Under the pieces are notes generated by a model that ran no database searches, was not told where the DNA came from, and was given only the letters and a program-made list of their open reading frames with translations. A DNA stretch of 64,000 bases from sequence record NC_070998.1. The stretch is one strand, 5' to 3'. The position numbers and the translations under genes are program-made. Below, piece after piece: positions 1 through 64,000 of the stretch (positions within the stretch are counted from its first letter, which is position 1; each line of letters opens with the position of its first letter).

Positions 1-52
1 ATAAACTTTGTACCGGATTGGGGATTTTGACTAACAAAATGGAGAAACGTAA

Positions 53-526
53 ATGAATGTAGCAGAAAGTTCGTTCAAAGAGTTAATGGGTGATATCCAA
101 GATTTTAGACCCATTCATGTTCGCGACATTATTATTGAAACTTTGAAAAATATTACTCATCAAAGTTTTGGTGACAAGAATATCTTTGAAAGCTCTTTGG
201 TGAATTTTAAAGAACGTGTTAAGTATAAGTACGAGTCATTCCCTAATCAAATTTCTAAAGAAAACTTTGAGGAAATAACAGATTTCCGTACCATCTACAG
301 AGAGTTTCTCTCAGGACTCTCTATTCCGTTGGAAACTCCAAAATGGTCGGTTGGTAGCCGAGCTAGGTTGGTCATAGCTATTCCTGACAATTTCCCTATT
401 CCACAGATCTCAATTCAGTTTTATGTTGACAATGTAGATAAATGGGTTTCTGTTCCCTGTCGCACTAATACAGTAAAAGAAACCATCATGAATCTCTTCC
501 CCCCAAGAATAACAAAGGTGTTTTAA
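53..526 (+). CDS. hypothetical protein
   Basis: 157-aa ORF with GGAG RBS upstream; stop overlaps next start (TAATG). Confidence 0.75.
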   Translation: MNVAESSFKELMGDIQDFRPIHVRDIIIETLKNITHQSFGDKNIFESSLVNFKERVKYKYESFPNQISKENFEEITDFRTIYREFLSGLSIPLETPKWSVGSRARLVIAIPDNFPIPQISIQFYVDNVDKWVSVPCRTNTVKETIMNLFPPRITKVF

Positions 527-1056
527 TGGAAAAGTTTAATGTAGTTCCCGTAGACCAATCTATTTTCGCCAAGGATTTTCCATTTCAAGAACCACTGATC
601 GATAGTGTTAGTCAAAATAAAGAACTTAATCTGGAAAGGGACTTTACCCTCTACCAGTTGTCCTTTAAGAACATCATTTTTGGTTTGGTCGCTGTTAACA
701 ATAAAACCAGCGATGATCTGGTAGAACTGCAAAAGCAAGTTTGTGGTATTAAGAAGTACAAACATCCCTTCCATGATGCTGTCCGGATTAGTCCTGTTTC
801 TGACCGGTATGGATATAAGTGGTTGGGCCAAGCTATTGCTAATTATGTTGGACAATCTCCTATCCAGGTACACTCATACATTAACCCTGATCAGAGTGTT
901 GGGATGTTGATGTGTTGTCCTCGTAAAGCTTTGCGTAAAGGGTTTGTTAACGCGGCAGTCTGGCAGGGTGTTAACGACCTTGATGGTGTAAAATTTGGTA
1001 AATACATCTATCCAATTCTGGAAGCTGGTGGGTTTATCAGTGTAGAAAAGGTATAG
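526..1056 (+). CDS. hypothetical protein
   Basis: 176-aa ORF translationally coupled to previous; followed by hairpin. Confidence 0.75.
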   Translation: MEKFNVVPVDQSIFAKDFPFQEPLIDSVSQNKELNLERDFTLYQLSFKNIIFGLVAVNNKTSDDLVELQKQVCGIKKYKHPFHDAVRISPVSDRYGYKWLGQAIANYVGQSPIQVHSYINPDQSVGMLMCCPRKALRKGFVNAAVWQGVNDLDGVKFGKYIYPILEAGGFISVEKV

Positions 1057-1067
1057 TATCAATTATT

Positions 1068-1095
1068 CTCTCTAACCGAATATTCGGTTAGAGAG
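1068..1095 (+). terminator. intrinsic terminator-like hairpin
   Basis: CTCTCTAACCGAA-TA-TTCGGTTAGAGAG, 13-bp perfect stem followed by TTTTATTT. Confidence 0.75.
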
Positions 1096-1123
1096 TTTTA
1101 TTTAAATCTAGGAGAGAAAAGAT

Positions 1124-1627
1124 ATGTTGCAACAAGTATGTGTTCATCAAGGTAAACGTCACCGCTTTTTCATTATGGAAGAACAAAATGTCTCTACTTT
1201 CGTTAACGCTGTTAACGACTGTAAACGTGATGACATTTATGTCACTGGTGCTATCGAGGACGCTGACCTGGATAAAAGGTTCTATTCCTCACATTACAAG
1301 CTTTGTTTTAGTGTCGAGCTGGGATTTGGAATTTTAGCCTATGGGTTAAAAGAAGCTGACGGTATAGGCATTCCAGGGTTTATCAATAAACACACCGATT
1401 GTCGCGAGAGTGTAAATAAACTGGGGATTGTAGAGTTTATTAGACAAGGTGAAATGAAGTTCCTACAGGGGAAAGAAGATCAAGCGACATTTGACTTCAG
1501 CGAAATATCTGACGAAAAGTTTCTCGACAAAACTATCATTGATAAGATTGATGAAACTTTACGTAAGGAAGGTCTTCAGTTAACTCCTTCCCAAATTCTG
1601 GTACTTAATAAATATATTAAGGAATAG
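1124..1627 (+). CDS. hypothetical protein
   Basis: 167-aa ORF, AGGAG RBS. Confidence 0.75.
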   Translation: MLQQVCVHQGKRHRFFIMEEQNVSTFVNAVNDCKRDDIYVTGAIEDADLDKRFYSSHYKLCFSVELGFGILAYGLKEADGIGIPGFINKHTDCRESVNKLGIVEFIRQGEMKFLQGKEDQATFDFSEISDEKFLDKTIIDKIDETLRKEGLQLTPSQILVLNKYIKE

Positions 1628-1630
1628 TGT

Positions 1631-1975
1631 ATGAAAGATATCGTAATCTTTCACTTACTTGCAGATATCGATAAAAGTAAAATTTTATATTACACTGGTG
1701 AACGAAGATTGGGTGACGTAGCTGAAATTCATCCCGTGGTGAATCTTGGTAAGCTAACCCATGAAGAAACCCGTGCGTTGGGTTTGATCCCGGAACCCAC
1801 TGTTACATTGGTTAATCACATTCCTACCTGTGATGTTTCCATAATCAACCAAGTTTGTAGAACAGTCGACAGTTTCTTTAAAGACAAAGCGTTTGAGGGC
1901 TGCCGAACACCAGCACCTTTTCGCAATGACAAAGCTATTTACAAGCAACATAAACGCCAGAGGAAACATAAATGA
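1631..1975 (+). CDS. hypothetical protein with basic C-terminus
   Basis: 114-aa ORF in co-directional run. Confidence 0.65.
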   Translation: MKDIVIFHLLADIDKSKILYYTGERRLGDVAEIHPVVNLGKLTHEETRALGLIPEPTVTLVNHIPTCDVSIINQVCRTVDSFFKDKAFEGCRTPAPFRNDKAIYKQHKRQRKHK

Positions 1976-2235
1976 GTATAAGAGAATTTATTATTCTGTT
2001 CTGCGGTTCTGCGATGTTTTTTGGGTTACTTCCGAACCTTATAGATAAAACAGGTAAGGAATTTGAAGTTACGTTAATGCTCTTTGGGCTATTTGCCTTG
2101 TGTCTTTTGCTAACCTGTGCCACTTACTACATAGAGTGGTTAATCAAAAAAGAAAATAAAAGGAGATTGAAGAAAGGTAGTAAAGATCAAAACGAAAACC
2201 TTAGCATATTAAGCGATTTTTTCAAAGATGATTAA
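1972..2235 (+). CDS. small membrane protein (2 TM)
   Basis: two hydrophobic segments then basic tail; ATGA overlap with previous stop. Confidence 0.65.
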   Translation: MSIREFIILFCGSAMFFGLLPNLIDKTGKEFEVTLMLFGLFALCLLLTCATYYIEWLIKKENKRRLKKGSKDQNENLSILSDFFKDD

Positions 2236-2246
2236 TATCCAAATAG

Positions 2247-2270
2247 TTTTAGATCTATATTATTTAAGTG
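2247..2270 (+). promoter_or_regulatory. putative early promoter (degenerate copy)
   Basis: TTTTAGATCTATATTATTTAAGTG resembles repeated TTCARACC-TATATTA motif. Confidence 0.45.
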
Positions 2271-2303
2271 TTATTCAACCATAATGTTTAAGGAATCTAG
2301 GAT

Positions 2304-2687
2304 ATGATGAACGAACTGAAAGCTCAAATCTTCAAAAAGAAACTCTTTGGTCTGAAACACAAGTTTCGTTTCCTCAAAGATGATGAAGTTATTCAAGAAG
2401 GTGATCTTCACTTTAAGGTTAGTGGGTACGGCGTTTTTGAATTTAAATCTCAAGATGGTCTGATGGAGTATTTGGAATATTGGTTCAAAGAAACTGAAGT
2501 TAGTAACTGGGAAGGCAAAGTCCTTAAATATCTTTCTGAAAACCTGGATAAATATCAGGAAGGTTACAAGTTGATCTTGATTGCAAGATTGCTCGATAGT
2601 CCTGAACATACAGGTCTTTGGACCGCCACTAGTTACGGTGAGCCAGTTACCGAGTTCCCACTGCGCGTGTTTGTACGTAAAATCTAA
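2304..2687 (+). CDS. hypothetical protein
   Basis: 127-aa ORF downstream of promoter motif. Confidence 0.7.
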   Translation: MMNELKAQIFKKKLFGLKHKFRFLKDDEVIQEGDLHFKVSGYGVFEFKSQDGLMEYLEYWFKETEVSNWEGKVLKYLSENLDKYQEGYKLILIARLLDSPEHTGLWTATSYGEPVTEFPLRVFVRKI

Positions 2688-2705
2688 TCTATAAAGGGTG
2701 ACAGT

Positions 2706-3056
2706 ATGAAAATTATTAAATATTTCTGGATAGTGTTTTTCCTTACAGTTTCGGGTGTACAGGCTAATCAACAAAACCCCATCAAACTCCAAACTGGCGA
2801 AGTTGGTAATTACCTAGTCGTAAGGCTGACCTCGCTTGTTGACCAAATAGTCATCAATAATGTAACTATTAATCGTGGGGCTTGCGAAAACCCGTCAATT
2901 GGAAATCCTAAGAAAGGAACGATATTGAAGTTCGGGCAAAGTAAAGATTGGCGATGGATGGTACATAACTCATATAACGGGAATAACTATCCGTGTGAAA
3001 TATTGGAAATAGCGATAAACACCAATGGTGGTGTTTTGACCTATACCCCACAGTAA
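2706..3056 (+). CDS. exported protein with signal peptide and Cys pair
   Basis: MKIIKYFWIVFFLTVSGVQA signal peptide; NRGAC and YPC cysteines. Confidence 0.7.
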   Translation: MKIIKYFWIVFFLTVSGVQANQQNPIKLQTGEVGNYLVVRLTSLVDQIVINNVTINRGACENPSIGNPKKGTILKFGQSKDWRWMVHNSYNGNNYPCEILEIAINTNGGVLTYTPQ

Positions 3057-3075
3057 ATAAAATAGGAGAATAAAA

Positions 3076-3513
3076 ATGCATCAAGTCAGCTTTCCTGTAA
3101 AAAGCGGGTGTATCAATATTTTTCTTATGGACTATAATGACCGTAATGGTAGAGTAGTACCGTGTTTGATTTTTATAGCTGGAGATACGCAGGAAGAACT
3201 GCTACAGGTTCCAGATAGTGTCTCAGATGTCTATAATCTTTCAGAACAAATCGAATATTACGTTGACGACCTGGAAGATTTGTATGACGTCATGAAATAT
3301 GACAATTTAGGATCTGAGAAAATAAGGGGAGTGATATTGGAAATTCTCAAAGATTCTGATTATGAACCCAGGTGCTTTGAGATTGAAGATAATAACTTCC
3401 AAGCCGTTTTGGTAATAGCTGAAAAGGGTTACGATGGAAAGCTTCGTGATCACTGGAATCCTGTAAACGAAGCCGATGCGTTTGAACGACTCTCCATTAT
3501 CGCTAATGTTTAA
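3076..3513 (+). CDS. acidic hypothetical protein
   Basis: 145-aa ORF, AGGAG RBS. Confidence 0.7.
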   Translation: MHQVSFPVKSGCINIFLMDYNDRNGRVVPCLIFIAGDTQEELLQVPDSVSDVYNLSEQIEYYVDDLEDLYDVMKYDNLGSEKIRGVILEILKDSDYEPRCFEIEDNNFQAVLVIAEKGYDGKLRDHWNPVNEADAFERLSIIANV

Positions 3514-3566
3514 ATAACAACGTTTACAATACTAAGCAATAAACAACCCACTAAAAGGAATAGAAG

Positions 3567-3944
3567 ATGATCAAAGGTATCAAACAAGGTCAGGTTGTAG
3601 TTGGTAAAGTTAAGCATCCTAAAGTAGGTATGTTTCCTACCAACCTCATTCTGTTTGCAGTAGAAGGTGAAGCGGAAGACCTTGGTCTGGATTTAGAGTG
3701 GGTTCAAGAACCTGTAGTGTTTGAAACCACCGTCGATCTTGGTCATCGAGATGGGTATGTAAAAGCCATCAAAGGCTATACGCGTACTCTGGATAAGGAG
3801 TTCGGTCGTAAACTGGAATGTTTGGCTGATTCAATTCATGGTTCATCTTCTAGTTACTTCTTTGACGTACTCGATTCGTCTCACTCCATCTGCTTGCTGT
3901 TGAGCAAAAACCACGGTGTGCAACTGGACGAACGCTGGAAATAA
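3567..3944 (+). CDS. hypothetical protein
   Basis: 125-aa ORF, AAGGA RBS. Confidence 0.7.
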   Translation: MIKGIKQGQVVVGKVKHPKVGMFPTNLILFAVEGEAEDLGLDLEWVQEPVVFETTVDLGHRDGYVKAIKGYTRTLDKEFGRKLECLADSIHGSSSSYFFDVLDSSHSICLLLSKNHGVQLDERWK

Positions 3945-3959
3945 GTATAGGAGAAAGAA

Positions 3960-4409
3960 ATGTTGAAATATCTTTATGGAAAACTTCCAGTTACTTCCAC
4001 ACTTAATCAAGGTTCTAAGGAAAAAATAGAGAGGGTTAGCGCCCTCCTCTTTTCTGTTCGCTGTGATGAGTTTCAACACCGCGACATGGAATTTGCGACG
4101 GCCTTTATCCCTTTCAACGGTGGCTTTGGAAACCTCCACCCAACTGATCCAGCCCGTCATTTTTATGGCGAAAGTATTTCTTGTAATGTTCAAACTGACC
4201 CTGACGTCATCGACAATATGATAGAGTTGAAAGAAACTGGAAATGTTTTTTACACCCACCCTAATGATAGTAAACACCGAGTGTTTGCCATTATCGAAAA
4301 GGGTGTAGGTTACCCTTGCAAAACCGGACGTGCTGGAGATTGGATTCCATGTTCTTTGCAAGAGATGGAAAAACTCTGTAACGAAGAACGCTCTACATTC
4401 CCTTATTGA
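3960..4409 (+). CDS. hypothetical protein, paralog of 4426-4845
   Basis: AGGAG RBS; shares HRDM, GGF and F(Y/F)GxSISCNV motifs with next ORF. Confidence 0.75.
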   Translation: MLKYLYGKLPVTSTLNQGSKEKIERVSALLFSVRCDEFQHRDMEFATAFIPFNGGFGNLHPTDPARHFYGESISCNVQTDPDVIDNMIELKETGNVFYTHPNDSKHRVFAIIEKGVGYPCKTGRAGDWIPCSLQEMEKLCNEERSTFPY

Positions 4410-4425
4410 GTATAGGAAAGAAAAT

Positions 4426-4845
4426 ATGTTTAAATATTTGGCTGGTCAATATTCTATCAACGAAGACGAAGGTATCTGTCAATCACTTTTACTCACAGTA
4501 AAACGTGATAGTTATCAACACCGCGACATGGCCGGTAATTTTGGTTATATTCCTCAGGTAGGGGGCTTCGCCGCGCTGCAACAAGAAACCCCGGATGAAA
4601 TGTTCTTTGGTGGATCGATATCTTGTAACGTCTCCACATCAAAAGAACTCAACCCTACTTTGATGGAACTGGTTAAAAACGGAAACATTTTCCATTGCTC
4701 CACTTATAAAGTAAAGGATGTATGGTTGTTTCTCGAAAAAGATTACACGCCAGAACCGGATGAAGGTGTTGAATTTAAACGAGTTACAATGGAAGAGTTC
4801 AAAGCTAGAACTGATGAACTCATCAACGATCCATATTACTTTTGA
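4426..4845 (+). CDS. hypothetical protein, paralog of 3960-4409
   Basis: start re-placed at ATG 4426 (MFKYLAG, matching MLKYLYG of paralog) behind AGGA RBS. Confidence 0.75.
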   Translation: MFKYLAGQYSINEDEGICQSLLLTVKRDSYQHRDMAGNFGYIPQVGGFAALQQETPDEMFFGGSISCNVSTSKELNPTLMELVKNGNIFHCSTYKVKDVWLFLEKDYTPEPDEGVEFKRVTMEEFKARTDELINDPYYF

Positions 4846-4853
4846 GGTGCAAA

Positions 4854-5216
4854 ATGGCTGAACCAGTAGCAAGATTCAATATCTATACTGTAAACGATTT
4901 GATCACTTATCTGTCAGCTTGTGTTAACCAGGACCAACTTGTTTCTGGAATGTATATAGTCAATCCAGATCCTGTTGTTCAAGAAGAGTACTCAACGAAG
5001 TTTGGACTAGTATTATCACAAGTTCCGGTTAAGTACCAACCTTACGAACTCGATATTGATCTTATCATTTCTGAGAACGTTACTATTGATCAAGTTATCG
5101 GTATTTTGAAGAAAGTTAAAGATCCGTTTACTTTGATTAAACATATTAGACTCAAAGGTGCAAGTAATAAAATTTATGCTTGTGTTGATGAGAACGGTTT
5201 TGTAATGCATGATTAA
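4854..5216 (+). CDS. hypothetical protein
   Basis: GAGGT RBS before ATG 4854; ends at palindrome. Confidence 0.65.
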   Translation: MAEPVARFNIYTVNDLITYLSACVNQDQLVSGMYIVNPDPVVQEEYSTKFGLVLSQVPVKYQPYELDIDLIISENVTIDQVIGILKKVKDPFTLIKHIRLKGASNKIYACVDENGFVMHD

Positions 5217-5225
5217 TAAGGTATT

Positions 5226-5255
5226 CCCAACCTAACCCAATTGGGTTAGGTTGGG
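5226..5255. terminator. perfect 30-bp palindrome, likely bidirectional terminator
   Basis: CCCAACCTAACCCAA|TTGGGTTAGGTTGGG between convergent genes. Confidence 0.75.
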
Positions 5256-5273
5256 TTCTTTTACATGTTTATT

Positions 5274-5873
5274 TTATTCTTGTAGATGAGGTTTATAATA
5301 AATAGGAACGACTCTATCATCCATGTTTAATGATTTAATTAAAACACTCCCAGAACGCTCTGTAACGGGATCTTTAGTATCAGGTATAGTAAGTGTCATC
5401 TCGTACCAATGGATCTTCCCAAGAAGCTGATAAACCGCCTCTATGGTTTTATTGCCTGGATCTAGAACAAGTACCTGCTCTACCGTGTCAGTTAACTGGT
5501 ACAGTCCAACGGAAACATCTTGGGTTTTTATTGCGTCTCTTAATTTGCTCTCTGTGTATTCTGCTAATGGCTTAACATTAAAATCAGTTAAGATATCATT
5601 GAACGTTACTTTCTCAATAATTGCATCAGCGTGAAAGAACCCTCTGGTTCTTGATACAAAACAGGCTCTAATCTTACCATTATCAAACCTAATACCAGGT
5701 TCTATTTGTACGTCCGTATGACGAAGATCTTCATATCTCTGTTTAGCAACTTTGATCTTTTCTTCATTACCTTCCGCAATAATGAGTGTTAATTGATTTT
5801 CTAGATATTTCTTTATTGAACTAAATAATGGATCATAAATTTTCTTATATTTAATAGATTCTTCATAAATCAT
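5274..5873 (-). CDS. hypothetical protein
   Basis: 199-aa ORF with AGGA RBS; fills the gap between palindrome and divergent promoter. Confidence 0.7.
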   Translation of the reverse strand: MIYEESIKYKKIYDPLFSSIKKYLENQLTLIIAEGNEEKIKVAKQRYEDLRHTDVQIEPGIRFDNGKIRACFVSRTRGFFHADAIIEKVTFNDILTDFNVKPLAEYTESKLRDAIKTQDVSVGLYQLTDTVEQVLVLDPGNKTIEAVYQLLGKIHWYEMTLTIPDTKDPVTERSGSVLIKSLNMDDRVVPIYYKPHLQE

Positions 5874-5946
5874 GTTAATTCCTTACTTAGTGTACTATTC
5901 TAAGAAGAATGTTAAAAGTCATTCAAACGATCTTAAATTGATAGCC

Positions 5947-5978
5947 CTATATTTTTTCAAGCAGATATTATTAAGTTG
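5947..5978 (+). promoter_or_regulatory. putative early promoter
   Basis: CTATATTTTTTCAAGCAGATATTATTAAGTTG matches repeated motif. Confidence 0.55.
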
Positions 5979-6006
5979 AGTAAGTATAGAGTATTAAGGA
6001 ATATAC

Positions 6007-6510
6007 ATGTCAAACACCGCGTTCATAAGCGATCTACATTTAGATCACCCAAAGGCATTGCAGGTAAGAGGTTGGTTTCCTACCCTAAAGGAATACCAGG
6101 AATATGTTTGCGACATTTGGGTTGATAAAGTCACACCAAGAACTACCATATATCTTTTAGGTGATATTGCTTTCACTTGGGAAGGTTTAGGTATTCTAAA
6201 GAAGTTACCTGGAAAGAAGCTTCTTGTGTGTGGTAATCACGATCACACACGTAATTCAACTAGAGATCTATTAGAAGTTTATAAAGAGATTTATGGACTT
6301 CACAGACATCGTTCGGGTCTGTGGTTAAGTCACGCCCCAATTCATCATTCGGAACTACGTGGTAAATTGAATGTACATGGACATACACATGAAAAGGTCA
6401 TACAAGATCCTAGGTACATAAACGTCGCCATAGATCATTTAAGAAATGGTCCAGTTGATTTGGAATTAATTAGATCTGGTGAGTATAGAACATGGAGAGA
6501 TAATAAATGA
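6007..6510 (+). CDS. calcineurin-like metallophosphoesterase
   Basis: motifs DLH, GD, GNHD, SHAP and HGHTH in canonical order. Confidence 0.9.
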   Translation: MSNTAFISDLHLDHPKALQVRGWFPTLKEYQEYVCDIWVDKVTPRTTIYLLGDIAFTWEGLGILKKLPGKKLLVCGNHDHTRNSTRDLLEVYKEIYGLHRHRSGLWLSHAPIHHSELRGKLNVHGHTHEKVIQDPRYINVAIDHLRNGPVDLELIRSGEYRTWRDNK

Positions 6511-6980
6511 GTGAAGGTTCTATAAAGGTAATGGAGATTGAGTTTAAGATTGCCGTGCGTTCTCTAAGGTTTAGATTGGAAGAGGATTACGATACATTCT
6601 ACCAGAAAGCCCCTGATTCAGACAGAACCGATTTCTGTGTAAAGATGTTAGGGATTGTACCTACACATAAGGAAGCTGGAAGGTATATTGTCCCTAAGTT
6701 GCTCAAAGTTCTTGACAGTATTAACAATGGTAAACTTCACACTCTTCTTTCTAATGAAAGGGACTGCCGTGAAACTAACATGTTGTTGCAAACAGAATTT
6801 TGTAGATCAGTTACAAAGATTGATTATAAGGGAAATTTAGATTTCTTTATAAATAGAGATATCAACATCCCTGAATCAAGAACTGTGTTAAAGGACATGT
6901 TCGACCTGATAGTATTTGTAGAAGCCATTAATCGGTTTATTAAGATCGAGTCAATTAAACCAATCTTCACTGGAGTGTAA
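6507..6980 (+). CDS. hypothetical protein
   Basis: 157-aa ORF coupled to phosphoesterase. Confidence 0.65.
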   Translation: MSEGSIKVMEIEFKIAVRSLRFRLEEDYDTFYQKAPDSDRTDFCVKMLGIVPTHKEAGRYIVPKLLKVLDSINNGKLHTLLSNERDCRETNMLLQTEFCRSVTKIDYKGNLDFFINRDINIPESRTVLKDMFDLIVFVEAINRFIKIESIKPIFTGV

Positions 6981-6982
6981 TA

Positions 6983-9241
6983 ATGTCAAAAGGTTCCGTA
7001 ATGAAAACGAATCTTGATCCTGCCAAATGTCCTTTCTGCGGTTCGCCCGAAGTGGAGTACCCAACACCCCGGACTGTTTATTCTTGCGGGACTAATGATT
7101 ATGACGGCCGCCCTGAATCAGCAATGCAATCTGAAACGTGTAAAGAGCGTGTGCTAGCTAAACCTGTTCACACTACCCAGTTTGAAAAGAAATTTGGTAT
7201 TAAGGAAGAAGATTGCAAAAACAAATATGAGTTGTGGTATTTCAAAACACTTCTTTCTTTACTGGAAGATGGAACAGTTAAAGACGACCGGACCAATACA
7301 GGAACACGTTCTATTCCGTTCCATACATATCAACACGATCTTCGTGAATCTTATCCGCTGATGAAGTCTCGTTATCTGGATCCCTTTAATCCTATTAAAG
7401 AAATGATCTGGATGTTGAGTGGTTCTTCTAATGTTAAACCTCTTCAGGAAATGGGAGTTCCTTTCTGGAATAGTTTTGCTGATGAAGACGGAGAGTTGGG
7501 TCCTGTTTACGGTGTACAGTGGCGTCATTGGAAAACCCCTGATGGTGAAGAAGTAGATCAAATCCAATATGTTCTTGACCTACTGGAGAATGAACCTACG
7601 TCTCGTCGTATGGTGGTTAGTTGCTGGAATCCATCCTTTATCCCAGTCGCTAAAACCGCACCGAAAGATAATCCGAAGCTAGGTAAGATGAGCTTGACAC
7701 CTTGCTTTGTAGCAGGAACACCTGTTTTAACACCACATGGCTATGTTGATATAGAAAGTTTAAACGCAGGAGATTTGGTTGTAACGGATAAGGGTAATAT
7801 ACAGCCGATAAATCATAAATGGATAACTGAATACACTGGCGAAATTATAGGCCTTTCTATGGTCTACCAGACAGAATTAATACAGTGTACACCAAACCAC
7901 CCGTTTCTAATTAAAAATAAAGGGTATATTGAATGTAAGGATATCAAGATTGGTGATAAACTTGGGATATTAAGGCCTAAATTTTCCGATCGAGTGCATG
8001 TAAACAACTGGTCAGTGTTAAATAGTTATCACCAAACCATTTCACATAGCGAGGAACTTAATAAAAACGATTATTATTTTCTTGGGTATTTTTTAGGAAA
8101 TGGATGGGTGTCACAAACACAACCTAGAGTTAGTGTGGCAATACCAAACAGTAAAGTGGAATGGTTGTTACCTAAAATAAGAAATTCGATAAAATTGATT
8201 CATAAACCAGGCATTTCCCCTAACGTAGCTACATACGCTACAAAATCGCAAAAGTGGTGGGGGTTGTTAAAAGAATTTGGTCATGGTGCTAGTAACAAAA
8301 AGATACCTGAATGGATTTTTACTTCCCCTATCGAGTTTGTAGAGGAGTTTATTAAAGGGTATAAAGACGCCGATGGGTTCGAATCTAAAAATAGAAAAGT
8401 GATCTCTTATACAACCACTTCTAGATCTTTAGCCTATGGACTTCAAAGATTATACGCTGGTTTAGGTAGACACGCGGCGGTATACAAACAAAAAAGACCT
8501 ACAACAACTATTATCGAGGGAAGGTGTGTAAATCAAAAAGACACTTACATGGTAAACCTTAGATCAAGAACAGTACATGATGTGGAAATGGATGGAGACT
8601 ACCTATGGGTCCCAGTGAACGGTATAGGGAAAAAGACAACTTCATGTTTGGTTTACAACTACGACGTAGGTCATGACCACACTTACGTGGTGCATAACTA
8701 CGCCACACACAACTGCCATTTTTCATTTGTTCTCACAGCAACACCAATGAACTTTGGTGACAGACTAAACTATTTCAAACATTCTCACCCAACCATCTAC
8801 AGTAATCTTTATCCAATCTCTGGTAAAGGTTGGACCGAGCGTGCTGAAGAAGCAATGAATCATCGCAATGTTCCTAAGTTCTATCTTGATCTTAGTTTCA
8901 TCATGCGGTCTAATGACTTTATTCTTGGTAACCCCGCTAACCTGAATGAATACGCTGCTCTATGTATGATGTTTGCACAACAACGCAACATGATCGCGCG
9001 CTATGTCAATTACACTGGTATTGATGTTCATATCTACTCTAACCACATTGCTGGTGCTAGAGAACAGATTGATTATGTCAAGAAACATCCGGAGATCTTT
9101 ACTGATGAACCAGCTAAAATACATATTGGTTTGAACGGGAAACCTAATACAATATTTGAATACACTGTTGATCATTTTGTAGTCCAAGATTACCATCGTG
9201 AAAATACTGGACCGGTAATTCGTTTCCCAATTGCTGTATAA
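6983..9241 (+). CDS. thyA: thymidylate synthase precursor with intein and N-terminal Cys-rich domain
   Basis: DRTNTGT, GPVYGVQWR, SRRMVV, P/CH, MRSND, GNPAN, DVHIYSNH motifs; interrupted by 337-aa intein. Confidence 0.95.
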   Translation: MSKGSVMKTNLDPAKCPFCGSPEVEYPTPRTVYSCGTNDYDGRPESAMQSETCKERVLAKPVHTTQFEKKFGIKEEDCKNKYELWYFKTLLSLLEDGTVKDDRTNTGTRSIPFHTYQHDLRESYPLMKSRYLDPFNPIKEMIWMLSGSSNVKPLQEMGVPFWNSFADEDGELGPVYGVQWRHWKTPDGEEVDQIQYVLDLLENEPTSRRMVVSCWNPSFIPVAKTAPKDNPKLGKMSLTPCFVAGTPVLTPHGYVDIESLNAGDLVVTDKGNIQPINHKWITEYTGEIIGLSMVYQTELIQCTPNHPFLIKNKGYIECKDIKIGDKLGILRPKFSDRVHVNNWSVLNSYHQTISHSEELNKNDYYFLGYFLGNGWVSQTQPRVSVAIPNSKVEWLLPKIRNSIKLIHKPGISPNVATYATKSQKWWGLLKEFGHGASNKKIPEWIFTSPIEFVEEFIKGYKDADGFESKNRKVISYTTTSRSLAYGLQRLYAGLGRHAAVYKQKRPTTTIIEGRCVNQKDTYMVNLRSRTVHDVEMDGDYLWVPVNGIGKKTTSCLVYNYDVGHDHTYVVHNYATHNCHFSFVLTATPMNFGDRLNYFKHSHPTIYSNLYPISGKGWTERAEEAMNHRNVPKFYLDLSFIMRSNDFILGNPANLNEYAALCMMFAQQRNMIARYVNYTGIDVHIYSNHIAGAREQIDYVKKHPEIFTDEPAKIHIGLNGKPNTIFEYTVDHFVVQDYHRENTGPVIRFPIAV
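7703..8713 (+). mobile_element. intein with LAGLIDADG homing endonuclease domain
   Basis: block A CFVAGTPV, block B CTPNHPF, block C LGYFLGNG, block E IKGYKDADG, block F/G VYNYDV..THN; +1 residue Cys. Confidence 0.95.
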
Positions 9242-9263
9242 CTAAATAAAGAGGTCGATTAAA

Positions 9264-9374
9264 ATGTCAGTTGGCGCTTTGTTGTTAATTGCTGTATTGT
9301 ATCTTATTGGCGTTTTGATCGATCTAGTTATTAATAAGAAGGATAAAAGACCTAAAGGGTTCAGGGAGGGATAA
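9264..9374 (+). CDS. small membrane peptide (36 aa)
   Basis: MSVGALLLIAVLYLIGVLIDLVINKKDKRPKGFREG; GAGG RBS; below ORF-track cutoff. Confidence 0.5.
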   Translation: MSVGALLLIAVLYLIGVLIDLVINKKDKRPKGFREG

Positions 9375-9455
9375 ATGATAAAAGGAATTTCTATACTAAT
9401 AATCTTTGGGATGATTATATTACCATTTATTATACTGATGGAGAATTTATATTGA
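9375..9455 (+). CDS. small hydrophobic peptide (26 aa)
   Basis: MIKGISILIIFGMIILPFIILMENLY; GGAGG RBS; abuts previous stop and overlaps next start. Confidence 0.4.
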   Translation: MIKGISILIIFGMIILPFIILMENLY

Positions 9456-9700
9456 CATTTATTATAGAGTTTAGCTTAGGGTTTCTTCAGTTCATCAAAG
9501 AGTACTGGGTAACTGTTTTACTGGTATCTTGTATTTTTATTATCTTCGATATTATCGATCTAAAGAAACGCGAACATAAATCTGTTAGACAACATCGTGC
9601 TATGTTATTTTGGTTATTTATCCAATATAACGTTATTACGGTAGTCTTCGGATATATTCTATTACTTGTCGGTAAGACATTTCACTTTATAGTAAGTTAG
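9452..9700 (+). CDS. small membrane protein
   Basis: TTG start, two hydrophobic helices. Confidence 0.55.
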   Translation: MTFIIEFSLGFLQFIKEYWVTVLLVSCIFIIFDIIDLKKREHKSVRQHRAMLFWLFIQYNVITVVFGYILLLVGKTFHFIVS

Positions 9701-9709
9701 GAGAATTAA

Positions 9710-9982
9710 ATGGATTTTCTCGCGTTTATTACCAGTCAAGACTTTTTGTTCTGGGCGCTTATGTTTGTAACTATTGCAGTGGCGTACTTGTTCTCACTAC
9801 TACGAGTTATTCTAGTTGATGTCAAAGACACTAAACTTGCATATGGTCCTTATTGCAAGAATCTGAAGTTGTTGTATAAACCCTATAAGCAATGTTTTAA
9901 AGAAGCTTTCACCCAAGAGTGGAAGACTATGTTTTTGTTTGTAGTAATTTACATTAGCTACTTCTATTACCAATTCGGTTAA
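9710..9982 (+). CDS. small membrane protein
   Basis: AGGAG RBS, hydrophobic N- and C-terminal segments. Confidence 0.65.
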   Translation: MDFLAFITSQDFLFWALMFVTIAVAYLFSLLRVILVDVKDTKLAYGPYCKNLKLLYKPYKQCFKEAFTQEWKTMFLFVVIYISYFYYQFG

Positions 9983-10043
9983 TTTCATTTGGAGGTGGGA
10001 AACTACCTCCAAACTCTTTATGTTTTAATATGGGATTTTAATA

Positions 10044-10694
10044 ATGAGTAAATTGGTTCTAGCATTTGATATAGATGACACCTTGGCGGTCACTGGCGGC
10101 TACATTAATAAAAAGATTAAAGAGTTCTTCAAACAAAATGGCATGAAAGAAGAACTTGAATATGTACTTGCTAATGAAGAAAATGTTTCTACTATGTTGT
10201 ACCCAGCTTGGATTAAGAAACACGTAGATAAAGAGATTATCGGTCCTGGTTTTTACATGCTCGAAGCTGCTAAGACAGCTCTGTGTTCTGCTTTTTCTAT
10301 TGGAACATTAGAAGCATTGCTGGAACATCACGGGGATGATATCATCGTTTCGGTTTGCTCACATCGTGGTTTCCATCCTTATGGTGAAATCTACACACGT
10401 CAGTGGTTGGACGAAAATAAACTTCTTCATCTGTTTGAAGATATTCATATGCTGGATTCGTCTGTTCAACCAGATAAAGTTTCTTTCCTTAAGGAAACTT
10501 ATCCTGATCATGAAATCTTGTTGATTGACGATAACCCAATGTCCAAGCATCTGGGTGAAGTAATTCCTCATCATGAAGAAATTATCATTTATGATGAAGA
10601 ACATAAACTTGACGCTTATGTAAATCAAACCAGGTATCAATCACCTAAACAACTTTCACGTTTGATTATGGATCGACTGGAACGTCTTCTATAA
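10044..10694 (+). CDS. HAD-superfamily hydrolase (nucleotidase-like)
   Basis: motif I FDIDDT, motif II CSHRG, Lys in PDK, motif IV LIDD. Confidence 0.8.
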   Translation: MSKLVLAFDIDDTLAVTGGYINKKIKEFFKQNGMKEELEYVLANEENVSTMLYPAWIKKHVDKEIIGPGFYMLEAAKTALCSAFSIGTLEALLEHHGDDIIVSVCSHRGFHPYGEIYTRQWLDENKLLHLFEDIHMLDSSVQPDKVSFLKETYPDHEILLIDDNPMSKHLGEVIPHHEEIIIYDEEHKLDAYVNQTRYQSPKQLSRLIMDRLERLL

Positions 10695-10705
10695 GGATAA
10701 TAAAG

Positions 10706-11191
10706 ATGGAACTCAAATTCCTTTCCGTTAATATTAATACCATTAAGAATGTACTTAATGAAAAACAGATCGCTAAAGTTATTGAATTGCAAAACAACTT
10801 GATCAAATGGGAAATTGAAAACAAGAAGTTTTTATGTGATCAAGAAACTTTATCCCCACTATCCACAGATATTAACGGTTTACTCAGACGCGATTGTCAA
10901 GTACTTTATGTCGCTATTAATCCTGTTAATAATCTACCAGTAGCAATTACTGTGGCTGAACCACATCCTGATAATAGAGAAATTTGTGGACTGATGTCGG
11001 TCTGTGTTGAACCTATGTACAAACGGGAAGGAATTGGTTCTCAATTGATGAACGAAATTAAAGAAGATCTTTCTAGTAATGGATTTAAAGAGATCGTCTT
11101 GTTTTTAGATTTTAGAAGTCCAGAAGCTTTGGGGTTCTATACAAGTTTAGGTTTTCAGTTAACTTTTGCAAACGCTTCGTTAGGGATTTAA
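10706..11191 (+). CDS. GNAT family N-acetyltransferase
   Basis: acetyl-CoA motif A VEPMYKREGIGSQL and A..FY..LGF. Confidence 0.85.
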   Translation: MELKFLSVNINTIKNVLNEKQIAKVIELQNNLIKWEIENKKFLCDQETLSPLSTDINGLLRRDCQVLYVAINPVNNLPVAITVAEPHPDNREICGLMSVCVEPMYKREGIGSQLMNEIKEDLSSNGFKEIVLFLDFRSPEALGFYTSLGFQLTFANASLGI

Positions 11192-11192
11192 A

Positions 11193-11726
11193 ATGACTTG
11201 TCAAGTATCAATGATTTTTGCTAGCGATAAAAATTCAGGAATAGGCCTCAATAATAAACTACCATGGGATTCAATCCCAGAAGACATGGAATGGTTTAAA
11301 CAATGCACAATGGGTAAGACTGTTGTAATGGGTAGAAAGACTTGGGAATCTCTTCCAGAGCGTTTTAGGCCACTTCCTGGGCGCACTAACGTTGTCTTAA
11401 CTTCTAATACTGATAACTTTATTGATGCAATTGTTTCACCATCGATAGGAGCAGTGTTGGAACGATTTAAAGATGAGAAAGAAATTGTTGTAATCGGCGG
11501 TGGTGAAGTCTACAAGTCTTTTGCTCCATATGTCACAAGAGTCTATCAAACCAACATTCTTGACAAACACCGCGTTGATGTTAGAATGGAAGTTGAATGT
11601 GACGATTGGGACCTTATTTATTTTGACGCCAGGAAAGGCCAAGATGGTCCCATATTCCAAATATTCGAAAAAATAGATGGAAATGAAGAATTAATAATTA
11701 GTGTTGAAAATATCTTACCTCTATAA
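11193..11726 (+). CDS. folA: dihydrofolate reductase
   Basis: IGLNNKLPW, EDMEWFK, VVMGRKTWES, RPLPGRTN, VIGGGEVY. Confidence 0.95.
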   Translation: MTCQVSMIFASDKNSGIGLNNKLPWDSIPEDMEWFKQCTMGKTVVMGRKTWESLPERFRPLPGRTNVVLTSNTDNFIDAIVSPSIGAVLERFKDEKEIVVIGGGEVYKSFAPYVTRVYQTNILDKHRVDVRMEVECDDWDLIYFDARKGQDGPIFQIFEKIDGNEELIISVENILPL

Positions 11727-11752
11727 TTTTTCAAACATATATTATTAAGATG
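11721..11752 (+). promoter_or_regulatory. putative early promoter
   Basis: CTATAATTTTTCAAACATATATTATTAAGATG overlapping the DHFR stop, upstream of clpP-groEL. Confidence 0.6.
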
Positions 11753-11784
11753 GATAAGTAGAAAAGGTATTTAGGAGAACCCCG

Positions 11785-12516
11785 ATGAGTGAAGAACAAA
11801 AAGTAGAAGAAGTTGTTGAAAGACCCACCTGGGACACATATTCACTATGTGGTGAGATAGAATACTCCGCGATCGATAACTTCGCTAGTTTATTGCGTTC
11901 TAAGGATCCCGGCACGCCAATGATTTTGCTAGTTAGATCTGGTGGTGGCTCTAGTAACCCAGCAAACACTATCACAGATATGATCAACGCCCAACATTGC
12001 AAAAAAGTGATTATTGGTTTGTCTATGGTTTGTTCCGCAGCGTGGGTTCTGTTTACCCCTTTGCAAGCATTAAGACTTTGTTACAGGACATCATTGTTCA
12101 TGCAGCATCAATCAACGTACAGTATTAAAGGTGTTTCGCGGGACGAAGCTAATATGATAATGGGTGTTCAAAACCACCTCACCTACACTATGGACGATAT
12201 GTTTAAGGAAGGGTTTGGGATAGACGATAAAACTCTACAAAAACTTATTGCTAAAGAAAGTTGGATTTCTTCCTCCGAAGCTTTGTTCTTTGGTGACCGC
12301 GGTATAGTTGACGGCATTATTGCTAAGGAGTTAAGAACTGAAGATTACATCGTTCTTACCAGGGACGGTTATAAGCGTATCGATGTTAATGAAGTTTATA
12401 ACTCTTATCTCCTTAGACGTCATCCCCTTCTGACGGAAGAAGAGTGTGAAGAGTTTGGACTCAAACAACATGTTCCAGTTCCTGTTGGATTGAAGTTCCC
12501 TAAAGCTTTTGCTTAA
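11785..12516 (+). CDS. clpP: ClpP-like serine protease
   Basis: SGGG oxyanion region, VCSAA (Ser), MQHQ (His), KESWISSSEA aligning to RDRFLSAPEA. Confidence 0.7.
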   Translation: MSEEQKVEEVVERPTWDTYSLCGEIEYSAIDNFASLLRSKDPGTPMILLVRSGGGSSNPANTITDMINAQHCKKVIIGLSMVCSAAWVLFTPLQALRLCYRTSLFMQHQSTYSIKGVSRDEANMIMGVQNHLTYTMDDMFKEGFGIDDKTLQKLIAKESWISSSEALFFGDRGIVDGIIAKELRTEDYIVLTRDGYKRIDVNEVYNSYLLRRHPLLTEEECEEFGLKQHVPVPVGLKFPKAFA

Positions 12517-12568
12517 TGTTTAACACAAGTCTAGTAATGTAAACCTATAATTAAATAAGGATCTGATC

Positions 12569-14122
12569 ATGTCTATTTTGACCGAACAAACCTTTACCAA
12601 TAAAGAAGAAACCCGCGCCATTATTGATGAAGTTATCCAAATGGCGTATGAAAGCGTTTGTTCCACCATGGGTCCAAACGGAAGTTATGCGGTTATTAAT
12701 CAGCTCAATAAACCGAAACTCACTAAAGATGGCGTGTCGGTAGCTAAGGCACTGGACTTCAACGAAGCACGCCGAAACCTCATCGCTGATGTGATCAAAG
12801 AACCTTCTATCAAAACTGATCTGGAGGTCGGTGACGGCACTACTACTACTGTATTCCTGACTTACAATCTTTACAAAATGTTTAAAAACAAAATGGGTTT
12901 CACCCAAACTCGTTTTGTTGACAAACTGGTTAAAGAAGCGATAGAAGAGATCAACAAGCTGATTATCCCAGGTGATATTCATTCTGACACATTCCGCAAG
13001 ATGTTGATGACAACATCTAACTACGAATCAGAAATCGTAGATAAGGTACTGGAGATTTATCAAACCCACGATAATCCCAATATCCGCTTGGAAAACTGTC
13101 CGACGCTTCCTGCTGATCAGATTGTGGAAACCAAGGAAATTCTGTTCCCGGGGAATTATGGTAAAGATATCTTTACTCCTCCACATCCTGGTATTTTGAA
13201 TGTTCCTCTGGAAGCTAAGTGCCCAGTAGTGATCATTGATGGTGTTGTTAATATGATTGTTGTTAACAAGCTTATCGGAGCGTTCACTGGTTATAATAAC
13301 GTAGTAATGTTTGCACGTAGTTTTGAACCTATCGCGTTGAGTGCTTTGCAATCTATTAATGGTCAAGGTGCCACTAAGTTCATCCCGTTCAAAGTAGAAG
13401 CTGCTGGTTCTCTTGGTAGTAATATTCTATCTGAACTGGGTAAGCTAGTAGGTGTTACTCCTGTTGTGGGTGTAGAAGAGATCTATGAACGTGAAACGGT
13501 AGAATTGGCCAGATGTTCATTTATCCTCACTACGCAAGGTGTTATGTTCACTAAGGAAGATCCGGTTATTAGCAAAGTAGCCGAAGAGATCCTTTCTGAA
13601 CTTGTACCTCGTTATGAGAAAATGAATGCCATTGACAAGCAAACACCAATCGGATTGTCTTTGTTTACTCGTATCTCTCGTCTTCGTGCTAATAATGTAA
13701 CTATTAAAGTTACTGGTACAGTTCCGTCGGAAGCTACTGAACGTTACTACCGTTATGAAGATGCAATGAAAGCAGCCAAGACCGGCTCCATTTATGGTAT
13801 CCTTCCTGGTATTGGTTGGGGTTATCTAACTGTTGCGCAAACACTACTTTCCAAATATGGAGCGCTTGAACTAACCCAAGAGCAACAAGATTTGGTGTTG
13901 GATTTCACTTCAGTGTTAACCCAACCGTATCTTCATCTCACTGGGAACACTTTGGAGAACATCAAGTTCCTTGATTTGGTAACAGGTTTGGAAGAAGAAG
14001 TCCCAACTGGTGTGTTTGATAACGCGGCGGCAACAATGACAGCTTTGACTGGTGGCTGGGCTTGCTGTAAGACTCTTGCTAAGATTAACAATATCATGGG
14101 TCGTTCTAGCAAATCCTATTAA
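12569..14122 (+). CDS. groEL: phage chaperonin, GroEL-like
   Basis: TMGPNG, TKDGVSVAK, GDGTTT, RYEDA, PGIG motifs; 517 aa; no GGM tail. Confidence 0.9.
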   Translation: MSILTEQTFTNKEETRAIIDEVIQMAYESVCSTMGPNGSYAVINQLNKPKLTKDGVSVAKALDFNEARRNLIADVIKEPSIKTDLEVGDGTTTTVFLTYNLYKMFKNKMGFTQTRFVDKLVKEAIEEINKLIIPGDIHSDTFRKMLMTTSNYESEIVDKVLEIYQTHDNPNIRLENCPTLPADQIVETKEILFPGNYGKDIFTPPHPGILNVPLEAKCPVVIIDGVVNMIVVNKLIGAFTGYNNVVMFARSFEPIALSALQSINGQGATKFIPFKVEAAGSLGSNILSELGKLVGVTPVVGVEEIYERETVELARCSFILTTQGVMFTKEDPVISKVAEEILSELVPRYEKMNAIDKQTPIGLSLFTRISRLRANNVTIKVTGTVPSEATERYYRYEDAMKAAKTGSIYGILPGIGWGYLTVAQTLLSKYGALELTQEQQDLVLDFTSVLTQPYLHLTGNTLENIKFLDLVTGLEEEVPTGVFDNAAATMTALTGGWACCKTLAKINNIMGRSSKSY

Positions 14123-14195
14123 TATATTTGCGGGGTTTGGTGGGGGAGTTGAATCTCCCCCATCTTTTTTAACATATTTATTTTTGGTAAAACAT

Positions 14196-14447
14196 ATGAA
14201 TATAGCGGCTCAACGCAGGGCAAACCTGCTAAGTAACACTAATCTGGTATTAATGTTTAGTTTGGTTTTTATAGCAGGTATAATGACCTTAGTTCACAGC
14301 AACCAATTCGGTTTATTTTTGTTTGTTTTTACTTTAATTAGAGTTGGCCAAATGTTATTTATGGACGTCAAATGGGTAGTAAGTCCAATAACAATGATGA
14401 TCATTGTCTGTGTATCAATAGGAAACGTAATAGGGTATCTCATTTAA
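14196..14447 (+). CDS. membrane protein
   Basis: three hydrophobic segments; start placed at ATG 14196 after hairpin 14139-14163. Confidence 0.55.
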   Translation: MNIAAQRRANLLSNTNLVLMFSLVFIAGIMTLVHSNQFGLFLFVFTLIRVGQMLFMDVKWVVSPITMMIIVCVSIGNVIGYLI

Positions 14448-14459
14448 AGGGATAGGTAA

Positions 14460-14738
14460 ATGAACTGTAGTGTAGAATTGAAAACTATCAAAAATGATTT
14501 TGTTAAGTGGTTGGAAAACAATACTTTAACTTTTATCTTCACAATTATTACTGCTGTACTGGTTTGTGTTTTAACCTACAGTTACGTTCCTTATCATATA
14601 GGAGTTTTCTACGGACCTTTCTCCATAATAGCTTTAGTAATTCAGGGAAATAAATCTAATTACCTTTTCCATCCATTAATGTTTCTTGCTTGGATTATCG
14701 TGGTAGTTTGTGAAGTTACTAGGATCATTATTATTTAG
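14460..14738 (+). CDS. membrane protein
   Basis: three hydrophobic segments. Confidence 0.6.
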   Translation: MNCSVELKTIKNDFVKWLENNTLTFIFTIITAVLVCVLTYSYVPYHIGVFYGPFSIIALVIQGNKSNYLFHPLMFLAWIIVVVCEVTRIIII

Positions 14739-14764
14739 ATTAATAACTTATAAGAGAGAACGAG

Positions 14765-15439
14765 ATGGCTAAGAAAATTTATTTGCAGTATGGTTGTATG
14801 AACAGTTCGAAAACTGCCAGTATGATTATGACACATTTCAATTATCGGGAACAAGGTCAAAACCCGATGATTCTAAAACCCAGTATTGATAACCGAGAAG
14901 GTACCGAACCTCTGGTTAAATGTCGTGCTGGTCTCTCCGCACATGCGGTAGTGTTTACTCCAGATACCAACCTGTTCTTTCTAGCGGCTAAACTATCCGG
15001 CGCTAAAGAAATTGATTTCAATCGATTAAACAAGCTGGTGGCTGAGACCGAAACTGAACATGAACAAATGGTTAGGTTCGGACAAGGTTTTGATAAAACC
15101 GTAGATTGTTTCCTAATCGACGAGATTCAATTCCTCACTATCGAACAAGCTAAACAGATTACCGACATTGCTGACTATCTCGATATTCCAGTGATGTGTT
15201 TTGGTCTTCGTAACGATTTCCAATCTAACCCATTCCCCGCTTCTGCTTATCTTCAAGCAAATGCCGAAGAGTTAAAAGAAACAAAAGGAATGTGTTTCTG
15301 CAAGCGAAAGGCAACACATGTTCTTCGAGTGGATGACGAAGGCAACGTGATCAAAGAAGGTGAACAAATCTGTGTTGGCAACAATGACAGATATCATAGT
15401 GTATGTCGTTACCATTATAAAGCAGGAGTTTTCAGGTAA
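14765..15439 (+). CDS. tdk: thymidine kinase
   Basis: YGCMNSSKT, IDEIQF, FGLRNDF, Zn ligands CFC..C, Y.SVCR.HY. Confidence 0.95.
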   Translation: MAKKIYLQYGCMNSSKTASMIMTHFNYREQGQNPMILKPSIDNREGTEPLVKCRAGLSAHAVVFTPDTNLFFLAAKLSGAKEIDFNRLNKLVAETETEHEQMVRFGQGFDKTVDCFLIDEIQFLTIEQAKQITDIADYLDIPVMCFGLRNDFQSNPFPASAYLQANAEELKETKGMCFCKRKATHVLRVDDEGNVIKEGEQICVGNNDRYHSVCRYHYKAGVFR

Positions 15440-15443
15440 CATT

Positions 15444-15481
15444 TAAGATCCATGAAATTTCAAACCTATATTACTATAGTG
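15444..15481 (+). promoter_or_regulatory. putative early promoter (TAAGATCCA variant)
   Basis: TAAGATCCA-N6-TTCAAACC-TATATTAC; TATATTAC is the phiKZ early promoter core. Confidence 0.7.
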
Positions 15482-15540
15482 ATAAATAGAAGAGATATTT
15501 TAATCACTTCTTTAACTTAACCAAATATAGGAATGAAATC

Positions 15541-15966
15541 ATGAACACTGTAAACACTGAAGCTCTGAAAGCTGCTGTCAATACTTCTTCCATCCTGGGT
15601 CAAATGGACACCGAACAGAACTCCTTCGCTCAGATGGTTGAAGTAAGTAAGAACGAAGCCCTGCTGGGTGAAAACACTAACATCGCAGCCGCAATTGCCG
15701 GCGTCGGTCTGGCCGTTGGTTTGGAGTTGATCTCCACCAATGGTAACAAACTCTCTGCTGCTGTAGCTGGGCTGACTGGCGGTGCGGTAGTATATGCAGC
15801 TAAAGACGCACTGCGTGGTTATCAGTCTACTGGCACTGCCGTAGTGGCTGGTCTTGTTGCTTACAAGCTGTCGGCAATGGCTGGACGTACTGTGTCGAGT
15901 TATTTTCCACAAGTAAATGTAGTGGAGCGTGTTATCGAAGTTCCAGTACAAGGTAATGTGGAGTAA
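15541..15966 (+). CDS. Ala/Gly-rich protein with hydrophobic glycine-zipper-like helices
   Basis: three small-residue-rich hydrophobic segments; own promoter; strongly biased codons (GCT, CTG, ATC). Confidence 0.7.
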   Translation: MNTVNTEALKAAVNTSSILGQMDTEQNSFAQMVEVSKNEALLGENTNIAAAIAGVGLAVGLELISTNGNKLSAAVAGLTGGAVVYAAKDALRGYQSTGTAVVAGLVAYKLSAMAGRTVSSYFPQVNVVERVIEVPVQGNVE

Positions 15967-16086
15967 GCTCCGTTGGGAGCTTACAAATAAACCCCCAGTG
16001 GGTTTATTTTTTGTTTCAAAGATACTATGAACCTTAGGTAGACTTAATAGTTTACCTTACTTTATTTTATTTATAAGGATACGTTT

Positions 16087-16896
16087 ATGACTCAGCTTAT
16101 TGATCCCCGTCAATACTTCCTTGACATCATTGCTAAAAATCGTTTAACCTCAGCTAATCAAGCCGGTGTTCAATTGCAGATTGATATTGCCAAAGCACGT
16201 TATGAAAACCTTGATATCTCTGAAGTTGTATTCACTAACGAACGGTTTGATGAAACTTCTGGTCAATGGAGTGTCGACATCGAATGTAAAGGTCGCGGTT
16301 ACATTATTAGTGATCTTAAGTTCACATCTGGCACTCTTGCACCCATGATTAAGCAGAACGCCGTACAAGCCGTTGAGGAGCTTCTGAAGATCACCACCCC
16401 TGGGTTCTATATTCATAACGATCAACTTTATCTCCTCGCTCCTAAAGAAATGGAAGTTGCAGAGATGTTGGCGTGGACTGGTTACGACATCACCGAAAAA
16501 CACTACGTTGTAGTAGAGAACGAAACTCGTGATGAAGAAACTAAAGCAGATGCTGAGATCCAAGTTTCTTACAGCTTCTTGAAAGGTAAGATTCTTGTTA
16601 CTTATCTGGATGTGGTCCTTTCTGAGCCGGCAGTAGATCTGGAACAAGTGGGTATGAATCACGATGTTGAGAAACTTGAACAAGCTCAACTTGACCATGA
16701 AGAACCTTCTGTTGAAGAACACCAACCAGTAACTGACGAAGTTGTTCAGGACGAAGAAGTCCAGCAAGAACAAACAGTTGCCGAAGAAGAATCAGTTGTT
16801 GAAACTGTGACTGAAGAAGTACATGCTGTACAGGAAGAGGAAGTTAAAACCACTGTTCAGCAAGTACAATATACTCGCAAAAACAAACGTCGCTAA
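16087..16896 (+). CDS. hypothetical protein with acidic low-complexity C-terminus
   Basis: 269 aa; E/V/Q-rich tail ending RKNKRR. Confidence 0.75.
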   Translation: MTQLIDPRQYFLDIIAKNRLTSANQAGVQLQIDIAKARYENLDISEVVFTNERFDETSGQWSVDIECKGRGYIISDLKFTSGTLAPMIKQNAVQAVEELLKITTPGFYIHNDQLYLLAPKEMEVAEMLAWTGYDITEKHYVVVENETRDEETKADAEIQVSYSFLKGKILVTYLDVVLSEPAVDLEQVGMNHDVEKLEQAQLDHEEPSVEEHQPVTDEVVQDEEVQQEQTVAEEESVVETVTEEVHAVQEEEVKTTVQQVQYTRKNKRR

Positions 16897-16907
16897 GACT
16901 ATCTAAT

Positions 16908-16939
16908 AGATCCTCTTAGCCAGACGGCTAAGAGGATCT
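16908..16939 (+). terminator. intrinsic terminator
   Basis: AGATCCTCTTAGCC-AGAC-GGCTAAGAGGATCT then T-rich run. Confidence 0.75.
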
Positions 16940-16982
16940 TTCCTTTTTATAATAACTAACACACGGGACTATTTTCACTATT

Positions 16983-17014
16983 CTATATATTTTCAGACCG
17001 ATATCATTAAAGTG
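16983..17014 (+). promoter_or_regulatory. putative early promoter
   Basis: CTATATATTTTCAGACCGATATCATTAAAGTG. Confidence 0.55.
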
Positions 17015-17059
17015 TTATTGCACGATGGTCTTTTCATTCAAGTATAGTGAGAGTAGAAA

Positions 17060-17722
17060 ATGATTATGATTAATGAGAGAAATATAGTTAACGCTTTGGC
17101 ATTAAGTATAGGTGAAGTTAACTACACTGGTGATGATAGACTCTATATTTACGAAGTCAATCAGGTTCTAAATCGCTATAAAACTAATCTATACAACATG
17201 ATGGATGAAACCAAATCCAATGTTGATCCAGCCACTGTGATACAATTTGTTCTTCGAAGTTCTATAGACATTAGTGGACAAGGGATGATAATCAACCTGG
17301 TAAGAAAGAACCCCACAATGTTAAAGGTTTACGGGACACGCGCATACGGACCAGAGGTTTATGTCGAATATGAACCATTTCAATGCACTATAGATATTAG
17401 TGATAAGTTTCATTCTGAAGCTTTGATGGGTATTAGAAAAGATTTGTTTGCTAGAGAAACAGGAACCGATAAACGCCCGGCGTGGAAAACTTGTCATGAA
17501 TCTATGATTTCCCATCCAGATGTTTTAGAAACTAGAATGTCGGTCAGTTTCCAATTAATCAAATCAGGTCATACGGACGGATGTCTTTCTATTCTTATGT
17601 CTGGAATAATTTATCCTGAAGTTCTTGATAAGGGAAGGGCTAAACTACCCATGCTGTTTGACCATGGTGAGAAGAGTAAACAAAAACAACGCCAACCAAA
17701 CTCTTATTACAAGAACGCATAA
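17060..17722 (+). CDS. hypothetical protein
   Basis: 220-aa ORF after promoter motif. Confidence 0.7.
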   Translation: MIMINERNIVNALALSIGEVNYTGDDRLYIYEVNQVLNRYKTNLYNMMDETKSNVDPATVIQFVLRSSIDISGQGMIINLVRKNPTMLKVYGTRAYGPEVYVEYEPFQCTIDISDKFHSEALMGIRKDLFARETGTDKRPAWKTCHESMISHPDVLETRMSVSFQLIKSGHTDGCLSILMSGIIYPEVLDKGRAKLPMLFDHGEKSKQKQRQPNSYYKNA

Positions 17723-17747
17723 TTATAACAAGAAAAGGGACTCGACT

Positions 17748-18335
17748 ATGAAAAAAGATGTTTCCATGAAAGATACCATAACTGAGCTTAGCACGGATAA
17801 CACTGGTTTTTACGGTGTTCGTTTTGGAGCTTTGGGTGAACCTTACATCACTTTATATAAAGATAGATTTAATCTATTGGGGTTTGATGCGAAGCTTTGT
17901 GCAAAGGTATTTGGATTCATTCATCGTTCAACAGCTATTACTATTGAAATCTCATGTCAAACTTTAAAACTGACTTTCTTTTCAAAGGGATGTGAAATAG
18001 GAAATAGTTTTGCAATTGCTGTTAACGAAACTGACTACACAACACGCAATATGAACCAGTCTGATGCGCTTATTTTTATTAAGAGAGAAATCATATCCAA
18101 CTGCATGGATAAGATCCTCGATCTTCCCTCAAGGCGTCGTAAAGCGTTGTGTGCATTGTTGTCGTTAATCAATGATGAACATGTTACTAAATATAAGATA
18201 GGACATCGTTATAAGCTAGTTAAACATCGCGGTAGATTTAGATTGTTATTTGGAGATACTATCGCTTCTGATGTTAACTGTATAGAAGAGTTAACTAAAG
18301 ATATGTTTGTTCACCATTATCCAGCGCTTGTATAA
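17748..18335 (+). CDS. hypothetical protein
   Basis: start placed at ATG 17748 behind AAGGGA RBS. Confidence 0.65.
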   Translation: MKKDVSMKDTITELSTDNTGFYGVRFGALGEPYITLYKDRFNLLGFDAKLCAKVFGFIHRSTAITIEISCQTLKLTFFSKGCEIGNSFAIAVNETDYTTRNMNQSDALIFIKREIISNCMDKILDLPSRRRKALCALLSLINDEHVTKYKIGHRYKLVKHRGRFRLLFGDTIASDVNCIEELTKDMFVHHYPALV

Positions 18336-18345
18336 AAGAAATAAT

Positions 18346-18375
18346 CCCTCTACTATCCCTAGGGATAGTAGAGGG
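18346..18375. terminator. perfect 30-bp palindrome, likely bidirectional terminator
   Basis: CCCTCTACTATCCCT|AGGGATAGTAGAGGG between convergent genes. Confidence 0.75.
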
Positions 18376-18384
18376 TAAAATACT

Positions 18385-19020
18385 TTAAGGATTTGTTTGA
18401 CCGGTAATAGTTGCTTCTAACTCTTCAATATAGGTTTGAAGCTCACTAATAGTTTTATTAGCTTCTGCTAGTTTAACAGTGTCGCTAGGCTCCTCAGTGA
18501 TCTGTAATTGACGAGAACGTTCCCAGCTATCAGCAGTTTCTTTACTAACGTATCCGCGAGTTGGAATAGTCCCTAAAGTCGTATTAGGGTCGTTAATTCC
18601 TACACACTCCTTAATATAGTTATTGATATGTTCAATAGCGACATTAATTCGATCTTTCATAGAAGGAGGACAAGCACCCAAGCTTACAATCAAAGCCAGG
18701 TTCTCGTAAATAACCCCATCTAAAAGAGGGATACTTTTCAGAAAAGTGGAAAGAACGTATACCGGCCCTCTCCCTCTACTAGTTAAAGAAACTACGACCG
18801 CTTTATTGTCAATAGCAGTTTGGATCTCTTGCTGTGCTTGTTCAGTTGTGTATCCGACTGGTTGAAACACAGTGGTGAAAAGATCTATCTTCAATGCCTG
18901 CATCTCAGGAAGAGTTCTGATAGCTTCTACCGTGTAAAAAACTTCTGGATTAACAACTTTATCATAAGGGACATCAGCAACAAATTTACCGGCCGAACGG
19001 ATAGATGGAATATTATTCAT
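18385..19020 (-). CDS. putative virion structural protein
   Basis: 211 aa, coupled to upstream 444-aa gene; position matches conserved phiKZ-like virion block (recalled synteny). Confidence 0.5.
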   Translation of the reverse strand: MNNIPSIRSAGKFVADVPYDKVVNPEVFYTVEAIRTLPEMQALKIDLFTTVFQPVGYTTEQAQQEIQTAIDNKAVVVSLTSRGRGPVYVLSTFLKSIPLLDGVIYENLALIVSLGACPPSMKDRINVAIEHINNYIKECVGINDPNTTLGTIPTRGYVSKETADSWERSRQLQITEEPSDTVKLAEANKTISELQTYIEELEATITGQTNP

Positions 19021-20347
19021 CGATCAACCCATCCTGTACAAATTGGTATCGTGAGATCATAGTCAATTTAACCTTACTGGAACGTTTGCTCAAGTAAAGA
19101 CGGTTGTTTTTGATAACACGCTGAATGCCTTGTGGAGGGAGTGTGTTAGGGGTAACTACTTCGCCAGCCACTAACAAAGCTTCCAGGTCTTTAATAAGTA
19201 AAGAGGTTTCTTTACTCATCATCCCAGCTTGAGAATCAGAACTTGGAATGAGCTGATAATCAGAGAAGATGTTGGTCAGAAGGATCCGTCCATCGCTATT
19301 AGTAGGTTTCCCCACCACACCCAATTTAGCTGATTTATACAAATGCGGTACGATTTGTAGCGATTTTATGATGTCACTCTGAGGATAAAAGTCGGCGTAC
19401 TTCTTCGGGAGCACATCTCCGCCTTGGTAGGTGAATATAGGGCTGTAGGTGGATCCAAGTACAGTTTCATTAATCAAACCCAATTCGTTCCAATACGGGA
19501 CCACGACAAACTCAAGCGGATTGAACAGATCTGGAATAATTTCTTCCCATTTAGTTTCAGGGTACGTGGAGTTAGCTAGAATTTGTTTACGAATCTCTTC
19601 GTAAGTTTCTTCTTCTGCGTCGTTAGGATTCCCGTAGTAAATCACTGTCCAGTACGCTGTGTTCTTTTGCGGTTTGTTGATTAGGTCATAGACATCAAAA
19701 GGAAGTACAATACGGCGAGTATAAGGATCTTGATTCCCAACCAAATCGTACACACGTTGCTCGATCTTGTCGGTGGTTTCTTCTGCTAAGCGATTTTGCA
19801 CTTCTTTGTAGTTGTGCTCACCAAAGTAGTCGATACCGCCAATTGGGAGGGGATGAATTACGTAGATTTCTCGGTACGGGAATTCGCTTTCAAAACTACT
19901 ATTTGCAAACCAGATTTTAAACTCATGTATCACACCACCTACTTCGTAAGTGAAACTGATACTCGAGGGTAACCAGATGGCGTTATTAGTTACCATCTTA
20001 GCCACTTCTTTCCACACCCAACCCTGAGTATAGTTCGTTTGTAGAGCCTGCAAACACGCTTGTGAGTTTTCAGACAAGTTTCCTTTCTTGGCTTCTTCAT
20101 AAAGCCAGTTGATCATTGTCAACACAGGGGTAGCGTGAGTGCTAGGAATTTTCTCATAACGAAGATCTGGATTTACTTGGTTGACACCTCGGAAACCTAC
20201 CAGTTGACAAGGTTGATTATTCAAGTAGTAGTAATCAGGAGACTTGGCATAGGTTTTGGTCTCGTTGGTCAACTCTCCAAGTGGGGAGGTTGAACCATTG
20301 AGTACCAGTTCAGTAATAGTGGTAAAGCAGCTAAAAAGAGTTGACAT
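19013..20347 (-). CDS. putative virion structural protein
   Basis: 444 aa; position next to RNase H-like gene as in phiKZ-like genomes (recalled synteny). Confidence 0.5.
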   Translation of the reverse strand: MSTLFSCFTTITELVLNGSTSPLGELTNETKTYAKSPDYYYLNNQPCQLVGFRGVNQVNPDLRYEKIPSTHATPVLTMINWLYEEAKKGNLSENSQACLQALQTNYTQGWVWKEVAKMVTNNAIWLPSSISFTYEVGGVIHEFKIWFANSSFESEFPYREIYVIHPLPIGGIDYFGEHNYKEVQNRLAEETTDKIEQRVYDLVGNQDPYTRRIVLPFDVYDLINKPQKNTAYWTVIYYGNPNDAEEETYEEIRKQILANSTYPETKWEEIIPDLFNPLEFVVVPYWNELGLINETVLGSTYSPIFTYQGGDVLPKKYADFYPQSDIIKSLQIVPHLYKSAKLGVVGKPTNSDGRILLTNIFSDYQLIPSSDSQAGMMSKETSLLIKDLEALLVAGEVVTPNTLPPQGIQRVIKNNRLYLSKRSSKVKLTMISRYQFVQDGLIDE

Positions 20348-20396
20348 AGTTGACCTTTAAGCGTATAATGTTGGTAGTTAATAAAAATGGTGGGCA

Positions 20397-20825
20397 GTGG
20401 CGATGCTGATTATATTGCGAGCCCTGGTTAATCGCTGGATTGACCATTTGATGCACGGGACAACGGGTGAAGTCTCTTTAAAACGATTGCGTCAATTGTT
20501 ACTGCGTTCAATTGTCATTGCGATAAGTGCAATCACCTTTAGTATAGGATTGACGGTACGATCTCTCATTTGGTACTTGGATTCTAGAACAATGGAACAG
20601 TCGATCAGGAAGATTGACGTACATCTTGTTCAACAACAAGAGAACATCAATGACCTGTTTCGTATTAACAGCGAACAACACAAAGCAAGTGTCAGACTTA
20701 CGTCTGAGAACATTGAGTTGAAAAACGATGTGTTCACACTGCTTAGTAAAAACAAGCAACTCAACCAAGAAGTAAAAAAGCTAAGGGAAGAGTTAAATGG
20801 ACAAACCAAAACTCAAGAGAGGTGA
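20397..20825 (+). CDS. single-pass membrane protein with C-terminal coiled coil
   Basis: TM segment SIVIAISAITFSIGLTV then heptad-rich region. Confidence 0.6.
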   Translation: MAMLIILRALVNRWIDHLMHGTTGEVSLKRLRQLLLRSIVIAISAITFSIGLTVRSLIWYLDSRTMEQSIRKIDVHLVQQQENINDLFRINSEQHKASVRLTSENIELKNDVFTLLSKNKQLNQEVKKLREELNGQTKTQER

Positions 20826-20882
20826 ATTAAGACTACACTTGCCATCAGTTGTCTAAAAGCAAACCAACGTACAGGGAACATT

Positions 20883-22307
20883 ATGAATATCGTTTATTAT
20901 CTTGTCAGCTCGTTAATAAAAGATAAAAACGTAGCACTCTCTGGTGGTCACGGTTATACCTACGATCAAACTAAAGAGAGCAACCGCAAGCTGATAAAAG
21001 ACACTCCATCCGGGTATGGTTACTTTGTGAATGGGAGTTATCAAAGTATCCCCGTTGAACAAGTAATGATTTTGAATGGGCGTGGTCTTCGTCAGGAGAC
21101 TGATGTAGATGCATTCTTGGCTCATTTGATTTATCTACTGGAATATGTGGAACAAGAGAGCGTCGAGAAAGTCTTGATCATTCACAATAGTGTTAATGGT
21201 CAGAAACTCTTGGAAAATAATAAAGTATCTGAAAAGTTTGCTGATAATAACTATGTAAAGAGAGCGCGGGAACTTTACGGCAAACTTAAAGATAAGATTA
21301 TCTTTGACCTTGAGTATTACGCCAAAGGTGGGGAGGGTCCGAAGCAAGCTCACAAACAGATGGAACTTGCCCAAGCAATGTTAGAACTACCCATTGGGGA
21401 ACCAGTGAGCATTGATATTGTCACTGTAAAAGAATATAAGAATCCTGAGAACGATTTTAATAAGATCGTTACAGCGTCCCGCTGGTTCTTTAATACTGGT
21501 GACAAGTCTGAGTTTTATAACATTGATGAGAACGGTTATCGTCGGTACGAGTTTGGTAGGATTGATCCCCAGAAAGCGTACTATGGTAAGGCTACGCCTG
21601 ATGTCTTTTATTCAGCACTCTTTACCAAAACTCCAATTGTTATTTTGGATAAGTTATACGATTTCTGTAAAGCAGTTAAACCTAATCCGTTGAATCTGTT
21701 AGCAGCCGCCGATATCGCGATGGTTAAGTCCAAGGAGATAGCTCGAGTAATCGACACCATCCCTGGAACATTGACTAAGAACGATCTGAAAGCATCTATG
21801 AGCGTTGCTGGTGTTACAGATCCCGTATTAGTTAACTTTATTGACCCCCCTGGCTTGAGTTATCGGATTAAAGATTTCCAATATAAGTTGAAAATGCTTC
21901 ATTCGTACTTTATGCGCAGGGATGAAAACAACCAATTCCAAAAACAACATTTCTTGGATATCACTGATAAGTTTTTTGAACAAGATACTAAAGGTAAATG
22001 GAAGATCCATTCTGACTTTACTAATAACACCTTGACCATACCTATCATGATTGACGCACCAGGATGTGTGAAACAAGTTAAGATCAACTTGGGTATTCGT
22101 TACGACATTCCAGAACGTAGCGCTTTAAACACTATTATCAATAATAAGATAACGGATTTCAAAGTGTGGATTGGATTGGACTTTAACGATGATGCGGGTG
22201 TGATGTATTACACTGTGATTCAAACACCTGATTTCAACTTGGTTCATTGTAATTCTTGCGCTTCTCTTCGAGTGTATAGCTTGAAAGAATTGGGAAAGGC
22301 TAAATAA
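20883..22307 (+). CDS. RNase H-like protein (phiKZ gp155-type), catalytic residues apparently degenerate
   Basis: GGHGYTY N-terminal motif, size and synteny with UvsX block; canonical acidic residues not seen. Confidence 0.55.
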   Translation: MNIVYYLVSSLIKDKNVALSGGHGYTYDQTKESNRKLIKDTPSGYGYFVNGSYQSIPVEQVMILNGRGLRQETDVDAFLAHLIYLLEYVEQESVEKVLIIHNSVNGQKLLENNKVSEKFADNNYVKRARELYGKLKDKIIFDLEYYAKGGEGPKQAHKQMELAQAMLELPIGEPVSIDIVTVKEYKNPENDFNKIVTASRWFFNTGDKSEFYNIDENGYRRYEFGRIDPQKAYYGKATPDVFYSALFTKTPIVILDKLYDFCKAVKPNPLNLLAAADIAMVKSKEIARVIDTIPGTLTKNDLKASMSVAGVTDPVLVNFIDPPGLSYRIKDFQYKLKMLHSYFMRRDENNQFQKQHFLDITDKFFEQDTKGKWKIHSDFTNNTLTIPIMIDAPGCVKQVKINLGIRYDIPERSALNTIINNKITDFKVWIGLDFNDDAGVMYYTVIQTPDFNLVHCNSCASLRVYSLKELGKAK

Positions 22308-22320
22308 CAATATTGAATAT

Positions 22321-22351
22321 AACCCCTACTCTCCATTGGAGAGTAGGGGTT
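22321..22351. terminator. bidirectional terminator-like palindrome
   Basis: AACCCCTACTCTCCA-T-TGGAGAGTAGGGGTT between convergent genes. Confidence 0.75.
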
Positions 22352-22374
22352 TACTTTATGCTTTATTTTTATTT

Positions 22375-23307
22375 TTACTGCGCCATGACAGTATCGAATA
22401 CACTCTGATCTTCGCTCAATACAGCCAATGAAACACTATTAAAGATCTCTGCAATCTTACCGATGGTTTTGTTGCAGGACTTAATACAGTTAGCAGTGTG
22501 ACTAGAAAGGTTAGCCAAGTAGTTAGTTACTTTCTTGGAGTAACGATGATCTTGTTCGTTTTCGGCTTTACTTTCTGCAAGTTTCTTGGTCTGTTCGTTA
22601 GACTTCTCAAGAGCTGGTGTAATTTTAGCTTGGAGAGATTTGAAAGCGGAACGCAGTTCAGCAATCTTAGCGCACAGAGTCGCTGCTTCGGTCAAAGACT
22701 TAACATCCGCTTCTACTTTCTTCCCAACCAGTTTACCCATATCCTGATAAAGAGTATTGATCTTACTAAGATCAGAAGTGAGATCAGGGAATTCTGCTTT
22801 GACCTTTTCTGCGGTGGCTTTGATGTCTTTCATCAAAGAGTCTTTATCAATCAAATAGATATCGTTCATCTTACGAAGACCGACTGTATGAACAACTGTC
22901 TCAGGATCAAGTTTAGCAATGTGAGTTTTCAGTTTAGCTTCTGCTTCCTCACGTTCTTCTGGGGACATTGCAGCCAGAGCTTTATTAACCTTACCAGGGA
23001 GTTCATTAGCTGCTTTTACAGTTTTAGCTACCTGCTGATCTTGCTTGGCACCAGCAGCACCAAAGAAGAACTCTTTGACGGACTTAAGCCAGGATTTAAT
23101 CATCTCGTAGAACTTAACAGCACCATCCTTGATGGTCTGAACGAAACCTTCATTACCAGCGTACTGATTAAAGGAAACGCCGTTCAAAGACAAGCAGGTA
23201 CGAGTATAAACTGCGTCACTATCTTTAGCGCTGATATCATTATCGAGTGATTCAAAACCAGCCAGCAGACTTTGGAAATGTTCTACATCAGAAACAAACA
23301 CGTTCAT
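22375..23307 (-). CDS. inner head / ejection protein (phiKZ paralog-family type)
   Basis: propeptide with AGFES and AGNEG sites followed by F..TIKDG..KFYEMIK.WL amphipathic helix; helical Lys/Ala-rich body. Confidence 0.65.
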   Translation of the reverse strand: MNVFVSDVEHFQSLLAGFESLDNDISAKDSDAVYTRTCLSLNGVSFNQYAGNEGFVQTIKDGAVKFYEMIKSWLKSVKEFFFGAAGAKQDQQVAKTVKAANELPGKVNKALAAMSPEEREEAEAKLKTHIAKLDPETVVHTVGLRKMNDIYLIDKDSLMKDIKATAEKVKAEFPDLTSDLSKINTLYQDMGKLVGKKVEADVKSLTEAATLCAKIAELRSAFKSLQAKITPALEKSNEQTKKLAESKAENEQDHRYSKKVTNYLANLSSHTANCIKSCNKTIGKIAEIFNSVSLAVLSEDQSVFDTVMAQ

Positions 23308-23319
23308 AAATACAGTCCT

Positions 23320-25311
23320 TTAAAATACATCAGAAATAGAAGTGCGGATAAGAGAAATACTCGGAACAGCTTCCACAACATCCAATGGAATATCTAACAA
23401 AGGATTTGTTGTAGGAATGTCCCAAATATATTCACCAGATTCCATCCCACCAATGGCAGTTGTATTGACACCAAGTTCAGCAACACCAGGGATTTTACCA
23501 CCACCTAACAACTGTTCTACTTGTTCTCTAGACCATTCTAGAATATCAATAGACCTACTAGTGATATTCTCTTCCTCACCAGTATCGAGGTCAATTAGAT
23601 AAACGTAACACTTCTCATCTTGACCTCTACGGTGAACGCGGGCGATGGTCTGCGTTAATTCGTATGATCTAAATGGAGAGTTCATCAGAATGATCTGGTT
23701 GGCCATTAGCATTGGTTTACCTTCACGTAAAGTTTGGAAGGTGGTAATCAATGGATTGGTATCAGGGTCGTCAGCTAACTGGGAAATCACTTTGTCAATT
23801 TCTGTACTATTGTTACCGTAAACAGAAACGGACTTTAAACCAACTTCTTTAAAGTAATCTTCCAACTCTTTGATAACTTCTACATAAGAAGTGTAAACAA
23901 GAGTCTTCTTCTTAACACTATCAATCAACTTAGGAAGGTTAGCGTGACGGATTGTCTCTTTGATGGCATTCATTCTAGCTTTACCTAGAACGTTACCAAG
24001 AGCTTCGCCTCTAATCTTCAATCCAACGTATTTAACAGCCGACTTAATGTGTCTAAAGTAATGAAGATCCTCGCCTTTCAGATAAGACTCAATTTCCTTT
24101 TCAACATTTGCACAGAACTTAGACTTGTCAGAATCAGTAAAGTTGTTATATCCATTCTTCTGGAAGTAATTAACATATTGGATGTACTGAGCAATTCTAG
24201 CTTGTGTAGTTTGATCACTCCAACGACGTTCTTTAAAGTCGTTCACATAGATCAACCAATCTTCTTTATACACATCCATACGTTCTTTATAGAACTTTAC
24301 TCGATCCGTGATATAAGTCAACATATCGTTTCGAATATTGTTCAAAGTAAACGCTTCAGCACCGGGGAACAAAACCTTAATCACTTCAGGTTCAGGAGGA
24401 GCTTCCATGGTAGTGATGGCAGGTATGGTGTATTTAATTCTACCTAGTCGATGAGCCAACATTTCATTAAGGAATGTGTTATCTCTTCCGTACATCTTAA
24501 GGAAGTTATCTCTTACTTGTTTATCAAAGAACTTATCGATAACGACAAACAGAGCAAAGGTTTCTTTACCTTGTGCTTTGATAGGAGTTCCAGACATAAA
24601 CAAGACATCTGAGATATAAGGATGAGAACAGAATTCAATAAGCCCTTTAGTTTGCTGAGAACTATGTTCGTTATAGTTATGACATTCGTCAACAATTACT
24701 TTAGCTGGGAGTTGACCATTTTTAGTAATCGTTTTGATAGCAAGTTCCCAGCTCTCAGTTCGAATTGGTTCTTTATGGATAATAAAGATTTCTGCATCAA
24801 CATGATCAAGGATGTTGGTTCCATCTAAGGATGTCCAAACTTTGGGAGGTTTCTTGTAAACGTTGTTGATCTCATTGACCCACGGTGAATAAACCAATCC
24901 CTTTGGAACTACTATGAATAGTTTACCTTTAGAGATCATTTTACTCCAAACAAGTGAGCAAAATGACTTCCCAGAACCAGTAGCTGCATCTAGCAAACAC
25001 CCACGCAATTGGAATCCGTACTTGATACGACTATAATCAGTTAGGAAATCATATTGATCTGGAAATGGTTTTAATGTGAACTCTTTAAGGGCTTCGTCAA
25101 CAGGATAACTTGGGAATGTTTGGTAAGTGGTTTCCAGCCATGTTTTGGTTTTGACTTCATCGTATAATTGCTTGTACTTGTGGATACCCACGTAATAGCG
25201 ATCAACTGTACGTTTATTTTTCTGGTTAGTAAGGTGGTCTAGAATCCATGCGAATTCCACCATAAAGAATTTATGGATTTTAAACGACCTTGCATTTAAT
25301 CTAGTAATCAA
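23320..25311 (-). CDS. SF2 (SNF2/DEAD-like) helicase
   Basis: ATGSGKS Walker A, DECH, MSGTP, QTIARVHRRGQ. Confidence 0.9.
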   Translation of the reverse strand: MITRLNARSFKIHKFFMVEFAWILDHLTNQKNKRTVDRYYVGIHKYKQLYDEVKTKTWLETTYQTFPSYPVDEALKEFTLKPFPDQYDFLTDYSRIKYGFQLRGCLLDAATGSGKSFCSLVWSKMISKGKLFIVVPKGLVYSPWVNEINNVYKKPPKVWTSLDGTNILDHVDAEIFIIHKEPIRTESWELAIKTITKNGQLPAKVIVDECHNYNEHSSQQTKGLIEFCSHPYISDVLFMSGTPIKAQGKETFALFVVIDKFFDKQVRDNFLKMYGRDNTFLNEMLAHRLGRIKYTIPAITTMEAPPEPEVIKVLFPGAEAFTLNNIRNDMLTYITDRVKFYKERMDVYKEDWLIYVNDFKERRWSDQTTQARIAQYIQYVNYFQKNGYNNFTDSDKSKFCANVEKEIESYLKGEDLHYFRHIKSAVKYVGLKIRGEALGNVLGKARMNAIKETIRHANLPKLIDSVKKKTLVYTSYVEVIKELEDYFKEVGLKSVSVYGNNSTEIDKVISQLADDPDTNPLITTFQTLREGKPMLMANQIILMNSPFRSYELTQTIARVHRRGQDEKCYVYLIDLDTGEEENITSRSIDILEWSREQVEQLLGGGKIPGVAELGVNTTAIGGMESGEYIWDIPTTNPLLDIPLDVVEAVPSISLIRTSISDVF

Positions 25312-25455
25312 TCTAGAAAAGATAACTGAGGTACCAAAGTTATTTTTAAGTCAAGTTCTAAGGACTTTAAACTAATACCCTGTACTACATAGTACGAACC
25401 GACACTTTCAACCTTTGGACTTAGTGTAAAGTATCCAGATAACATATAGGACCTT

Positions 25456-26538
25456 TTGATGCAAAATTTTAATTCGGATAAATTTGTTAGTTTTCTTCAC
25501 TTCGCTAACTTCGTACTCCCCGAAGAAGGCATTATGGAGCTAGATGAAGATACTGTAAACGAAGTAATCAAAATATCTCTTGGCGAACATCTCTTTACTG
25601 TTACTGGAAAGTTCTGGAATAAGTTTTGTAAGATTGTTGAAAAGGAAGAGTTAGGTGAACTACTTCAGATGTTAGAAGAAGTTGATGGACCATTTAAGTA
25701 TTCTGCTAAACCTAGTGTAGATGATTTCTTACCTAACCTGGCTGAAGATCTAAAAGAACTTCCCGATAATGTTAAAGACGTTATTCAACAGCGTATCTCA
25801 GGTATTGTTAACATCACTGGTATTCAGATTCGTCGTTTGGCAGAGATCATTAACAAACGTATTGAAGAGGTTAGTCGTGACGTTAACATTATCAAAGACT
25901 TCGACGCTTTCCTAACTCTTGATGTTACCTATGAGAAAGGATTTAAGCTGTTTCTCTGTTTTGATAAGATTAAACCGATCTTTGACGAACCCACAGATAT
26001 TCAAATTCTTCGCACCCCGATGAGCAACGAAGACATTAAACTTTATATCGGTGATGACTATAAAGAGATTCGTCGTTTGTTCACTTTGATCGAAGAAGGT
26101 GTTAATAGTCTGTTGGAATGTAAAGCAGTTAGCTTTAGTAGTTTAGCTAAGGACTTTGCTATCAGCTTGGTTAATGGGTCAATAGTTCAACATCTACTTC
26201 AGATTACTCCGGTATTTATCTCGTTTGGTGGTGCAGATAACTGGAGAGTGTTTGGTGATCTTACTCCTAACTCCACAGTTTGTCATAAACTACTTGATCA
26301 AGAACTTGAGTACATTGTTAAGTATCTCAAAGAGATTCCTTTGGAAGAAGGCGTTGACTATTACGCAGTGGATATTAACCATCTTACCGTTTACGGTCGT
26401 AATAACCTCAACAAGACAGTCAACGGTCCACACAGTAAGCATAGTGATCACCTATCCCTGCGTTACAATGACGGTTTCTTTAATCTACTCCTACTGCGTT
26501 TAAAACAATCTGACAATAAAATCTGTTTTAGTTACTAA
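25456..26538 (+). CDS. hypothetical protein
   Basis: 360-aa ORF, AGGA RBS, followed by terminator. Confidence 0.75.
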   Translation: MMQNFNSDKFVSFLHFANFVLPEEGIMELDEDTVNEVIKISLGEHLFTVTGKFWNKFCKIVEKEELGELLQMLEEVDGPFKYSAKPSVDDFLPNLAEDLKELPDNVKDVIQQRISGIVNITGIQIRRLAEIINKRIEEVSRDVNIIKDFDAFLTLDVTYEKGFKLFLCFDKIKPIFDEPTDIQILRTPMSNEDIKLYIGDDYKEIRRLFTLIEEGVNSLLECKAVSFSSLAKDFAISLVNGSIVQHLLQITPVFISFGGADNWRVFGDLTPNSTVCHKLLDQELEYIVKYLKEIPLEEGVDYYAVDINHLTVYGRNNLNKTVNGPHSKHSDHLSLRYNDGFFNLLLLRLKQSDNKICFSY

Positions 26539-26550
26539 GCAAACATAAAG

Positions 26551-26578
26551 CCTAAGGTAGACGATTGTCTACCTTAGG
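26551..26578. terminator. bidirectional terminator-like hairpin
   Basis: CCTAAGGTAGAC-GATT-GTCTACCTTAGG. Confidence 0.7.
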
Positions 26579-26581
26579 TAT

Positions 26582-27355
26582 TTACAGTTTTACTAATTCT
26601 TCAGAATGAATATTGAGAACCCGTGTTACTTCTGCGAGCAAAGTAAAAGAGTAACCAATAAATGTCATGTTATCTGAAAGGAATTGGATGGACTCATTAA
26701 GCAAACCAAAGTCAGCAGGCGATAGAATGATTTCATTACTATCAACTTTACGTTTAACCAGTTTAACGATCTCTACAACTTGATCTGCTTGTTTAGCTAG
26801 AACTTCTGCATCACGAGATTTCAAAGTAACAACTTCTTTATTGAAGTATTTGATCACATCTCCCACTTCTGACCAATTGGGATAAAGTTCAGAAACGGGA
26901 CGAGTGAATACTTTACTCTCTTTAAGCTGTTCTACTTTCTCGCGCAGCTCACTAACTAGAACCAAGTGGTCGCCATTACGAATACTAAAGGGAACTTTAC
27001 CTGTTGCAGCAGTATTCTTTAGTGCTCGATAAAGATCTTCAGCTTGAGTCATAACCAGTTTCATGGCACCGATAGATTGGAGCAACAAAATAGTGTACTC
27101 TTTGAAACTCATCTGTGCTGGGTTAAAGAAAACTGGGGATTGGATATGTTTGAACGAGACATCAAAATAAGTTTTATTACTTTTCAACCAAACACTTGGA
27201 TCTGTTTTAACAGTATGAATGGACTTATTAAAATGTTTGGCATTGAACTTATCAATACCTAGAGAAAATTCTTTATACAGAGATGAAATACGCTCACCAA
27301 CGGTAAGCGCTTCATTTCCAGTGATCTGATCAAGATCAAAAATACGAGTAGTCAT
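26582..27355 (-). CDS. conserved jumbo-phage protein, possibly virion-associated
   Basis: 257-aa ORF divergent from uvsX, as in phiKZ-like synteny. Confidence 0.55.
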   Translation of the reverse strand: MTTRIFDLDQITGNEALTVGERISSLYKEFSLGIDKFNAKHFNKSIHTVKTDPSVWLKSNKTYFDVSFKHIQSPVFFNPAQMSFKEYTILLLQSIGAMKLVMTQAEDLYRALKNTAATGKVPFSIRNGDHLVLVSELREKVEQLKESKVFTRPVSELYPNWSEVGDVIKYFNKEVVTLKSRDAEVLAKQADQVVEIVKLVKRKVDSNEIILSPADFGLLNESIQFLSDNMTFIGYSFTLLAEVTRVLNIHSEELVKL

Positions 27356-27412
27356 GCTATGGAAATCCCATTAGTGTGAATCGATTCATAACATTTGAGA
27401 AAAGGGTTGAAT

Positions 27413-28879
27413 ATGCTTTCTGCTTTGAGTTTCATTAAAGATTACGGCGCTGATTCTAATCTGCAAATCGGGTTAAACGTCTCTCCAATTTTTGATATGC
27501 AAACTACCAACATGATCAAGGGCGAGGATGATGTTTGGTATATGAATGGTGGATTGATGCCGATCAACGCATTGGCTGGTGGCAATAATACCCAGAAGAC
27601 TGGTCGATTGGTTAAAGACTGCGCTGCTTTACTTCACCGGTTCCGGCACGCTACTATTCTCTATGGCGATACTGAATCTACATTGGATGTTTATCGTCTT
27701 GCCGAAGAAGTAAACCGCCTGTACGGTATTGAAAATTATTTCGAAGATAACATCGAAGATAAACGCTTCTTCTACATGCCTAACTCTGCTGGTATTGACG
27801 GGACTGAGCTTCATAACAAAGTACTTGATATCTATAAACGTATCCAAGCGCTCTCAGAGTCCAAAGATAAAGCTGAACAAGAAGCGTATAAAGAACTCTT
27901 CATGGATACTCCTTGGACTTCTAAGAAGACAGGTAAACGTATTCAGGTTCAACATCCTATCCTATTTATCTGCGATTCTATTTCAGAAGTTATGTTTGAC
28001 AAACTAATGTTCAAACAGTTTGATGAAGGCGATATGGATGAAGGTGGTAAGAAACGTACTCGGGATATGGAGATCGGTAACCTTCGTCGTATCCTGATGA
28101 CTGATGTATGTATTCTAGGTCCGCGTGTAGGTATCCGTTCCTATTGGATTGCTCAATCTGCCGATGTGATCAATATGGATGGTAAGCCTAAAGAGAAAGA
28201 CTCTACCTTCCTTCGGCACAACAAGAAACTCTCTGCTCCTAAAGCTATGTTGAAACTTCCTCACATTGGTGTGGAGATCATCAAAGGTACAGTATTGAAA
28301 CAACCCGATCACTCTGTTACTTATCCTCGTGGTAAAGAAAGTCAGATCGAAGTTAATGCCAAGAGTAATCCAGATCTTGTTGAATACTTCACCACAGTGT
28401 TTCGTAACAAGTCAGGTAGCTCGGGTGGTGACATCTCCTTTATCGGTTCTCAGGAACTTGGTATTCAGGAAGGTATGAGTATGTATCACATGCTCAAAGA
28501 AGCTAAGTACTTTGGTTTGACTGGTTCTGCTGTTCGTCATGCTTGTGCTCTTTATCCTGAGTGTAGTTTGATGCGCACTACAGTGCGTGATCTGGTAGAA
28601 GGTGAAACACGCGATGCTAAATTGTACCGCGCTATTGAGATCACTTGGCAACTGTGGTTTATTCAGACCTTCTGGAGTAACATCCCTGCTAACTTCCGTA
28701 TCACCCCAGAGGAGCTTTATAACGCTGTTAAAGAACAAGGTATCGATTGGAATGATATCCTTGAGAACACAGTTTACTTCTGGCACGATAACCCGGAACA
28801 CATTAAGAAACACACACTGACTGTTTATGAACTTCTAGAGATTGCAGTCAATAAGAAAAAACCTTATTGGATTAAATAA
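27413..28879 (+). CDS. uvsX: UvsX/RecA-like recombinase
   Basis: Walker A-like GGNNTQKT, GDTEST, Walker B-like ICDSIS; neighbour of virion RNAP beta C-terminal subunit as in phiKZ. Confidence 0.75.
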   Translation: MLSALSFIKDYGADSNLQIGLNVSPIFDMQTTNMIKGEDDVWYMNGGLMPINALAGGNNTQKTGRLVKDCAALLHRFRHATILYGDTESTLDVYRLAEEVNRLYGIENYFEDNIEDKRFFYMPNSAGIDGTELHNKVLDIYKRIQALSESKDKAEQEAYKELFMDTPWTSKKTGKRIQVQHPILFICDSISEVMFDKLMFKQFDEGDMDEGGKKRTRDMEIGNLRRILMTDVCILGPRVGIRSYWIAQSADVINMDGKPKEKDSTFLRHNKKLSAPKAMLKLPHIGVEIIKGTVLKQPDHSVTYPRGKESQIEVNAKSNPDLVEYFTTVFRNKSGSSGGDISFIGSQELGIQEGMSMYHMLKEAKYFGLTGSAVRHACALYPECSLMRTTVRDLVEGETRDAKLYRAIEITWQLWFIQTFWSNIPANFRITPEELYNAVKEQGIDWNDILENTVYFWHDNPEHIKKHTLTVYELLEIAVNKKKPYWIK

Positions 28880-28881
28880 TT

Positions 28882-29235
28882 ATGCTTCACGACTATTCTG
28901 TATTGGTATTGGTAGAACCGGATTTCCACCTCAAGGCGAAAGATGTCGAAACTTATCTTGCTAAACTTAAAACGTTTCTGTTAAAGCGTGCTGGCGATAT
29001 TAATCTGCGTGTGGTAACAGTAGAAGGTAAGTACGGCATTCCTGGGGTAGAAATTATGCAAACCGATAATCGAAATAAGACTGCTTTTATTAAAGCTATC
29101 GAAGATTATTTGGGGCAACTCAATGAGATTGTCGTAATTGCTAACTTCCAGAAAGAACCTTATTTAGATGCTGTTAGTATTAAAGCGTCAGAAGCATCTA
29201 AGACATTCACTGTTTACGGTTACGAGACCAAGTAA
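28882..29235 (+). CDS. hypothetical protein
   Basis: 117-aa ORF in operon. Confidence 0.7.
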   Translation: MLHDYSVLVLVEPDFHLKAKDVETYLAKLKTFLLKRAGDINLRVVTVEGKYGIPGVEIMQTDNRNKTAFIKAIEDYLGQLNEIVVIANFQKEPYLDAVSIKASEASKTFTVYGYETK

Positions 29236-29913
29236 ATGAAACATCGTAGCGAAATTGAAGAAGAGATTCTGACATTCGCAAAGCGCATGACACCAGGTGG
29301 CGGAAGTCACCTGGTTTATAAAGCTCTGTTTAAGAAAATGAACGATGAGCAATTTAAAGCGTTTTGGAATGGTATTTGTGACAGTAATTTTATCCCTGTC
29401 TTTGTTAACAACTTTGACAATAAGGAGATGATTGATTACGATGATGTCTGTTTGTTTGCAAAAGAATTGAACATTCCTTTGGAACAACAACTCGTTATTA
29501 CTGATCCCGATTCTGGTTTGGAATACACTACTCCTGAGACAGCTATTGTAGGTTACGCAGAGATGCGTAAACAGCGTCAGTTGCAAGCTAAGAAGTTTGG
29601 TGCTAGTAAGAACGACCACGAGACAGAAGACCTCACAGGCCAACCTACAGGCGATTCTAAAGCAGGTGGTATTAGTTCTCCTGAGATCCGGGTATTGTTG
29701 TCACTAGGTTTGAAAACTACTGCTAAGGAACTCTTTGATGTTCGTGGTGGTGATGTTAAAGCTTATCGGGCTTATAAGTCTGATATCCTTACTAGCGGCG
29801 AAACGACTACTCAGTCTTCTTTACAACGTGGTTCTGGTGTTAAGTCTCTTCAGACTGCTCACTTCTTACTGCGTGGTAGAATGCTTGATAACAATCTCAA
29901 CGCTAAGGGCTAA
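29236..29913 (+). CDS. rpoB: virion RNA polymerase beta subunit, C-terminal part (phiKZ gp149-like)
   Basis: ITDPDSG..IVGYAEMRKQ and DLTGQPTGDSKAGGISSPE align with beta DGRTG..VGYMY.LKL and VTQQPLGGK..GG...E. Confidence 0.8.
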   Translation: MKHRSEIEEEILTFAKRMTPGGGSHLVYKALFKKMNDEQFKAFWNGICDSNFIPVFVNNFDNKEMIDYDDVCLFAKELNIPLEQQLVITDPDSGLEYTTPETAIVGYAEMRKQRQLQAKKFGASKNDHETEDLTGQPTGDSKAGGISSPEIRVLLSLGLKTTAKELFDVRGGDVKAYRAYKSDILTSGETTTQSSLQRGSGVKSLQTAHFLLRGRMLDNNLNAKG

Positions 29914-29915
29914 CT

Positions 29916-30368
29916 ATGGATCAGCTACCTATTCCAGGTCAACTTGTTGATCCTGTTGAAGCCCTGCTAGGGGACATTGTTGAAGAAGCAATGATTGAGA
30001 TTATTGCTAATAAAGACAGTTCTCTATTTTGGACCAAACTCAAAGATCATCTTTACGATACCGCTTTGATTTCTTTTGAAGAAAACTATAATAATCTAAT
30101 TGCTGACTTGGGACAAACCCCAGATGCATTTGATTATTTTGTTAGATTTGTTCAACGTGTATTAGCTAAACCTTACTGTTCAGAAGCTTTGCGTAAAGTA
30201 GAGTCAACTAGAGAGTTGGTTAACAAAACAACAGGGTTAGATAACATGTTGGTTATTACTACCGATAATAAAGATCAAGTTAAACCTATCTGTTATATGC
30301 TCGCTGTGTACGCCCCAATCACGATGTATCGAATTAATGTCATTGGTGTAGATAAAGGGGAAGAATAA
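29916..30368 (+). CDS. conserved hypothetical protein
   Basis: 150-aa ORF in operon. Confidence 0.7.
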   Translation: MDQLPIPGQLVDPVEALLGDIVEEAMIEIIANKDSSLFWTKLKDHLYDTALISFEENYNNLIADLGQTPDAFDYFVRFVQRVLAKPYCSEALRKVESTRELVNKTTGLDNMLVITTDNKDQVKPICYMLAVYAPITMYRINVIGVDKGEE

Positions 30369-31096
30369 TGGATATCCTCGTATACACTGATCTAGACAGC
30401 TTATTTGATACACGTCGTGGCATCATTCACAAACTTGCTTTAGAATCTGGTAATGTTAACTTTAATTGGGAAACACAATTCTCCCAAATTTATGCGAGAC
30501 GAAAGTACGACATCTTTAACCAACCCGAACTTGGCATTACTCAAGAAAAATACCAAGCTCGATTTGATAAAAGGACTCTTGATGATTTTGCTGACTCAAA
30601 GTGCGCTTATGTGCTTCCGAGTAAGCTTATCAATCATATGTTTAATATTGTACGCGAGTTGGAATTTGGTGTAGGTAAGATGTTGTCCATGAGTACATTC
30701 AATGTGACAGTTAACCTATACCCATTCGAGCTCAGTTTAGAAAGACAGAAAGCACTAGAAGATACTTTACGTGGTGCTGTGAAGTTTAACATTGGCATAA
30801 ACTTTGTTAACATTCCTTATGATGATCAACGCGCTAAGTATCTTAACAGTTTTCAATATGTCTTTAAGTATGATCTCTTCTTGTCTAAACACATGAAGAA
30901 TTATTGGTCAGATTACGGAACGTGCCAACCTAGCAACGTGAAGTTTATCGTACCTGATGTATTAGCAAAACAAACAGAACTACCCGAAGGAATGGATGCT
31001 GAATCTCCCAGATCTCTCATCAGTAAGCTGAATATTTCCCTTGGCGGTAAAACGACCTTTGTGGCAATTGATAAGACTATCTACGACTATCGTTAG
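30368..31096 (+). CDS. conserved hypothetical protein
   Basis: 242-aa ORF, YTDLDSLFDTR N-terminus, TAATG coupling. Confidence 0.7.
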   Translation: MDILVYTDLDSLFDTRRGIIHKLALESGNVNFNWETQFSQIYARRKYDIFNQPELGITQEKYQARFDKRTLDDFADSKCAYVLPSKLINHMFNIVRELEFGVGKMLSMSTFNVTVNLYPFELSLERQKALEDTLRGAVKFNIGINFVNIPYDDQRAKYLNSFQYVFKYDLFLSKHMKNYWSDYGTCQPSNVKFIVPDVLAKQTELPEGMDAESPRSLISKLNISLGGKTTFVAIDKTIYDYR

Positions 31097-31109
31097 ATAA
31101 CGGCAAATA

Positions 31110-31141
31110 CTCCTACTCTCCCAATTAAGGGAGAGTAGGAG
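31110..31141 (+). terminator. intrinsic terminator
   Basis: CTCCTACTCTCCC-AATTAA-GGGAGAGTAGGAG. Confidence 0.75.
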
Positions 31142-31160
31142 ATTTATTTATGTGTATCTT

Positions 31161-31198
31161 TAAGATCCAGGAAACCTCAGACCTATATTATTAAAATG
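31161..31198 (+). promoter_or_regulatory. putative early promoter (TAAGATCCA variant)
   Basis: TAAGATCCA-N6-CTCAGACC-TATATTATT. Confidence 0.65.
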
Positions 31199-31237
31199 AA
31201 AGAGTAACAATGTTTATTAATCTAGGAGAAGAAAATT

Positions 31238-31738
31238 ATGAAAATTACCTTTGCAAAAATTGAAGACAATGCAAAAATGTACGGCTCAGACCAAGTGGGT
31301 GTTTATCTGGATGGGGTGATGAGGTTTTTTATCACCAGCAATGGGGGCTTCCTCCACGCAAGGATTTTCACTTATCCTGATAACCAACAGATGTGTGGAT
31401 TTATAAACAAATACAAACCCACCTCGGTAGAGGAGATGAAAAAGTTGGTTCAAGCTCATCTGGGAGAACTTCTTGAAACCCTTAACGATGTGCGTAGTTA
31501 TTTTATCAAGTCGGTCTACACTAGCGGGGTTTACGGTTCTGTCTCGAGGGAACACCTTAGCTGGGGATATCTCTCTTTTGACGCGTTCGATTGGACACGG
31601 GAGCAGTTCAGCCTCGAGCTTGTTCAAAAACTAAAAGCACTGATTCACGAACATCCTGAAAAGGCCCAGGATGTGACCAGGATCGAAATCATCGATGTCC
31701 GGGAACTCACCAAAGAAATCATTCAAATTAAGGTGTGA
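31238..31738 (+). CDS. hypothetical protein in stand-alone transcription unit
   Basis: AGGAG RBS; bracketed by its own promoter and terminator. Confidence 0.75.
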   Translation: MKITFAKIEDNAKMYGSDQVGVYLDGVMRFFITSNGGFLHARIFTYPDNQQMCGFINKYKPTSVEEMKKLVQAHLGELLETLNDVRSYFIKSVYTSGVYGSVSREHLSWGYLSFDAFDWTREQFSLELVQKLKALIHEHPEKAQDVTRIEIIDVRELTKEIIQIKV

Positions 31739-31774
31739 CCATGGTCGTTTTTCAATGACCATTACTAAGTAGAA

Positions 31775-31801
31775 GCTCTGACTCCCATTGGGAGTCAGAG
31801 C
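31775..31801. terminator. bidirectional terminator-like palindrome
   Basis: GCTCTGACTCCCA-T-TGGGAGTCAGAGC. Confidence 0.7.
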
Positions 31802-31817
31802 CACTCCTCTTATTTAT

Positions 31818-32357
31818 TTATTCATCAAAACTTTCTTCAATTTCTTTTGAATCTACAACAATCAAACCTTGAGCTAATTCCTCTGCTTTGATCATCGTTT
31901 CGGAATACAATTGTGTGACAGGTTTTAGGGGATCTAAAATAATACCCATGTCGCCATAGTTGGGAATTACAAGTTTACCATTAGCTACTTCATTAAGAGC
32001 GTTAACAAAAGCTGCAAAGGAAGTCTTGTTGTCTTCCATCTCTTTTGCCTTAGCTTTTTCTTTTCTGTCGTCACGCACAGATTTCTCTAATTGACCAATC
32101 AGAGTGTTGATAGAATCAAGTAGTTTACAGTTAGATGGTTTACTAATGTAAGTTTGAGTAGCAATGTCCAACAGCAAGGTACGTTGTTTTTGAACTAAAT
32201 TAATAAGCTCATTTTCTGTCTCGGTATTTTGATCTTTCTTTAAGATAGCATTGATGTTACTAATAAGGACATCCTTATCCTTCAACATTACATCACTCTT
32301 AGTTCCTTCTACTGGTGGTGGGAGGATACCTGAATCCTCCATTTCATCATCGTACAT
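31818..32357 (-). CDS. conserved hypothetical coiled-coil protein
   Basis: 179-aa ORF, GGAG RBS. Confidence 0.7.
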   Translation of the reverse strand: MYDDEMEDSGILPPPVEGTKSDVMLKDKDVLISNINAILKKDQNTETENELINLVQKQRTLLLDIATQTYISKPSNCKLLDSINTLIGQLEKSVRDDRKEKAKAKEMEDNKTSFAAFVNALNEVANGKLVIPNYGDMGIILDPLKPVTQLYSETMIKAEELAQGLIVVDSKEIEESFDE

Positions 32358-32379
32358 AAATTACTCCAATTTGGTCTTT

Positions 32380-32412
32380 CTATAATTTTTGAGATAGATA
32401 TTATTCTCATGG
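32380..32412 (+). promoter_or_regulatory. putative early promoter (degenerate)
   Basis: CTATAATTTTTGAGATAGATATTATTCTCATGG. Confidence 0.45.
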
Positions 32413-32460
32413 TAAACACATGAGAAGTTTTCTACTAATGAGAATAAGGATGCGTTACTC

Positions 32461-33009
32461 ATGTTCTTTAAGAAGTTGCTTGCTAAGATACCATTTATTC
32501 GTAAAAGAATGATTAAGTCAATTAGAGTTAAACTGACTGAGATCTTAGAAGACTTTGATTCTGGAGCATTTAACGATATCTACGTTAAAGCTTTACAAAG
32601 CATTCTAAAATCGCCTGTAATCAATTTTAACGAAGAGTTGGTACTCGGTTCAATCAATCCCATTAAGACGTTTAGCAATAGCTCAGCGGCTCTTGTATTA
32701 AGTATAGAAAAGAAGGAAGTAAAGAAGTCAGTAATGGTGAAAAACGGGTCAGTAGCTTTAACCCAGAATACCAGATCGTTCTCTAGATGGTATTCGAATA
32801 AAGAAAGTATAGAAACGTTTGTTGGTGTAATTAGCGTATACTTGGAAAAACAAGTTATGTTAATGGAACCAGTTCTTGTCAACGGAGATAAAGTGGTCGA
32901 AGTTGTTATGACACCAGATGAGGATGAATTCCTTGACAGTCTATTATATAGACTAGCTCTGGTTGATCTAGTTAACATCATCGACTTCTACCTAGAGAGA
33001 CAGGTATGA
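32461..33009 (+). CDS. conserved hypothetical protein
   Basis: 182-aa ORF. Confidence 0.7.
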   Translation: MFFKKLLAKIPFIRKRMIKSIRVKLTEILEDFDSGAFNDIYVKALQSILKSPVINFNEELVLGSINPIKTFSNSSAALVLSIEKKEVKKSVMVKNGSVALTQNTRSFSRWYSNKESIETFVGVISVYLEKQVMLMEPVLVNGDKVVEVVMTPDEDEFLDSLLYRLALVDLVNIIDFYLERQV

Positions 33010-33428
33010 AAGACCAAAAGAAAACGAAAACGGTTCCCTTTGGAAAAAATAAAAACTACGTTCCAAAAGAACAGCTAACCGATACCCCGAGTCGAATGTT
33101 TAGAGAGATCATGGATGTCATGGGAGTAAATGCAGCCAAGTGGAAATCCTATATGGACGAATACTTGCGTTGGATCCACCCTGATGACTCTGGTCCACCA
33201 CTGGAAGTTAAGAAAGCTAGAGGCACTTCCTTAGGTAATGCCCAAAGCGCTTACTTCTGTAGTCGTACTTTAAGTTTTAACAAACTTATCACTGGTTTGA
33301 AAATACTCAAACTCAAACGCGTGACTTTCAAGATAGAGTGTGAAACAGAATCGGGAGAAATCTTCAATGTTTCCGAAACTACCATCTTGAGACGTTCCCG
33401 TAGTGATGTAATTGATGATAAAGACTAA
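33006..33428 (+). CDS. conserved hypothetical protein
   Basis: 140-aa ORF, ATGA overlap. Confidence 0.7.
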   Translation: MKDQKKTKTVPFGKNKNYVPKEQLTDTPSRMFREIMDVMGVNAAKWKSYMDEYLRWIHPDDSGPPLEVKKARGTSLGNAQSAYFCSRTLSFNKLITGLKILKLKRVTFKIECETESGEIFNVSETTILRRSRSDVIDDKD

Positions 33429-33430
33429 TT

Positions 33431-33470
33431 AGAGTAGCTCGATACCTCCAACTGGAGGTATCGACACTCT
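33431..33470 (+). terminator. intrinsic terminator
   Basis: TCGATACCTCCA-AC-TGGAGGTATCGA core extended by AGAGT/ACTCT. Confidence 0.65.
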
Positions 33471-33503
33471 TCACGTTTATTTATTTTTTAAGGATTTATT
33501 CCC

Positions 33504-34619
33504 ATGGGTTTACTTCAGAATAATAATCTATTTAGTGGTGTTGATTTAGATAACCCGTTACAAGCTGCATCCAAATCTATTTCAGACGCCATGAGTGGGT
33601 TTAGTGATCAGCTTATTAATCCTCTTAAGAACATTTCTGAATCTGTTAGTTCCGGTGTAGCATTGGTCGGTGAAAAAGACTCTATGCTAACTAAAGCACT
33701 CACTACGTTTAAATCGATTAATATTGAAAAGATACAATCTGGTGTTACTGATATGGTTGGGGGGATTCTTAATTCCCCAGATCTAGGTAGTATCTTAACC
33801 TATGAAGATGGGTTTAAGGTAGATACTGATGGATTGATAAGGATAGCTTCCCAAGGCTTAGGTTTTAATGTCAATGGTATTTCTGATATTAAAAATCAGT
33901 TAGGTCAAAGTTTCCTAGATGAGTTAAACTCTATGACTGGGGGTTTAACGTCAGGACTTTACTTTGAAGACGGAACTAAATTAAGAATTAGTGACGGTTG
34001 GGAAATGGGTGCTATAGATACTCTTACTGCTTTTCTAGGTAAGAGCAACCCAGCATTCGCTAAGATCCAAAGTTTAGCAGGCGTTAACTCCATTCTCAAT
34101 ACCATGTTGAAACAAGCTGCTCAAAATGGCTTGTATCAAAGTTTTGAAGATTTCAGTAATCAATACTTGTTCACTAGCGATTATGTTGATGCCATTATCA
34201 ATTCACTAGAGTACTGTATTGGTAAAGGTGATATCCAATCAATTAACAAGATCTTTGAAATTATCACCTCTGATGGATTACCAGTAGTAAGAGCTAAATA
34301 TCCAGATCTTATTGAAAGGATGTTAGCTAACTTTACATTTAGTTCTGAAACGAATCCTGAAGATTATCAAGAGCTCGGTATGCTGCTTAAGAACCTCTGT
34401 GAGCTCGTTGGCGGTGAACACTGGTATCTTTACCAAACAGAGTTCGGAATGGCCGTAAACCTAGTTACAGTGACTTCAATTAGCGATGATGCTAAACTAC
34501 TCCTTTCCGACTATCCTGAGTACTGTCCATTCTTATGTGCTTCTGGTATTTATCAGGAAGTAGATGCTAGAGAACACTTCTTATCGCAATTCCCCAATGC
34601 TATTGCATTTGAAAACTAA
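33504..34619 (+). CDS. putative virion (tail/baseplate) protein
   Basis: 371 aa, Ser/Gly-rich N-terminal half; near tail genes; function inferred. Confidence 0.45.
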   Translation: MGLLQNNNLFSGVDLDNPLQAASKSISDAMSGFSDQLINPLKNISESVSSGVALVGEKDSMLTKALTTFKSINIEKIQSGVTDMVGGILNSPDLGSILTYEDGFKVDTDGLIRIASQGLGFNVNGISDIKNQLGQSFLDELNSMTGGLTSGLYFEDGTKLRISDGWEMGAIDTLTAFLGKSNPAFAKIQSLAGVNSILNTMLKQAAQNGLYQSFEDFSNQYLFTSDYVDAIINSLEYCIGKGDIQSINKIFEIITSDGLPVVRAKYPDLIERMLANFTFSSETNPEDYQELGMLLKNLCELVGGEHWYLYQTEFGMAVNLVTVTSISDDAKLLLSDYPEYCPFLCASGIYQEVDAREHFLSQFPNAIAFEN

Positions 34620-34624
34620 TTTCC

Positions 34625-34654
34625 CCTTACCTAACCAATTAAGGTTAGGTAAGG
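34625..34654 (+). terminator. intrinsic terminator
   Basis: CCTTACCTAACC-AATTAA-GGTTAGGTAAGG. Confidence 0.75.
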
Positions 34655-34864
34655 TTATTTATTAACTATAAATTTATTTTTTAAAGTAGTTTTCTATTAT
34701 ATAGTGACTAGGAAACCCCTGGACGCCCGATAGGGCAATTTGTTTGTATATTAGCGGAACGTAGTGACATCCTTTTATCTTTAGTCTTTATCTTTAAGTT
34801 ACTTTTAACTTGGGTAAACTAAGAATAAAAAGAAAATAAAGATATAAAGAAACCATATAAATAA

Positions 34865-34894
34865 CTCTACTTACCCTTAATAGGGTAAGTAGAG
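34865..34894. repeat. 13-bp inverted repeat upstream of HNH gene
   Basis: CTCTACTTACCCT-TAAT-AGGGTAAGTAGAG. Confidence 0.7.
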
Positions 34895-34953
34895 AATGAG
34901 TATAGGTATACTATGTAAAAGTTTGGAACTATTCCGTTGTCCTAAGGGTTTAT

Positions 34954-36321
34954 ATGACTAAACAATTTTTAATGCTCGACGAAAAACCACTTCGACATGT
35001 ATTGATAAAATCACTCCCAAGATTTCTAGAGGGAGCCAAGAAAGAATTTTACATGTCTGTTGAAACAGAGGAAAATTTTCTCAATAAGTTTAAAACTTAT
35101 TTTAAGGATAAGAGTGATATAGTATCAGCCAAACTAACTCTCTATGATAAATTTTTATTATATAAAGCGGAACATCCTGATTATACCTTTTGGACTTCAT
35201 TAAAGTTAATACGTAACGGTAATGAAGAAGAAGTAAAGGTATATGATAATTATAGTATTAACACGGATGGGGATATTTATTCACACTTTACCCAACGTAT
35301 TATGAAAGTAAAAGTTAAGAATACCGGGTATAAAGAAATTTCAATTAAAATATTAACCAGATCGGTTTTTATTTCTCATCACCGGGCATTGATGTCAAGC
35401 TTTGGATACGATATTAAACATCAACATAAACTGAATACCTTAACAATAAACCATAAGAATGGTGTAAAGGTCCAAAATGTTCTATCTAATTTGGAATGGA
35501 TGACGACCGGAGATAACTCTAGAGATAGATCAGTGATGATGGGGATAGTAGGTAAAAAGTATGGGACTAAGCCAATAAAAATTACTACGCTTGACGGTAT
35601 AGATGGTGTGAAACCGGGAACAGTATTTTACCTAAGACTTAGTACCGACGGATGTAAATACGGTTTAACTCCAGGAATAATAAATAAACCTTTAAATACA
35701 GGCACCAAGTGCTATGATTGTAAACTAGAATATATCACTAAAGAAGAACTACCAGAAGAGATACAAGAGCTACCTCAAGAACTATTGAAACATTTTGAAA
35801 AGAAACGAGCTATGTTCAACGGTTCATTAAAACTAAAACTTTTTCTAACTAAGGAAATATGCAATTATAAAGTAGGAAGTGTTTTTGTCACCACTAAAGA
35901 AAAACTGACTGAACTGGGTGTGGGGCTGGGATCTATAGCCTCTGCCATTTCAAGTCGCAAAACCTTATTTGGGTTTAAAATTTCGTATCTGTCACTCAGT
36001 GATCACAAGGAGTATTTGGACATACCTGATTGCTTTGTGAAACACTTCGATAAAGAAAACAACAGAATGAAAATGATTAGAAAAAAATGGGCGTTAAGCT
36101 GTACAGTAGTAACCGAGATAAAGGGTTACAAAATTGGCGATGTTTTCATAGAAGCTGATTTACAAAAACTATTAAGACTTGGTGTTAGACCTTCTGTAGT
36201 TTACGGTTCTAGCAAAAGAGGAAACTGTTCGAACGGACTACGATTTAATAGAATATATTGTCCAATACAAATTAATAATAAACCAACTATACCTCCTGAT
36301 TTATTAAAACTGATTTCATAA
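34954..36321 (+). CDS. free-standing HNH homing endonuclease with C-terminal repeat modules
   Basis: GYKEISIK..HRALM..INHKNGVK.QN..SNLEW.T.GDN (HNH_3 type); three ~55-aa C-terminal repeats. Confidence 0.85.
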   Translation: MTKQFLMLDEKPLRHVLIKSLPRFLEGAKKEFYMSVETEENFLNKFKTYFKDKSDIVSAKLTLYDKFLLYKAEHPDYTFWTSLKLIRNGNEEEVKVYDNYSINTDGDIYSHFTQRIMKVKVKNTGYKEISIKILTRSVFISHHRALMSSFGYDIKHQHKLNTLTINHKNGVKVQNVLSNLEWMTTGDNSRDRSVMMGIVGKKYGTKPIKITTLDGIDGVKPGTVFYLRLSTDGCKYGLTPGIINKPLNTGTKCYDCKLEYITKEELPEEIQELPQELLKHFEKKRAMFNGSLKLKLFLTKEICNYKVGSVFVTTKEKLTELGVGLGSIASAISSRKTLFGFKISYLSLSDHKEYLDIPDCFVKHFDKENNRMKMIRKKWALSCTVVTEIKGYKIGDVFIEADLQKLLRLGVRPSVVYGSSKRGNCSNGLRFNRIYCPIQINNKPTIPPDLLKLIS

Positions 36322-36323
36322 TT

Positions 36324-36354
36324 AACTATCTTCCGGGTAATCCGGAAGATAGTT
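36324..36354. terminator. bidirectional terminator-like hairpin
   Basis: AACTATCTTCCGG-GTAAT-CCGGAAGATAGTT between convergent genes. Confidence 0.7.
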
Positions 36355-36377
36355 GTCTAAACACAATAACATCTATA

Positions 36378-38576
36378 TCATCGATTGAGAGGTCTCGATA
36401 TCACCAGGCGTCCAAAATCGCCTATAATAGAATCCGCAACGACATTGGCGACGCTGGAAGCCTTGAACATATTTTTAGTATCTGTAGTAAAACGTGTTAA
36501 TCTCCTGTTAAGGTCGGCATAACGTAAAACCGTATCTAAATAGTCAACACCAGCAGTGCGGTTTATCCAGTCGTTGTACTTACCTCTGTCACCTAAATAC
36601 CGGCTTGATTGAGCTGCCATGTTAGCAAGATCAAGGGGGTTGGTTACACGACTAATGGGTACTGAGAGGATAGGTTCAAAGTCAGCCACATCGATCGTAA
36701 CTCTACAGTTACGAGGTTTCATATCTGTAGTCCAACCAAGCGGACCTTCACCGAAAGTAATGGATGCGTTTCTTACCATTCCCATGCGGATAATTGATTT
36801 CCCTCGCTGGAAACATTTAATCATGAATGGTGAACCGTAAGTAGAGCCACCAGTACTAAATGGTACAATGAACGGTAGAATCAATGAGAGTGGTAAAAAG
36901 ACGTTAGTAGCAATTGAGTATGGATGTGCATAAGGTGCTTCAAAGAACAAACTGAAACTTTCAGTATGAAGGTTAGCTGTACTATCTTGCCAGTGTTCTG
37001 GGATTTCTACACGACTATTACCAAGAATACTAAGTGGGAGTGCGCCCAATACTGAACCAGTAGCGACGCCGGCAACAGCATCTTTCATAGTAGTAATCAG
37101 ATTGTCTATTAACCCAATACCAGTTGCTCCGCCTTGAATATTGAACTTGAAATCTGAAACAGCTTGCACTGTACTGTTGAATGTTGATGCAATGGCTGAT
37201 TGCTGGAAAGAGTTACTAAATGAATCAGAAACCGGTCCGGTTCCTTCAACTCTAAAACTAACCCCATCCATACCACCGTAGAGTTGATCCATTAAAACGG
37301 AACCAATCTCTGTTAACCAACCATTCTCATCGATACCAGAGTCGTCAGTAATAGTAGGGACGTTACCTTCCAATTGCGGAGGTGTGCTGGAACTTGCAGT
37401 ACTAGAGCTGTTATTATCCAACCCGACACTTTCGTTATTAAATGAATTTAATCTAGAACGGATGTCATTAAGGGGATTTTCAGATACTCCGCTAGAGACA
37501 GAAAGGGCTGGATTAGAAGGTTTAATTTTAGAGTAAGCTTCCGGATCGGTATAAGCGGAAGCTACTTCGGGATAAGCTATTTCATCTTCCCCTCTAGAAG
37601 CCGCTACGCTACGTAATTCGGCATCTAAGAACTCTTTAGTACCTTTACCTTCAGCTCTGGTTCCTCTTCCATTAACGAAGTTACCGTCACGAATAAGCTG
37701 ATCCAAGATCTGCTCAATAGCTTTATCTTTTTCCTCAACTGTTCTAATCCCAGTATTCTTATCGAGATCTTTTACTTTAGATAGGAAATGGCGATACTTA
37801 CGAACACCACGTAGACTTAATCTAGTAATGTCAATTGTACCGTCTTCGTTAATAGCATCTGGGAATAAGGAATTCATATACGCAAAGTTATTACGCATAG
37901 CGGAACTATTAGTTTCGTAACCCCTATTACCGGCTTTGGCACGATCGCCAGCTCTTACATCCAAGGTGTTACCTTGCTTGGGTAATACAGTAAGGGTGTA
38001 GCCCGCGTTTACCATTAAGTCGTTGAAGATCCCTTGGCTGGCGGTAAAGTACATCCCCATTGCTAGTTTACCGTAGTACCACTTGTTCTTAGGTTCATTC
38101 ATCAAGTATTCAAAGAAATTATAACTGGTAGCTAGAATCTGAGCCGGCCAGAATGCAATAGCTCCAGCTGCTTGACCTATATAGAACGCCCAAGAAGGAG
38201 CGCGTCCTTTAGTTACCATTACAGAAGCAGAATAATCAAACATGTTCAAAAGGAATGTCAAGAGCCCTGTAAACTCTGGTACACAAGCCGTAAGCGTAAC
38301 AGTTTGTGCATTATCATGATGAATACGTTTATAAAACCTTCCCATATTTCCCATGCGGTTTTCCATTATCGGTTTAGGATAAGGATCGGTATTTAAACCG
38401 TAACCTGGGAGTGGGTTAATGTATCTGTTATCTCCAATAGCTGTGGAGAAGAAACTGGTATAAAGATCGTAGTCAGATCTGATAAGCACTTCTTCTGGAT
38501 TACGAATACCGTCACTCATTAAACGAAATGAGCGAGATATCACGTTATCGTCTTTATAAGGAAGCTTGACGCTCAT
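36378..38576 (-). CDS. tail/baseplate structural protein (phiKZ gp182-like)
   Basis: 732 aa immediately downstream of large tail lysin; synteny recalled from phiKZ/EL. Confidence 0.6.
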   Translation of the reverse strand: MSVKLPYKDDNVISRSFRLMSDGIRNPEEVLIRSDYDLYTSFFSTAIGDNRYINPLPGYGLNTDPYPKPIMENRMGNMGRFYKRIHHDNAQTVTLTACVPEFTGLLTFLLNMFDYSASVMVTKGRAPSWAFYIGQAAGAIAFWPAQILATSYNFFEYLMNEPKNKWYYGKLAMGMYFTASQGIFNDLMVNAGYTLTVLPKQGNTLDVRAGDRAKAGNRGYETNSSAMRNNFAYMNSLFPDAINEDGTIDITRLSLRGVRKYRHFLSKVKDLDKNTGIRTVEEKDKAIEQILDQLIRDGNFVNGRGTRAEGKGTKEFLDAELRSVAASRGEDEIAYPEVASAYTDPEAYSKIKPSNPALSVSSGVSENPLNDIRSRLNSFNNESVGLDNNSSSTASSSTPPQLEGNVPTITDDSGIDENGWLTEIGSVLMDQLYGGMDGVSFRVEGTGPVSDSFSNSFQQSAIASTFNSTVQAVSDFKFNIQGGATGIGLIDNLITTMKDAVAGVATGSVLGALPLSILGNSRVEIPEHWQDSTANLHTESFSLFFEAPYAHPYSIATNVFLPLSLILPFIVPFSTGGSTYGSPFMIKCFQRGKSIIRMGMVRNASITFGEGPLGWTTDMKPRNCRVTIDVADFEPILSVPISRVTNPLDLANMAAQSSRYLGDRGKYNDWINRTAGVDYLDTVLRYADLNRRLTRFTTDTKNMFKASSVANVVADSIIGDFGRLVISRPLNR

Positions 38577-38601
38577 CTGGTTACCTCTAAAAAGAAAAAG
38601 G

Positions 38602-38627
38602 GAGTAGGAGGTTTGACCCTCCTACTC
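38602..38627 (-). terminator. intrinsic terminator on minus strand
   Basis: GAGTAGGAGG-TTTGAC-CCTCCTACTC with A-run on the + strand left side. Confidence 0.6.
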
Positions 38628-38634
38628 AGTTTTA

Positions 38635-41600
38635 TTAATTCATCCTCACCCCACTTTGTTGTTTAGCGAGACGATTGATACCTTCATTCAGAGTATCGAC
38701 GGATGTGATCAACCTAGCCATTGCAGCTGTGTTGGCTTCATCGTTAACAGCCAGAGGACCGTCAGGTAACTTGAGTTCTACCGGAACTTCTTTGGTAGAT
38801 GTCTTCATTACATTAGACTGATTAACAGCAGGGGTATTAGTTGCTGTATTACTCGGTTGTTGCGGAGCAGCAATACTCGGTGGAGGAGCCGGTACCTTAG
38901 GCTTACTAGCAGGAGAAGCTGTAGGAGTACTAGTTGGTGAAACAGGTTTATTAGAAACCTTAGCAGTATCTGCCGCGTTCATCAAACTGTTGATGTCCTC
39001 CTTAGCATCTGGGTTAACAGCTTTGTTACCATCGACGTGATCAGGTGGAACATTACTATCTGGAACAGAAGGTAATTGGGCTTGTTCGTTACTAATCTGA
39101 ACAGAGCCCTGTTCACCAGTATCTGGTACAGATATATCTCCCCGGTTAAGACGATCCAAGTACTCTTGATAGTATTGCCTACGTTCATCTGAGCCAGGAA
39201 CGGGATTACCACCATTGATACCACGCATGGCGGTTTCAAAATCACCTGTCTGGGCAATAGAACGCATAGCTTTACTATTAAGTAAGAATCGTACAGCAGA
39301 TTCAGCCATTACGTTAGGATCTTCAGACACGATACGTGGATTGGATACAACATCAATCCCAGTTTCTTGTTTGAATTTCTCGTAGTTAGCCTTGCCTGTT
39401 AACTGGAACAGTCCTCTACCACGGTATAACCAACCGTCTTCCGGTTTAGTGTTACCAAGCGTCGGACCTTTGGGAGCTCTACCGTAAACGTACATGGCGC
39501 GTTCAGGCGGAGACATGGCTGCAACCTTTTCAGCTGTGGCCATATCAGGAATATTACGGAAGTACCTCTTCAGAGTAGGGGCAGACCAGTTGGTATTCTC
39601 TACAGTAGCTGAATAGTTCCCTGTTTCCTTCTTAGCCATAGCCAACGCAAGAGCCAACATCTTCTTATCAGTTACACCAGCTTTTAACAAGTGGTTTAAT
39701 AAGAGCTGTTCACCTTGAGCAGGATCCATCTTGATCCCTTTGTCATCACCTGCTAACTTCTGGAACTCTGGATTAAAAGTATCTGACCAACCAAGGTTTA
39801 CATTCCCGCCTTGTAAGTTGTAGTTAGTACCAAACCCAATACCGTTGTTATTACGACCATCGGCAGTAAATGAATTACCAGTTCCACCACCGTAAATACC
39901 AACATTACCAGCAGAGACATTTCGGTTTTTACCATACACTTTATCAAACAGTGCATTGGTATTAACCTGGACTTGGTTAGAGTCGATTTTACTTCCGTTT
40001 ACTTTCTCATCGTAAGTAAGTGAACGCTCATCTTCTAACTCAGGTTCTTTCAGTCTTGCTTTTGTGGCCTTAGCATCCAAAGACTTAAGATACTTCTCAA
40101 CACGATCAGGCCAGCTACCAGAATTGGAATTTTCAAATGGAGATACTTTCACATCCCATACTGACACTTCTTCTTGCTGATATATAACCCGAGTTTCTGA
40201 TAAGAATCTAGCCAACTTAGCTTTGTTGGTATCAGAGAGTGATCTCCAACCTTGCTTAGGTAGCTGATTACGGAGACGTTTCATTTCCTTAACGTATTGT
40301 TGTAATACAGGTAAGAAACGATTCTGGAACCACAGATGCCAGTTAGACTCACCATTAGTTGTTTCAATCCTAAATTGCGCTTTAAACAGATTAAATACTC
40401 TAGTAGGGTTACCACTAAAGACCGCTTCCGTTCCAAGCGTGTTAATCAGATCTTCACAATAACGTTCCAGTCTAAGTACGGCATCTACTCGCCAAGGCAT
40501 GTTGTCGATGTTACCATAAACACCTAAACGGACCATAGTAAATGGATCGATAGCTGTATTAGCATCTTTATGCAAATCAGAGATATCGATTTCTCTTACA
40601 GCTTGCGGTGTTTGGAACTTACGATCAACTTCTTCCTGAGCGAGTTTATTAGCTCGATCTCCAAAACTATTACTGAACCACCCTGCAAGACCGTCCGGAG
40701 TCTTTTCGTTGAGCACTCTGCTACGACGCTCTACATCTGTTTCTAGTTTGAACTCTTCTTCAGGAGTGGGGTATTTCTTACGAAGTTCTGACAGTAAAGA
40801 ACTAACCAAGTTCTCAGTCATCACTCGATTAAGAATACCTTCCCTTGGATCTATCTGAACTTGGACTTCATAAGGGAATGGATCCAAAGTACCCATAGAT
40901 GTTCTTACACGTTCACAGAGTAGTGTAACTTCATAGCTCTCTTTGCGGTCAAACTCGTTGATGTCACCATGTCTACCTACGGATACTGCTACAGCGTACA
41001 GCAAGAACACTGGTTTGAAACGTGCATTAAACCAAGTGTGAACTTGATCAAATGGAACACTATCTCCACCTTTAGCAAACTGCTGGAGGATCTGTGCAAC
41101 AGGAGCATTTTGGGTAAAACTTGCCCTGTTATTAGCAATAGCCAAATGAGGAATTAATGCTTGTTCCAACTTAGAGACACGTTTAGCCAAATTACCGTCA
41201 ATACTCTTGATACCGTACTGAGCATAACGAATGCGACGTTGTAGTGAATCAGGAATCTCTTTAGCGCTAACTCCACCAGCACCATCAATGTAAGCTTGTG
41301 CTTCACGACGGTCAGTAAAGAAGGTTCCGTCAGGAGCCCAGAATACACCCTTGTTATCGATAAAGTCACTAGCGGCTTTTGGTAACAAGAATTCCTTAGC
41401 TGTTTTCAAAGCAAGTGTAGGTAAGAAGAAATCAGAAGCAGTATCGACAACTTTCTCCATAGTAGTTAACTTTGGACCATTATCGTCTTTACCATCTTCG
41501 TACACATCTCCATCAGTGGGTTCATCTTCACCACCAAAGGCATCGGCTGCGTACATCCCGCCACCTACTACAGCACCAGTACCTAGTAAAGCAGCCAACA

Positions 41601-44600
41601 TCTTACCACGACCACCCAACTTGCCAAGCGCTCCACCGATCTTACCTCTTACCCCTCCTTTACCAGCACTACCTAATGCATCCCCTAAACCACCTGCTGC
41701 TGTTTTAGCCATGGTGGCTTTAGTCAGAGCAGTGAAACCCCACTTCATTAATTTGAAGATGGGAGAAGCTACACCCAACACTCCCGAGAACAACATACTA
41801 CCGATAGAAGCTAAGCGTTTTCCAGAGTTAACCAGAGAACCCATAATCAAACCACCTAAGGTTCCAATGGGATTCTTAATAAGACGCATGGCAAAATCAC
41901 CCATCCCTCCCATCAAGCTAAAGAGTTTACCGAAGATGCCTTGCTTTTCGGTTTTCTCTCCCTCTTTAGGTTCTTTCATTCCTTCAGCAATATCGATGAT
42001 GGAGTCCTGAACCTTTTCTTGTTTCTCTGCTTTCTCTTGACGGATCTTATCTTCCAGAGAGTTTAACCTCAAACCTTTAGTGATAGGCGACCCTATTGGA
42101 TCACTTTCACCATCAAAGTTATCTGGAATATCAATACCAAACTTCTGAGACAATATAGCATAGATACGATCTAAACGACGTTCAACACCACGGTTACTAC
42201 TTTGGCCTGGTTTACCACCTACAGAACCTTCTGTATCACTCTGTGGACGATTATAACCGAACTTACCTAAGATGGTATCAAGACCTGATCTAGCCAGTCC
42301 AGCGGCTGTTTCTGCTAATCCTGAAGCAGCACTACCTACAGCTCTTACTTTCTGACCAGTTGCTGTGATAAGACCTTGATCAAACTCAATTTGAGAGATA
42401 ACCTCATTCCCTTCACTGTCATAAACAGGTCCAGTTATTTCGTTCCATCCCCAAATAGGTTTAATAGAACCAGTGGTATCTTCAATTGAGTATTCACCTT
42501 CTTTGAACTTCACAGCTCTAAGTCTAGGAGTCTTCTCACCTTTCACATATACATCTTGCTGGTAAATGAGATTCTTACCCATCTCCATCACAGACTTAAT
42601 ACGTGTTAGTGGATCAACAAAGTTATAAGCACCAACTACGGCATCTTTGAGCTTAACAATGCCAGAGAGAACCACCGCTCTACCATCAGCACCAAAGATT
42701 TTACCACCTAACTCCTTAATAGTTATGGTAACCTTTTCAGCTGCATCAAAGATTGGACCTTTAATATCACGCCAAGTGTTTATCACACGACGTTTTACAG
42801 CATCGTAATAATCACCAGCTTTTAACTTAGATGACTTAAGAATCGGGTTGCCGTTCTCATCAAGAATATCTTCTTCATCAGAAGGTTCGTCACCTACCGC
42901 ATTCTCATTGTCAACCCTACCCCAATGTTGTACTAAAGCACCTAGAGCGACACCACCTACTCCAGCGGCTGCTGCTAGAATTGGATTTTGGATAAAATGA
43001 GAACTAACACCACCTAAAATAGAACCTAAGATTAATGGCTGGTTTTGCATAACCATTTCAAACCCTTTACCCAAGATATTAGTTGGGAGGATTTTCTTAA
43101 GTCTATTAATAACATCAAAGTTATAACGATCAGCTTGACGTTCCTCAGTTTCTGACTTGGCTTGCTTGTTAAACAATTTACCATCTTTAACAATAGTCAA
43201 AAGTTCTGTAAACAACGCATCCATATTAGAAGTTGAAGTTGCGATCTTATCAATGTTGGTAATTACTTCACCGGTATGTGTGTCAAAGTAAGCCTGTGGT
43301 CCCTTAGAACTTTCTGTATTAACTTTGGAAGTATTATCAACCAATCTGCTAAGCTGAGCTGACAAATCGCTTATGGAACTATTGAGTTCGTTAAACGTAT
43401 TGTTAGTAGAAGCTGAACCAGTTGGTGATTTAGGAACGATGAATCCACCTTTACCGTCACTAACAGGTTTCTTGGAAGTGGTATCGAACATACCCTTCAA
43501 TTGAGGGTTATTAGGGTTCTCCATGAACTGTCCCAACCTTTCGTGGAAAATGTCCATGTTAACTTTCTCTACCCCAGCTTCAGTGTAAATGACACCAAGA
43601 TCTCTAAGGAGTTGTTCATTACCAGTAGAACGAAGCATGTCGATGCGCTCTGCTACATTGGGGAAAAGTTCCTTCATGTTAGCAGCAGTGGCAGAAGCTA
43701 CGTTAAGGCGCTCGTTACCTTCATTACTACGCATGTCGGTCATGCGCTTAAGTTTATCAAAACCCTTAGCAGATTTAAACTCAGAAACATCTTGGTCATT
43801 AAGTCCAAAGTGACGTTTCATTACAGCATGGATTTCTTTTTGGTGAGCGCCAGAAACGTTAGGAATATCACCAAGATAATAGAATGGGTTAAACCCTTTC
43901 TCTTGATCGACATCTTTAGCGATCTGTTGGGCTAGCGCTTTTCTAGCACCAGCGCTAAGAGAACGCTCTGTATCCAGCCCGTCAACCATCTCCAAAGCTG
44001 CTTGAGCGTAACGACTAAAGTCTCCGTAAGGCATTAAATCAGCTTTAACAGAAATGCGCTTTTCAGAATCAGTTTGGAACTGACCACGCATATAGTTATA
44101 GCTTACACCTTCGATATTCTTTTCGCCAGTACGAATCCCTTCGGTGCTGGTTAAGATCCTACTAAGCAACCCTGGGATAACCTCATTGAGTGTGATATTG
44201 TTAGTCTCTTTCCAGATACCTGGATTATTGAGATCTTTTACATTACGTTTATTAAGGGTATATTGAGTGCCACGAGATTTAGTAATCTCTGACATGAAGC
44301 TGTTAACGGAAGCTTTAGCTTTGTTGGTGGCTGCATTCTTAGCAACCCAAATAGCCTTTGGAATAGGTTTCTTACCAGGAGGAAGTTGATCTAAGTAATC
44401 TTGATAATCAAGATACTCCATCTCGTCCATAGCTTCGTAATCTTCAGCAAGGTAGTTAATTAACCCAACACCAGAAGTAGAAGCGTAAGAAGCTTTATTA
44501 CCAAAGTTAGTCAATTTGCCAAACATTTCTTGGAACTGCTTAGCTTCTTTGGGATTTTTAGCTGCTAGCTTATTAATCCAATCTTTACCTTTACCACGTT

Positions 44601-45678
44601 CAAAGAAGTAAGGAATATTGGAAACGAACATACTACCGAGTTGTTTGCCGATTAGATCACCAATCATCCCTTTGGACATCGGCATTCCATCTGACATGTC
44701 TAACATATCAGCAATTTGTTCTAAAGCAAAATTACCACCTTGATAACCTTCTTGTCTAGCCGACTTACCAAACTTATCCTTAATTAAACCAGTGAGTCCA
44801 CCTACACGTTTACCTATTGTGCTAAAAAGCTTATTTCTCATAAACTCTTTAGAAGCAGTAAAGTTGGACGTCTTTTGGTAATCGCTCATCATACTTGCTT
44901 TTTGAATCTTTTTCAATTCAGCAATTTCAGTATGAATTCCTTTCTCCATAAACTTATAGTACTTGACGTTAGAAACGTAAGTTTTAGCTAATAAAGAAAG
45001 CTTAGCCTGATCCATTCGAAGTTGGACGTTACGTTGGTAGTTAACCAGATCACGCATTCCAGATTCGATGTTAACGAGTTGTCTATTACCAGAAGAGATA
45101 CTCGCGGTGATCATCCCGCCAACATGAGCAGACATGGTATTTAATGTTTCACCTAAAGCTGTGAACATTCCTTCTTGAGCTTCAAGAGAGCGATCAAGCG
45201 CAGCAGCAACATCGTAGTCACTAGTTTCTTCTATAGCTAAACCAGGAGCTTCATAACCACCTAATTTCTCCCAACTAGAAAAGTCTTTCTGGGAGAAATT
45301 CTCGAGCTCATTTGTAATTGAACTGGGCATTCTTTCGCCCATTTTCTTTGACAGATGACCCGCAATGCTTTGTAACGATTTAACAGAAGAAGCATTTTCT
45401 TCTTTAAATTCTGTTTTTAATTCGTCAAATCTACGACCAGCCCAGCTGACCCGATCTAACGCTGTGGAGAATGATTTAGGAAGAATAGTACGAAGTGTTC
45501 GCATTCTTGCTTCGCCACTTCCAACTGTTTCATCGACAATCCCAGAAAGGAATCCGGAGGCCATCCCTCCGACAAACCCTTTCTTTGCATACGGATCCAT
45601 ATCAAAATCCATATCAAAGTCGAGATCTCCACCAAAGGGATCATCATCCCAGTCTAGATCATAAGTATCACTTGCCAT
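38635..45678 (-). CDS. large tail protein / tape measure with C-terminal GH19 peptidoglycan hydrolase (phiKZ gp181 / EL gp183 equivalent)
   Basis: about 2350 aa; KETG, EN.N.S, GNT..EDGW.YRGRG.FQLTGK.NY, INGG GH19 motifs; start placed at MASD behind GGGGG RBS. Confidence 0.8.
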   Translation of the reverse strand: MASDTYDLDWDDDPFGGDLDFDMDFDMDPYAKKGFVGGMASGFLSGIVDETVGSGEARMRTLRTILPKSFSTALDRVSWAGRRFDELKTEFKEENASSVKSLQSIAGHLSKKMGERMPSSITNELENFSQKDFSSWEKLGGYEAPGLAIEETSDYDVAAALDRSLEAQEGMFTALGETLNTMSAHVGGMITASISSGNRQLVNIESGMRDLVNYQRNVQLRMDQAKLSLLAKTYVSNVKYYKFMEKGIHTEIAELKKIQKASMMSDYQKTSNFTASKEFMRNKLFSTIGKRVGGLTGLIKDKFGKSARQEGYQGGNFALEQIADMLDMSDGMPMSKGMIGDLIGKQLGSMFVSNIPYFFERGKGKDWINKLAAKNPKEAKQFQEMFGKLTNFGNKASYASTSGVGLINYLAEDYEAMDEMEYLDYQDYLDQLPPGKKPIPKAIWVAKNAATNKAKASVNSFMSEITKSRGTQYTLNKRNVKDLNNPGIWKETNNITLNEVIPGLLSRILTSTEGIRTGEKNIEGVSYNYMRGQFQTDSEKRISVKADLMPYGDFSRYAQAALEMVDGLDTERSLSAGARKALAQQIAKDVDQEKGFNPFYYLGDIPNVSGAHQKEIHAVMKRHFGLNDQDVSEFKSAKGFDKLKRMTDMRSNEGNERLNVASATAANMKELFPNVAERIDMLRSTGNEQLLRDLGVIYTEAGVEKVNMDIFHERLGQFMENPNNPQLKGMFDTTSKKPVSDGKGGFIVPKSPTGSASTNNTFNELNSSISDLSAQLSRLVDNTSKVNTESSKGPQAYFDTHTGEVITNIDKIATSTSNMDALFTELLTIVKDGKLFNKQAKSETEERQADRYNFDVINRLKKILPTNILGKGFEMVMQNQPLILGSILGGVSSHFIQNPILAAAAGVGGVALGALVQHWGRVDNENAVGDEPSDEEDILDENGNPILKSSKLKAGDYYDAVKRRVINTWRDIKGPIFDAAEKVTITIKELGGKIFGADGRAVVLSGIVKLKDAVVGAYNFVDPLTRIKSVMEMGKNLIYQQDVYVKGEKTPRLRAVKFKEGEYSIEDTTGSIKPIWGWNEITGPVYDSEGNEVISQIEFDQGLITATGQKVRAVGSAASGLAETAAGLARSGLDTILGKFGYNRPQSDTEGSVGGKPGQSSNRGVERRLDRIYAILSQKFGIDIPDNFDGESDPIGSPITKGLRLNSLEDKIRQEKAEKQEKVQDSIIDIAEGMKEPKEGEKTEKQGIFGKLFSLMGGMGDFAMRLIKNPIGTLGGLIMGSLVNSGKRLASIGSMLFSGVLGVASPIFKLMKWGFTALTKATMAKTAAGGLGDALGSAGKGGVRGKIGGALGKLGGRGKMLAALLGTGAVVGGGMYAADAFGGEDEPTDGDVYEDGKDDNGPKLTTMEKVVDTASDFFLPTLALKTAKEFLLPKAASDFIDNKGVFWAPDGTFFTDRREAQAYIDGAGGVSAKEIPDSLQRRIRYAQYGIKSIDGNLAKRVSKLEQALIPHLAIANNRASFTQNAPVAQILQQFAKGGDSVPFDQVHTWFNARFKPVFLLYAVAVSVGRHGDINEFDRKESYEVTLLCERVRTSMGTLDPFPYEVQVQIDPREGILNRVMTENLVSSLLSELRKKYPTPEEEFKLETDVERRSRVLNEKTPDGLAGWFSNSFGDRANKLAQEEVDRKFQTPQAVREIDISDLHKDANTAIDPFTMVRLGVYGNIDNMPWRVDAVLRLERYCEDLINTLGTEAVFSGNPTRVFNLFKAQFRIETTNGESNWHLWFQNRFLPVLQQYVKEMKRLRNQLPKQGWRSLSDTNKAKLARFLSETRVIYQQEEVSVWDVKVSPFENSNSGSWPDRVEKYLKSLDAKATKARLKEPELEDERSLTYDEKVNGSKIDSNQVQVNTNALFDKVYGKNRNVSAGNVGIYGGGTGNSFTADGRNNNGIGFGTNYNLQGGNVNLGWSDTFNPEFQKLAGDDKGIKMDPAQGEQLLLNHLLKAGVTDKKMLALALAMAKKETGNYSATVENTNWSAPTLKRYFRNIPDMATAEKVAAMSPPERAMYVYGRAPKGPTLGNTKPEDGWLYRGRGLFQLTGKANYEKFKQETGIDVVSNPRIVSEDPNVMAESAVRFLLNSKAMRSIAQTGDFETAMRGINGGNPVPGSDERRQYYQEYLDRLNRGDISVPDTGEQGSVQISNEQAQLPSVPDSNVPPDHVDGNKAVNPDAKEDINSLMNAADTAKVSNKPVSPTSTPTASPASKPKVPAPPPSIAAPQQPSNTATNTPAVNQSNVMKTSTKEVPVELKLPDGPLAVNDEANTAAMARLITSVDTLNEGINRLAKQQSGVRMN

Positions 45679-45703
45679 ACATTCCCCCACTTAGGAAATA
45701 GCG

Positions 45704-47581
45704 ATGAGTAGACAACCTACTAACTTTACGCTGCTTGATCCTAAAACGTTTCCAATAGAACTCATGTCACCCGTGACAGTAGCAGATTCGTTTGAAGGTC
45801 AAACCACTAACTTACACGAAGACGGACTCTACTCGACCAGGATCTTTGGTCGAGTAGGTACTGATGAACGAGATAAAACCGAATCTTACATTAATTCCTT
45901 ATTGCCCATTTTCAATCCCACGTATTTTAAAGCATTAGTGCAGTTAAAATCACTTTACTTAGATATAGTAAAGGGTAAGGCATATGCTGTATGGGATGAG
46001 ACAGAACGTGATTTCATAAAATCTAACGTCCTGGAAGGCGATACAGGATTTGCGTTTTTTATGACTCATTTTGGTGAATTAGATCCAAAACCAAATCAGT
46101 CTTTTAAACGAACTCAGAAGATCACTTTGGTTAATAATTTCCGTGATCGAGCTTTGAATAAACACATTCCAGTTATTCCGGCGGGGATCCGAGACATTGA
46201 AATCGGACCTACTGGATTAGTTACTGAAAATGAGATTAACGATCTTTATCGTAAATTGATTTTCCGTACTAAGTCACTGACTACCAAGAACCCTGATCCA
46301 CTTGATCCAGTTTATGATAATATTCACTGGGGAATGCAGGAGTCTTTGAACAACATTGACCAACATCTCTTTGAGTTACAGGAGGGTAAACGAGGTTTCA
46401 TGCAGCGTCGAATGAGCCGACGTTCTATCCACTCTGCAACTCGTAACGTGATCGTCTCTCGTAAAGTCTCTGTAGAGAATATGGATGATAATGTCACTGG
46501 CGATCCTAACTCCACTTTTATTGGGATGTACCAAGCACTACTTGGCTATAACCTAGTTGCTACACACGAACTTCTTAACGGTTTCTTATCTGAAGTATTT
46601 ACTCCTGGTTTGGATAAAGCACGTCTAGTGGAACCTAAGAGTTTAGAGAGTGCTTATGTGGATGTAGATCCCTACACAGTAGATAAGTTTACTTCTGCCG
46701 ATGGAATTGGTAAACTCTTTAATGGGTTTAGTGACCCCAATGTTCGTAACCGTCCTATTAAGGTAGCTGGTCATTACTTAGGTTTACTTTATGACGATGG
46801 TAAAAACGTTTGCTTAGTTCATGATGTAAATGACCTAGGTGAAGGAATGGATAAGAAGTATCTCCATCCTGTTACCTATATGCAATTCTTTTATATCCAG
46901 ACCGTAAAAGCAATTGAAAAGAAGATGTTACAAATTACTCGTTACCCAATTACTGGGATAGGATCCATTGTACCTACACGAGTGTTTGTTCTTCCAACTA
47001 CAGCCACGTCAGAATCAAGAACATTGATTGACATCGATGGTAGTAAGTTGGATAGTTTTCACTTCTTTCCAGTGTGGACTAAAAATCCCAGTTACTTTGA
47101 TGGGATGAGTATTAGTAACGTACGCTTAGCAGCTGCTGGTGGTGACTTCGACGGTATTTCTGTTTGCCGCTTTTAGTAGTAATACTAATCGAATAAGTGC
47201 GGAATAAAGCAAGGAATCTCTCCATTTAGAGATAACTTGAACCGAAGGCTTACTGTAAATGGTAAGTCAGGGGCAGAGCGTAGATAGTGAACCTCTTTCA
47301 TTAAAGAGAATATAATCTATCCAAGAGGCCGCACCATCCTACTGGGATGAAAACGTACGCCGATACCCGGAGCGATCTGGGAGTGAAGATAAAAAACTTC
47401 ACATTAACATTTGGACCAACTATCAGCCAACAGCATTCAAGCTAAAGATTCAGTAGAAGAAATTGAGACTTTGTTTGGTAAACGTATATTCTATATTTCT
47501 GGAGCAGGTGACTTCCTATATGACCCTGTACAGGAACCACACGCGTTCCTTTTACGTTCATTGACCAATGGATTATCGTAA
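45704..47581 (+). CDS. rpoC: virion RNA polymerase beta-prime subunit, catalytic part (phiKZ gp180-like); spliced join 45704..47155, 47414..47581, 539 aa
   Basis: EGKRGF, RNVI, RYP, GGDFDG; splicing restores DFDG-D QLSANSIQ and a 55-aa exon 2 whose stop overlaps the next ATG. Confidence 0.9.
47156..47413 (+). mobile_element. group I intron (258 nt, no ORF) in RNAP DFDG/D motif
   Basis: 5-prime exon ends in U (GACGGT), intron ends in G; P1 CGGU/GCCG; P3 GTGCGG 47197-47202 with CCGCAC 47329-47334; Q-like GTCAGGGG; P8/P9-like hairpins. Confidence 0.85.
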
Positions 47582-50500
47582 TGCAAGAACATCCAGTAAA
47601 CTTTGACGAACTTAGCGGGCTAGAGGGTTTGTTATACTCTCAGTTCGTTAAACTACATGGTACACGAGAACGTGCTAATGATGTAGTGAATCCACGATAT
47701 CAAGTAGTCGGTGATATCATGTTACCTCGTAACAGTCTCATTCATTACCAGGGAAATATTCCTGGTGAATTGGGACCTAGTAACACCGCTGCTTTTATTA
47801 GTAACTATGACAAACGTATTAACATCTTTTTTAATGTTAAGTACGAAACACCTTTGGGAACAACTAAGATTGTTCCTATTCAGTTGACTAAGTTGATCAA
47901 GCAATATGAGGGTGGACATTACCTTTATACCCGTGCTCGTCAATACCAAACTGTAATTCACAAAGAAGGTGAATTACTGGTCAACAACTTAGCCATTGGT
48001 AAGATCCCTGTTCAGTATCGCAGACAAACTGTATTTACCCCATTCCAACGTTCCTATAATGAACTTTACACATTAATGGAGTCAGTGAATGAGTTTAGTC
48101 AATACGATATTCATCAGTTTGTAGAGTTTAAACTTCCACGTTCTTTCCCTTCTTATAAAACGTTAGAACTTAAATTTGAAAAGTATAAACGTTTCTTTAA
48201 TAGTGAAGGTGTTATTGAGAAATACGAGAAGGAAGCTCTAAAAGAATTCCAGGCCGAAGAGTCTTTCTGGCTATTAGATCTATTTGGTATTCTGATTGGT
48301 TTTGAGAATAAACAATACAGTTTGTTTAATCGATTGAATGACCGAGCTAGAAGTCAACTAGAATTGATCTTTAGTTATAACGGTGTGTGTTGGATTGCTA
48401 ATCTTCAAACACTGATCAATTTGATTGGGTACGATGATAAACCAGAAGACACTTCTCCCCGTCCTATTAAGTTTAACTACTTCAAGCGTTTCTACCTTGC
48501 TTTGATTTCTCTGGTGAGTCCGCTTTCTGAAGAAGTTGTGGAAGATAGCTATGACCAACCAGAAGAAACCGCCAAAGAAGAGGTGGTGGCAGATCGATCG
48601 GAAAAAGGAGAGAGAGGATCTGGACGAGAGTCTGAAAACAAGTCCCCTCTGGTACCTAGCACTACTCCTGGCGGCTTGGCTGATCTTTATGCCAGCAGTA
48701 AGGGAACTACTCCTGCGGTGTCTGATACCCCAGGAGCAAAAGGAGAGAAGACTACTGAAGGAACACTTCCTGGGGATTCCGAATCCGAGAATGACCCAGC
48801 ATCAGCTGAAAACTCTGGTAATTCCCCGGAAGAAGAATGGGGTGCGGACATAGACGATAGTGTCTTTGAACGCGCCAGCATCGAACAAGCCACCATAGTT
48901 AACTCTGAAGAAGCTTATTCGCCAGTTAGCACGATCAATCGCATTCTGGAACGTAAGGCAGCCAGGGGACAATTAACAACCAAAGAGAAAGAGTATTACA
49001 CTAACGCAAGTGTTTCTTATTTGGACATTGAGTTTGGTGGTAGACTTCTAGCTGAGATTGTTGATATCAAACCTGAAGACTTGGTGATGAAACCTAAAGC
49101 GTTTGCACCTAAGTCGGAAGCTGTTACAGATGAGTCTGTATTGCGTTCTAGAAGCATGGAACTCACTAATGGATATGTAGAACAATTCCTTGAACGAGAT
49201 ATCATGGGAGCGGTTCTTGCTGTTCAGAACGGCGGCACTGCTTTACTGGATCTAAACCGTGAAACTATTATCACTGCTGATTCCAAGTACGACGTTTACA
49301 AAATGAAACTTCAGCCTGTGGATAACGGCAATCAGTCTACTAGACAGTTCCGTTTACCTAAGGTAGCATCTGACGGTAGTTTTACTATCAACGGGGTTAA
49401 ATCTTACGCTCAGTTGGTCCGTATGGATCTTCCGGTTAGAAAGATCAATCCGGTTAAGGTAGCCATTAGTTCTTATTACGATAAGAAACTGATGATTGAA
49501 CGTTCTGCTTATAAAGTAGACGATTACAATCATTGGCTTAAGACTAATATCATCCAGAAGAGTTATGAAGATAAATCCATTACAGTTAAATTAGGTTCAT
49601 TCAAATCTGAGCTTAAAGAAGTGTGCTGGTATTACTCGGTATTAGCTTCTCGCTTTAAAGAGATTACTGTTGGTGGTTTGGAATTTAACTTTGATACTGA
49701 ATCTATTTTGGTGAAACACCCTAAATGGAAAAAGTATTGTAAAGGTGAAAGCTGGGTCATTGGTGATGAACACGGAGTTCCTGTACTAATCGATAACAGC
49801 GGTTTGGTAATGATCGATGGTGTAGAGAAAGGTTATATCGAAGAGATCCTTCGGTTACCTATGGCTAAAGCTCCAGTCCCTACTGCAACTGCGAACATTA
49901 ACGGATATAAATTCCCTGTAGTGGTGGTTCTTGCTTACTGGATCGGTTTTAGCGAACTAGTGAAACGCCTCAAACCCACTCATCGCGTTGTTGAACCAGG
50001 TACTCGCCCTATGCTTAATGCTAATGAGTATATTGTTCAGTTTGCTGATGAGCGTTTGATTCTTGACCGTCGAGATGGATTGAGTACTTTGATCTTCTCA
50101 GGACTGAGAAAGCTAGATGGTTTAGCAAACTTCTCCAAGGCTCAATTGGATGATCCTAACGTATGGTTCAGCTTGATTAATGATAGTCGTGTTAAACCAT
50201 CTCATTTTAAAGAGATGGATTTGATTTACGATATGTTTATTGATCCCATCACTGCTCGTGAATTGGAACGTCGTGGTTATCCTCTCATTATGGATAAACT
50301 AATCATCCGGGCCGTAGAAATGCTTCTTAACAACGAAGCAGAACACGAAGTAGAGATTGCTGAACAACGTTTGGTTGGTTTCGAGAGATTCCCTGGTCAC
50401 GTCTATCGTGAACTTGTTAAGTCTACCAGGCAGTTTAGGAACAAACCTAATACTGGTAAGAAGACCTTTGACTTAAACCCAGAAGCTATCATGATGAATA

Positions 50501-52339
50501 TCCTGACTGATAGCAGTATGCAACCAGTTGAAGAAGTCAATCCAGTCCATCAACTGAAACAGCAAGAAGAAGTTACGTTTGGCGGGACCTTTGGTCGAAG
50601 TGATCAAGCAATGGTACGTCGCACACGTGGTCAATTACCAAGTTACGCAGGGATCATCTCTGAAGCTGGTAAGGACTCAGGTAAAGTAGGATTTATCTCT
50701 TATCTAACTTCTGATGCCAAGATTGTTGACTATGCTGGTAACGTGGATGTGACCCAAGAAACCACCAATGCAGGTCGTGGTTCTGTAACGGCTAACTTAC
50801 TTTATGGTACAACACGCGATGACAGTAAAAGGTAAACACAGCGTCGACGACTTCGACGTTACTGCCCTTACACTTAGAAATGAGTGTTTGCATTAACCCT
50901 TAATTGCTGGGAAGTACTCAAAGATGCTCTTACCGAAACGGAAACCGAAAGGTTATATGGAAAGGTTTGAAAAGTAGAGCGGAGAGACAGTCAGCAGCGG
51001 AGCGTCTAAGTATATTCGTGATGAATAGATATGACGAGCGTTCAACGACTAGGGGTGAAACTCCCCGTAGCTGGAACAAGGAATGTTCCTACCAAACAGG
51101 GTTACCTTACTGTGTTGCTGAAGAAGCAACTAGACAGTTGGTTGAAATATAGTCTGCTCCTTATAGTGATATAGGGCGGGTGCTAGGTATCGCACCGGGT
51201 CTTAGGATAAGACTGGACATAAGGCGTTGTTCTCAGGTGTTCAGCTAAGTCAATGGATGGCTACTGATAGTTACGTTGCTAACCCTATTAGAACTCCTTC
51301 TGATAGCGTAGTAGCTTATCGTAACTCAGAACTCTATTGTTCTTATGCTAAAGAAGTGGGAACTATTACTGCTATCACTCCTGACGGGATGACTGTTAAG
51401 TATGATAATGGTAGTGAAGAGAAATTCCCACTTGGCTATGAAGTAGGTAAAGGTGCTGGTGAGTATCACAAACATCTTAAAATCACCGATATGAAAGTTG
51501 GTGACAAAGTTGAGAAAGGTGATGTACTTGCTTGGGATGATTGCTTCTACACTCGGGATTTAACCAATCCAAAACGGATTGTTATTAAGCTTGGGACAAT
51601 GGCTCGTATTGCATTGGTAGAAGATCAATTTACCTTTGAGGATTCCATTGGGATTACTCAGAAGTACGCAGATCTTAATACCACGCCATATCTCAAAAAC
51701 AATGAGTTTAGAATAGGTTATGAACAAGCCATTAAACTCTATGTCAAAGTTGGGGATAAGGTAGAATACGATCAAATATTAGCTGATGTGATGGATCCTT
51801 CTTCTGCCATGTTTGAAGAGGAAAGTGTTAATTCCATTGCTGGTTTGGATCGTCTTGGTATTAAACAGATCAAAGCTAAACAAGCTGGTATAATCACTAA
51901 GATCGATGTTATCTATAACGGTGACTTAGATACGGCAGAAGAGTCTTTGAAAACATTCATTCAGGAACAAGATAAGCTACGTGCTAAGAAAGCTAAGTTC
52001 AGAGAACTTGCTGCTACTAATGGGAACGTTGGTGGTAACACATCAGTAGGTAAGTCAAAGGTCTATCCCAATACAGCAGCAGTAACTATTACCATCGAGA
52101 GTAAACTCACCACCACAACTGCTGATAAGTTTGTAGCGGGTAACCAGATGAAAGGTACAGTAGGGTTTATTTACCCAGATCCTATTTATACTGTTGATGG
52201 TCGGGAAGTTGATGTTAAGTTCTCTTTGAAGTCTTTGCTTAACCGAATGGTATTAAGTCTTCGTGATAAACTGGTAGCTAATGAGTTGAACCATGTTTAC
52301 ACTAGTCGTATGATGAAAAAATATGGGAGATATGAATAA
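47581..52339 (+). CDS. rpoB: virion RNA polymerase beta subunit, N-terminal/middle part (phiKZ gp178-like); spliced join 47581..50833, 51225..52339, about 1455 aa
   Basis: NPVHQLKQ, GKDSGKVG, DDSKR/SLFSGVQ (cf. DDANRALMGANMQ), TFEDSI, DKF...NQMKG motifs. Confidence 0.9.
50834..51224 (+). mobile_element. group I intron (391 nt, no endonuclease ORF) in RNAP beta gene
   Basis: P AATTGCTGGGAA 50902, Q CAGTCAGCAG 50988, R GTTCAACGACTA 51040, S AAATATAGTC 51145; U at 5-prime and G at 3-prime splice sites; ACAGCG can pair with exon 2 CGTTGT. Confidence 0.92.
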
Positions 52340-53209
52340 ATGACTAACACTAACAAAGAGGTGTTTGGGTTAAAAACCATCCAATCACTTTTTCGGGAAG
52401 TTGGCCTCTATGGAGGGCGCATCGACGCCCTCTTTGGGACTGGTTGTGTAAACGCTATGCATAGTCTCGTTAAACACGCTAATCCGAACTACAACCCGAT
52501 TGTAGCTGTTCCTACTTACTTGGCTAGTGATGTATTTAAGTGGGTTCAAGAATACCTTGTACGAGCTGGTAAGGTGCCTGCTGAGTTTAAGGTAGATGGA
52601 AAGTGGGGACCTGCTAGTAAAGGTGAATTAGAGAAGCTTTGTAACATCTACGCTCAGGATAATAACCTACCCCAATACAGCTATGCGTGGACAGCTCACA
52701 AGAATCTAACTCCTGAAGTAATTAAGAAAGTTGAAGACTGGATGGTTAAATGGGGTAAACCTCTTGATCATGTAAGTTACTTGTTTAGTTGTTTTGCTTT
52801 GGAGACAGGAAGGACTTTTGATCCAGCGGCTTTGAACAAACATAGTAAAGCTCGGGGTCTCATTCAGTTTATGCCAAATGGTTCCATGAAGGATTTAGGT
52901 GTAACTGATAGTCAACTTAAAGTGATGACTGTATTTGAACAACTTGACTGGGTTTTCAAATACTTTGAAAAGTACAGCTATATCAAGAAGTGTAACTATC
53001 TTGAAGATTATTACCTCTCTATTTTCTACCCAGCTCATGTCGGTAAAGATCCCAACTTGGTAGTTGGGACCAAGGGAACTAAACTCTACGAGCAAAACTC
53101 TGGGTTTGATGCTGAGAAGAAAGGTTTCTACACCGTTGGTGATATTGCTTCAGCGATTACTACTTTCTATTGGGAAGGTATGGATCCAAAACTTCGTCTT
53201 GCTAAATAA
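52340..53209 (+). CDS. modular endolysin: N-terminal peptidoglycan-binding repeats + lytic transglycosylase (EL188-like)
   Basis: IDALFG and VDGKWG PG-binding motifs; ETG..FDP, GLIQF, EQL.WV..YF catalytic domain. Confidence 0.85.
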   Translation: MTNTNKEVFGLKTIQSLFREVGLYGGRIDALFGTGCVNAMHSLVKHANPNYNPIVAVPTYLASDVFKWVQEYLVRAGKVPAEFKVDGKWGPASKGELEKLCNIYAQDNNLPQYSYAWTAHKNLTPEVIKKVEDWMVKWGKPLDHVSYLFSCFALETGRTFDPAALNKHSKARGLIQFMPNGSMKDLGVTDSQLKVMTVFEQLDWVFKYFEKYSYIKKCNYLEDYYLSIFYPAHVGKDPNLVVGTKGTKLYEQNSGFDAEKKGFYTVGDIASAITTFYWEGMDPKLRLAK

Positions 53210-53218
53210 GGTATTCTC

Positions 53219-53383
53219 ATGGAAAACACTGTCGACAACATCATTACGTTGTCTAATATGTACGAGGTCGTTTCACAGACCTTGAAGAAAGTAGGTTACG
53301 AGTTCCAAGCTCCCTTGAGCGAAGTTGAGGAACAAGAAGTAATCTCCCGTCAAATTAAATCTGCTGTAGTGGGAGAAGAATAA
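53219..53383 (+). CDS. small hypothetical protein (54 aa)
   Basis: MENTVDNIITLSNMYEVV...; AAGG RBS; TAATG coupling to next gene; not in ORF track. Confidence 0.6.
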   Translation: MENTVDNIITLSNMYEVVSQTLKKVGYEFQAPLSEVEEQEVISRQIKSAVVGEE

Positions 53384-54903
53384 TGATTCCTCAAAGCACT
53401 ATTCTAGTTGTTACTCCTATTGCAATGGAAGTGGACCAGAAAGGCACTGTATTGTCAGAAGGTAGTTCTGATATCATCAAAGGTCTGAATGACACTACTG
53501 CTTCTTTGGGCGGGTTCACTCCTGACAACATCGCAACTGAACTTCCTGATTATACCAAGCTGGTTCCTGAACATACCGAAGTAATGGATATGGTTTCTAC
53601 TAAACTGGCAGAAATCATTCGTAGTTCTCTGTACGTAATCAGTAAATATGTTAAACCTATTTTGAAGGAAGCGGATCACGAAATTGCTCGCAATCTGAAT
53701 GTTCAGAATGTAGTCGATCTCTCCTTTGACTATCTGAATGTCAAAATGGTTAACATGGAACCGGATTTCCTTAACTCCCCGTTCTGCCCAACTGAACTTC
53801 CTAATACCTTGAAGGAAACTTCTAAAGTAGCACTTAATGAACTACTTAAAGGTAATTGGGCGGATGACAAAACTGGTGAAGAACTGATCGAACTGATCCG
53901 TGTTGATTCTGCCGTTCTTTATACTTTCTTTGAAAGTCCTGATGAAGTACTAGAAGTATATCGCCGGATCTTTGTTAACAAAGCCTGGCACGATTTCTTT
54001 AGTAGTGTCAGTATTCAGAATGGTGTTGTAGATGTCATGCACCAGGATAGTTACCATATTGGTAAATTCCGCGCTATTGTTATCGCCAACCTGTTGGTAA
54101 ATAAACTGTGCGCTATGGAAGACCCGATGGAAGGCGTAACTGGCGTTAGTCTGGTTGACTATCGCGGTTCCCTTGCAATGACTCGTGACATCCTGTCTGG
54201 TTCACTGGTACGTTTCCGTAACATCTGGTTGGGTCAAGCTGCTAGCGGCATTGTTATCGTTGATGGTGACGTTAAGTATACAGAAGCTAACTGGGGGTTG
54301 CTCAACGGCACCAAGCTTCTGACTGGTAGTGTAACTGTAGGGTACAATAACAAAGTTCTGAACTTGTTCAGCGAAGCTTCCAGCTACAGTCTCTCTGAAT
54401 ATGTACTGGGTTATCTGTACGCAAAAGAGCGTGGTTATCGTATTAAAGATATCATGACTGATGCAAATGTAATTGAAGATGCATTGCGCGAATATCAGCA
54501 AGATCTCACTACTCGTCTTTATGACAACCTTCAGAAAGTATCTAAGGAATCTTTCATTACTGCTATTAAGCGGATGGAAATGCACGAGAACTTTGAAGGT
54601 ATTGTTAACACCATGGACGAAAGCGTTCCTAAAGGTGTTCGGATTATTAGCAAACTTCAAGAAGCGATGAACCTTAACGATTTCTTCGGTAATCCGATGA
54701 TGATTAAAGATATCTGTAAGGGTAAAAGTTCTCTGCTCCAAACTGGTATCGCTAAAGAACTCTGTCTGGTATTTGGTTCAGAGATCGCAGCTGAAATCCT
54801 GTTGGAGAATGCTAAAGGTGAACCAGGTCCAGTAGAACATCAGCGTAAGGTTCTTACTGGTGCAATTATCAAAGCGATTATCAAACGGATCTATACCAAG
54901 TGA
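53383..54903 (+). CDS. conserved head-region protein
   Basis: 506 aa between endolysin and prohead protease as in EL/phiKZ synteny. Confidence 0.6.
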   Translation: MIPQSTILVVTPIAMEVDQKGTVLSEGSSDIIKGLNDTTASLGGFTPDNIATELPDYTKLVPEHTEVMDMVSTKLAEIIRSSLYVISKYVKPILKEADHEIARNLNVQNVVDLSFDYLNVKMVNMEPDFLNSPFCPTELPNTLKETSKVALNELLKGNWADDKTGEELIELIRVDSAVLYTFFESPDEVLEVYRRIFVNKAWHDFFSSVSIQNGVVDVMHQDSYHIGKFRAIVIANLLVNKLCAMEDPMEGVTGVSLVDYRGSLAMTRDILSGSLVRFRNIWLGQAASGIVIVDGDVKYTEANWGLLNGTKLLTGSVTVGYNNKVLNLFSEASSYSLSEYVLGYLYAKERGYRIKDIMTDANVIEDALREYQQDLTTRLYDNLQKVSKESFITAIKRMEMHENFEGIVNTMDESVPKGVRIISKLQEAMNLNDFFGNPMMIKDICKGKSSLLQTGIAKELCLVFGSEIAAEILLENAKGEPGPVEHQRKVLTGAIIKAIIKRIYTK

Positions 54904-55646
54904 TCGATTTCGATAAGCTGAAGAAAGATACAGGGCGGATTAATTCCGCCCTTAAAGTCATGCCTGATAACACTGTCGTTGCTCTTAAGAAGATGACTTG
55001 TTACATTCCTAAGCGTTTCGAACAATCTGGTTTGGCAGAAATTGGTGATTCGGTAAATACAATTATGGCAGTTGGGGTAGTGGTTGATGACTACTACTCT
55101 TGCTTTGGTTCTCTGACACGGTTTAGTATGAAACCTGGCGATACTTCTGAGGAAGTTATTAAGGGTGATCGTTACTATGTCATGCATTTTGAACCAGGTG
55201 ATATTGTTATTGAAAACATCTTTGTTCCGCAGGATGCTAACCTGATCTATTATTTCTATTTGGAATTCATCAAGTATGCTCGTTATCCATGGTATATGGA
55301 TGAAAACGTACTATTGAATATCTTTGATGAAAGTTCTTATTTTGCAGGTAAGAAAGTAGGTAGTTCTGCTCAGGTACTAAGAGTGTTGTTTTCTTTAACA
55401 ATGCGCGATCCTGTCAACTTGGATATACCGTTTCGTTATTCCCCGCAGTTTAAAGATCTCTCCGTGAAACCTCGCATCATCGGCATTAACAACCCAGGTC
55501 AACTACTTAATAGCACATTTAGTAGATTGTCTTCAGGTTATATGTCGGATAACATTGTCAGTGGTATTCTTAACCCAGATACTCAGATGACAACGTTGGA
55601 AGAGGTGATCCGTGGTCTTCCTGAAGAGTATGGAGAGTTACAATGA
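54900..55646 (+). CDS. conserved head-region protein
   Basis: 248 aa immediately upstream of prohead protease. Confidence 0.6.
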   Translation: MIDFDKLKKDTGRINSALKVMPDNTVVALKKMTCYIPKRFEQSGLAEIGDSVNTIMAVGVVVDDYYSCFGSLTRFSMKPGDTSEEVIKGDRYYVMHFEPGDIVIENIFVPQDANLIYYFYLEFIKYARYPWYMDENVLLNIFDESSYFAGKKVGSSAQVLRVLFSLTMRDPVNLDIPFRYSPQFKDLSVKPRIIGINNPGQLLNSTFSRLSSGYMSDNIVSGILNPDTQMTTLEEVIRGLPEEYGELQ

Positions 55647-56497
55647 GTGAAATTAGTTTTGGGAATATCGTTCTGGCTAATAGTGGTAAGAAAGGTGTTC
55701 TCAAACCAAACTCAGATGGTATTTACCGTTTGAATGCTGGTGGGTTCAACATCCCCAACCATGCCGGTATTGTTTATCCTGCTAACAAATACATTCGCGA
55801 ACAGATGGAAGCTAATAGCGACCTTAACCGTCGTGTTAGTATGGGTTATTGCTTGATGGAACAAGAACATCCACAACCTTTCTTTTATGTAGAAGAGAAT
55901 GGGGTTCGATATCGTAAAGCAATGACTTCTGTACTTGAATGGATTAATCGTCTTCGTAGTTACGATCACGATAATGTCTGTGGACTTATCAGTAAGATCA
56001 TCTTCCGTCCTGAGAATCCTAACAATCTTTCTGCCCCTATTTGGAATGAGATCGATTGTAAGCCATTTGGTGCTAAAGGCGAATGGTTCCGTGAATCTCT
56101 GGAAACTCCGGAACATAACACTGCTGTAAGTATCCGTACACAGATTGATCCGTTTAAACCTGGTGAAACACGCAAGGAAGTCGTTTACTGGTCGGGTTAT
56201 GATGTAGTTTCAGAACCTGGGATGTTACACGCCAATAAACATCTCTCAGCTGGCTGTGAATCTATGTTATCTGATTTTAATCTGGGTATGGATAACGTCA
56301 TTAAGTTTAAAGCTTCTGATGTTATTGAACAGATTGACAACCAACTTGCTCTTGCTGCTAATAGTGACTTTGAACTTCAACGTGTTGGCGGGATGGAATC
56401 ACTTAACATGATGAAGGACATGGTAGAAGCTGTTAAGCGCAGTTACAAGCCTGGTGACACAACTCGTGTTGGTGTTTCCTTTGTAGACGTATTCTAA
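55643..56497 (+). CDS. prohead maturation protease (phiKZ gp175 / T4 gp21 type)
   Basis: EQEHP (His), PFG.KG, VSIRT (Ser), YDVVSEPG (Asp); C-terminal AGCES and GGMES candidate autocleavage sites. Confidence 0.85.
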   Translation: MSEISFGNIVLANSGKKGVLKPNSDGIYRLNAGGFNIPNHAGIVYPANKYIREQMEANSDLNRRVSMGYCLMEQEHPQPFFYVEENGVRYRKAMTSVLEWINRLRSYDHDNVCGLISKIIFRPENPNNLSAPIWNEIDCKPFGAKGEWFRESLETPEHNTAVSIRTQIDPFKPGETRKEVVYWSGYDVVSEPGMLHANKHLSAGCESMLSDFNLGMDNVIKFKASDVIEQIDNQLALAANSDFELQRVGGMESLNMMKDMVEAVKRSYKPGDTTRVGVSFVDVF

Positions 56498-56501
56498 TAT
56501 G

Positions 56502-56531
56502 ACCTACTTCTCCTTAATTGGAGAAGTAGGT
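56502..56531 (+). terminator. intrinsic terminator
   Basis: ACCTACTTCTCC-TTAATT-GGAGAAGTAGGT then TTATTT. Confidence 0.75.
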
Positions 56532-56605
56532 TTATTTATGTTTTTACTCTGTTTGACATTTATCGTAGAGCTATTTCGTTTAATTTATTCATCAGGAGTT
56601 TTCTA

Positions 56606-57163
56606 ATGCATTTTAATTTGGAAGTTATTCGTCGTTACACCCACGCTATTGAATTCGTAGAACAAGCCTTTACTATTGAGAATACCTTTAAGGAAATGAT
56701 TCCTACTTGGGAGAAACTTCTTTCCGAGGATGGAAGTTCTATTATTGTTCGTGAAACTCTAACGCGTTCTAAAGCTCAGTTGGTACAACTGTATGCTCGT
56801 GATCTAATGAAGTATGTTAACTCTATTATCGGGTTGACTCTGTTCCCTATTACTCAAGAAGATATCAAAGTAGGTAACTGGCGAGTAGATTCCATTATTC
56901 TCCAGATCGCTAGTAATGATATTAAAGATCATCGTCATCTGTTTGATTTGATGATGACTAACTTGTATGGTGTTCCTACTGTAATGTTTGAGTTTAGTAA
57001 GGAAAAGAGTTCTACTATTCTTGCCAAGTATCTAGAGGGCACTTTCCAAGGTATTAAACTTCAATATGATGAAACCAGAGAAGTTTCTTTGGTGGGTTTG
57101 GAAGACAAACTGGTTAGTTATCTGAACTCTAAAGAAGTTGAAACAGTTATCGCTTTGAACTAA
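56606..57163 (+). CDS. hypothetical protein
   Basis: 185-aa ORF, AGGAG RBS. Confidence 0.75.
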   Translation: MHFNLEVIRRYTHAIEFVEQAFTIENTFKEMIPTWEKLLSEDGSSIIVRETLTRSKAQLVQLYARDLMKYVNSIIGLTLFPITQEDIKVGNWRVDSIILQIASNDIKDHRHLFDLMMTNLYGVPTVMFEFSKEKSSTILAKYLEGTFQGIKLQYDETREVSLVGLEDKLVSYLNSKEVETVIALN

Positions 57164-57216
57164 ATGATTTTACTAACAGAAGAGGAGTCATTCCTTCTTC
57201 TGTTATTTTTATAGTT

Positions 57217-57248
57217 CTATAATTTTTCAAACCGATATAATTATGGTG
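57217..57248 (+). promoter_or_regulatory. putative early promoter
   Basis: CTATAATTTTTCAAACCGATATAATTATGGTG. Confidence 0.7.
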
Positions 57249-57313
57249 AAGCGATTACGCTGGGAGACGAAACAGTCGTTCTCTCATTTCTTATTTGTTT
57301 AAGGGTGTCTTAA

Positions 57314-58219
57314 GTGAAACTAAGTTATCAAGATTTCTTTCTAAGTTATAATCCTAATTTAATCGGTCGTTTATTTTGTAATAAAATGTCTGGTGATAAT
57401 GAACATCGGATTGTTGTTTACAAAATGGATAGATGGTATAGTCATCAATCTATAGAGTTATCAGAAGCTTTCTTAAAGGCTGTTAAAAAGCTTTCTAAAG
57501 GAAAGATGGGTGAACGTACTAGTATTCCTGTGAAATCGCTTACAATCGTTCGTGGTGAGTCTGGACGAATGTTTGTAACTAGGGGTGAAACAATCTCTAT
57601 TTGTTTAGTAGATTATGTCTCTGGGGAACTAGTTGAAGAGAATGAACTTAGGCTAAAGGAAAGTTATGACTTTTTAATTAAGGTAATAACACTTATTCTC
57701 AAATGGGGTAAAGAGAGTAAACCTGGCAGTAAACCAAAGCTTAAATTCCCAGTTCATCCATCTGCTGATAAAGTAAATACCAAAAGTTATTTTATCGACT
57801 ATCCCAATAGTGAAACCCCTAGTGTGTTTAGTTGGTTTGAACTTCCAAATGCAGGGGGATTTAATATCAACATAGAAGGTAGTCAATACAGTAGTTTTGT
57901 AACTAATAAGAATGGAGAAGTCCAGGGCCATTTGTCAGATTTAATTGAAGGACTTGAACTAATACAAAAGAACAGTCAAGTTTACCAAATGGTTAAATTG
58001 AGTAAATCTAATCCTAGTCATTATGTAACGTCATCACCTGGTGAGCATAAAGGTAAGGACGGCAAACGTATTCCAATAGTAGTAATTAACTTTGACAATA
58101 GTAAGTCTTTAAACAAAGTGTTATTTGCAGGTTATCCTGAAACACTTAAAGATTTGATTGTTAAGTTAAAAGAAGCTAATAAAGGCTTAACCAAACACTT
58201 TAATAAGGAAATAGAATAA
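57314..58219 (+). CDS. hypothetical protein
   Basis: 301-aa ORF, GTG start, AAGGG RBS. Confidence 0.7.
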   Translation: MKLSYQDFFLSYNPNLIGRLFCNKMSGDNEHRIVVYKMDRWYSHQSIELSEAFLKAVKKLSKGKMGERTSIPVKSLTIVRGESGRMFVTRGETISICLVDYVSGELVEENELRLKESYDFLIKVITLILKWGKESKPGSKPKLKFPVHPSADKVNTKSYFIDYPNSETPSVFSWFELPNAGGFNINIEGSQYSSFVTNKNGEVQGHLSDLIEGLELIQKNSQVYQMVKLSKSNPSHYVTSSPGEHKGKDGKRIPIVVINFDNSKSLNKVLFAGYPETLKDLIVKLKEANKGLTKHFNKEIE

Positions 58220-58935
58220 TGAATACCACAACAACACCAAATATCTTTGATCCAGAAATGATGCTGAAAGCCGTTAAGGACGACTCTATATCAGTACCTG
58301 GGTTTATTACCGTGAATAACAACGGAAGTTTTACAATACCAGTTTCTGAAAAGGAGCATTTTAAATTAGCGTACCTTAAATGGTGTCAAATGTTCTATAT
58401 TCAAACTAGTAAGCGCAAGACTTATATTGTTCTAGATGATGAGGCCAAGAACATTATTCTTGCTTTGTACAAAAATGATATAGAACTTTTGGAAAAAGCT
58501 GAATCAGTTAAACACGAAAATATCTTCTCTGAGCAAATGGTGGCGCAACTCTGTTTTGTTTTGTTGACTATGCGGATTGACTTAACTACCGATTTAGTTA
58601 AGTTCGGCGACTTCAATCTAATTGGTAGCGGTGATAAAGTTGAATACATAATTGAAATGAAATTGCGAGGGTTTAATTTCATCACCTTTAAGTTTACCGC
58701 TGGTCGCATAGATGTTAGTACAGATTCAGTAAGTTCTAAGCAACCTACCCCGCCCACGCTGCATATGTCCATTATTACTATACTTGATATGTGGAAAATG
58801 GTTGGGGAAGACCTAACCATTCTATCAACTACCAAGCTGGTGGATGGCGTTCTAGATCAAGTTGCACACCAGTATTTGTTACGAGCATTGCCTGTTAGAG
58901 TTAAACTTATTGTAGAGACAGAATTTATCAGTTAA
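58219..58935 (+). CDS. hypothetical protein
   Basis: 238-aa ORF, TAATG coupling. Confidence 0.7.
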   Translation: MNTTTTPNIFDPEMMLKAVKDDSISVPGFITVNNNGSFTIPVSEKEHFKLAYLKWCQMFYIQTSKRKTYIVLDDEAKNIILALYKNDIELLEKAESVKHENIFSEQMVAQLCFVLLTMRIDLTTDLVKFGDFNLIGSGDKVEYIIEMKLRGFNFITFKFTAGRIDVSTDSVSSKQPTPPTLHMSIITILDMWKMVGEDLTILSTTKLVDGVLDQVAHQYLLRALPVRVKLIVETEFIS

Positions 58936-58946
58936 AATTAGTGGTT

Positions 58947-58978
58947 CTATAATTTTTCAAACCTATATTACTATAGTG
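58947..58978 (+). promoter_or_regulatory. putative early promoter (best consensus copy)
   Basis: CTATAATTTTTCAAACCTATATTACTATAGTG containing TATATTAC. Confidence 0.75.
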
Positions 58979-59036
58979 TATAGATAAGAAAGTTATTTTA
59001 ATCTCCGCAATAAAACAATCAAAGGAAATCAAACCA

Positions 59037-59471
59037 ATGTCTAAAGCAAACGCATTCGCTAAATCCATGGAATCTTCTATCGCTGAACTGGTTAAGAATG
59101 CAACCATTCACAAAGATACTCATCACGTAGCTTTTGCTACTCCTACCCTTCCTAAAGGCATCACTGCTGAATCACTTACTCTGCATAACGATTTCGTTAA
59201 TCAGGTATCTGTAGCAGCTGAAGCAGCTCTAAGCGAAATCGCTATTGCTCAGTATCCTGACACCAAGGTCACTGAGTGGGATACAAAACTGAGTCTTGCT
59301 CCTGGAATCGACATCACCGCAGCCGCAGTGTTGAAATCTACAGTTGGTGAAGAGACTATGTACGGCATCACAGATCTGTGTGTGGACCACGTGTTCAATG
59401 AAGAACTCTCCAGCTGGTATAGTGAATTCCAAACTGTTAACCAGGATCGTGTTAAAAAGCTGTTTGATTAA
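59037..59471 (+). CDS. hypothetical protein, probably highly expressed early gene
   Basis: own consensus promoter, AAGGA RBS, own terminator, biased codons. Confidence 0.8.
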   Translation: MSKANAFAKSMESSIAELVKNATIHKDTHHVAFATPTLPKGITAESLTLHNDFVNQVSVAAEAALSEIAIAQYPDTKVTEWDTKLSLAPGIDITAAAVLKSTVGEETMYGITDLCVDHVFNEELSSWYSEFQTVNQDRVKKLFD

Positions 59472-59483
59472 TTGAACGTTATG

Positions 59484-59511
59484 GTTACTCTCGGCTTAGG
59501 TCGAGAGTAAC
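59484..59511 (+). terminator. intrinsic terminator
   Basis: GTTACTCTCGGC-TTAG-GTCGAGAGTAAC with one G-U pair. Confidence 0.6.
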
Positions 59512-59543
59512 TTCTCTACCTTACTTTTTATTTTAGGATAAGT

Positions 59544-59906
59544 ATGAAACAAGATCCAGTTCAGATGTTTGAAAATTACAGACACTTGGTTAATAAGCTA
59601 GTCTATATTAAACTTAGCAATGACTACATGGCAACTCGATTGGAAATCCTTAAAGAACTTCGAAGGTTTGCTTGTGACTTTGAGAAAGGTTCTATAGATA
59701 TAGATTCCTACAAGGATAGTTTCAAGATAAGAAAAATCCACACTCCTTATACTTATGAAATTTGTACAGCAGAGTTTTGGACAATCTCGATTAATAAAAA
59801 CTCTGTTAAGGATTTGGTGTTATTTCTTAAATCTGAAGGACTAAATATAGATGAGTACGAAAGTCTGTGCCAAAATAGTAAAGAGGGTTTGGTTGGAAGG
59901 GAATGA
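59544..59906 (+). CDS. hypothetical protein
   Basis: 120-aa ORF, AGGA RBS. Confidence 0.65.
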   Translation: MKQDPVQMFENYRHLVNKLVYIKLSNDYMATRLEILKELRRFACDFEKGSIDIDSYKDSFKIRKIHTPYTYEICTAEFWTISINKNSVKDLVLFLKSEGLNIDEYESLCQNSKEGLVGRE

Positions 59907-60450
59907 TCGCATTAGCGCGGCTGTATTTCAGCATCACCTAACTGAACAAAATTGGTTACGCGCTAACAAGGATGGGGAAACGGAAGGGTTTGTTAACTTT
60001 CACGATAGCACTAAAGTGACGTTCTTCTTCGGTGGAGGACTAATTATAATTCACAGTAATGACTTTATTCCAGTAATAGATTCTTATGAAGATTTTATTA
60101 AGAAACTTAAAGTCATCCAAAACAGCGTAGAAGACGCTATAGAGAGACTTCAGTCTAAAGACAAGGAAAGGTATTACTTTAATATCAAACGCTTTCTAAA
60201 CGGCTCTGAAGGACCTTCCTCTATATACACTTCTAGCATTGCCATTACATCCTCCACAACACATGGGAGAACATTTGAAATTGCTGACTGTCAATCTAAA
60301 AGTAGAATCTACTTAGGTGGCAAAGGACCATCACTTCGTTTTCTAAATAGGTTTAATAATTTCATTATTTTCTGTGTAGGTGAGGTTGAAAAGACCCTCG
60401 CTAAACATGGAGATGTACTAAGGGAATACAAAGATAAAATAAGATTTTAA
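59851..60450 (+). CDS. hypothetical protein (start uncertain)
   Basis: 199-aa ORF overlapping the previous by 56 nt. Confidence 0.55.
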   Translation: MSTKVCAKIVKRVWLEGNDRISAAVFQHHLTEQNWLRANKDGETEGFVNFHDSTKVTFFFGGGLIIIHSNDFIPVIDSYEDFIKKLKVIQNSVEDAIERLQSKDKERYYFNIKRFLNGSEGPSSIYTSSIAITSSTTHGRTFEIADCQSKSRIYLGGKGPSLRFLNRFNNFIIFCVGEVEKTLAKHGDVLREYKDKIRF

Positions 60451-60460
60451 GATGTAAACT

Positions 60461-60485
60461 TTTTCAAACCAATATTATTTTAGTG
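60461..60485 (+). promoter_or_regulatory. putative early promoter
   Basis: TTTTCAAACCAATATTATTTTAGTG. Confidence 0.6.
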
Positions 60486-60526
60486 TATTGAGTATGAATT
60501 GTTTAATTTCAAAAGGAAGATTTGTT

Positions 60527-61051
60527 ATGAAAAAGTATTTTGTTGCTGCTATGATCTCTATGGTAAGTTTCTTCAGTGTAGCCACTGAGGTTAAGGTAAT
60601 TGGCTGGAAAGAAAAACAGGATGATAAGCTAGTCACTTATCAAATCAGTAACACTGGTAATAAAGACGGTGTTCTCACCATCGGATGTGAAAAGAAAGGT
60701 GAACCCTTTACCGTTAAATACGTAATTAATGGTAAAGAGGTAGAAATGTTTATTATCGAGACTTTGAGTACCAGTGGAAAAGATACCTTCCCGTATGTTA
60801 GTATCTATGGTCTGAGTTCCATGACATCTGATATGGTACTGGAGCAAATTGAAAACACTGACCAAGGGTTTGTGATCAGTCGTTTTGAAAATGGTGATCG
60901 TGCTCGTTATCGTGAGTCACGGGAAACTGGTGATAAAACTATGACACCTATTCCTGTCGGTAATGAACTGTTCACTGGTTATGAATTCGTTGGTGAATTT
61001 GTAGCTGATTTGAAACAGGTATGTGGTAAAACTGAAGATCGTAAATTTTAA
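60527..61051 (+). CDS. exported protein with signal peptide and Cys pair
   Basis: MKKYFVAAMISMVSFFSVA signal; TIGC and QVC; start re-placed at ATG 60527 behind AAGGA. Confidence 0.75.
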   Translation: MKKYFVAAMISMVSFFSVATEVKVIGWKEKQDDKLVTYQISNTGNKDGVLTIGCEKKGEPFTVKYVINGKEVEMFIIETLSTSGKDTFPYVSIYGLSSMTSDMVLEQIENTDQGFVISRFENGDRARYRESRETGDKTMTPIPVGNELFTGYEFVGEFVADLKQVCGKTEDRKF

Positions 61052-61086
61052 GATCCAAGATATTTCAGTTCTACATTACCTTACTG
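61049..61086 (+). promoter_or_regulatory. putative early promoter (TAAGATCCA variant)
   Basis: TAAGATCCA-N6-TTCAGTTC-TACATTAC, same spacing as 15444 and 31161. Confidence 0.55.
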
Positions 61087-61175
61087 TATTAACCTTGCGG
61101 TAGTTTGTACCAAGCTCCTATTCTCCGTGTAGGAGAATAGGAGTAAACACTTTCATGTGATAAAAGGAAATTATT

Positions 61176-61808
61176 ATGAAAATCCAATCTATGTTGTTTG
61201 CTCTGTTTATGACTGTAGTTGGTTCCGATGTAGTGGCGATGTCTGCTGATCCTGAACCCATTAACTACAACATCCGCGCTGCTGAAGCGGTGGTCACCAA
61301 CACCTATGTGAACAATCAAGGTAATCCTGTTTTGAGTATTGAACTGAAGAAAGGCATTCAATCTCAAACTGTTTATTTTGTTTGCGCTAAAGGTAGCAGT
61401 GATTACTCGGTGTTCTATGATTTTACTGATATCAATAACCAAGCAACTGACTATTCAACTGGTTTTGCCATTCAGTACTATCCGAAAGGCCAAGGTAACA
61501 AAGCTCGGCTAGTTTATGACGATTGGGATAACAACCTGATCCTGTCTGATCGTCGTAATGCTACTTTCACCCAAGCTATGGAGCGTGCTGGTAAACTCAA
61601 AGGCGGTACTATCGTATTTGCGTTCTACTCTACTGACAACTATGAGCAAGGTACACCGACAGCCTATTCTTGGTCCATGCCAGTAGAAGACTTCGTTAAG
61701 AATGTAAACGGTGTTGTAAAAGGTGGAGAGTTTGATGGGGCATGTGATCACGCTTTGGTTAAAGGTCACTCACCTACAGTGCAGTACCAAATGCCGCGTA
61801 TGCGTTAA
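61176..61808 (+). CDS. exported protein with signal peptide and Cys pair
   Basis: MKIQSMLFALFMTVVGSDVVA signal; YFVC and GAC. Confidence 0.75.
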   Translation: MKIQSMLFALFMTVVGSDVVAMSADPEPINYNIRAAEAVVTNTYVNNQGNPVLSIELKKGIQSQTVYFVCAKGSSDYSVFYDFTDINNQATDYSTGFAIQYYPKGQGNKARLVYDDWDNNLILSDRRNATFTQAMERAGKLKGGTIVFAFYSTDNYEQGTPTAYSWSMPVEDFVKNVNGVVKGGEFDGACDHALVKGHSPTVQYQMPRMR

Positions 61809-61820
61809 TACTATAACTAG

Positions 61821-61848
61821 AGGTAACCTATAACGTTATAGGTTACCT
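61821..61848. terminator. perfect 28-bp palindrome
   Basis: AGGTAACCTATAAC|GTTATAGGTTACCT. Confidence 0.7.
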
Positions 61849-61895
61849 TGTTTAACTTTCATTACTTTTAAGTCTAGATAAAGGAATATATAAAA

Positions 61896-62594
61896 ATGAC
61901 CAATAATAAATACGCCAACCCTGTTGTTTTCATTTTTGGTGTTGCGTTTTTGTTTGCTGTTATGTGGTATATTGGGATGGGTACCACTAAAGATAAAACG
62001 AAACCCATTGGGCTCGATCAAGTCCAAATGGAAGAGTTAAGTAGTAGTTTTAAAGACGATCTGGGTGAACCTGTTACTGTCATCTCTAAAGGTAAATTGG
62101 GCGTAGAATATGGTCGTGTTCTTCCTAATATCACGGCTATTCGTTTCTATGATCGTGAAGCCGATGATGGTATTCATCATCCAATTACTTTGATGTGTAA
62201 CGCGAGAACTCAAACACTATTGGTTAAACATGATCTGGAGTATCGCGATTACGCTGATGAGTATTCTGTATCGGAGTTTTCTATTCGTCATTACGCTAAA
62301 GGGACGACTACAATATTTGAAGCAGACGAGAATCGAGCCAAACCTTTCTCTACTAACATCGGTGATCGTAATCTTAAGGAAGCCATTGAATACATCATGA
62401 CTCTTCCTGGTGATGATCTGATATCTTTGGTAGTAGAAGAACCAGTACCTGATGATGACTACGCTACATTTGGCTCCGCCTACTCCCCAATGTACACGGT
62501 AGCTGATTTTACCTATTTGGTAAAATCTCTCAATATTAATGACTGTATAGATGTAGAGATGAAACAAAAGCCAGTTTATAATAAACAGGGGTAA
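61896..62594 (+). CDS. membrane-anchored exported protein with Cys pair
   Basis: N-terminal TM anchor VVFIFGVAFLFAVMWYIGM; TLMC and NDC. Confidence 0.75.
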   Translation: MTNNKYANPVVFIFGVAFLFAVMWYIGMGTTKDKTKPIGLDQVQMEELSSSFKDDLGEPVTVISKGKLGVEYGRVLPNITAIRFYDREADDGIHHPITLMCNARTQTLLVKHDLEYRDYADEYSVSEFSIRHYAKGTTTIFEADENRAKPFSTNIGDRNLKEAIEYIMTLPGDDLISLVVEEPVPDDDYATFGSAYSPMYTVADFTYLVKSLNINDCIDVEMKQKPVYNKQG

Positions 62595-62600
62595 TTCAAA

Positions 62601-62626
62601 AGAGTAGGAGCATTTGCTCCTACTCT
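62601..62626 (+). terminator. intrinsic terminator
   Basis: AGAGTAGGAGCA-TT-TGCTCCTACTCT then ACTTTTT. Confidence 0.7.
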
Positions 62627-62652
62627 ACTTTTATACATTATTTTATTTATTC

Positions 62653-62684
62653 CTATAATTTTTCAAACCGATATAATTATTATG
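62653..62684 (+). promoter_or_regulatory. putative early promoter
   Basis: CTATAATTTTTCAAACCGATATAATTATTATG. Confidence 0.7.
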
Positions 62685-62719
62685 TAACCTAACATATTGT
62701 TTAATAAAGGAGTATAGAA

Positions 62720-63445
62720 ATGAACCACGAAATTAGCTTGCTTGAGAAAGTTAACGATTACTACCTTAAGTTCAAGTTTCTGTTTCGCAATGTACCTATT
62801 AATCAACCCCTGTTGAAATTCTGTGTTGAGAGCATTTCAAGGAACGATAAAGCTCATAACCTTGAGCATGTATTTGCTGTATGTAAGCTTGCAGTAGATA
62901 TTTGTGAACAAGAGAAGATGAGTGGTCGTGAAAAGGAACTAGTGGTCTTAGGGGCACTGTTTCACGATTTAGGTTGCTGCTATGAACGTTCCCAACACCA
63001 CGTTATAGGGTACGGGTTAACCTACGAGTATCTTAACCGATTCTGTCCTTTCGATTATACTTCTGAGGAAGTAATGATTATAGCTAACGCGGTTTTAGAA
63101 CATCGTAGTTCCAATAAGAACAAGCCGACTAACAAAGTTAGCGAAATAGTTAGCATAGCTGATTCCGGTCGTCCTAAGATCAAGTTATACATTCAAAGAT
63201 GTATTCAATTCCGTGAGCATCGCGGAGACCTTGATCGACTATCAACACTGGAGTTTTTCGAAGAAGTAAAGGGACACTTAGTAGAAAAGTTCGGTCCTGA
63301 TGGTTACCACTGGAAAAGTTATCCTGATTTAGGCTTAACCTATTTTGACAAAGAGTGGAAAGAGTTCAGTAGTTATCTCTGTAAGGAAAGAGAAGCTGAA
63401 TTTGACTTGCTTGTAAAAGAGGTCTTCGATTCACTCCGGGAGTAA
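62720..63445 (+). CDS. HD-domain metal-dependent phosphohydrolase
   Basis: AHNLEH, LFHDLG, EH, IADS motifs. Confidence 0.85.
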   Translation: MNHEISLLEKVNDYYLKFKFLFRNVPINQPLLKFCVESISRNDKAHNLEHVFAVCKLAVDICEQEKMSGREKELVVLGALFHDLGCCYERSQHHVIGYGLTYEYLNRFCPFDYTSEEVMIIANAVLEHRSSNKNKPTNKVSEIVSIADSGRPKIKLYIQRCIQFREHRGDLDRLSTLEFFEEVKGHLVEKFGPDGYHWKSYPDLGLTYFDKEWKEFSSYLCKEREAEFDLLVKEVFDSLRE

Positions 63446-63450
63446 TTGTC

Positions 63451-63915
63451 ATGTGGTACTCACTCGGCATGATGGCAATCAGTATTGTGGTAACTATCTT
63501 CACCTCATTAATGGTCAGTTACTGGGCGTGGAGATATATAACGAATCAAGAGTTCTCTGAAAAGAGAGCGTTCTCTTGGCATAGTTTCTTTAAGAACAAT
63601 ATCTACGTCTGTGTTGGAGAAGACAAGGGCGAGGAGTGGTCTTTAGAAATTCGTTACAATATGGACATCAGAAGGATTAAGAACGTACACGTACTTAGAC
63701 ATAGCTACTCGTTGTGTATTCCGTTTAACACTACATTAGCTGAGTTTAAAGAGTACGCAAGTTCATTAGATCCTAAAGATAACCCATTACATAAACTGAT
63801 AAGAGTCGTTGCTAATGAGGAGGAGTTATCCTCTTTAGAACTCAATGAGAAAGAACTGGCCGCCTTTAATGAGTTCAAAAATAACATTATCAATCAAGTG
63901 TTGATCAAAGATTGA
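63451..63915 (+). CDS. membrane-anchored hypothetical protein
   Basis: N-terminal TM helix. Confidence 0.65.
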   Translation: MWYSLGMMAISIVVTIFTSLMVSYWAWRYITNQEFSEKRAFSWHSFFKNNIYVCVGEDKGEEWSLEIRYNMDIRRIKNVHVLRHSYSLCIPFNTTLAEFKEYASSLDPKDNPLHKLIRVVANEEELSSLELNEKELAAFNEFKNNIINQVLIKD

Positions 63916-63953
63916 TGTGTGATGTTGCTTTCATGACAGAACAACATAATAAA

Positions 63954-63981
63954 CCTCTGGAACCCAATTGGGTTCCAGAGG
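63954..63981. terminator. perfect 28-bp palindrome
   Basis: CCTCTGGAACCCAA|TTGGGTTCCAGAGG. Confidence 0.7.
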
Positions 63982-64000
63982 CTATGTTTCTTATTTTTGT

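Follow-up and report, generated by a model that had tools for sequence, protein, structure and literature searches.

The thymidylate synthase gene (thyA) of Aeromonas phage PS1, a jumbo phage, is interrupted by a class 1 intein located exactly at the catalytic cysteine of the enzyme, as confirmed by reading the DNA at positions 6983-9241 of the window (here, the whole 64,000-nucleotide stretch of record NC_070998.1 that was analysed). The element is real and unannotated, as GenBank lists PS1_0191 as a 'putative thymidylate synthase' and does not mention an intein. Its most probable reading, to which a probability of about 0.8 is assigned, is that of a mobile intein that carries a LAGLIDADG homing endonuclease and behaves as a selfish element rather than as a regulator, with splicing and homing predicted from established mechanism. 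The features are listed in Table 1.

Table 1. Features of the interrupted thyA gene of phage PS1 and of two nearby genes of nucleotide metabolism (positions in the window).
Feature	Position	Strand	Remarks
PS1_0191 precursor ORF, 752 aa + stop	6983..9241	+	single uninterrupted frame (DNA reading)
N-terminal extension, 85 aa, zinc-ribbon-like	6983..7237	+	invariant Cys16, Cys19, Cys35, Cys53
N-extein ThyA core, aa 86-240, ends ...KMSLTP	7238..7702	+	Pfam PF00303 positions 3-139, E 7e-41
Pro240 (-1 residue), codon cct	7700-7702	+	DNA reading
Class 1 intein, 337 aa: HINT splicing domain with inserted LAGLIDADG homing endonuclease domain	7703..8713	+	
Intein Cys1 (= Cys241), N-terminal nucleophile, tgc	7703..7705	+	invariant in 189/189 aligned inteins
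Block B T-P-N-H (intein Thr63, His66)	7889..7900	+	T..H in 189/189 aligned inteins
LAGLIDADG motif 1, LGYFLGNGW	8081..8107	+	Asn replaces the usual catalytic Asp
LAGLIDADG motif 2, KGYKDADGF	8354..8380	+	catalytic Asp retained
Block G: penultimate His336 and terminal Asn337 (cac aac)	8708..8713	+	Asn cyclisation would free the intein
Cys578 (tgc), +1 splicing nucleophile and ThyA catalytic Cys of P-C-H	8714..8716	+	equivalent of E. coli Cys146
C-extein ThyA, aa 578-752 + stop	8714..9241	+	Pfam PF00303 positions 160-258, E 2e-19
Dihydrofolate reductase gene PS1_0197, 2 kb downstream	11193..11726	+	record 184560-185093
Thymidine kinase gene PS1_0201 (salvage route)	14765..15439	+	record 188132-188806

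The insertion is in frame and combines Cys1, the block B T-x-x-H motif, the terminal His-Asn pair, Cys+1 and a HINT fold, so that the class 1 assignment of the preliminary description holds, as does its range of 7703-8716, which comprises the 337-aa intein plus the codon of the +1 Cys. Cys1, T..H, His-Asn and Cys+1 show conservation throughout the 189 related inteins aligned. Pfam recognises Thymidylat_synt in two halves and, in the gap between them, Hint_2 (4e-10), Intein_splicing (4e-8), LAGLIDADG_3 (2e-12) and Hom_end (2e-6). The AlphaFold model of the precursor reaches a mean pLDDT of 80, with about 90 for the intein, and the modelled intein part matches endonuclease-bearing VMA inteins in Foldseek (7QSU, E 6e-19; also PI-SceI and PI-PkoII). 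Position 4 of block F is Asn, not Asp, and VYN is found here in 177 of the 189 inteins aligned. No family match exists for the N-terminal 85-aa extension, which lies outside the ThyA fold and has a low-confidence model.

The boundaries of the intein are fixed by alleles that lack it. In phages ACP1 and AVP1 (414 aa), in pAEv1810 and in the metagenomic contig L013, thyA has no intein and reads KMSLT[P/A]↓CH[F/Y]SF across the insertion point (marked by the arrow), and all four align to the PS1 flanks with the intein as the only gap. Four empty sites reading across the same point make the boundaries exact to the residue and identify the +1 Cys as the ThyA nucleophile; the exactness of the insertion between Pro240 and Cys578 is far beyond chance. 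In the DNA, the Cys578 codon is followed by cat ttt (His-Phe), and by eye the KMSLTP-CHFSF of PS1 corresponds to KMALAP-C146-HAFFQF of E. coli. C578 and H579 are invariant in the two alignments inspected (A2 and A5), and excision of the intein would rejoin P240↓C578-H579. The earlier proposal that the +1 nucleophile of the intein is the catalytic Cys of ThyA is thus borne out by the DNA reading and by the four intein-less relatives.

By the established mechanism, thyA would be translated as a 752-aa precursor, in which Cys241 (the Cys1 of the intein) would attack the carbonyl of Pro240 in an N-S acyl shift. The N-extein would then pass by trans-thioesterification to Cys578, the future ThyA nucleophile; cyclisation of Asn577, assisted by His576, would release the intein, and a final S-N shift would restore the native peptide bond in ...LTP-CHF... 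and free the thiol, yielding a 415-aa ThyA. One thiol would hence serve in splicing and, once freed, in ThyA chemistry, as had been suggested on first reading, and it is a reasonable inference that the precursor is inactive before splicing. Pro at -1 is reported to block or impair most inteins tested (PMC6486613). The -1 residue is Pro in 163 of 184 inteins of four site classes, and because of this conservation splicing is predicted to be efficient in PS1; on the established mechanism it would also be constitutive. In a co-infection, the freed intein or its endonuclease domain would nick or cut an intein-less thyA, and repair would copy the intein in (homing). The element would persist because its site cannot be changed by the host.

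The pattern of sequence change is in compliance with this mobility. The intein is carried by PS1 and PS2 and is missing from L013, whose extein DNA has 94% nucleotide identity, and from ACP1, AVP1 and pAEv1810. Between PS1 and L013 the exteins have a dN of 0.0077 and a dS of 0.31 (dN/dS about 0.025), which indicates that ThyA function has been kept. In the comparison of PS1 with P0004-6, the endonuclease domain is 72-74% identical and the splicing domain 61-73%, with a dN of 0.24 for the endonuclease domain, where dS is saturated; the endonuclease domain is thus conserved like the splicing domain, and purifying selection acts on it as it does on the exteins. Moreover, between distant ThyA hosts the intein is 70-72% identical, whereas the N-extein cores are 52-56% and the C-exteins 37-38% identical, and this higher conservation of the intein is a signature of horizontal spread. 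Absence from the closest relatives, a conserved endonuclease and a conservation exceeding that of the exteins together accord with a selfish mobile element and not with a retained regulator. The comparison of PS1 with L013 gives no clear signal of a co-conversion tract around the site: only two differences are found, at -3/-2, positions +1 to +53 are identical, and dS is lower in the C-extein. The idea that a Pro-to-Ala change at -1 is an 'immunity' mutation of intein-less alleles finds no support, since AVP1 and pAEv1810 are intein-less and keep Pro. Motif 1 of the endonuclease has Asn in 41 and Asp in 37 of the 88 inteins at ThyA P↓CH, and in PS1, where Asn takes the place of the catalytic Asp, the enzyme may be a nickase or inactive.

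The same observations weigh on two other accounts of the intein. According to one, which we regard as improbable, the intein is retained because splicing, and hence dTMP synthesis, is switched at Cys1 and Cys+1 by redox state or by metal ions, with thymidine kinase as the backup. Redox- and zinc-sensitive inteins do occur elsewhere, in RadA, DnaB, SufB and MoaA. The case for regulatory inteins in phages has been argued (PMC5050341), and PS1 has both tdk and the dihydrofolate reductase gene close by. Both splice-junction nucleophiles are Cys and an extra intein Cys62, shared by PS1 and 50 of the 88 ThyA P↓CH inteins, adjoins the block B Thr, so that a disulfide trap is chemically possible; yet many relatives have Thr, Ser or Ala instead of Cys62, and nothing in the PS1 intein sequence sets it apart from constitutive splicers. 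A conditional intein is expected to be retained across the host lineage, whereas the nearest relatives do without this one, among them the allele with 94% identical extein DNA. The redox or metal control of dTMP synthesis put forward in the preliminary description finds no specific support, and the absence from close relatives, the purifying selection on the endonuclease domain and the conservation of the intein above that of the exteins speak against it; on present evidence, no new regulation of nucleotide synthesis is revealed. The opposite account, by which the intein no longer splices and PS1 thyA is a pseudogene, the phage relying on the ThyA of its host and its own thymidine kinase, is very unlikely. 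It would draw on the Pro at -1, usually unfavourable to splicing (PMC6486613), on the block F Asn in the place of Asp, on a LAGLIDADG motif 1 that lacks Asp and on the presence of tdk, but Pro at -1 and VYN (177/189) are conserved clan-wide, and residues that look odd in PS1 are consequently lineage traits and not decay. The 752-codon frame is also intact, the residues essential for splicing are complete, and the extein dN/dS of about 0.025 against the intein-less allele speaks against a pseudogene.

A further alternative concerns the host protein, which could be a ThyA-fold pyrimidine hydroxymethylase for DNA modification that forms no dTMP; the role of the Cys as nucleophile would be unchanged and the consequence for the pathway would differ. 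Two unusual insertions flank the catalytic Cys in the ThyA core, residues 222-299 of the spliced form are not aligned to known ThyA by HMMER, and a single NCBIfam equivalog for thymidylate synthase scores above its cut-off while PRK01827-type models fail. That one model, TIGR03284 ('thymidylate synthase'), is nevertheless passed by the exteins, with 157 bits for the intein-less P0002 vs a cut-off of 108, and PF00303 scores 209 bits on the whole precursor. By sequence, the best structure matches of the exteins are bacterial ThyA, and all 60 PDB matches listed are thymidylate synthases except for a single hydrolase that was designed from a ThyA scaffold; in the model, the two extein halves jointly match E. 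coli ThyA with a target TM of 0.89-0.91. Fold and family match, the Pro-Cys-His motif and the dUMP-specifying Asn are all present. The latter lies in the C-extein, where RSNDFILGNPAN carries Asn at the substrate-specifying position, fitting dUMP over dCMP, and the RSxD..LGxPxN motif of the protein, in which we take Asn versus Asp to tell thymidylate synthase from dCMP hydroxymethylase, has Asn. The dihydrofolate reductase gene, required only if dihydrofolate is produced, fits a dTMP-forming, dihydrofolate-producing ThyA. Hydroxymethylase identity was rejected as highly unlikely on the strength of the TIGR03284 score, the Asn of the specificity motif and this neighbouring gene.

How common the site is depends on where it is sought. 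Of some 50,700 deposited phage genomes, PS1 and PS2 are the only two with a ThyA intein, in agreement with the first impression that the site is uncommon. Conversely, a search of metagenomic proteins, of which the best 150 of 7,622 matches at E<=1e-10 were considered, contains at least 88 ThyA inteins at P↓CH and at least 14 at a second ThyA site (GP↓CYG) among the matches listed, and part of the claimed novelty is thereby lost. A scan of IMG/VR with alignments of closer inteins yields distant relatives only, and one of the GTDB species genomes yields none of the ThyA type; both scans hinge on few short patterns, so that absence from them is weak evidence. In the searchable literature nothing relevant was found on ThyA inteins, on inteins at the methyltransferase PCQ motif or on a PS1 genome paper with an intein, and the thymidylate synthase inteins described there are in ThyX only. 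These comprise IPR003669 (10.1101/2025.01.02.630785), COG1351 (PMC4760082) and 'ThyX-like' (PMC5050341) entries, in line with the earlier remark that inteins are well known in ThyX. The PS1 intein is most probably an unremarkable selfish element, and its kind is common in uncultured phages. As far as deposited phage genomes show, PS1 and PS2 are the sole cultured phages with a ThyA intein, and as such they offer the one available experimental system for inteins that are frequent in uncultured large phages. The public record needs re-annotation, as the 752 aa listed there as 'thymidylate synthase' comprise an enzyme of 415 aa and an intein of 337 aa.

The nearest relatives outside ThyA are inteins at motif IV (GxP↓CQxFS) of C5-cytosine DNA methyltransferases. 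In a search with the intein only, 79 of 81 matches at E<=1e-10 belong to ThyA or PF00145 proteins, and the best methyltransferase match (E 2e-52, 36% identity) is full length; in deposited phages, methyltransferase inteins are the top non-self matches, for example in UE-S1, Nyseid, B22 and Mannheimia 587AP2. The C-5 methylase has been reported as an intein host in actinophages (bioRxiv 10.1101/2025.01.02.630785). Like the PS1 intein, nearly all of the methyltransferase inteins have Pro at -1, and they share with it a Cys+1 that is the host's catalytic nucleophile attacking pyrimidine C6 and the DNA core CCN↓TGYCA; they differ in their non-homologous hosts, in a +2 Gln where PS1 has His and in an overall identity of 25-37%. 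In the intein tree, from which the outgroup intein of crAss cr131 TerL was left out because of an in-frame stop, a methyltransferase subclade is nested in the ThyA inteins (branch supports 97/94 and 95/88), although the nesting is unproven, as an AU test does not reject the ThyA inteins as one clan (p 0.16). GNG in motif 1 was rejected as a derived character shared by the ThyA inteins and the nested subclade, the latter being mostly GDG (13 Asp, 3 Asn). It can be suggested tentatively, with the odds somewhat against it, that these inteins form a large phage-borne clan of Pro(-1)↓Cys(+1) specialists that moved more than once between ThyA P↓CH, methyltransferase P↓CQ and ThyA GP↓CYG; an unusual tolerance of -1 Pro, together with the shared CCN↓TGYCA core, may then enable jumps between non-homologous genes. 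If true, the clan would consist of natural inteins able to splice after Pro, which is not tolerated by most inteins tested in the literature, and because Pro at -1 is a standard limit of intein tools, a lineage with a native Pro at this position is of practical interest to protein engineers. Related inteins at the catalytic Pro-Cys of both ThyA and C5 DNA methyltransferases provide a concrete case for a homing element changing its host gene.

The PS1 intein shares with PI-SceI/VMA and PI-PkoII the Cys1, T..H, His-Asn and Cys+1 residues, a HINT fold with a two-motif LAGLIDADG insert (7QSU, 1VDE, 2CW7) and the interruption of a conserved active-site motif in an enzyme of nucleotide metabolism. 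It differs from VMA-type inteins in its new host and site (ThyA P↓CH), its native Pro at -1, the block F:4 Asn and GNG for GDG, and it resembles solved inteins only weakly in sequence (the best match, E 2e-10, covers no more than the first 87 residues). To our knowledge, ThyX shares neither fold nor mechanism with ThyA and lacks a catalytic Cys nucleophile. The ThyX inteins of mycobacteriophages, actinobacteria and cyanobacteria are similarly phage-borne and interrupt a dTMP-making enzyme (PMC5050341, PMC4760082), but they occupy a different site and were not among the relatives found. The group I introns of T4 td (I-TevI) and Bacillus thyA (I-BmoI) are likewise mobile self-splicing elements, and their homing targets are conserved parts of thyA/td in phages (PMC5009752). 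They are neutralised by splicing, as the intein would be; the introns differ in that they splice at the RNA level, employ GIY-YIG endonucleases and occupy other insertion sites.

Aeromonas phage PS1 is a jumbo phage of A. hydrophila in the genus Ferozepurvirus, and the window covers the final 64 kb of its 237-kb genome (MN032614.2). Its gene PS1_0191 (record coordinates minus 173,367 give window coordinates), annotated only as 'putative thymidylate synthase', holds an intein at the ThyA catalytic Cys that is real, intact and so far unannotated. The preliminary description had placed an intein at this residue, as is borne out by the open frame, the Pfam halves, the junction DNA and four exact empty sites. 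Specifically, Pfam splits the ThyA family into residues 86-221 (profile positions 3-139) and a C-terminal piece (positions 160-258), with Hint_2, Intein_splicing, LAGLIDADG_3 and Hom_end between the two halves. The junctions read ...ACA CCT↓TGC TTT GTA...CAC AAC↓TGC CAT TTT... (arrows mark junctions), which therefore sets the limits in the table; the range 7703-8716 first proposed is right at its start, the intein Cys1, but its end includes the +1 Cys codon. The insert is missing from four close relatives (ACP1, AVP1, pAEv1810 and the metagenomic contig L013), all of which show KMSLT(P/A)↓CH(F/Y)SF at the exact insertion point, and L013 is 94% identical to the PS1 exteins in DNA and 99% in protein; these sites are as strong an 'empty site' control as sequence can provide. 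Both PS1 and PS2 are 100% identical to window 6983-9241.

Features of the intein-bearing thyA gene of PS1 (window coordinates)
Feature	Position	Strand	Remarks
Precursor frame	6983..9241	+	752 codons, uninterrupted
Cys-rich N-terminal extension	6983-7237	+	85 aa; Cys16, Cys19, Cys35, Cys53 invariant; CxxC...C...C
ThyA core insertion 1 vs E. coli ThyA	7640-7702	+	~13 aa, upstream of KMSLTP
Intein	7703-8713	+	337 aa; from DNA reading and empty sites in relatives
LAGLIDADG motif 1	8081-8107	+	GNG, not GDG: Asn replaces catalytic Asp
Block F V317-Y318-N319	8657-8665	+	position 4 = Asn
+1 Cys codon	8714-8716	+	TGC, after CAC AAC
ThyA core insertion 2 vs E. coli ThyA	8735-8880	+	~45 aa, downstream of CHFSFVL

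The host protein is ThyA, whose nucleophile is the +1 Cys of the intein. An intein-less form exceeds the NCBIfam TIGR03284 cut-off (157 vs 108 bits), the best structure matches of the host protein are bacterial thymidylate synthases, and in the AlphaFold precursor model the two extein halves form one fold that matches E. coli ThyA (target TM 0.89-0.91). By eye, KMSLTP-C-HFSF of PS1 aligns with KMALAP-C146-HAFFQF of E. coli, and Cys578 and His579 are invariant across the alignments. Two features favour dUMP methylation over hydroxymethylase activity: the C-extein retains RSxD...LGxPxN with its Asn, which we take to mark thymidylate synthase as opposed to dCMP hydroxymethylase, and 2 kb downstream there is a DHFR gene. 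PS1 ThyA is somewhat unusual in its extra N-terminal part and its two insertions flanking the catalytic strand, and HMMER leaves spliced-form residues 222-299 unaligned to solved ThyA structures. The zinc-ribbon-like N-terminal extension, over which Pfam gives no match and in which AlphaFold pLDDT is <50 (precursor residues 1-64), is shared by PS1 ThyA and its counterparts in related Ferozepurvirus phages and is missing from three metagenomic intein-bearing ThyA proteins (P0004-6).

The intein looks functional from its residues and its model. Cys1, the T..H of block B, the terminal His-Asn and Cys+1 are all found, with little or no variation across 189 aligned relatives, and the modelled intein (pLDDT ~90) matches endonuclease-bearing VMA inteins (7QSU, E 6e-19), PI-SceI and PI-PkoII. 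That PS1 thyA is a dead gene is argued against by its exteins, which are under strong purifying selection relative to the intein-less L013 allele (dN 0.0077, dS 0.31). By identity to the nearest relatives, the endonuclease domain (72-74%) is as conserved as the splicing domain (61-73%). The Asn of LAGLIDADG motif 1 recurs in 41 of 88 inteins at the ThyA catalytic Cys, so it is a conserved trait, and motif 2 keeps ADG; the enzyme may be a nickase or have an asymmetric active site. Block F position 4 is Asp in many class 1 inteins, and V-Y-N is found in 177/189 inteins of this clan.

An exhaustive HMMER search with the precursor (1.84 billion cluster representatives; best 150 of 7,622 proteins with E<=1e-10) and a search with the intein alone (5.8 billion proteins) together provide at least 186 full-length related inteins, with junctions read automatically. 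At least 88 lie at the ThyA catalytic Cys ((L)PP↓C...HN↓CH), at least 80 in motif IV of C5-cytosine DNA methyltransferases (GxP↓C...HN↓CQxFS), at least 14 at a second ThyA site in the GPxYG loop (GP↓C...HN↓CYGFQW) and at least 4 elsewhere. At the second site (P0094, P0157, P0167 and other proteins), the +1 Cys of this conserved loop replaces the usual Val/Ile; P0094 and P0157 are among the ThyA proteins with inteins at both sites. The contigs examined are phage-like (one with a phiKZ-type capsid gene, one with a T4_Y16D domain, others large phage contigs), and a scan of GTDB species genomes, weak evidence as it rests on few short patterns, found no ThyA-type copy. Of the deposited phage records, 2,869 match ThyA, and an intein-containing ThyA query is covered in those of PS1 (two accessions) and PS2 alone. 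Thymidylate synthase inteins in the searchable literature are in ThyX only (bioRxiv 10.1101/2025.01.02.630785, PMC4760082, PMC5050341), in agreement with the earlier remark that inteins are well known there, and the same literature mentions neither a ThyA intein nor that of PS1. The ThyA site is thus common in nature and apparently undescribed, PS1 and PS2 being the only isolates that have it; its supposed rarity holds for deposited phages but not for metagenomic proteins. Further mobile elements accompany ThyA inteins on metagenomic phage contigs: in L008:780-2924 an HNH ORF interrupts the gene for a ribonucleotide reductase small subunit, and in L032:4419-7469 intein and LAGLIDADG domains also occur in a 1016-aa protein encoded next door.

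The shared junction has Cys at +1 and a DNA core CCN↓TGYCA. The -1 residue, Pro in PS1, is Pro in 74/88 inteins at the ThyA catalytic Cys, in 80/80 methyltransferase inteins and in 9/14 at the second ThyA site. According to the literature, inteins, whether natural or engineered, as a rule do not work with Pro at -1 (PMC6486613), and a clan with native -1 Pro therefore merits testing; the other aspect worth experiments is the relatedness to inteins in the corresponding motif of methyltransferases.

In the class 1 mechanism the +1 thiol serves splicing and is later freed, from which it follows, as previously proposed, that one thiol would act in splicing and then in catalysis. The further proposal that splicing gates dTMP synthesis through redox or metal sensitivity is speculation: the sole feature in its favour, Cys at both junctions plus Cys62 adjoining block B, is generic, and Cys62 is poorly kept across the clan. 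Moreover, P0004-6 carry an intein at the identical site with 70-72% identity to that of PS1, their exteins being only 52-56% (N-extein cores) and 37-38% (C-exteins) identical, and of the Ferozepurvirus members only PS1 and PS2 have the intein. Such patchy presence, with conservation above that of the exteins, is what homing of a mobile selfish element would produce, and argues against a regulatory role that the phage could not do without. On present evidence, the PS1 intein would be ordinary in mechanism and selfish rather than regulatory; the kind of element is well known, and the host protein and site are new.

The -1 codon (window 7700-7702; L013:2424-2426) is polymorphic in Aeromonas jumbo-phage ThyAs, with Pro in PS1 and in the intein-less AVP1 and pAEv1810, and Ala in the intein-less L013, ACP1 (L002) and CF8 (L029), hence no clean association with intein presence among these six. 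Between PS1 and L013 (6983-7702 and 8714-9238 vs L013:1707-2951), dS is 0.43 in the N-extein and 0.17 in the C-extein, with zero differences in the 53 nt directly 3' of the site, which may be a trace of recombination, albeit not a conclusive one.

In deposited phages, the PS1 intein is best matched, self aside, by inteins in methyltransferases of UE-S1, Mannheimia 587AP2, Nyseid and B22 (E 9e-21 to 1e-27, full-length identity 26-31%). All four interrupt motif IV directly before its catalytic Cys and after Pro. In the intein-only search (E<=1e-10), 79 of 81 matches fall in ThyA or PF00145 proteins, and some methyltransferase inteins (E 2e-52, 36% identity) outrank many ThyA inteins. In a site-heterogeneous maximum likelihood tree of 51 inteins, a methyltransferase subclade (support 95/88) is nested in the ThyA intein clade (97/94), inteins at the ThyA catalytic Cys form a single clan in 0 bootstrap trees, and a 152-row quick tree has the same outcome. 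A clan specialised on Pro↓Cys junctions may have moved more than once between ThyA P↓CH, methyltransferase P↓CQ and GP↓CYG, a tentative proposal to which we give somewhat less than even odds. A topology that unites all ThyA inteins is not rejected by the AU test (p 0.16), and the other methyltransferase clan includes a phage NrdD intein, which shows that these two hosts are not the only ones of the wider family. Similarity to the PS1 intein is graded with no sharp break (median identity 36% for ThyA P↓CH, 33% for the nested subclade, 29% for other methyltransferase inteins, 26% for outgroups). The host switch is therefore kept as a reading and not as a result.

In Mannheimia phage vB_MhS_587AP2 (L005:1264-3100), the intein-bearing C5-methyltransferase gene goes out of frame immediately past HN↓CQ, its annotation consists of separate CDSs, and the host gene looks disrupted. 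Lastly, P0027 (L026:6001-8550), whose intein is of all methyltransferase inteins the nearest to those of ThyA, is encoded on a 115-kb contig together with a glutaminase gene and an N-myristoyltransferase-like gene; this contig resembles a eukaryotic giant virus more than a phage.

Follow-up and report, generated by a model that had tools for sequence, protein, structure and literature searches.

The closest described counterpart of the locus analyzed here is that of phage OBP, a member of the same clade of nucleus-forming jumbo phages as Aeromonas phage PS1, in which the genes run gp244 (putative Clp protease subunit), gp245 and gp246 (chaperonin). OBP gp246 is a single heptameric ring that works without a co-chaperonin, and the OBP and EL chaperonins both function in vitro without any partner (PMC9598537). 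Like the PS1 chaperonin, OBP gp246 (PDB 6HDD), EL gp146 (6TMT and others) and AR9 gp228 are GroEL-like and ATP-dependent, and their phages, like PS1, carry no co-chaperonin gene. On the side of the protease, the points of comparison are Escherichia coli ClpP, the core of ClpXP and ClpAP, and ClpP1 of Listeria monocytogenes. Canonical ClpP is gated, and coupled to ClpX or ClpA, through its N-terminal axial loops and helix A, while Listeria ClpP1 requires a ClpP2 partner ring for full activity. Distant relatives that share the ClpP fold are the ClpP-type prohead proteases found in tailed phages (PHROG 94, 1684 and others). A protease of the ClpP family and a GroEL-like chaperonin have not been described together as a system in the literature that we searched, in agreement with an earlier note on this DNA that knew of none; one paper shows the adjacent ORFs.

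The window, that is, the whole stretch of 64,000 nt that was analyzed, is, by a 100% match, the last 64 kb of PS1, a nucleus-forming jumbo phage (Chimalliviridae, genus Ferozepurvirus). On its + strand, an early-type phage promoter motif of the OBP/N1M2 consensus type (11721..11754), overlapping the DHFR stop codon, is followed by PS1_0198 (11785..12516), a homologue of the ClpP-family (S14) serine proteases of 243 aa (Pfam PF00574). A 52-nt intercistronic spacer with a ribosome-binding site (12517..12568) separates this gene from PS1_0199 (12569..14122), a GroEL-like phage chaperonin of 517 aa and of the OBP gp246 type (phrog_5725, PDB 6HDD), and the unit ends at an intrinsic-terminator-like hairpin (14139..14164) with a stem of 10 pairs, including 7 G-C pairs, and a T run after it. 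Promoter motif, clpP-like gene, groEL-like gene and hairpin are all present, in series, where the earlier note had placed them, and GenBank already carries annotations for both genes.

Almost position for position, the motif at 11721-11754 agrees with the early promoter consensus predicted for phages N1M2 and OBP (PMC7058600). Its core occurs eight times in the window, always on the + strand, against 0.06 copies expected by chance, and its placement 5' of clpP, or of a small ORF preceding clpP, is kept in most relatives examined. A pattern scan of the spacer 12517-12568 found no second, internal early promoter before groEL (by eye, the spacer departs from the 20-nt promoter core at 8 positions), and these 52 nt contain no terminator either. 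The two marks of a chimallivirus early unit, the early consensus upstream and an intrinsic terminator downstream, are both found here, with the timing predicted from sequence. The promoter match, the motif-free spacer and the terminator thus support the operon-like layout under an early-type promoter that had been proposed, and clpP and groEL apparently form a two-gene early transcription unit, to judge from the sequence and the comparative layout. The clpP-groEL junction is spanned by contigs from metatranscriptomic libraries, although contigs of this kind reveal neither a transcript nor its ends or strand.

The identity of the chaperonin is clear from several comparisons. PS1_0199 matches Cpn60_TCP1 (54.2 bits), phrog_5725 'chaperonin groEL' over its full length (E 5.8e-104) and, over residues 5-517, the OBP structure 6HDD (E 2.2e-154); it is 49.6% identical to OBP gp246 (tblastn), and EL gp146, compared by sequence, is a more distant match (E 1.3e-42). 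Across 12 close and 49 broad homologues, its nucleotide-binding residues D89, G90, T91, T92 and T93 (GDGTTT) and D398 do not vary. When the chaperonin was used as a single-protein query, a scan of IMG/VR gave no match, whereas a chaperonin alignment did work as a query; in the diverse ClpP alignment, no stretch was sufficiently conserved to serve in this way. The absence of groES that had been noted for the window is borne out and extends to the whole 237-kb PS1 record, where a Cpn10/GroES search gave no match at E <= 1 and the same search was positive in 12 of 14 control genomes; note that this search operates at the level of sequence, at which a gp31-like analogue could be undetectable. Full-length homology to OBP gp246 and the lack of groES agree with the proposal that PS1_0199 is a chaperonin of the OBP type, predicted to act independently of a co-chaperonin. 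Nor does the whole PS1 genome hold any Clp-type AAA+ gene (AAA_2 domain), which sets PS1 apart from the ClpXP and ClpAP systems with their ClpX/ClpA-type partners, although ClpX and ClpA of the host would in principle be available.

PS1_0198 is the single match to Pfam CLP_protease PF00574 across the whole PS1 record, scoring 48.7 bits against a cut-off of 20.2 (E 1.1e-12) and spanning profile positions 39-181 of 182. Its AF2 model, built from an alignment of 84 sequences, reaches pLDDT 89.2 and pTM 0.85 (19 close homologues alone gave pLDDT 37.6) and contains the ClpP alpha/beta fold with its long handle helix. Foldseek relates the model to many ClpPs with probability 1.00 and TM 0.73-0.84, and a comparison with solved ClpPs (VIA) gives Z 19-20 and rmsd 1.9-2.2 A over 161-173 residues. 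In particular, the fold is shared with E. coli ClpP (PDB 2FZS, 1YG6; Z ~19-20 over ~165 residues), even though identity to canonical bacterial ClpPs in structural alignments is 16-22%, and PS1_0198 has in common with the canonical enzyme the Ser-His pair, the oxyanion GG, the long handle helix and an acidic third triad residue. The putative triad is Ser84-His108-Glu158. Ser84, His108 and the oxyanion Gly54-Gly55 are shared by every one of the 84 aligned sequences, and the third triad column holds Asp in 69 sequences, Glu in 14 and Gly in one. The confident model and its structural matches argue that this protein has the ClpP fold, as the earlier note had supposed, with its catalytic residues intact, and since the catalytic residues are conserved, the protease appears to be under selection.

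Among solved structures, the top sequence match of PS1_0198 is Listeria ClpP1 (PDB 4JCQ, 4JCR; E 1.9e-4 to 3.5e-4), in the alignment to which Glu158 falls on the triad Asp/Asn position. Listeria ClpP1 likewise departs from Asp there, with Asn; it differs from the phage protein in that PS1 has one ClpP rather than a ClpP1/ClpP2 pair and in that most members of the phage clade keep Asp at this position. Glu in place of Asp is, as read from the alignment, a conservative variant, and in the PS1 group the change could lower or alter activity.

PS1_0198 also departs from canonical ClpP at its two ends. The canonical N-terminal axial-loop/helix-A signature (70% consensus) is absent from PS1_0198 and from all 36 clade members, whose N-terminus is shorter and has no conserved residue; model residue 15 of PS1_0198 corresponds to E. 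coli ClpP residue 25 in the structural alignment, that is, there are ~10 residues fewer. At the other end is a clade-specific extension of 60 aa, confidently folded in the AF2 model and bearing a TRDGxKxIDV motif, and this C-terminal motif is found in all 36 clade members. A look-up of the extension in the ESM Atlas returned only scores <0.9.

How far has the pairing of the two genes been conserved? The order promoter-ClpP-GroEL is found in at least nine genera, down to ~41% GroEL identity, and the unit of promoter, ClpP, in some cases a small gene, and GroEL is kept across the OBP-like clade. However, the linkage lies within a wholly collinear block (ThyA, acetyltransferase, DHFR, ClpP, GroEL, TK), and adjacency may therefore reflect shared ancestry rather than selection. 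OBP and PS1 share such a collinear block, with acetyltransferase, DHFR, ClpP, GroEL, a small protein and TK, and the OBP locus too has an OBP-type early promoter motif upstream; the two ClpP-like proteins are 33.5% identical and have the C-terminal TRxGxK motif in common. They differ at the third triad position, which is Asp in OBP and Glu in PS1, and in a further acidic C-terminal tail of ~25 residues that the PS1 protease has and that of OBP does not. In addition, the protease and chaperonin genes of OBP are separated by a gene for a 189-aa protein (phrog_12584), a family for which no match was found anywhere in PS1, CF8, D3 or AhC3_1. A fused phrog_12584 remnant was considered as the source of the acidic tail of the PS1 protein and rejected, as no phrog_12584 match was found in the protein.

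In the GroEL tree, at least three independent losses of the ClpP next to GroEL are nested among ClpP-bearing phages, and the phages concerned have retained GroEL with no obvious change or visible acceleration. In pAEv1810, GroEL is 94% identical to that of PS1 and only the last 27 codons of ClpP are left; the genomes of pEt-SU and Survivor contain no ClpP at all. No ClpP was found in the four more distant GroEL-bearing chimallivirus lineages sampled, and a ClpP-like gene is absent from EL and its relatives, in contrast to PS1. Every member of the extended ClpP subfamily found so far sits in a chaperonin-bearing phage. There is also a second ClpP paralog (B), ~14-15 kb away in another operon, where it adjoins the ribonucleotide reductase genes; it has the same C-terminal extension without the linkage to GroEL. 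Thus the conserved linkage that had been anticipated holds across many genera, but it does so inside a collinear block from which the adjacent ClpP has dropped out at least three times.

Because relatives that lack the protease keep the chaperonin unchanged, the two proteins are probably not one obligatory machine. We suggest instead that PS1_0198 and PS1_0199 are two co-expressed early proteostasis genes whose products act in the cytoplasm, neither of them dependent on the other, and we consider this reading probable, if far from certain. PS1_0198 would form a ClpP-like ring with a pore gated differently from the canonical one, and it may degrade peptides or unfolded proteins either without a canonical AAA+ partner or with some other partner, while PS1_0199 would hold and fold phage proteins. 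The pairing probably originated at the base of the OBP-like clade and has persisted within the collinear early-gene block, with the chaperonin as the constant member of the unit and ClpP and, in other genera, the small phrog_12584 protein as dispensable ones. Against this reading it can be said that a functional pair would show the same arrangement (a single promoter motif, the 52-nt spacer and a single terminator), that the gene order has survived in at least nine genera, and that the extended ClpP subfamily has so far turned up solely in phages with the chaperonin. The fold-or-degrade module put forward in the earlier note stands in part: the operon-like layout and the conserved linkage speak for it, whereas the loss of ClpP with retention of GroEL and the position of paralog B elsewhere speak against it.

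It would be tempting to see in the pair a loose triage early in infection, in which chaperonin and protease share a pool of non-native phage or host proteins without forming a stable complex. The chaperonin would hold or refold these proteins, an open-pore ClpP-like ring would degrade what cannot fold, and co-transcription would set the ratio of the two. Such a division of labor is consistent with a unit that has a single early promoter in most relatives examined and no promoter motif between its genes, with catalytic residues whose conservation implies selection on the enzyme, and with the restriction of the extended ClpP subfamily, as far as it has been seen, to chaperonin-bearing phages. 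The missing N-terminal gating loops would likewise suit degradation of unfolded chains without an ATPase. However, triage does not sit easily with a protease that has been lost at least three times while the chaperonin was neither lost nor visibly accelerated, or with a paralog B that belongs to another operon, and shared ancestry within a single clade can account for the co-occurrence. We therefore regard triage as rather unlikely, though deserving of serious consideration.

A closer association is conceivable, in which the ClpP-like protein, as a ring of seven, stacks along a shared axis on the single heptameric ring of the chaperonin, perhaps via the C-terminal extension, and serves either as a degradative cap or as a lid replacing GroES, with the chaperonin in the place of ClpX/ClpA. 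By homology to ClpP rings and to the single ring of OBP gp246, both partners would have sevenfold symmetry, so that such docking is sterically conceivable. The absence of both GroES and a Clp ATPase from the PS1 genome, the clade-specific and confidently folded TRDGxKxIDV extension and the conserved gene order would all fit such a machine. Yet the OBP and EL chaperonins are reported to function partner-free in vitro (PMC9598537), natural ClpP-less relatives carry a 94%-identical chaperonin, another gene separates protease and chaperonin in the OBP-like genera, and paralog B has the same extension although it is unlinked to GroEL. Docking hence appears to us quite improbable.

It could also be hypothesized that the protease is directed at the host, coupling to or mixing with host ClpX/ClpA or host ClpP rings and so retargeting or poisoning host proteolysis, for instance for blunting host defence or stabilising phage proteins. 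The predicted expression from an early-type promoter, a modeled ClpP fold that includes the handle helix required for ring contacts, and a best match among solved structures, Listeria ClpP1, that is itself a subunit of mixed rings are all suggestive, and other chimalliviruses are known to encode Clp-related accessories such as an SspB-like adaptor (PMC10299810). However, the N-terminal loop and helix-A residues needed for ATPase coupling are absent and unconserved within the clade, the Arg that precedes the catalytic Asp of canonical ClpPs is not conserved here, and aromatic pocket residues have become aliphatic, the last point resting on sequence inspection only. Moreover, the hosts of these phages span Aeromonas, Pseudomonas, Klebsiella, Erwinia and Shewanella. 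The retargeting of host ClpX/ClpA that the earlier note had entertained is weakened in particular, because the canonical N-terminal axial-loop signature is absent, and we hold a host-directed role to be quite improbable as well.

Finally, that PS1_0198 is the prohead (head-maturation) protease, with the chaperonin folding capsid proteins beside it, might be read from weak hits to PHROG families of ClpP-type head maturation proteases (phrog_94, E 3.4e-9), from RefSeq labels on relatives and from the Z90 paper, which puts both genes under 'virion assembly-related', but we reject this reading as most improbable because PS1 has a dedicated phiKZ-type prohead protease among its virion genes (55643-56497; phrog_3014, E 1.4e-70; its phiKZ homologue is labelled head maturation protease in RefSeq, and the gene occurs in 201 phage records), and the ClpP-like gene lies behind an early-type promoter among early nucleotide-metabolism genes, an early/metabolic context as opposed to the head module of the tailed-phage prohead proteases, and is missing from viable relatives. 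Elsewhere in the window, the gene at 52340, which had been taken for an EL188-type endolysin, encodes a lytic-transglycosylase-like peptidoglycan hydrolase; the narrower EL188-type identity is not supported.

Chaperonins of the OBP/EL type have been recognised in phages only recently. The predicted early operon of the OBP-like clade has the chaperonin as its fixed component and usually also a ClpP of an unstudied subfamily, and pAEv1810 is a natural ClpP knockout to set against PS1. If the two proteins cooperate physically, they would represent a new architecture for ATP-dependent proteolysis, and, should docking prove true, the first chaperonin to act as unfoldase or feeder of a ClpP-type chamber. 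If they do not cooperate, the pair would urge caution in inferring function from synteny in highly collinear jumbo-phage genomes, and it would define a new, ATPase-independent viral variant of ClpP.

The locus itself is real. Over window positions 11700-14200 the sequence matches Aeromonas phage PS1 (MN032614.2 / NC_070998.1) at 100% identity and is essentially identical to PS2; window position 1 is record position 173368, and window and record (237,367 bp) end together. Ferozepurvirus, the genus of PS1, was recently assigned to the nucleus-forming Chimalliviridae (PMC12837969), and PS1-like DNA is present in metagenomes from 14 studies of wastewater, freshwater and biofilm. As an earlier note had claimed, two genes stand in series on the + strand, a ClpP-like ORF (11785-12516; 243 aa; Pfam CLP_protease, 48.7 bits against a cut-off of 20.2) and a GroEL-like ORF (12569-14122; 517 aa; Pfam Cpn60_TCP1; full-length match to PHROG 5725, 'chaperonin groEL', E 5.8e-104), labelled in GenBank 'hypothetical protein, note: putative Clp protease' and 'putative chaperonin GroEL', respectively. 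The early-type promoter and closing hairpin described with them were likewise found. The motif at 11721-11754, which overlaps the stop of the upstream DHFR gene, agrees at nearly every position with the consensus predicted for early promoters of N1M2 and OBP (PMC7058600). Shuffled sequence would give 0.06 copies of its 20-nt core; the window has eight, all on the + strand and all intergenic. The hairpin (14139-14164) has 10 pairs, 7 of them G-C, and is followed by a T run. The 52-nt spacer between the genes carries a ribosome-binding site and neither terminator nor promoter motif. This layout supports an early bicistronic unit, from which we infer that the two genes are probably co-transcribed. 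Metatranscriptomic contigs from two libraries cover the locus and bridge the clpP-groEL junction, and a near-identical contig from a cDNA library spans 11859-13213; such contigs are no proof of a transcript, and DNA carry-over is possible.

The eight core copies lie at 5954, 11728, 15457, 16990, 57224, 58954, 60461 and 62660 (+), and core copies of this OBP/N1M2-type promoter are often preceded by CTATAATTT. Looser copies were seen 5' of 2304, 31238 and 32461; strict and looser copies together outline the predicted early transcription units on this arm of the genome. Just past the terminator, PS1 has an unannotated 83-codon ORF (14196-14447, +, ATG at 14196) with a very hydrophobic product that has no Pfam or PHROG match; pAEv1810_224 is an annotated ORF of the same size and position.

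The ClpP fold, on which the earlier proposal hinged, is confirmed. An AlphaFold model built from an 84-sequence alignment (pLDDT 89.2, pTM 0.85) matches solved ClpPs (Foldseek probability 1.00; VIA Z 19-20, rmsd ~2 A over ~165 residues), with E. coli ClpP residues 25-193 superposing on model residues 15-183. Ser84, His108 and Gly54-Gly55 are invariant in 84/84 sequences, and as third triad residue the PS1 group has Glu158, where almost every other member has Asp; given this retention of catalytic residues, the enzyme looks catalytically competent and under selection. In contrast to canonical ClpP, the proteases of the phage clade lack the N-terminal signature of axial loops and helix A that couples to ClpX/ClpA, their N-terminus being shorter and without any conserved residue in the alignment, and they add a C-terminal extension past the canonical end. 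This extension is present in 36/36 clade members with an invariant T-R-x-G-x-K motif, which occurs in none of the canonical sequences aligned; it is modelled as three confident beta strands and two short helices, and an ESM Atlas look-up gave no informative match. No stretch of the locus varies more than this N-terminal region: contigs of PS1 relatives from wastewater metatranscriptomes hold diverged sequence of similar length at 11804-11959 and 12115-12187, between flanks ~90% identical. The whole PS1 record contains only this one ClpP match and no AAA_2 (Clp ATPase) domain.

The chaperonin shares 49.6% identity with OBP gp246, and the OBP cryo-EM entry 6HDD is a full-length match (E 2.2e-154), EL gp146 being more distant (E 1.3e-42); at the nucleotide-binding site, neither the GDGTTT motif nor Asp398 varies among homologues. 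Published work describes OBP gp246 as a co-chaperonin-independent single heptameric ring and reports that the EL chaperonin keeps the EL endolysin from aggregating (PMC9598537). The lack of groES noted for the window extends to the entire PS1 record, where a Cpn10/GroES search gave no match. The gene at 52340-53209 (+; 289 aa), annotated as hypothetical, had been taken for an EL188-type endolysin. Its C-terminal half is lytic-transglycosylase / tail-lysozyme-like (phrog_4928, phrog_196), and it has no Pfam hit. The product can plausibly be read as a peptidoglycan hydrolase and is a candidate for an endolysin or a virion lysin.

The clpP-like gene lies directly 5' of the chaperonin gene in PS1, PS2, ACP1, AVP1, AhC3_1, ZPAH34, AerS_266, CF8, LAh10, D3, D6 and D9; one small gene separates them in OBP, N1M2, Kc263, SXP01, Yubaba and Sureiya, and AH04 has two there. 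The arrangement recurs in three complete IMG/VR genomes and on two Logan contigs. In most relatives examined the early motif stands 45-60 nt ahead of clpP, or of a small ORF preceding it, and in none does it occur in the clpP-groEL interval. The linkage is thus conserved, but with reservations: all these phages share the gene order of the whole block (thymidylate synthase, acetyltransferase, DHFR, ClpP, GroEL, a 92-aa protein, thymidine kinase), so that adjacency is expected from descent alone, and clpP was repeatedly lost. The PS1 thymidylate synthase gene (6983-9241, +), at ~750 codons, is far above the usual length.

On a maximum-likelihood chaperonin tree, the OBP-like clade (100/100 support; 13 phages with adjacent ClpP) shows three independent losses of adjacent ClpP nested among ClpP-bearing phages. 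In pAEv1810, sister to PS1 with a 94% identical chaperonin, clpP is reduced to its final 27 codons (L003:3347-3448, 93% identical), and the early motif now precedes this remnant and groEL; pAEv1810 is a natural clpP deletion within the genus and can serve directly as a knockout to set against PS1. Whole-genome searches of pEt-SU and Survivor found no ClpP, nor was any found in the distant chaperonin-bearing chimalliviruses EL, Miami, RisingSun and pTD1, which keep the order GroEL-small gene-TK. In one IMG/VR genome the only ClpP is a second paralog ~15 kb away. In Kc263 and two metagenomic genomes this paralog (L112:3711-4325 in Kc263; L115:4001-4654; IMG/VR genomes behind L035 and L037), which matches the family profile via the C-terminal extension, adjoins ribonucleotide reductase genes and heads a separate operon; that operon consists of small genes, divergent from the reductase genes and ~14-15 kb from the chaperonin gene. 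Since adjacent ClpP is lost while the chaperonin is kept across relatives, the chaperonin is the constant element and the protease a frequent yet dispensable companion.

In OBP-like phages, the gene directly 5' of the chaperonin gene, the position held by groES in bacteria, encodes a protein of 100-190 aa (phrog_12584; OBP_245 at L004:2878-3447, and L007:3054-3446, L008:3157-3465 and L006:2893-3465 in relatives), which could be a chaperonin-associated factor. Survivor retains it after losing ClpP, pEt-SU has a gene of matching size there without a phrog_12584 match, and it is absent from PS1, CF8, D3 and AhC3_1.

We suggest that protease and chaperonin are most likely two proteostasis factors that were inherited together and are expressed together but can be separated. 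A loose form of the fold-or-degrade pairing put forward earlier is possible, though we consider it rather unlikely. We give a docked chaperonin-protease machine little chance: both proteins would be seven-fold rings by homology, making the geometry conceivable, but published phage chaperonins act alone in vitro. Without the N-terminal signature, a partnership of the protease with host ClpX/ClpA is less likely. Some automatic annotations name relatives of the protease 'head maturation protease'; we rejected a prohead protease role because a dedicated phiKZ-type enzyme (55643-56497, +; phrog_3014, E 1.4e-70) lies in the virion structural gene run. That gene, hypothetical in the original GenBank record, is a homologue of the phiKZ RefSeq 'head maturation protease' and occurs in 201 phage records.

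The earlier note knew of no described system of this kind, and our literature searches likewise turned up no work on the pairing of ClpP with a chaperonin in phages; in one paper the two genes, side by side in phage Z90, are simply listed under 'virion assembly-related'. The locus encodes a new, not yet studied ClpP variant together with an OBP-type phage chaperonin.

Follow-up and report, generated by a model that had tools for sequence, protein, structure and literature searches.

A predicted ORF-less group I intron of the phage IA type in the virion RNA polymerase beta'-like gene of Aeromonas phage PS1

The insert at 47156-47413 of the window, the whole 64,000-nt stretch of DNA analysed here, is very probably (about 93%) a self-splicing group I intron of the phage IA type, which carries no open reading frame (ORF) and interrupts a virion RNA polymerase (RNAP) beta'-like gene. 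As read from the sequence, the insertion point is between the codons for Gly and the third Asp of the catalytic DFDGD motif in the N-terminal subunit of this beta'-like enzyme; the Asp triad of DxDGD holds the catalytic Mg2+ (PMC7598289). The first-pass annotation had proposed a group I intron splitting DFDG|D, and this proposal was borne out by intron-less alleles, by covariation and by an independent covariance model. In a megablast search, positions 46400-48200 were 100% identical to Aeromonas phages PS1 and PS2 (genus Ferozepurvirus, about 237-240 kb), and the megablast coordinates place the window as the final 64 kb of the PS1/PS2 record. Because relatives of PS1 encode chimallin and two multisubunit RNAPs (PMC10321303, PMC10673249), we assign the PS1 group to the phiKZ-like, nucleus-forming jumbo phages. 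The cluster around the intron consists of a 2351-aa 'endolysin'-like ORF on the minus strand, the beta'-like gene, and a 1455-aa beta-like gene that is annotated in phage ZPAH34 as virion-associated RNAP beta.

The called ORF 45704..47176 ends in ...AAGGDFDG-ISVCRF-stop, just as had been read at first pass. Excision of 47156-47413 joins GGT|GAC and continues the frame as GGDFDG|DQLSANSIQAK for 55 codons downstream, up to a TAA (47579-47581) whose final A is also the A of the beta-gene ATG at 47581. Both the restored frame and the overlapping stop codon had been predicted, and the former has exact empty-site counterparts. AVP1 and pAEv1810, which are about 94% identical by megablast, gave two-part alignments from which exactly 258 nt, bases 47156-47413, are missing, and each of them carries a single uninterrupted 1620-nt CDS for a 539-aa beta'-like protein. 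The exon 2 protein is identical in PS1, AVP1 and pAEv1810, and the exon 1 protein of PS1 differs from the intron-less alleles in 6/484 residues. These alleles also fix the borders of the insert, with T47155 preceding it and G47413 as its last base, in agreement with the U / omega-G rule that had been invoked for U47155 and G47413; the same omega-G is found in ACP1, CF8, ZPAH34 and AhC3_1. When compared with phrog_2986, an 'RNA polymerase beta subunit' family of 539 positions, exon 1 matched positions 6-487 (E 5e-176) and exon 2 covered positions 488-539, so that 487 and 488 meet at the junction without gap or overlap. Exon 1 also matched the N-terminal beta' chain of the non-virion RNAP (nvRNAP) of AR9 (7s00_d, E 7e-7), and a weak second stretch of this alignment placed GGDFDG of exon 1 opposite SGDYDG of AR9. 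The spliced frame predicts the junction peptide DFDGDQLSANSIQAK. The earlier remark that ORF calling misses exon 2 was right in that exon 2 was not joined to exon 1, but exon 2 was called as a separate 56-aa ORF with a TTG start (47411..47581), whose GenBank entry is hypothetical protein PS1_0228. It can soundly be concluded that the beta' enzyme would be catalytically dead unless the RNA is spliced.

The helices of the insert were first read by eye and then tested by covariation (Table 1). The predicted fold has a group I architecture, and P7.1 and P7.1a assign it to the phage IA type, since subgroup IA typically has extra helices in the interval from P7 to the P3 3' strand. The pairing of P1 and of P3 asserted at first pass was upheld; P1 is CGGU/GCCG with a U·G pair. 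P1, of 4 bp only, is identical in five Aeromonas introns, and its U·G wobble is also found in the Raoultella copy; since P1 never varies among the RNAP copies, covariation is silent on it there. P10 is weak. P6 is 100% paired, with UG/CA in one relative (L011), and in ACP1 one pair of P6a is doubly changed, from C-G to U-A. In 67 sequences P7 is 100% paired; the pair G47278-C47360, which adjoins the bulged A47277, is G-C in 67/67 and is the candidate guanosine-binding pair, and the pair beyond the bulge is G-C in 42 and A-U in 25. The CCA(A/C)GAG stretch is nearly invariant in the same 67 sequences. In the five Aeromonas copies, the loops of P2 and P9 remain GNRA though their stems are rewritten. 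The first-pass annotation had taken GAGGC/CGCC for P7, an assignment that we corrected: P7 is G(A)GCGUA/UACGCC, and GAGGC (47325-47329) comprises the end of the joining stretch and the first base of the P3 3' strand, so that GAGGC/CGCC as P7 would overlap the covarying P3 3' strand. Nor does the term 'minimal' apply to a ribozyme in which P1 to P9.1 plus P7.1/P7.1a are present; 258 nt is a common size among phage introns that lack an ORF. Another candidate helix, CCUCUU (47297-)/AAGAGG (47323-), is perfect in PS1 and absent in CF8, AhC3_1 and the Raoultella copy, and P7.1a was preferred to it.

Table 1. Predicted features of the beta' and beta genes, their introns and the helices of the first intron (window positions)
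Feature	Position	Strand	Remarks
Exon 1, virion-RNAP beta'-like N-terminal subunit gene	45704..47155	+	484 codons, end ...GGDFDG
Putative group I intron, 258 nt, ORF-less	47156..47413	+	empty-site alleles, covariation, R1, MFE
Exon 2, beta'-like gene	47414..47581	+	55 codons DQLSANSIQAK... plus TAA
P1: exon CGGU 47152-47155 / internal guide GCCG 47166-47169	47152..47169	+	U47155·G47166 wobble at 5' splice site
P2 hairpin UUAGUA-GUAA-UACUAA	47173..47188	+	GNRA loop in 5/5 Aeromonas copies; 4/6 pairs changed on both sides
In-frame stops TAG TAG TAA	47174..47182	+	just inside intron, within P2/L2
P3: GUGCGG 47197-47202 / CCGCAC 47329-47334	47197..47202 (5' strand)	+	6/6 pairs covary, 99% paired, 67 sequences
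P4: CAAG 47210-47213 / CUUG 47236-47239	47210..47239	+	covariation, MFE; encloses P5 hairpin 47216-47233
P6: CC 47242-47243 / GG 47270-47271, plus P6a hairpin 47247-47268	47242..47271	+	
P7 5' strand: G47276-(A47277 bulge)-GCGUA 47278-47282	47276..47282	+	pairs with UACGCC 47356-47361
P7.1: GAUAG/CUAUC, 47283-47287/47317-47321	47283..47321	+	5/5 pairs covary, 100% paired
P7.1a inner hairpin	47293-47308	+	compared in five Aeromonas copies
Joining stretch CAAGAGG, then P3 3' strand CCGCAC (47329-47334)	47322..47334	+	
P8 hairpin 47335-47349, J8/7 AAAACG 47350-47355, P7 3' strand UACGCC 47356-47361	47335..47361	+	
P9 hairpin, GNRA loop	47366-47381	+	4/6 pairs compensatory, loop kept GNRA
P9.1 hairpin, conserved loop AUAAAAAA	47383-47402	+	
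3' tail ending in omega-G47413	within 47366..47413	+	
Exon 1, adjacent virion-RNAP beta gene	47581..50833	+	phrog_3148 positions 2-1053
Second putative group I intron, canonical, 391 nt	50834..51224	+	U50833 / G51224
Exon 2, beta gene	51225..52339	+	phrog_3148 positions 1056-1422

The fold was supported at two depths of comparison. Among the five Aeromonas phage copies, 98.8% of the cells were paired (4/332 unpaired) and 20/67 pairs were changed on both sides; 0/500 shuffles reached the observed value, and partners that had been slid along the sequence were 32-41% paired. Among 67 diverse relatives, 95.1% of the cells were paired, compared with 30-44% in slid controls, and covarying pairs were found in P3 (6/6), P7.1 (5/5), P8 (5/5) and P7 (3/6). 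The P3/P7 pseudoknot and the core order P3-P4-P5-P6-P7-P3'-P8-P7' are present. The substitutions between the copies keep the pairing, which shows that selection still acts on the fold. General and family-specific group I models gave different answers: Rfam RF00028 returned nothing for this intron even at E<=10, whereas R1, a covariance model of the P3-to-P7' core that was built from 60 viral-contig sequences without Aeromonas or Raoultella members, matched 47193-47367 over its full length with 127 bits (E 2.4e-31) and no non-standard pair. R1 gave no second match in the window and none in the intron-less alleles. The MFE fold of the single sequence recovered all nested helices from P1 to P9.1 (z = -2.99).

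In the proposed course of splicing, P1 would form in the pre-mRNA between the end of exon 1 (CGGU) and the internal guide GCCG, free guanosine at the P7 pair G47278-C47360 would attack after U47155, G47413 would then replace the guanosine, and the freed exon 1 would attack after G47413; ligation of the exons would yield the 539-codon frame with DFDGD restored. Ribosomes on unspliced RNA would halt at TAG TAG TAA, six codons into the intron, and the introns of the relatives likewise reach a stop 3-10 codons past the splice site. Our literature search found nothing on this intron, on an intron at NADFDGD or on splicing or proteomics of PS1, ZPAH34 or AerS_266. It also brought up neither RNA nor protein data on PS1 and its relatives, whose papers are silent on introns, so that splicing itself is inferred; its chemistry, its independence of proteins and the inactivity of the unspliced product are likewise predictions.

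Other explanations of the interrupted gene were weighed against an intron. If no splicing occurred and the gene had simply been split again, a 490-aa protein ending in DFDG-ISVCRF and a 56-aa protein (M-DQLS..., from TTG 47411) would have to assemble. Such an arrangement would be in keeping with jumbo-phage beta and beta' subunits, which already come in several polypeptides (PMC7598289), and the required TTG ORF exists and is annotated. We nevertheless regard it as extremely unlikely, since the 258-nt gap carries a covarying group I fold, unlike a mere spacer, sister phages have one continuous gene, no purine-rich ribosome-binding site lies upstream of 47411, and the third catalytic Asp would be left at the N-terminus of a second peptide. 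A faulty assembly, a sequencing error or an insert of a different nature (an intein, for instance, or a small transposable element) would account for the interrupted frame and nothing more. Its chance is practically negligible: at least six phage genomes, sequenced independently of one another, have the insert at this position, the covariation at the RNA level suits an intron instead of a DNA element, and the insert cannot be an intein because the frame from exon 1 ends after six codons, at three consecutive stops.

It is also conceivable, though very unlikely, that the insert is the relic of an intron that self-splices poorly, which either needs a phage or host protein or lies in a gene that is turning into a pseudogene. 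PS1, PS2, ACP1, CF8, ZPAH34 and AhC3_1 are isolated, propagating phages that carry the intron in an essential-looking gene, the pairing is kept between copies (4/332 cells unpaired), and the exon 2 protein is the same as that of intron-less AVP1, with 6/484 differences in exon 1; these observations stand against the missing endonuclease ORF, the short P1 and P10 and a P7 unlike the common GACUA/UAGUC, all of which would fit a relic. A group I intron capable of splicing is our preferred reading of 47156-47413.

The adjacent beta gene contains a second intron, positioned about 10 nt past its DD codons. This intron scored 35.5 bits with RF00028 (E 1.9e-7), below the gathering score of 50. The beta exons sum to 3253+1115 = 4368 nt, a total that equals the uninterrupted gene of AVP1 and ACP1 in length, and the second intron (50834-51224) is absent from ACP1, AVP1 and pAEv1810. 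Both introns are present in PS1, PS2 and CF8; ACP1, ZPAH34 and AhC3_1 have the first but not the second; AVP1 and pAEv1810 have neither. Homologous inserts lie at the site of the first intron in ACP1 (96.9%), CF8, ZPAH34 (about 88%) and AhC3_1 (80%), and presence or absence of this intron varies inside one genus, at 94-95% identity. Between phage genera, the intron is 78-89% identical and the flanking exons are 61-76% identical. PS1 and AVP1 show 15 silent differences within -13..+27 of the insertion site, at least one per codon, compared with a whole-gene rate of 5.6%, and differences are clustered in the same way in the flanks of the second intron. Since the flanks GACGGT|GAC are also found in intron-less relatives, co-conversion, a P1/P10 constraint and escape of the AVP1 target site fit these differences equally well. 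No ORF of >=40 aa was found on either strand of the 258 nt, hence no homing endonuclease gene lies in the intron, and no endonuclease is annotated near it, where the last 50 kb of PS1 are almost all labelled 'hypothetical protein', so that this annotation is uninformative. The patchy distribution and the run of silent differences may point to past spread by homing, with an endonuclease that would have acted in trans or has since been lost.

RF00028 made no call for the first intron at the gathering score over the window, nor at E<=10 in segments of 901 nt and 271 nt, and a scan of the whole window with Rfam at E<=0.1 found the second intron alone. The same blindness extended to the sites of the family motif in 25 other loci (20 scanned at the gathering score, 5 at E<=1), in which RF00028 called the neighbouring canonical introns. 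The P7 of the PS1 family is GCRUA/UAYGC in place of the canonical GACUA/UAGUC, and it is in this sense only that the earlier description of the core as 'divergent' stands; P6/J6-7 also differ. The divergent P7 probably explains why Rfam misses the PS1 intron, and one relative (L083) has a canonical P7 inside an otherwise family-like core. RF00028 is known to be incomplete for several subgroups and phage variants, and a recent survey states that phage introns are under-represented in both RF00028 and the GISSD models (PMC11878797); we therefore attribute the miss to the model and not to the RNA. A motif of the form GAACCGAAGG-N12-32-CAGGGGCA was found in at least 107 viral contigs, and a GAUAAAAARC loop (P9.1) at 82/107 motif sites among the matches listed for viral contigs. 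Because Rfam does not see a family of this extent, surveys of phage genomes for introns undercount. A scan of the window with the family motif for further copies gave chance matches only.

A blastn search with the intron gave weaker matches of its core in phages of Listeria, Bacillus, Raoultella, Klebsiella and Enterocloster, within split genes and in gaps that carry no annotation. In a Raoultella jumbo phage, a family member also sits at DFDG|D (...GATTTTGACGGT|...|GATACC, DFDG|DTM). BLASTP detected no similarity between PS1 exon 1 and the Raoultella upstream ORF, and what the two share is confined to the intron and its DFDG|D position; a canonical RF00028 intron lies directly upstream in the Raoultella phage, with a mini-exon of about 12-21 nt between. 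Other members were found in gyrase A of Bacillus phage BpSp (at G|EYHPHGD), in the topoisomerase II gene of Yersinia phage phiR1-37, where the intron has an endonuclease ORF, and, again with an endonuclease, in the terminase region of Listeria LIS04. In the Enterocloster copy, which lies in a different gene, P1 was read by eye as AGAGGU/GCCUCU; this P1 differs from that of PS1, and the guide sequence thus follows another exon. Among IMG/VR relatives of exon 1, 17/20 are continuous. One contig (L143) is interrupted at DYDGD|QLNS by a canonical intron scoring 51.2 bits, displaced 3 nt downstream relative to the insertion in PS1, and two more (L137 and L138) have that intron with an HNH_3 ORF; in an attempt to place these two at a third insertion site, their YDGD codons were not found.

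It is a classical finding that essential phage genes harbour group I introns at their catalytic codons, and the PS1 intron is a previously unannotated but otherwise ordinary kind of phage element. It resembles the IA introns of T4 (td, nrdB, nrdD), Twort (orf142), SPO1 and Bastille (in DNA-polymerase genes, with I-HmuI and I-BasI) in helix order, in the extra helices between P7 and P3', in the GNRA loops on P2 and P9, in early in-frame stops and in its insertion into a conserved motif. In the PS1 family, however, the pair next after the presumed G-binding pair is C-G, whereas these introns have GACUA/UAGUC, and the P6/J6-7 sequence (GAACCGAAGG...CAGGGGCA) is distinctive compared with phage IA introns. 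RF00028 detects the known phage IA relatives but not the PS1 family. By blastn, the family consensus shares P9, the P9.1 loop GAUAAARRGC and the ...AUAACA tail with an I-BasI-type DNA-polymerase intron of Bacillus phage Eyuki, which also has the CCACGAG stretch; R1 gave only 14 bits on the Eyuki core, which is of the experimentally studied Bastille/I-BasI type.

The closest known setting is that of Pseudomonas phage PhiPA3, in which a group I intron with the HNH endonuclease gp210 resides in the virion RNAP beta gene gp211/209, and the endonuclease was shown to decide competition between co-infecting jumbo phages (Birkholz et al. 2024, PMC11620839). Common to both systems are a nucleus-forming jumbo phage, an intron at highly conserved codons of the catalytic region of a virion RNAP gene, and related phages with intron-plus and intron-minus alleles. 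The PhiPA3 intron lies in beta, right after two conserved Asp, and the equivalent neighbourhood in PS1 is that of the second intron; the first PS1 intron, unlike that of PhiPA3, is placed in beta' at DFDG|D, has no endonuclease ORF and belongs to a family that Rfam does not recognise. The predicted intron endonucleases gp56, gp72 and gp179 of phiKZ likewise lie in jumbo-phage polymerase neighbourhoods with predicted group I introns, but those cases were defined by endonuclease ORFs and the PS1 intron by an RNA fold and an empty-site allele. For the predicted phiKZ introns, ONT-cappable-seq showed no splicing (PMC10914365).

Of the deposited Aeromonas phage genomes, at least six need a corrected annotation of this essential enzyme, with beta' as one 539-aa protein instead of a truncated 'RNA polymerase' plus 'hypothetical protein'; several of these phages have been proposed for aquaculture therapy. 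The same correction applies to the beta gene in PS1, PS2 and CF8. Close pairs of phages with and without the introns among PS1, ACP1 and AVP1 offer a natural system for tests of homing and interference. In nucleus-forming phages, splicing must go on without coupled translation.

On a wider and more doubtful reading, the PS1 intron could represent a large, unmodelled subclass of phage group I introns that goes unnoticed in curated RNA libraries; its ORF-less copies might have been moved in trans, and occupancy of DxDGD might decide the competition between co-infecting jumbo phages. The marks of such a subclass would be a P7 of the form GCRUA/UAYGC, the motif GAACCGAAGG...CAGGGGCA and the GAUAAAAARC loop in P9.1, and the trans-acting endonucleases would come from neighbouring or co-infecting introns. 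Family members are often found within about 200 nt of a canonical intron.

The virion-RNAP beta gene of PS1, which lies next to the beta' gene, is itself split by a second group I intron, referred to here as intron 2. Its core is td-like (GUUCAACGACUA...AUAUAGUCUG), and it scored 35.5 bits against the Rfam group I model RF00028, below the gathering score. Its insertion site is located approximately 10 nt 3' of the pair of conserved Asp codons next to the PhiPA3 gp210 intron. Intron 2 is carried by PS1, PS2 and the related Aeromonas phage CF8; direct comparison showed that ACP1, AVP1 and pAEv1810 lack it, and the beta gene is annotated as continuous in ZPAH34. Silent changes were clustered near the intron 2 site, as they were at intron 1, the 258-nt intron of the beta' gene.

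Both introns are bordered by exon fragments annotated as separate genes, and the hypothetical protein PS1_0230 is probably a spurious call. Within intron 1, three consecutive in-frame stop codons occur six codons past the 5' splice site; early stops are common to all relatives and would bar ribosomes from the ribozyme core. The large ORF annotated as an endolysin is transcribed divergently from the RNAP genes, a layout kept in all relatives.

Coordinates of introns, stop codons and ORFs in PS1 and in related loci
Feature	Location	Description
Intron 2	window 50834-51224	391 nt; splits virion-RNAP beta gene between ...DDSKR and S
TAG TAG TAA	window 47174-47182	inside P2/L2 of intron 1
PS1_0228	window 47411-47581	exon fragment, own TTG start
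PS1_0230	window 51021-51152	43 aa; wholly within intron 2; GenBank 'hypothetical protein'
PS1_0231	window 51227-52339	exon fragment, own TTG start
2351-aa ORF	window 38635-45690 (- strand)	'putative endolysin'
L143 (IMG/VR)	3944-~4430	canonical group I intron between DYDGD and QLNS; beta' relative
L137/L138 (IMG/VR)	3929-~5650	same intron as L143; beta' relatives
L009 (Raoultella phage VB_ZK_P1)	1537-2234	two group I introns, different families
L122 (Klebsiella phage phiKp_32)		same arrangement as in L009

Relatives of the beta' gene contain further introns. In L137/L138 the intron encloses a 416-aa HNH_3 endonuclease ORF and exon 1 ends after GGD; the YDGD codons were searched for in these two contigs and not found, and the genes may be broken. 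In the very divergent beta' genes of the Raoultella and Klebsiella phages, a mini-exon of 12-21 nt coding for DFDG sits between two introns, the 5' one RF00028-positive and the 3' one belonging to the PS1 family, that of intron 1.

The PS1 family motif is present in at least 107 viral contigs of IMG/VR (L012-L118), and among the matches listed a conserved GAUAAAAARC hairpin loop was observed at 82 motif sites. Several of these contigs carry ORFs inside P8 or P7.1, and the distance between a family member and an RF00028 intron ranges from about 60 to about 750 nt in L029, L009 and L011.

Follow-up and report, generated by a model that had tools for sequence, protein, structure and literature searches.

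A probable endonuclease-less group I intron of subgroup IA in the virion RNA polymerase beta-like subunit gene of Aeromonas phage PS1

The interrupted gene and its product

The DNA analyzed here, a window of 64,000 nucleotides from sequence record NC_070998.1, showed 100% identity to the jumbo phage Aeromonas phage PS1. An N-terminal beta'-like subunit gene, the ortholog of phiKZ gp180, is located on the plus strand at 45704..47581, and its stop codon overlaps the ATG of the following gene (TAATG). This second gene would be assembled from two parts of the plus strand: exon 1 (47581..50833), which comprises codons 1-1084 and the U that opens codon 1085 and ends in DDSKR plus this U, and exon 2 (51225..52339), which supplies the CG closing codon 1085 followed by codons 1086-1455 and the stop. 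The 391 nt between them (50834..51224, plus strand) are very probably a group I intron of subgroup IA that lacks an endonuclease gene, based on a match in Rfam, on exact presence and absence relative to phage AVP1 and to a contig, L011, and on covariation in eight homologues. In the PS1 annotation the pieces are PS1_0229, PS1_0230 and PS1_0231, three hypothetical proteins, of which PS1_0230 is a small ORF within the unannotated intron.

Sequence homology identifies the interrupted gene as the phiKZ gp178 ortholog, which encodes the beta-like C-terminal subunit of the virion RNA polymerase. The last 200 residues of exon 1 are 34% identical to residues 875-1075 of phiKZ gp178, ending in HDDPKR (1070-1075), and the gene order of a giant endolysin (opposite strand), the gp180 ortholog, the gp178 ortholog and a head protease is common to PS1 and phiKZ. 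It is by this orthology and synteny with gp178 and gp180 that the virion RNA polymerase named in a preliminary description of this DNA is supported. Since phiKZ gp178 is present in the virion (annotation; PMC11620839), the PS1 product would, by analogy, be packaged as well. The same description had spoken of an RNA polymerase beta subunit; the product is indeed beta-like, but it represents only the C-terminal part of a split beta and not a whole beta. Jumbo-phage RNA polymerases are split into at least five chains (PMC7598289).

Pfam gave zero matches for exon 1 and for the upstream gene, and a weak one, to RNA_pol_Rpb2_6, for exon 2. A phmmer search of the PDB with the intact AVP1 protein reached only E ~0.12 (mycobacterial RpoB), so that a profile-profile comparison was needed to show the similarity to beta. 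Using hhalign, columns 975-1229 of the family were aligned with residues 513-825 of E. coli RpoB (92.5% probability, E 4.8e-7), which reproduced the proposed colinearity of DDSKR with DDANR. D1081 is paired with D675 and, because the family profile places the DDSKR stretch on residues 673-680 of E. coli beta, R1084 corresponds to R678. The contact of R678 with the NTP gamma-phosphate, the role previously ascribed to this arginine, is documented (PMC13198411). Exon 2 bears the FEDS and GNQMKG motifs, TFEDS being aligned with E. coli NFEDS (E813/D814), while the N-terminal extension of about 970 aa has no detectable beta similarity.

Core elements and fold of the 391-nt insertion

The four core elements described earlier as textbook examples, P (50902-50914, AATTGCTGGGAAG), Q (50989-50998, AGTCAGCAGC), R (51040-51051, GTTCAACGACTA) and S (51145-51155, AAATATAGTCT), were all found on the plus strand in the correct order and with zero mismatches. 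The R element carries the 5' strand of P7 (GACUA, 51047-51051) and the S element its 3' strand (UAGUC, 51150-51154). A covariance-model search likewise favoured an intron: Rfam Intron_gpI (RF00028) matched positions 50836-51176 over its full length (model 1-253 of 253) with E 1.7e-6 in a 4.8-kb search and a score of 35.5 bits, which lies below the gathering score of 50 bits for this model. For this reason a gathering scan of the whole window returned no matches, the intron surfacing only under an E-value threshold. Among the same-site homologues, contig L012 (52.7 bits) and Klebsiella phage phiKp_32 (51.9) lie above 50 bits, and L013 and phage CF8 score 45 and 41.6 bits, respectively. Viral contigs in IMG/VR were scanned for exact occurrences of a 26-base core motif, with zero matches.

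A canonical P1-P9.2 fold was drawn, of which 79 pairs were checked in eight same-site homologues, and nearly all cells were paired. Compensatory double changes were observed at 39 of the 79 pairs, including the long-range P3, and this retention of the ribozyme fold implies selection on the RNA. The set of complete same-site homologues leaves out contigs L014 and L016, both of which end within the intron, and P0059. The conserved core is present, with helices P3-P8, a pseudoknot formed by P3 and P7, and all four lettered elements (P, Q, R, S), and helices P3-P9.2 were supported in the eight homologues; P4 and P7 are almost invariant across them, P7 having one G.U pair.

All helices lie on the plus strand. 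P1 (50831..50866), derived from homologues folded singly, pairs exon GGU and the intron A (50831-50834) with UGCC (50863-50866); it is short in PS1, with 4 bp and only three exon bases, and contains the cleavage-site wobble U50833.G50864. The same helix with a U.G wobble was predicted independently in six homologues, the adjoining pair varying between A-U, U.G and C-G, and its loop holds a variable hairpin (50842-50847/50853-50858). The P2 hairpin (50870..50887, ACACU/AGUGU) was predicted in all homologues with differing sequences. The 5' strand of P3 (50895..50900) pairs with the 3' strand at 51098..51103, with compensatory changes at three of six pairs. The P4-P5 domain (50902..50998) was assigned from the Rfam alignment, homologue pair counts and element matches, and includes the P4 strands at 50905-50910 (in the P element) and 50991-50996 (in the Q element), P5 (50917-50919/50984-50986) and a P5a-c extension with a GAAA loop (50926-50980). 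Compensatory changes occur at 8 of 13 pairs in P6, P6a and P6b (50997..51041) and at 7 of 12 in P8 (51104..51142). P9 with its GUGA loop, P9.1 and P9.2 (51159..51214) were placed by homologue alignment and pair counts. The region 51052..51089 holds P7.1 (51052-51066), which covaries, and P7.2 (51073-51089). Additional helices P7.1 and P7.2 that separate P7 from the P3 3' strand are reportedly the criterion of Michel and Westhof in 1990 for subgroup IA, and their presence in the predicted fold points to that subgroup. The single-sequence fold of the PS1 intron had a Z-score of only -2.2. On manual inspection, P10 (3' exon plus guide) was convincing in L012 and weak or absent in PS1, L013 and L015, with no consistent pairing. 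No endonuclease ORF was present in the PS1 intron, the only ORFs being PS1_0230 and an 82-aa TTG ORF (50904-51152) for which Pfam gave no match, both overlapping the ribozyme core.

Splice junction, intron-less relatives and the neighbouring insertion

The exon 1 ORF (47581-50835) ends at a TAA, the T of which is the proposed last exon base, and T50833 joined to C51225-G51226 leads in frame into the ORF at 51227-52339. The junction of T50833 to C51225, as claimed in the preliminary description, gives an open frame of 1455 codons with zero internal stops, reading ...YGTTRDDSKRSLFSGVQLSQ... (DDSKR-S-LFSG); the predicted ligated RNA is ...AAAAGGU|CGUUGUUC... (AGG-U + CG-UUG). Boundaries were taken from protein comparisons, a MAFFT alignment of PS1, AVP1 and CF8 across the insertion having misplaced AVP1. 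The last 100 residues of exon 1 are 98% identical to residues 985-1084 of AVP1_0120, and the exon 2 product is 96% identical to its residues 1086-1455. Because exon 1 stops at residue 1084 of the relative and exon 2 resumes at 1086, the split codon is residue 1085.

In the phages AVP1, ACP1 and pAEv1810 and in Logan contig L011, exactly 391 nt are missing and a single 1455-aa ORF is present. Such base-exact absence in close relatives, with the reading frame restored, is the presence/absence pattern of an intron, and the one chain of 1455 aa that they encode agrees with the single protein of about that length postulated for PS1. The junction in L011 (RSLFSG) is that of the predicted spliced PS1 product.

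A junction one base upstream, with the exon ending at G50832, an intron of 50833-51223, exon 2 from G51224 and the product DDSKR-A-LFSG, would also keep the frame, because the boundaries read RG|U...G|GC in PS1 and, with one exception, in the six other complete same-site homologues. It would place Ala after the arginine, as in E. coli, and Ser and Ala are both natural there; behind KR, intron-less homologues have T (43), S (20) or A (13), which leaves the register undecided. We nevertheless regard this shift as very improbable. Its 5' exon would end in G, against the U of the P1 U.G pair conserved in six homologues, and the intron of L012, whose 3' end carries just one G (..AAUAAG|CUC), would end in A. 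The intron-less L011 allele, with a protein 97.6% identical, also has Ser at this position. The single G of L012 fixes the register as U|...G|C, with a U that pairs with the guide G in P1 closing the 5' exon and a G closing the intron. The PS1 intron would in this register start directly after U50833 and have G51224 as its terminal G. The R-S junction originally proposed holds by way of L012 and the U.G rule only, the PS1 sequence alone also fitting R|A.

The gp180 ortholog is itself interrupted within its DFDG|D catalytic motif by a 258-nt insertion (47156-47413). It was not recognized as a canonical group I intron: no Rfam group I intron match was obtained even at E<=10, and P7 and P3 could not be placed by eye. 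The 391-nt element had been called the second group I intron; its own group I nature was upheld, but the wording presupposes that the 258-nt insertion, to which Rfam gave no match, is such an intron too. The two insertions have no mutual sequence similarity and occur separately, L011 having the first alone, L015 the second alone and AVP1 neither of them, which is in line with the independent invasions envisaged before.

Splicing, alternative explanations and origin

Splicing of the intron in PS1 is inferred from the features of its sequence. The transcribed RNA would fold into the P1-P9.2 ribozyme, an external guanosine would attack after U50833, held by the U.G wobble with G50864 in P1, and the freed exon end would then attack after the terminal G51224. 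AGG-U would be joined to CG-UUG, yielding one mRNA for a 1455-aa protein (...DDSKR-S-LFSG...). If the intron stayed in place, the UAA arising at the splice site would end translation, and the 1084-aa product would lack the part with the active-centre motifs FEDS and GNQMKG. An endonuclease cut in phiKZ gp178 abolishes virion production (PMC11620839), and PS1 is an isolated, viable phage, which counts in favour of functional splicing. Long-read transcriptomics of phiKZ gave zero spliced reads for its predicted introns in the conditions tested (PMC10914365), so that splicing of jumbo-phage RNA polymerase introns is not to be assumed.

The lack of spliced phiKZ reads would suit an arrangement in which splicing is lost or unneeded and the unspliced mRNA is translated into chains of 1084 aa and about 370 aa which assemble as a further split of the polymerase. 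Jumbo-phage RNA polymerases consist naturally of at least five chains (PMC7598289), and GenBank shows two ORFs at the gp178-type locus not only here but in EL, FishSpeaker and MIZ-Pa99. We consider this arrangement highly unlikely, since it would cut an invariant motif directly behind the Arg that binds the NTP, exon 2 offers no start but a TTG, preceded at two bases by AAGG (an ATG that is in frame and has a ribosome-binding site is absent), and the 39 compensatory pair changes across homologues keep the ribozyme fold. In PS1 and CF8, moreover, the stop arises precisely at the point of splicing, and the other homologues continue for 2 to 24 unrelated codons. The probability is smaller still, and close to negligible, that the likeness to a group I intron is due to chance or that a non-intron insertion, e.g. 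a degenerate mobile element, merely parts two genes. The empty default Rfam scan of the window would fit such an origin; the full-length model match with E 1.7e-6, the homologues exceeding the gathering threshold, the base-exact absence of 391 nt in relatives with the frame restored and a fold backed by covariation all argue against it.

With a group I intron as the preferred reading, an essential virion RNA polymerase subunit is listed as separate hypothetical proteins in PS1, PS2 and CF8, and the annotations of EL, FishSpeaker and MIZ-Pa99 name two "beta subunits" where the true product would be one chain of about 1455 aa. Among the 120 best protein clusters in the gp178-type family, approximately 17 end at the motif.

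Klebsiella phage phiKp_32 and Raoultella phage VB_ZK_P1 carry an intron at the identical insertion point (..AAACGGU|), likewise unannotated as such (Rfam, 51.9 bits). Their cores are 72.6% and 73.3% identical to the PS1 intron over 86% and 80% of it, respectively. These copies are 1434 nt long with a 350-aa HNH_3 + NUMOD1 ORF, whereas the PS1 copy has 391 nt and lacks it; in both phages this ORF lies after the 5' splice site and ahead of P3, and in phiKp_32 it reaches almost to P3. Because an HNH-bearing copy occupies the identical site in the Klebsiella and Raoultella phages, the intron probably arrived by endonuclease-driven homing, PS1 holding an endonuclease-less derivative.

Classical phage introns of subgroup IA are those of T4 td, nrdB and sunY and of the SPO1 DNA polymerase gene. 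In contrast to these, the host gene in PS1 encodes a subunit of a multisubunit RNA polymerase and, should PS1 build a phage nucleus as phiKZ does, splicing would take place without coupled translation.

A group I intron at the DDxKR motif is already published for PhiPA3, and the PS1 intron is not a new type of element. PhiPA3 gp210 belongs to a putative group I intron in the virion RNA polymerase beta gene gp211/209 (Birkholz et al., Science 2024, PMC11620839); as in PS1, the host gene is the phiKZ gp178 ortholog and the site is the catalytic DDxKR motif. The HNH nicking endonuclease of PhiPA3 is of the same family as the one that phiKp_32 carries in its PS1-type intron, while the PS1 intron, unlike that of PhiPA3, has no endonuclease gene. 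The PhiPA3 and EL introns follow directly after the two Asp codons, whereas that of PS1 lies about 10 nt downstream, after the Arg codon plus one base. The PS1 result extends the "weaponised intron" case of PhiPA3. According to the part of PMC10914365 that cites Mesyanzhinov 2002, phiKZ has predicted group I introns with the endonucleases gp56, gp72 and gp179 and, like PS1, would carry such introns in RNA polymerase subunit genes at catalytic motifs. The gp179 intron sits in gp180, whose PS1 ortholog immediately precedes the interrupted gene, and the core of this intron has blastn similarity to the PS1 intron; the phiKZ introns, however, occupy other genes or sites and phiKZ gp178 is uninterrupted.

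The near-identical, intron-less L011 has 12 of 30 bases changed at the target site with zero amino-acid changes. Intron-plus, intron-minus and recoded alleles in near-identical phages provide a natural system for tests of homing and immunity in jumbo phages. It is conceivable, though rather doubtful, that the DDxKR codons are a battleground of co-infecting jumbo phages, with the PS1 intron shielding the site and L011 protected by synonymous recoding. If so, the endonuclease-less PS1 intron would persist because the occupied site blocks the HNH homing endonucleases of relatives, and insertion points 10 nt apart would mark competing intron lineages. Across Aeromonas, Klebsiella, Raoultella and Pseudomonas phages and metagenomes, insertions take up two positions of the motif that are about 10 nt from each other, and Shewanella phages probably carry an insertion at the motif as well.

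An intron in the RNA polymerase region of phage PS1

The window derives from Aeromonas phage PS1 (MN032614.2), a 237-kb jumbo phage of the genus Ferozepurvirus; positions 50300-51800 matched PS1 at 100%, and phage PS2 was matched as well. The PS1 record divides the RNA polymerase (RNAP) region into three hypothetical proteins shown as unrelated, PS1_0229 (47581-50835, 1084 aa), PS1_0230 (51021-51152, a 132-nt ORF) and PS1_0231 (51227-52339, 370 aa, TTG start), with no intron annotated among them. Divergent from the RNAP genes lies a 2351-aa ORF (38635-45690, minus strand), annotated as a putative endolysin, which is the positional counterpart of the tail-associated endolysin gp181 of phiKZ.

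The preliminary description had proposed that a group I intron joins two of these ORFs, and this was confirmed by the core elements, the Rfam alignment and the open joined frame. A pattern search of the region recovered the P, Q, R and S elements exactly and in the correct order. Rfam, run over the whole window at default settings, gave no match; with an E-value threshold, the Intron_gpI model aligned from end to end (1-253 of 253) with 50836-51176, scoring 35.5 bits (E 1.7e-6). Exon 1 ends in a TAA stop codon, the T of which is base 50833. Joining U50833 to C51225, as had been proposed, gave 1455 codons with no internal stop, reading ...YGTTRDDSKR-S-LFSGVQLSQ..., and removed an intron of 391 nt (50834-51224, plus strand). 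The anticipated length of about 1455 aa was matched by the single 1455-aa CDS of phage AVP1 (AVP1_0120), on which PS1 exon 1 ends at residue 1084 (98% identity) and exon 2 begins at residue 1086 (96% identity), leaving exactly one residue for the split codon U|CG. Phages AVP1, ACP1 and pAEv1810, about 91% identical in DNA, aligned in two pieces with only 73% query cover and therefore lack the insert. It is also absent from this gene in the Logan metagenome contig L011 (94.9% DNA and 97.6% protein identity to PS1), which encodes ...DDSKRSLFSG..., the same as the predicted spliced product.

The contig (ERR12726233) represents an intron-less allele in a near-identical phage, its positions 6224-6256 corresponding to window positions 50804-50833 and 51225-51227. 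Just 5' of the insertion site 12 of 30 bases differ from PS1, as against 0-3 per 30 over the 270 nt before that. All 12 differences leave the amino acids unchanged, as if a homing-endonuclease target had been recoded synonymously.

Exon 2 has no credible translation start, its sole candidate being a TTG preceded at two bases' distance by AAGG. This poor start, the conservation of the fold and the fact that the break falls within an invariant catalytic motif make splicing in PS1 a strong inference. As a caution, long-read transcriptomics of phiKZ revealed no spliced reads for its predicted introns (gp56, gp72, gp179) under the conditions used (PMC10914365).

Fold of the intron and register of the junction

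The cores of eight introns located at the same site, after the Arg codon and one U, were aligned: those of PS1, the related phage CF8, Klebsiella phage phiKp_32, Raoultella phage VB_ZK_P1 and four metagenomic contigs. RNAalifold recovered P3, the P5 extension, P6, P7.1, P8, P9, P9.1 and P9.2, with 40 of its 81 pairs compensatory. A second count was made on the canonical group I structure, P4, P5 and P7 included; nearly all cells were paired and double compensatory changes were present at 39 of 79 pairs. The long-range helix P3 showed covariation at three of its six pairs, while P4 and P7 were almost invariant. Most of the helices were regained in the single-sequence minimum-energy fold (z = -2.2). 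Rfam scores were above the gathering score for locus L012 (52.7) and phiKp_32 (51.9), followed by locus L013 (45) and CF8 (41.6). Both P7.1 and P7.2 were found in the PS1 intron; under the Michel-Westhof criteria their presence indicates subgroup IA, the usual class of phage introns.

In the PS1 sequence alone, a junction shifted by one base, with exon 1 ending at G50832 and Ala replacing Ser, also keeps the frame. Such a register is very improbable, however, as a U directly follows the Arg codon in all eight homologues, and in six of them an independently predicted P1 (GGU+N / N'GCC) pairs this U with a G, the adjacent pair varying between A-U, U.G and C-G. Furthermore, the 3' end in L012 (...AAUAAG|CUC) holds a single G, so that U|...G|C is the only register giving this intron a terminal G. 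The U50833-C51225 junction is thus favoured.

The interrupted gene

When 18 full-length homologues were combined into a profile, it aligned with E. coli RpoB 513-825 (92.5% probability, E 4.8e-7), placing RDDSKRSL (1079-1086) opposite HDDANRAL (673-680), with R1084 at R678, as previously suggested for this Arg, and D1081 at D675, and TFEDS opposite NFEDS (E813/D814). R678 of beta is universally conserved and makes up, together with R1106, a basic pocket that receives the gamma-phosphate when an NTP comes in (PMC13198411, PMC5856549). The phiKZ ortholog is gp178 (34% identity over 200 residues ending at HDDPKR, 1070-1075), an RNAP beta-like subunit packaged in the virion (PMC11620839). Synteny with phiKZ takes in gp181, gp180, gp178 and gp175, and the gene upstream is orthologous to gp180 (31% identity, E 5e-79). 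Virion RNAPs of jumbo phages comprise at least five chains, with the N- and C-terminal beta pieces separate (PMC7598289); PS1 accordingly encodes here the C-terminal, beta-like piece, with no beta similarity detectable in its N-terminal ~970 residues, and the earlier designation as RNAP beta subunit has to be qualified to that extent.

Related introns and the neighbouring insertion

In phage PhiPA3, gp210 is an HNH nicking endonuclease within a putative group I intron of the gp178 ortholog, inserted directly after two conserved Asp (E. coli D675, phiKZ D1072); it nicks the intron-less phiKZ gene, giving PhiPA3 a competitive advantage (Birkholz et al., Science 2024, PMC11620839). Phage EL (L009:2318-2740) carries an intron at the PhiPA3 position, exon 1 ending ...HDD, whereas the PS1 intron lies ~10 nt downstream in the same motif, after the Arg codon and one base. 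Among the best 120 protein clusters of the family, about 10 stop after DDxKR, as in PS1, and about seven at or just after DD. Introns here are therefore common, and PS1 is an unannotated addition to a known phenomenon. The finding is real, the junction, protein length and motif alignment having been correctly described. It corrects the annotation and provides a natural system that can be put to use, but the element is of no new kind. In metagenomic relatives P0093, P0095, P0110 and P0120 the motif is occupied directly after DD, as in EL, and Shewanella phage FishSpeaker (L007:1790-2145) may represent a third position, DDQH|R. Blastn (75% over 77 nt) shows the intron cores to be related.

No endonuclease gene was recognised in the PS1 intron, whose ORFs extend across the ribozyme core; the one of 82 aa gave no Pfam match. 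At the identical point (...GAC CCA AAA CGG U|), phiKp_32 and VB_ZK_P1 carry a 1434-nt intron in which a 350-aa HNH_3 + NUMOD1 ORF lies downstream of the 5' splice site and ahead of P3, whereas the P1 loop of PS1 holds only a small, variable hairpin. The introns of PS1 and CF8 are 85% identical, but identity is only 73% when the entire 1.5-kb region around and including the intron is compared. This is consistent with the intron having a common ancestor of more recent date, or being strongly constrained. Blastn with the 391-nt intron matched three places in the PS1 genome, outside the window, and a single intergenic site in AVP1 and ACP1, which are otherwise intron-less (AVP1 OP889247.1 178984-179051). 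This suggests more related cores elsewhere, possibly in the genes of the non-virion RNAP, where PA7 has one (L006 ~4000-4260, after ADFDGD).

Comparison with AVP1_0119 (539 aa) revealed a 258-nt insertion at 47156-47413, splitting the catalytic Mg-binding motif (DFDG|D) of the upstream N-terminal beta'-like gene, the gp180 ortholog. It is bounded by U|...G|, contains covarying hairpins and allows a P1 with a U.G wobble to be drawn. No sequence similarity was found between it and the 391-nt intron. PS1 has both insertions, L011 only the first, locus L015 only the second and AVP1 neither. Because the two share no similarity and occur apart in L011 and L015, independent gain or loss is supported. 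Intron_gpI did not match the 258-nt insertion in PS1, CF8 or L013 even at E<=10, and neither P3 nor P7 could be placed in it. The proposed independent invasions are thus supported by the lack of similarity and separate occurrence, but the 258-nt element, taken to be another group I intron, may be an atypical one or something else. L012, phiKp_32 and phiKZ differ in carrying a canonical group I intron at GAD|FDGD, 9 nt upstream of the PS1 point (L012:1962-2274, 71.5 bits; L004:208-538; L018:8159-9786, the phiKZ gp179 region). In phiKZ, gp179 is encoded within this intron, and the gp180 CDS as annotated runs to ...GAD.
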